Positions 1 to 320 of a stretch of 320 nucleotides of DNA are shown here, piece after piece; within the stretch, counting starts at the first letter, position 1, and each line of letters opens with the position of its first letter. The stretch is from Escherichia coli (lineage in GTDB: Bacteria > Pseudomonadota > Gammaproteobacteria > Enterobacterales > Enterobacteriaceae): NCBI RefSeq assembly GCF_003334765.1, contig NZ_QOWT01000143.1; one strand, 5' to 3'. A model generated the notes under the pieces. The model was not told the origin of the DNA. It saw nothing but the letters and a program-made list of their open reading frames with translations, and ran no database searches. The position numbers and the translations under genes are program-made.

Positions 1-320
1 TGCTGAACGTCAGCGAAAAACGAAACCGCTGTTGAAATCCCTGGAAAGCTGGTTGCGTGAAAAGATGAAGACCCTGTCGCGACACTCAGAGTTGGCGAAG
101 GCGTTCGCGTACGCACTTAACCAGTGGCCGGCACTGACGTACTATGCGAACGATGGCTGGGTGGAAATCGACAACGACATCGCTGAAAATGCCCTGCGGG
201 CGGTCAGTCTGGGTCGTAAAAACTTCCTGTTCTTCGGCTCTGACCATGGTGGTGAGCGGGGAGCGCTACTGTACAGCCTGATCGGGACGTGCAAACTGAA
301 TGACGTGGATCCAGAAAGCT
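1..320 (+). mobile_element. Internal portion of an IS66-family insertion sequence (transposase gene body; element ends not in window)
   Basis: Inferred from the transposase CDS call above. IS66-family elements typically carry tnpA, tnpB and tnpC in that order, with tnpC ending close to the right terminal inverted repeat. No terminal inverted repeat or target-site duplication is visible in the window, so the element boundaries cannot be placed. Confidence 0.75.
2..320 (+). CDS. tnpC: IS66-family transposase (ORF3/TnpC-like), internal partial CDS; 5' and 3' ends outside window
   Basis: Seen in sequence: frame 2 (+) is open for 106 codons from nt 2 to nt 319 with no stop, whereas + frame 1 hits TGA at nt 4-6 and + frame 3 hits TGA at nt 39-41. 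The translation contains ...KMKTLSRHSELAKAFAYALNQWPALTYYANDGWVEIDNDIAENALRAVSLGRKNFLFFGSDHGGERGALLYSLIGTCKLNDVDPES. From established knowledge (recalled, not searched): the EIDNxIAENALR / GRKNxxFxGSxxGGE / YSLIGTCxLNxVxPE motifs are the hallmark of the C-terminal region of IS66-family transposases. Codon usage (frequent CTG, GCG, CGT, GAA, AAA) fits a gamma-proteobacterial, enterobacterial-like host. The name 'tnpC' follows the common IS66 ORF3 naming convention and is not an exact-match identification of a specific named IS. Confidence 0.85.

Follow-up and report, generated by a model that had tools for sequence, protein, structure and literature searches.

The 320-nucleotide stretch of Escherichia coli DNA analyzed here (the window) very probably forms the middle of a nonfunctional, 5'-truncated remnant of the insertion sequence (IS) ISEc8, which sits in the IS-rich flank downstream of pic in enteroaggregative-type E. 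coli. The identity of this relic, its coordinates, its junctions, its distribution, and the absence of its 5' part were observed directly. The probable assignment of the window to the relic was made by exact allele matching and turns on a single diagnostic base (G176); 320 bp alone cannot show truncation.

The original prediction described an IS66-family transposase gene across the whole window, with a single open frame that contains no frameshift or premature stop and encodes a conserved C-terminal motif block, and we found each of these features. Only frame +2 is free of stops (nt 2–319 of the forward strand, 106 codons), stops being present in each of the other five frames, and translation and alignment to intact copies (L007, L003, and L008) match it to residues 377–482 of the 512-residue ISEc8 TnpC (ISEc8 nt 1994–2313). 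The open frame by itself carries little weight: among 20,000 mononucleotide shuffles of the window (G+C content 54.7%), 8.4% also contained at least one fully open frame. Homology was decisive. The Pfam model DDE_Tnp_IS66 (PF03050; i-E = 1.9e-27) matched window residues 2–85 with its positions 200–283 of 284, which represent the C-terminal 30% of the domain (nt 5–256), and the first 14 of the 39 positions of DDE_Tnp_IS66_C (PF13817) matched residues 92–105 (nt 275–316; E = 6e-4 for this fragment). The NCBIfam profile NF033517 (transpos_IS66) aligned residues 2–105 with its positions 274–377 of 387 (E = 2e-35). The two Pfam domains match co-linearly across the translated frame, as the prediction had anticipated. 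Judged by this homology, the window encodes the tail of an IS66-family transposase, more precisely that of ISEc8 tnpC.

An exhaustive HMMER search against 1.84 billion representatives gave 19,518 relatives of the window peptide at E ≤ 1e-3, and conservation was counted in the best 150 of these relatives, as representatives at 50% identity. Nine residues (G52, N58, E62, R66, G71, F77, G79, G83, and G84) were each kept in 140–148 of the 150, so that the motif block is real. Within the D-N-N-x-A-E motif (nt 170–187), which reads D-N-D-I-A-E here, the columns are occupied by D57 in 130 representatives, N58 in 147, Asn at position 59 in 128, A61 in 134, and E62 in 146. The near-invariant Glu (E62, codon GAA at nt 185–187; TnpC E438) is the putative third residue of the DDE triad, to judge from its conservation and from what is known of the family. 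No IS66 transposase was detectable by sequence among solved structures. A noncoding RNA reading of the window was rejected after a search of both strands against Rfam (E ≤ 1) gave no match.

The window is identical to intact ISEc8 tnpC (L007, L003, and L008) at 319 of 320 bases (99.7%), and the single difference is at position 176. Megablast found matches to the window in 3,734 of 5,426 complete E. coli genomes, and a plasmid search found them in 1,927 of 72,556 records, mostly from Escherichia, Klebsiella, and Salmonella; the 99.7% matches fall within genes with the RefSeq name “IS66-like element ISEc8 family transposase.” The reference complete ISEc8 lies on the E. coli plasmid p14EC007b (L007:1508–3949, 2442 bp) and has the organization tnpA-tnpB-tnpC, terminal inverted repeats (IRs) that read GTAAGCGTACAGC ... 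on the left and ... GCTGTACGCTTAC on the right, and a TnpC of 512 aa with the Pfam domains LZ_Tnp_IS66 (a leucine zipper; residues 39–110), zf-IS66 (DNA-binding; 119–161), DDE_Tnp_IS66 (the RNase-H-like catalytic domain; 175–461), and IS66_C (468–505; E = 3.4e-16). According to ISfinder, GTAAGCG is the terminus typical of the IS66 family; in this analysis, only ISEc8 and ISEc43 showed it. IS66-family elements generate an 8-bp target-site duplication, a figure that reportedly goes back to Han and colleagues in 2001. The flanks of the reference copy (AACCTTCT versus GACCGCTC) contain no matching 8 bp. In E. coli E2865 (L003:225–3412), ISEc8 tnpC is annotated as intact and is slightly longer than usual (1,572 bp); it directly follows and overlaps the transposase gene of the ISL3-family element ISEc38, with no tnpA or tnpB between them. 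This ISEc8, too, is disrupted, yet its tnpC continues to be called intact.

The relic beside pic comprises 492 bp of the 3' end of ISEc8 (about nt 1951–2442), at L001:5958–6449 in the extended locus, and contains TnpC codons 362–512 (the final third of the catalytic domain plus IS66_C), the stop codon, and the right terminal IR. Homology to ISEc8 starts at L001:5958, 43 nt before the start of the window at L001:6001. The relic shares its frame, its 3' end, and its right IR with the ISEc8 copies of p14EC007b and of EHEC and UPEC chromosomes, but it lacks ISEc8 nt 1 to ~1950, which hold the left IR, tnpA, tnpB, and tnpC codons 1–361. Thus 70% of the coding sequence of the gene is gone, and with it the LZ and zf-IS66 domains and ~65% of the DDE domain, of which the last ~100 residues, including the conserved Glu, remain. 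Upstream lies nothing but ISEc43, whose own tnpA and tnpB are on the opposite strand, and only the right one of the two GTAAGCG terminal IRs is present. The scores against NF033517 were 122.6 bits for the window peptide and 139.3 bits for the longest ATG open reading frame (ORF) of the relic, both below the equivalog cutoff of 180 bits, and 460.3 bits for intact TnpC. By these scores, the relic is a fragment of an IS66-family member and not a complete transposase.

At the left junction, ... GGCTTTACGCTTAC on the left meets CCATAGAGG on the right, and the left side, when reverse-complemented, reads as the GTAAGCG... end of ISEc43. This IS66-family element lies on the strand opposite to the relic, with its own tnpA and tnpB following, and its terminal IR directly abuts the start of the relic. 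ISEc43 belongs to the same family as ISEc8 and has the same tnpA-tnpB-tnpC organization and GTAAGCG termini, but its tnpC is only ~70% identical in DNA to ISEc8 tnpC, its orientation is opposite, and the window is not part of it. If the window belongs to the relic, the sequence directly 5' of it would be ... GGCATTGGCTTTACGCTTAC followed across the junction by CCATAGAGGCGGATATAAGGGGAATGCCGGCAGAGCAGCGGCT, whereas an intact element would give ... GAGCAGATCGGTCAGTTGTACGCCATAGAGG... in the same place. At the right junction, the right IR of ISEc8 (... GCTGTACGCTTAC, L001:6437–6449) abuts a C-terminal fragment of an IS256-family transposase (Transposase_mut; the last 72 codons, L001:6450–6693). Because this fragment begins exactly at the right IR, ISEc8 probably inserted originally into an IS256-type element that was already present downstream of pic. 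The SPATE mucinase gene pic, convergent with the relic, has its 3' end ~0.4 kb beyond.

These junctions bear on the claim that the gene is intact over this stretch and free of decay, which stands inside the 320 bases but fails for the gene as a whole, truncated at its 5' end 43 nt upstream of the window. Followed upstream, the frame enters ISEc43 sequence and is closed within ~75 nt, with a GTG at L001:5927 as the ORF start; an extended frame closed by stops had been named in advance as grounds for doubting the prediction, and that doubt is borne out in part.

The same truncation was seen in every related locus compared. All 26 related loci keep only ISEc8 nt 1947/1951–2442, and ISEc8 nt 1–1946 were absent from all 26 within up to 6 kb of flank on each side. 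In every copy inspected, RefSeq flags the 453-bp coding sequence as a pseudogene (“incomplete; missing N-terminus”), and in all five exact-match genomes that were opened (042, 55989, FORC_069, H3, and HSP425) the window falls within this pseudogene. The IS66 pseudogene downstream of pic (EC042_RS24510 in EAEC 042, EC55989_RS16850 in 55989, and its counterparts in relatives) is 100% identical to the window and has the same junctions with ISEc43 and the IS256 fragment, with no detectable difference between the two. Most probably, the window is a piece of this annotated pseudogene or an allele-identical copy of it in an unsampled strain.

The distribution of the exact allele points the same way. 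Matches to the window at 100% identity occurred in exactly 16 records among the 5,426 complete E. coli genomes, and all 16 of these accessions matched the upstream-junction query at 100%; this query was found at full length in 34 of the 5,426 genomes. The relic ORFs, which we looked up by exact sequence as 143 aa (from an ATG) and 161 aa (starting at a GTG within the end of ISEc43), were present in 138 and 134 index blocks, respectively, and all 18 further assemblies listed show pic together with the ISEc43 junction and IS256 flank described above. A 45-mer centered on G176 was absent from 100,044 species-representative genomes and present in two metagenome contigs, both of which contain the relic junctions. 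We think it unlikely that the window instead comes from an intact, transposition-competent ISEc8 whose tnpC carries N435D. Such an origin would fit the open frame throughout the window and its 99.7% identity to thousands of intact ISEc8 tnpC genes on E. coli chromosomes and plasmids, but every exact match is the truncated relic: no intact ISEc8 with G176 was found among the 16 complete genomes, 18 other assemblies, and two metagenome contigs that carry the allele, and the 72,556 plasmids contained no 100% match. The residue itself also argues against an active source, in that Asn is kept at this position in most family representatives and the only other Asp occurs in a frameshifted fragment. 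An unsampled genome could still harbor an intact ISEc8 with G176, which leaves a small uncertainty in the assignment to the relic.

The history of the locus can be reconstructed only by inference, and we propose the following order of events. ISEc8 would have inserted into an IS256-family transposase gene, and ISEc43 would then have landed inside ISEc8 tnpC in the opposite orientation. The 5' part of ISEc8 (left IR, tnpA, tnpB, and 361 tnpC codons; 1,950 bp) would subsequently have been lost, most simply through an ISEc43-associated deletion or through recombination between ISEc43 copies, and the remaining fossil would have drifted, with individual lineages gaining point changes of their own, such as G176 (N435D). 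We rejected the simpler reading that ISEc8 is merely interrupted by ISEc43, as no ISEc8 sequence lay on the far side of ISEc43 within up to 6 kb of flank and the flanks of ISEc43 are not a target duplication. In the two loci where ISEc43 is complete (L014 and L016, each at 3437–5977; 2,541 bp), its 8-bp outer flanks are CCATAGAG versus TAATAGTC or CAATAACA. The far flank depends on the strain (GGAGTAATAGTC at L014:3425–3436 versus CTGACAATAACA at L016:3425–3436), and neither version matches the 8 bp beside the near end, a pattern that suggests rearrangements anchored at ISEc43. The IS110-family element ISEc45 breaks ISEc43 in 042-type strains, and in two large genomes (GCA_014216555.1 and GCA_014216475.1; 5.8–5.9 Mb) only a terminal ISEc43 stub of ~107–109 bp is left (L020:~5907–6031 and L023:~5905–6031, respectively). 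The stub adjoins IS1 or type VI secretion system (Hcp/VgrG) genes in these genomes, and the relic and pic are unchanged; these stubs mark further, independent erosion of the scaffold. The locus has the character of a typical nested IS graveyard.

Relics of different lineages carry private substitutions, of which G176 is the one that marks the sub-lineage of the window. At this position the codon for residue 59 is GAC (Asp) where ISEc8 has AAC (Asn), and the resulting change (N59D in the window, N435D in TnpC) falls in the conserved D-N-N-x-A-E motif, three positions ahead of its near-invariant Glu. Asp at this position recurs in just one of the 150 representatives, the frameshifted fragment P0096. 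The original prediction saw no sign of decay in the visible portion, which holds for stops and frameshifts but overlooks this missense change at a site conserved in 128 of 150 representatives, which is a weak signal of decay. G176 is found in the 042/55989 group, a synonymous C262 in O104:H4 C227-11, and A248 (G83S) in AST81, and other relic lineages have synonymous changes at positions 79 and 295; the relics of O104:H4 C227-11 and AST81 keep A176. In all, the relic diverges from active ISEc8 by only 0.4%.

Two comparisons between relics concern the later history of the locus. The relics of 55989 (L002) and O104:H4 C227-11 (L009) differ at 2 of 320 bases (G176 and A262 versus A176 and C262), and the neighboring ISEc43 tnpC is truncated by ISEc45 in 55989 and intact in O104:H4. 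We take these two strains to be close relatives, and if they are, the differences suggest that a relic underwent gene conversion with further ISEc8 copies or that the island was exchanged. A sister relic lies beside iha in E. coli AR_0069 (NZ_CP020055.1, L011:2501–2992); it is 97% identical and frameshifted. It has the same internal breakpoint (ISEc8 nt ~1947/1951–2442), and both its left and its right flank differ from those of the pic-linked relic. Where the break occurs, ISEc8 reads TTGTACGCC, which is similar to the IR core TGTACGC. A shared breakpoint with unlike flanks could reflect a common ancestor that was later rearranged, or a recombination hot spot.

With its 5' part gone, the relic would be unable to transpose or to make transposase, and it is probably not expressed. 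For active ISEc8 copies at other genomic sites, it would provide at most 492 bp of homology and one IR. An ORF of 143–161 codons is nevertheless still intact and is called by gene callers, and we therefore considered whether its product might be expressed and retained in a domesticated role, modulating IS66-family transposition in trans (for example, as a dominant-negative fragment), or whether the right IR and ISEc43 might help to mobilize the pic module; we regard either as very improbable. The 161-codon GTG ORF, which reads out of the ISEc43 end, and the 143-codon ATG ORF are unbroken across many lineages, the right IR is intact, and pic is surrounded by IS elements and has been suggested to be readily mobile (PMC9387333). 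Against these points, a promoter scan around the relic (L001:5700–6900) found no promoter-like site, and the nearest Shine-Dalgarno-like bases are poorly spaced (GAGG at 14 nt and AGGGG at 1 nt from the ATG). Relic lineages have missense changes at conserved positions (N59D and G83S), the sister relic beside iha has lost its frame, and youth, not selection, accounts for the low divergence. There is equally scant likelihood that, in EAEC, O104:H4, and other lineages, ISEc43 read-out expresses the C-terminal fragment of TnpC beside pic as a truncated-transposase inhibitor of ISEc8 and IS66-family transposition, or that its right IR takes part in one-ended mobilization of the pic module. Regulation of pic by the relic was rejected, as the relic is convergent with pic and sits past its 3' end, with the pic promoter on the opposite side of the gene.

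The relic is an ordinary IS fossil that was already known as a RefSeq pseudogene in the flank of a published virulence gene, in keeping with the prediction that the element is of a common, well-described type; a published drawing of the pic locus in EAEC 042 shows IS110 and IS66 elements on its flanks (PMC9387333, Figure 1a). As a routinely annotated fossil it has little biological weight. It does illustrate that an open, well-conserved frame in a short window is no proof of an intact mobile-element gene, because the truncation here lies 43 nt outside the window. Together, G176 and the ISEc43/ISEc8 junction precisely mark the pic-linked IS scaffold in genomes of the EAEC/O104:H4 type, and they could serve in typing or in tracing the movement of the pic module.

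Follow-up and report, generated by a model that had tools for sequence, protein, structure and literature searches.

Where does the insertion sequence represented by a short stretch of Escherichia coli DNA end, how much of it is present, and what lies past its boundary? We addressed these questions for a stretch of 320 nucleotides (the window), which a preliminary description had placed near the right end of an IS66-family element, with the boundary and any cargo just downstream. Comparison with sequenced genomes makes it very likely that the window represents the 3' part of ISEc8 tnpC, and that the copy matching it exactly is a non-functional 492-bp relic in an IS-rich mosaic next to pic/setBA in enteroaggregative E. 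coli (EAEC) such as 042 and 55989. Feature coordinates are collected in Table 1.

Table 1 Features of the window, of the reference ISEc8 copy and of the pic-adjacent locus (L001, E. coli 042).
Feature	Position	Strand	Remarks
Window	1..320	+	Internal ISEc8 segment; ISEc8 nt 1994-2313 of 2442
tnpC ORF, frame 2	2..319	+	Codons 377-482 of the 512-aa TnpC DDE transposase
G for canonical A	176	+	Asn->Asp in E-I-D-N-[N>D]-I-A-E
Conserved block GRKNFLFFGSDHGGERGALLYSLIGTCKLNDVDPE	212..316	+	Translation
Intact ISEc8	L007 2008-4449		2442 bp; plasmid p14EC007b; blastn reference
ISEc43	L001 1970-5957; L017 3538-6078	Opposite to stub	
ISEc8 stub	L001 5958-6449	+	492 bp; ISEc8 nt 1951-2442, by blastn of L007 2008-4449
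IS1414 fragment	L001 6450 to ~6727; +130 to ~+407 past window		~278 bp; last part of IS1414
pic	L001 6844-10962	-	Convergent with stub; stop at L001 6844 = +524
ORF fitting setB	L001 8662-8847	+	61 aa; inside pic, antisense
ORF fitting setA	L001 8851-9384	+	177 aa; inside pic, antisense

The window encodes the C-terminal end of an IS66-family transposase

Translating the window left one plus-strand frame uninterrupted. Frame 2 is open over nt 2-319 (106 codons, no stops), and the two remaining plus-strand frames of the three-frame translation contain many stops. The frame 2 product, AERQRKTKPLL…GRKNFLFFGSDHGGERGALLYSLIGTCKLNDVDPES, matched the NCBIfam model NF033517 ('IS66 family transposase') at an E value of 2e-35 and 122.6 bits over profile positions 274-377 of 387; the score lies below the 180-bit whole-protein cut-off because the peptide is only a 106-aa fragment. 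The same peptide aligned to Pfam PF03050 (DDE_Tnp_IS66) over model positions 200-283 of 284 (E 1.9e-27) and to the first 14 of the 39 positions of PF13817 ('IS66 C-terminal element'). These profile matches are far above chance, and the window is the C-terminal end of an IS66-type transposase. The GRKN…PE block typical of IS66 transposases had been read into nt 180-320, and it does sit there, at nt 212-316 of a frame that stays open throughout; it runs from the last part of PF03050 into the first part of PF13817 (residues 92-105, nt 275-316). We rejected ORFs of 45-53 aa on the minus strand and in the other frames as shadows of the strongly supported plus-strand coding frame. Searching both strands of the window against Rfam at E≤1 gave no structured-RNA match.

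ISEc8 is a catalogued IS66-family element with a tnpA-tnpB-tnpC layout; its terminal repeats (GTAAGCG…) are imperfect, and it duplicates 8 bp of its target. The window differs at a single nucleotide in 320 from ISEc8 as annotated by PGAP ('IS66-like element ISEc8 family transposase', for example on pO157), and thousands of ISEc8 copies share 99.7% identity with it. Of 5,426 complete E. coli genomes, 3,734 contain window-like sequence (median, 3 places per genome), as do 1,927 plasmids of PLSDB. The intact plasmid copy that we used as reference measures 2442 bp, in agreement with the length of the ISfinder entry. In intact ISEc8 (L007 and L012), TnpA and TnpB scored 97.7 and 120 bits against NCBIfam cut-offs of 74 and 50, and the 512-aa TnpC reached 460.3 bits against the curated cut-off of 180. 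The left and right inverted repeats (IRL and IRR) of the intact element agree at 13 of 13 positions at the tip and at 18 of 22 overall.

Target-site duplications (TSDs) proved less constant than the element itself. The pO157 copy (L012) is flanked by one, with ACCAGTGA on either side, and was the only one of seven intact ISEc8 or ISEc8-like copies sampled to keep it. The other six (L007, L008, L011, L013, L014 and L015) lie between unrelated flanks without a TSD, which suggests frequent recombination or adjacent deletion, that is, frequent IS-mediated rearrangement around ISEc8.

The gene and the element end just past the window

We located the end of tnpC and of the element in the E. coli 042 locus (L001), where the window occupies positions 6001-6320. 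Nucleotide 320 is the first base of TnpC codon 483. After the window come 30 codons (YLRHVLGVIADWPVNRVSELLPWRIALPAE) and then a TAA at +90 to +92 (L001 6410-6412); a frame running on for hundreds of codons, which the preliminary description had named as the sign of a different architecture, is not what we found. Because the window comprises TnpC residues 377-482 of 512, its conserved block ends 31 residues before the C-terminus, consistent with the few tens of residues that had been proposed.

The right terminus of ISEc8 lies at +129. Four copies whose flanks are unrelated (L001, L005, L006 and L007) share their sequence through …GTACGCTTAC and diverge right after it, which is why we place the terminus there. 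Its tip, …CGCTTAC, corresponds to an imperfect terminal repeat that starts 5'-GTAAGCG. The supposed location of the window, close to where an IS66-family element has its right end, is thus supported. The expectation that stop and right inverted repeat would be met 100-250 bp beyond nt 320 was essentially right, in that the terminus falls inside this interval, but the stop lies about 10 bp nearer. Reading the letters alone had therefore placed the window rightly within a known IS architecture.

The exact match is a truncated ISEc8 stub

Among the 5,426 complete E. coli genomes, exactly 16 chromosomes match the window at 100% identity, those of EAEC 042 and 55989 among them. Plasmids in PLSDB yielded no exact match, the best being 99.7%. 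An 881-bp query reaching over both junctions of the 042 copy was found at 100% in the identical set of 16 accessions, and at least 80% of it in 329 genomes. Since all 16 exact matches among complete E. coli genomes and PLSDB carry this junction, we assign the window to the copy beside pic. We opened four of the loci (042, 55989, FORC_069 and H3) and found ISEc43 on the minus strand, an IS66 transposase pseudogene, a truncated transposase and pic; the arrangement in O104:H4 C227-11 matches theirs. In the opened loci, the pseudogene is annotated as 'IS66 family transposase, incomplete, missing N-terminus'.

This copy is a stub. Over the region present it is nearly identical to ISEc8 (491 of 492 nt, or 99.8%, shared with L007), and blastn with the intact element found no other ISEc8 sequence within ±6 kb. 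On its left, the left (IRL) tip of the inverted ISEc43 (…CTTTACGCTTAC, ending at L001 5957) meets ISEc8 nt 1951, 43 bp before the window. Only tnpC codons 364-512 are left of the three genes. The tnpA and tnpB genes found upstream are those of ISEc43, on the other strand, and the absence of ISEc8 tnpA and tnpB makes the stub a fragment of an IS66 member rather than a complete one. We read the identity of the stub, its coordinates, its truncation points and its neighbours directly from these comparisons. The stub shares with ISEc8 the position of the stop, the C-terminal 30 aa and the right terminal repeat; in contrast to ISEc8, it retains only nt 1951-2442 of 2442, lacks tnpA, tnpB, IRL and TSD, and has G at nt 176 (G176). 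Here the preliminary description went astray. It had envisaged a complete element reaching some 2.5 kb upstream to its left end, and had listed a truncated copy among the outcomes that would speak against it; the exact-match copy is just such a 3' remnant, cut by ISEc43. Of the two terminal inverted repeats that it called for, the right one is present and the left one is missing.

Could the window come from elsewhere? ISEc8 is very common in both genomes and plasmids, and a single transition could recur, so an intact and potentially active copy with G176 might exist in a genome outside the collections that we searched, with tnpA, tnpB and IRL upstream and perhaps a TSD. We regard this as unlikely. 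The truncated pic-adjacent junction accompanies 16 of 16 exact matches, G176 occurs in no intact or plasmid copy of the collections searched, and the exact 92-nt stretch spanning it was found in 0 of 100,044 species-representative genomes.

Nucleotide 176 is the sole mismatch between the window and the ISEc8 copies L005, L006 and L007. Every canonical ISEc8 copy examined has A at this position; only the 16 genomes of the 042/55989 type have G176, and the stub of O104:H4 carries A176 together with C262. The substitution replaces the Asn at TnpC residue 435 (window codon 59) with Asp in the conserved E-I-D-N-N-I-A-E stretch, shortly before window codon 62 (nt 185-187), which probably encodes the catalytic Glu. 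Such lineage-specific drift at nt 176 and 262 would be expected of a pseudogene. In practice, G176 is a handy lineage marker that distinguishes the 042/55989-type from the O104:H4-type pic locus.

An inverted ISEc43 cuts the stub

The element that cuts the stub resembles ISEc8 in belonging to the IS66 family, in its GTAAGCG tips and in its three-gene layout. ISEc43 is nevertheless distinct, with only ~67% DNA identity to ISEc8 over tnpC and the opposite orientation, and the window is not part of it. In 042, its tnpC is split by an insertion of ISEc45 (IS110 family), of which there is another copy (97.4% identity) at a distance of 2.1 kb. O104:H4 C227-11 lacks the ISEc45 insertion, and its ISEc43 is intact.

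Neither the insertion of ISEc8 that left the stub nor that of ISEc43 keeps a TSD. ISEc43 lies between TAATAGTC and CCATAGAG rather than between 8-bp repeats. For the stub, the 8 bp directly past the right tip are CGCTTATC. We assembled the left junction that an insertion here would predict, consisting of the upstream 159 bp of IS1414 (including CGCTTATC) followed by the ISEc8 IRL, and found no place covering both of its halves in any of the 5,426 complete E. coli genomes. With this left junction gone, the 8-bp duplication anticipated around the element finds no support at this copy.

From these junctions we infer the order of events. ISEc8 would first have inserted into IS1414 just 3' of pic, as suggested by its intact right end adjoining internal IS1414 sequence. 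Its first 1950 bp would later have been lost through deletion or recombination associated with the inverted ISEc43. Deletion or recombination is preferred over simple insertion because the predicted junction is absent and ISEc43 has no TSD. Being cut by ISEc43 would account for the disappearance of tnpA, tnpB, IRL and any target-site duplication.

IS1414 debris and the pic/setBA locus lie downstream

The genes past the junction had been expected to be interrupted or IS-associated, and this is what we observed: a fragment of the IS1414 transposase comes first, followed by pic/setBA. On the IS1414 side of the junction, 130 bp downstream of the window, the sequence is CGCTTATCCAACGG. The fragment matches an IS256-family HMM (E 2.8e-14), is 98.6-99.3% identical to annotated IS1414 and can be followed base by base to ~L001 6727. 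Full-length IS1414 carries astA (EAST1); the fragment beside the stub does not contain it. In E. coli FORC_044, an intact ISEc8 (L008 2234-6378) lies among IS1414/IS256-family fragments with an EAST1 (astA) ORF and adjoins the effector genes nleF, nleH and nleA, showing that ISEc8 and IS1414 debris co-occur at a second, unrelated virulence locus.

The stop of pic is reached ~115 bp past the end of the IS1414 fragment. About 15 nt after this stop, on the minus strand at L001 ~6805-6832, we noticed a hairpin (GGCTGCC-GGAA-GGCAGCC, then TTTCTC) that is, by eye, a plausible pic terminator; it went uncalled in our terminator scan because its T-tract is too short. The setB and setA genes of ShET1 are known to run antisense to pic (PMC7545054, section 19). 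Two antisense ORFs inside pic fit them (Table 1). Both ORFs are without an NCBIfam family and are unannotated in the RefSeq records; their identity rests on position, size and literature. With setB and setA on the complementary strand and pic reached within 0.4 kb of the stub, the flank corresponds to the published EAEC 042 locus (PAI pic/set, a relative of Shigella flexneri SHI-1/she).

The DNA downstream that had been singled out as potentially unusual is thus the well-studied pic/ShET1 toxin locus. The arrangement is ordinary and already published: Fig. 1 of PMC9387333 shows pic of strain 042 flanked by elements of the IS110 and IS66 families. To the published 042 locus, we add only base-level end points (ISEc43 to 5957, stub 5958-6449, IS1414 6450-~6727, pic stop at 6844) of what appears to be an inert IS relic, and the finding matters very little.

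Further IS66-type ends surround pic. Two 64-bp termini (GTAAGCGTAAAC…), at L001 1849-1912 and 11142-11205, are 90.6% alike and inverted, with their tips pointing inward, and bracket a 9.2-kb module of ISEc43, ISEc8 stub, IS1414 stub and pic. They may once have been the inner ends of a composite transposon, or they may be mere IS debris. It is improbable, in our estimation, that the stub and these other termini are fossils of a composite transposon that delivered pic/setBA. We put equally little weight on the accompanying proposal that such a transposon brought pic/setBA into EAEC and STEC O104:H4 chromosomes, the termini being its eroded inner ends. The geometry is suggestive, with the pic segment (L001 6450-11141) held between the ISEc8 tip at 6449 and an IS66-type tip at 11142, and the 64-bp inverted pair enclosing the whole module. 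However, the position of ISEc8 within the IS1414 fragment suggests a secondary insertion, into IS debris that was already there. Beside pic, the two inward termini also come from different IS66-family members, and no outer ends or duplications survive. Moreover, IS66-type ends are abundant (the one at 11142 is matched in 2,582 genomes), which makes chance juxtaposition in an IS graveyard likely. Were a composite transposon nonetheless responsible, it would explain in concrete terms how pic could move independently, as has long been suspected.

The stub is probably an inert passenger and a source of assembly breaks

Returning to the stub as a relic of ISEc8, we asked what such a remnant could still do. 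It lacks the N-terminal 363 residues of TnpC, two-thirds of the protein. Judging from the position of the DDE_Tnp_IS66 domain, both catalytic Asp residues would be absent. With the TnpC N-terminus, tnpA, tnpB and IRL all missing, we infer that the stub makes no transposase and is not transposable as a unit. Scanning L001 5900-6900 for promoter-like (σ70) sites and terminators returned none, no more than shuffles give. The stub still contains a mechanical 161-aa ORF (GTG at L001 5927, in-frame ATG at 5981; L001 5927-6412 corresponds to NC_017626.1 4923923-4924408), and a C-terminal fragment of TnpC may be expressed from it. That this ORF yields a 143-161-aa fragment modulating IS66-family transposition, or that the IRR is used in trans, seems highly improbable: the ORF is open, the IRR shows no mutation when compared with active copies and most stub strains have further ISEc8-like copies (2-20 places per record), but the promoter scan was empty, no correctly oriented partner IRL lies nearby and lineage-specific substitutions accumulate, one of them non-conservative and located in a conserved motif.

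An inactive stub of this kind would persist as a passenger and as a repeat able to seed homologous recombination and to break assemblies. An example of the latter came from the species-representative genomes. The ISEc8/IS1414 junction occurs in exactly 1 of these 100,044 genomes, on a contig attributed to 'MAG: Collinsella sp. isolate Map_57_008' (L016, JAIJJM010000215.1). The contig is 4799 bp long, is 99.8% identical to L001 6351-11141 and contains the ISEc8 stub tail, the IS1414 stub and pic, with both of its ends at IS66-type repeats. From its content, the contig is almost certainly of enterobacterial origin and was mis-binned into an actinobacterial MAG; it is a pic contig that ends in the stub.
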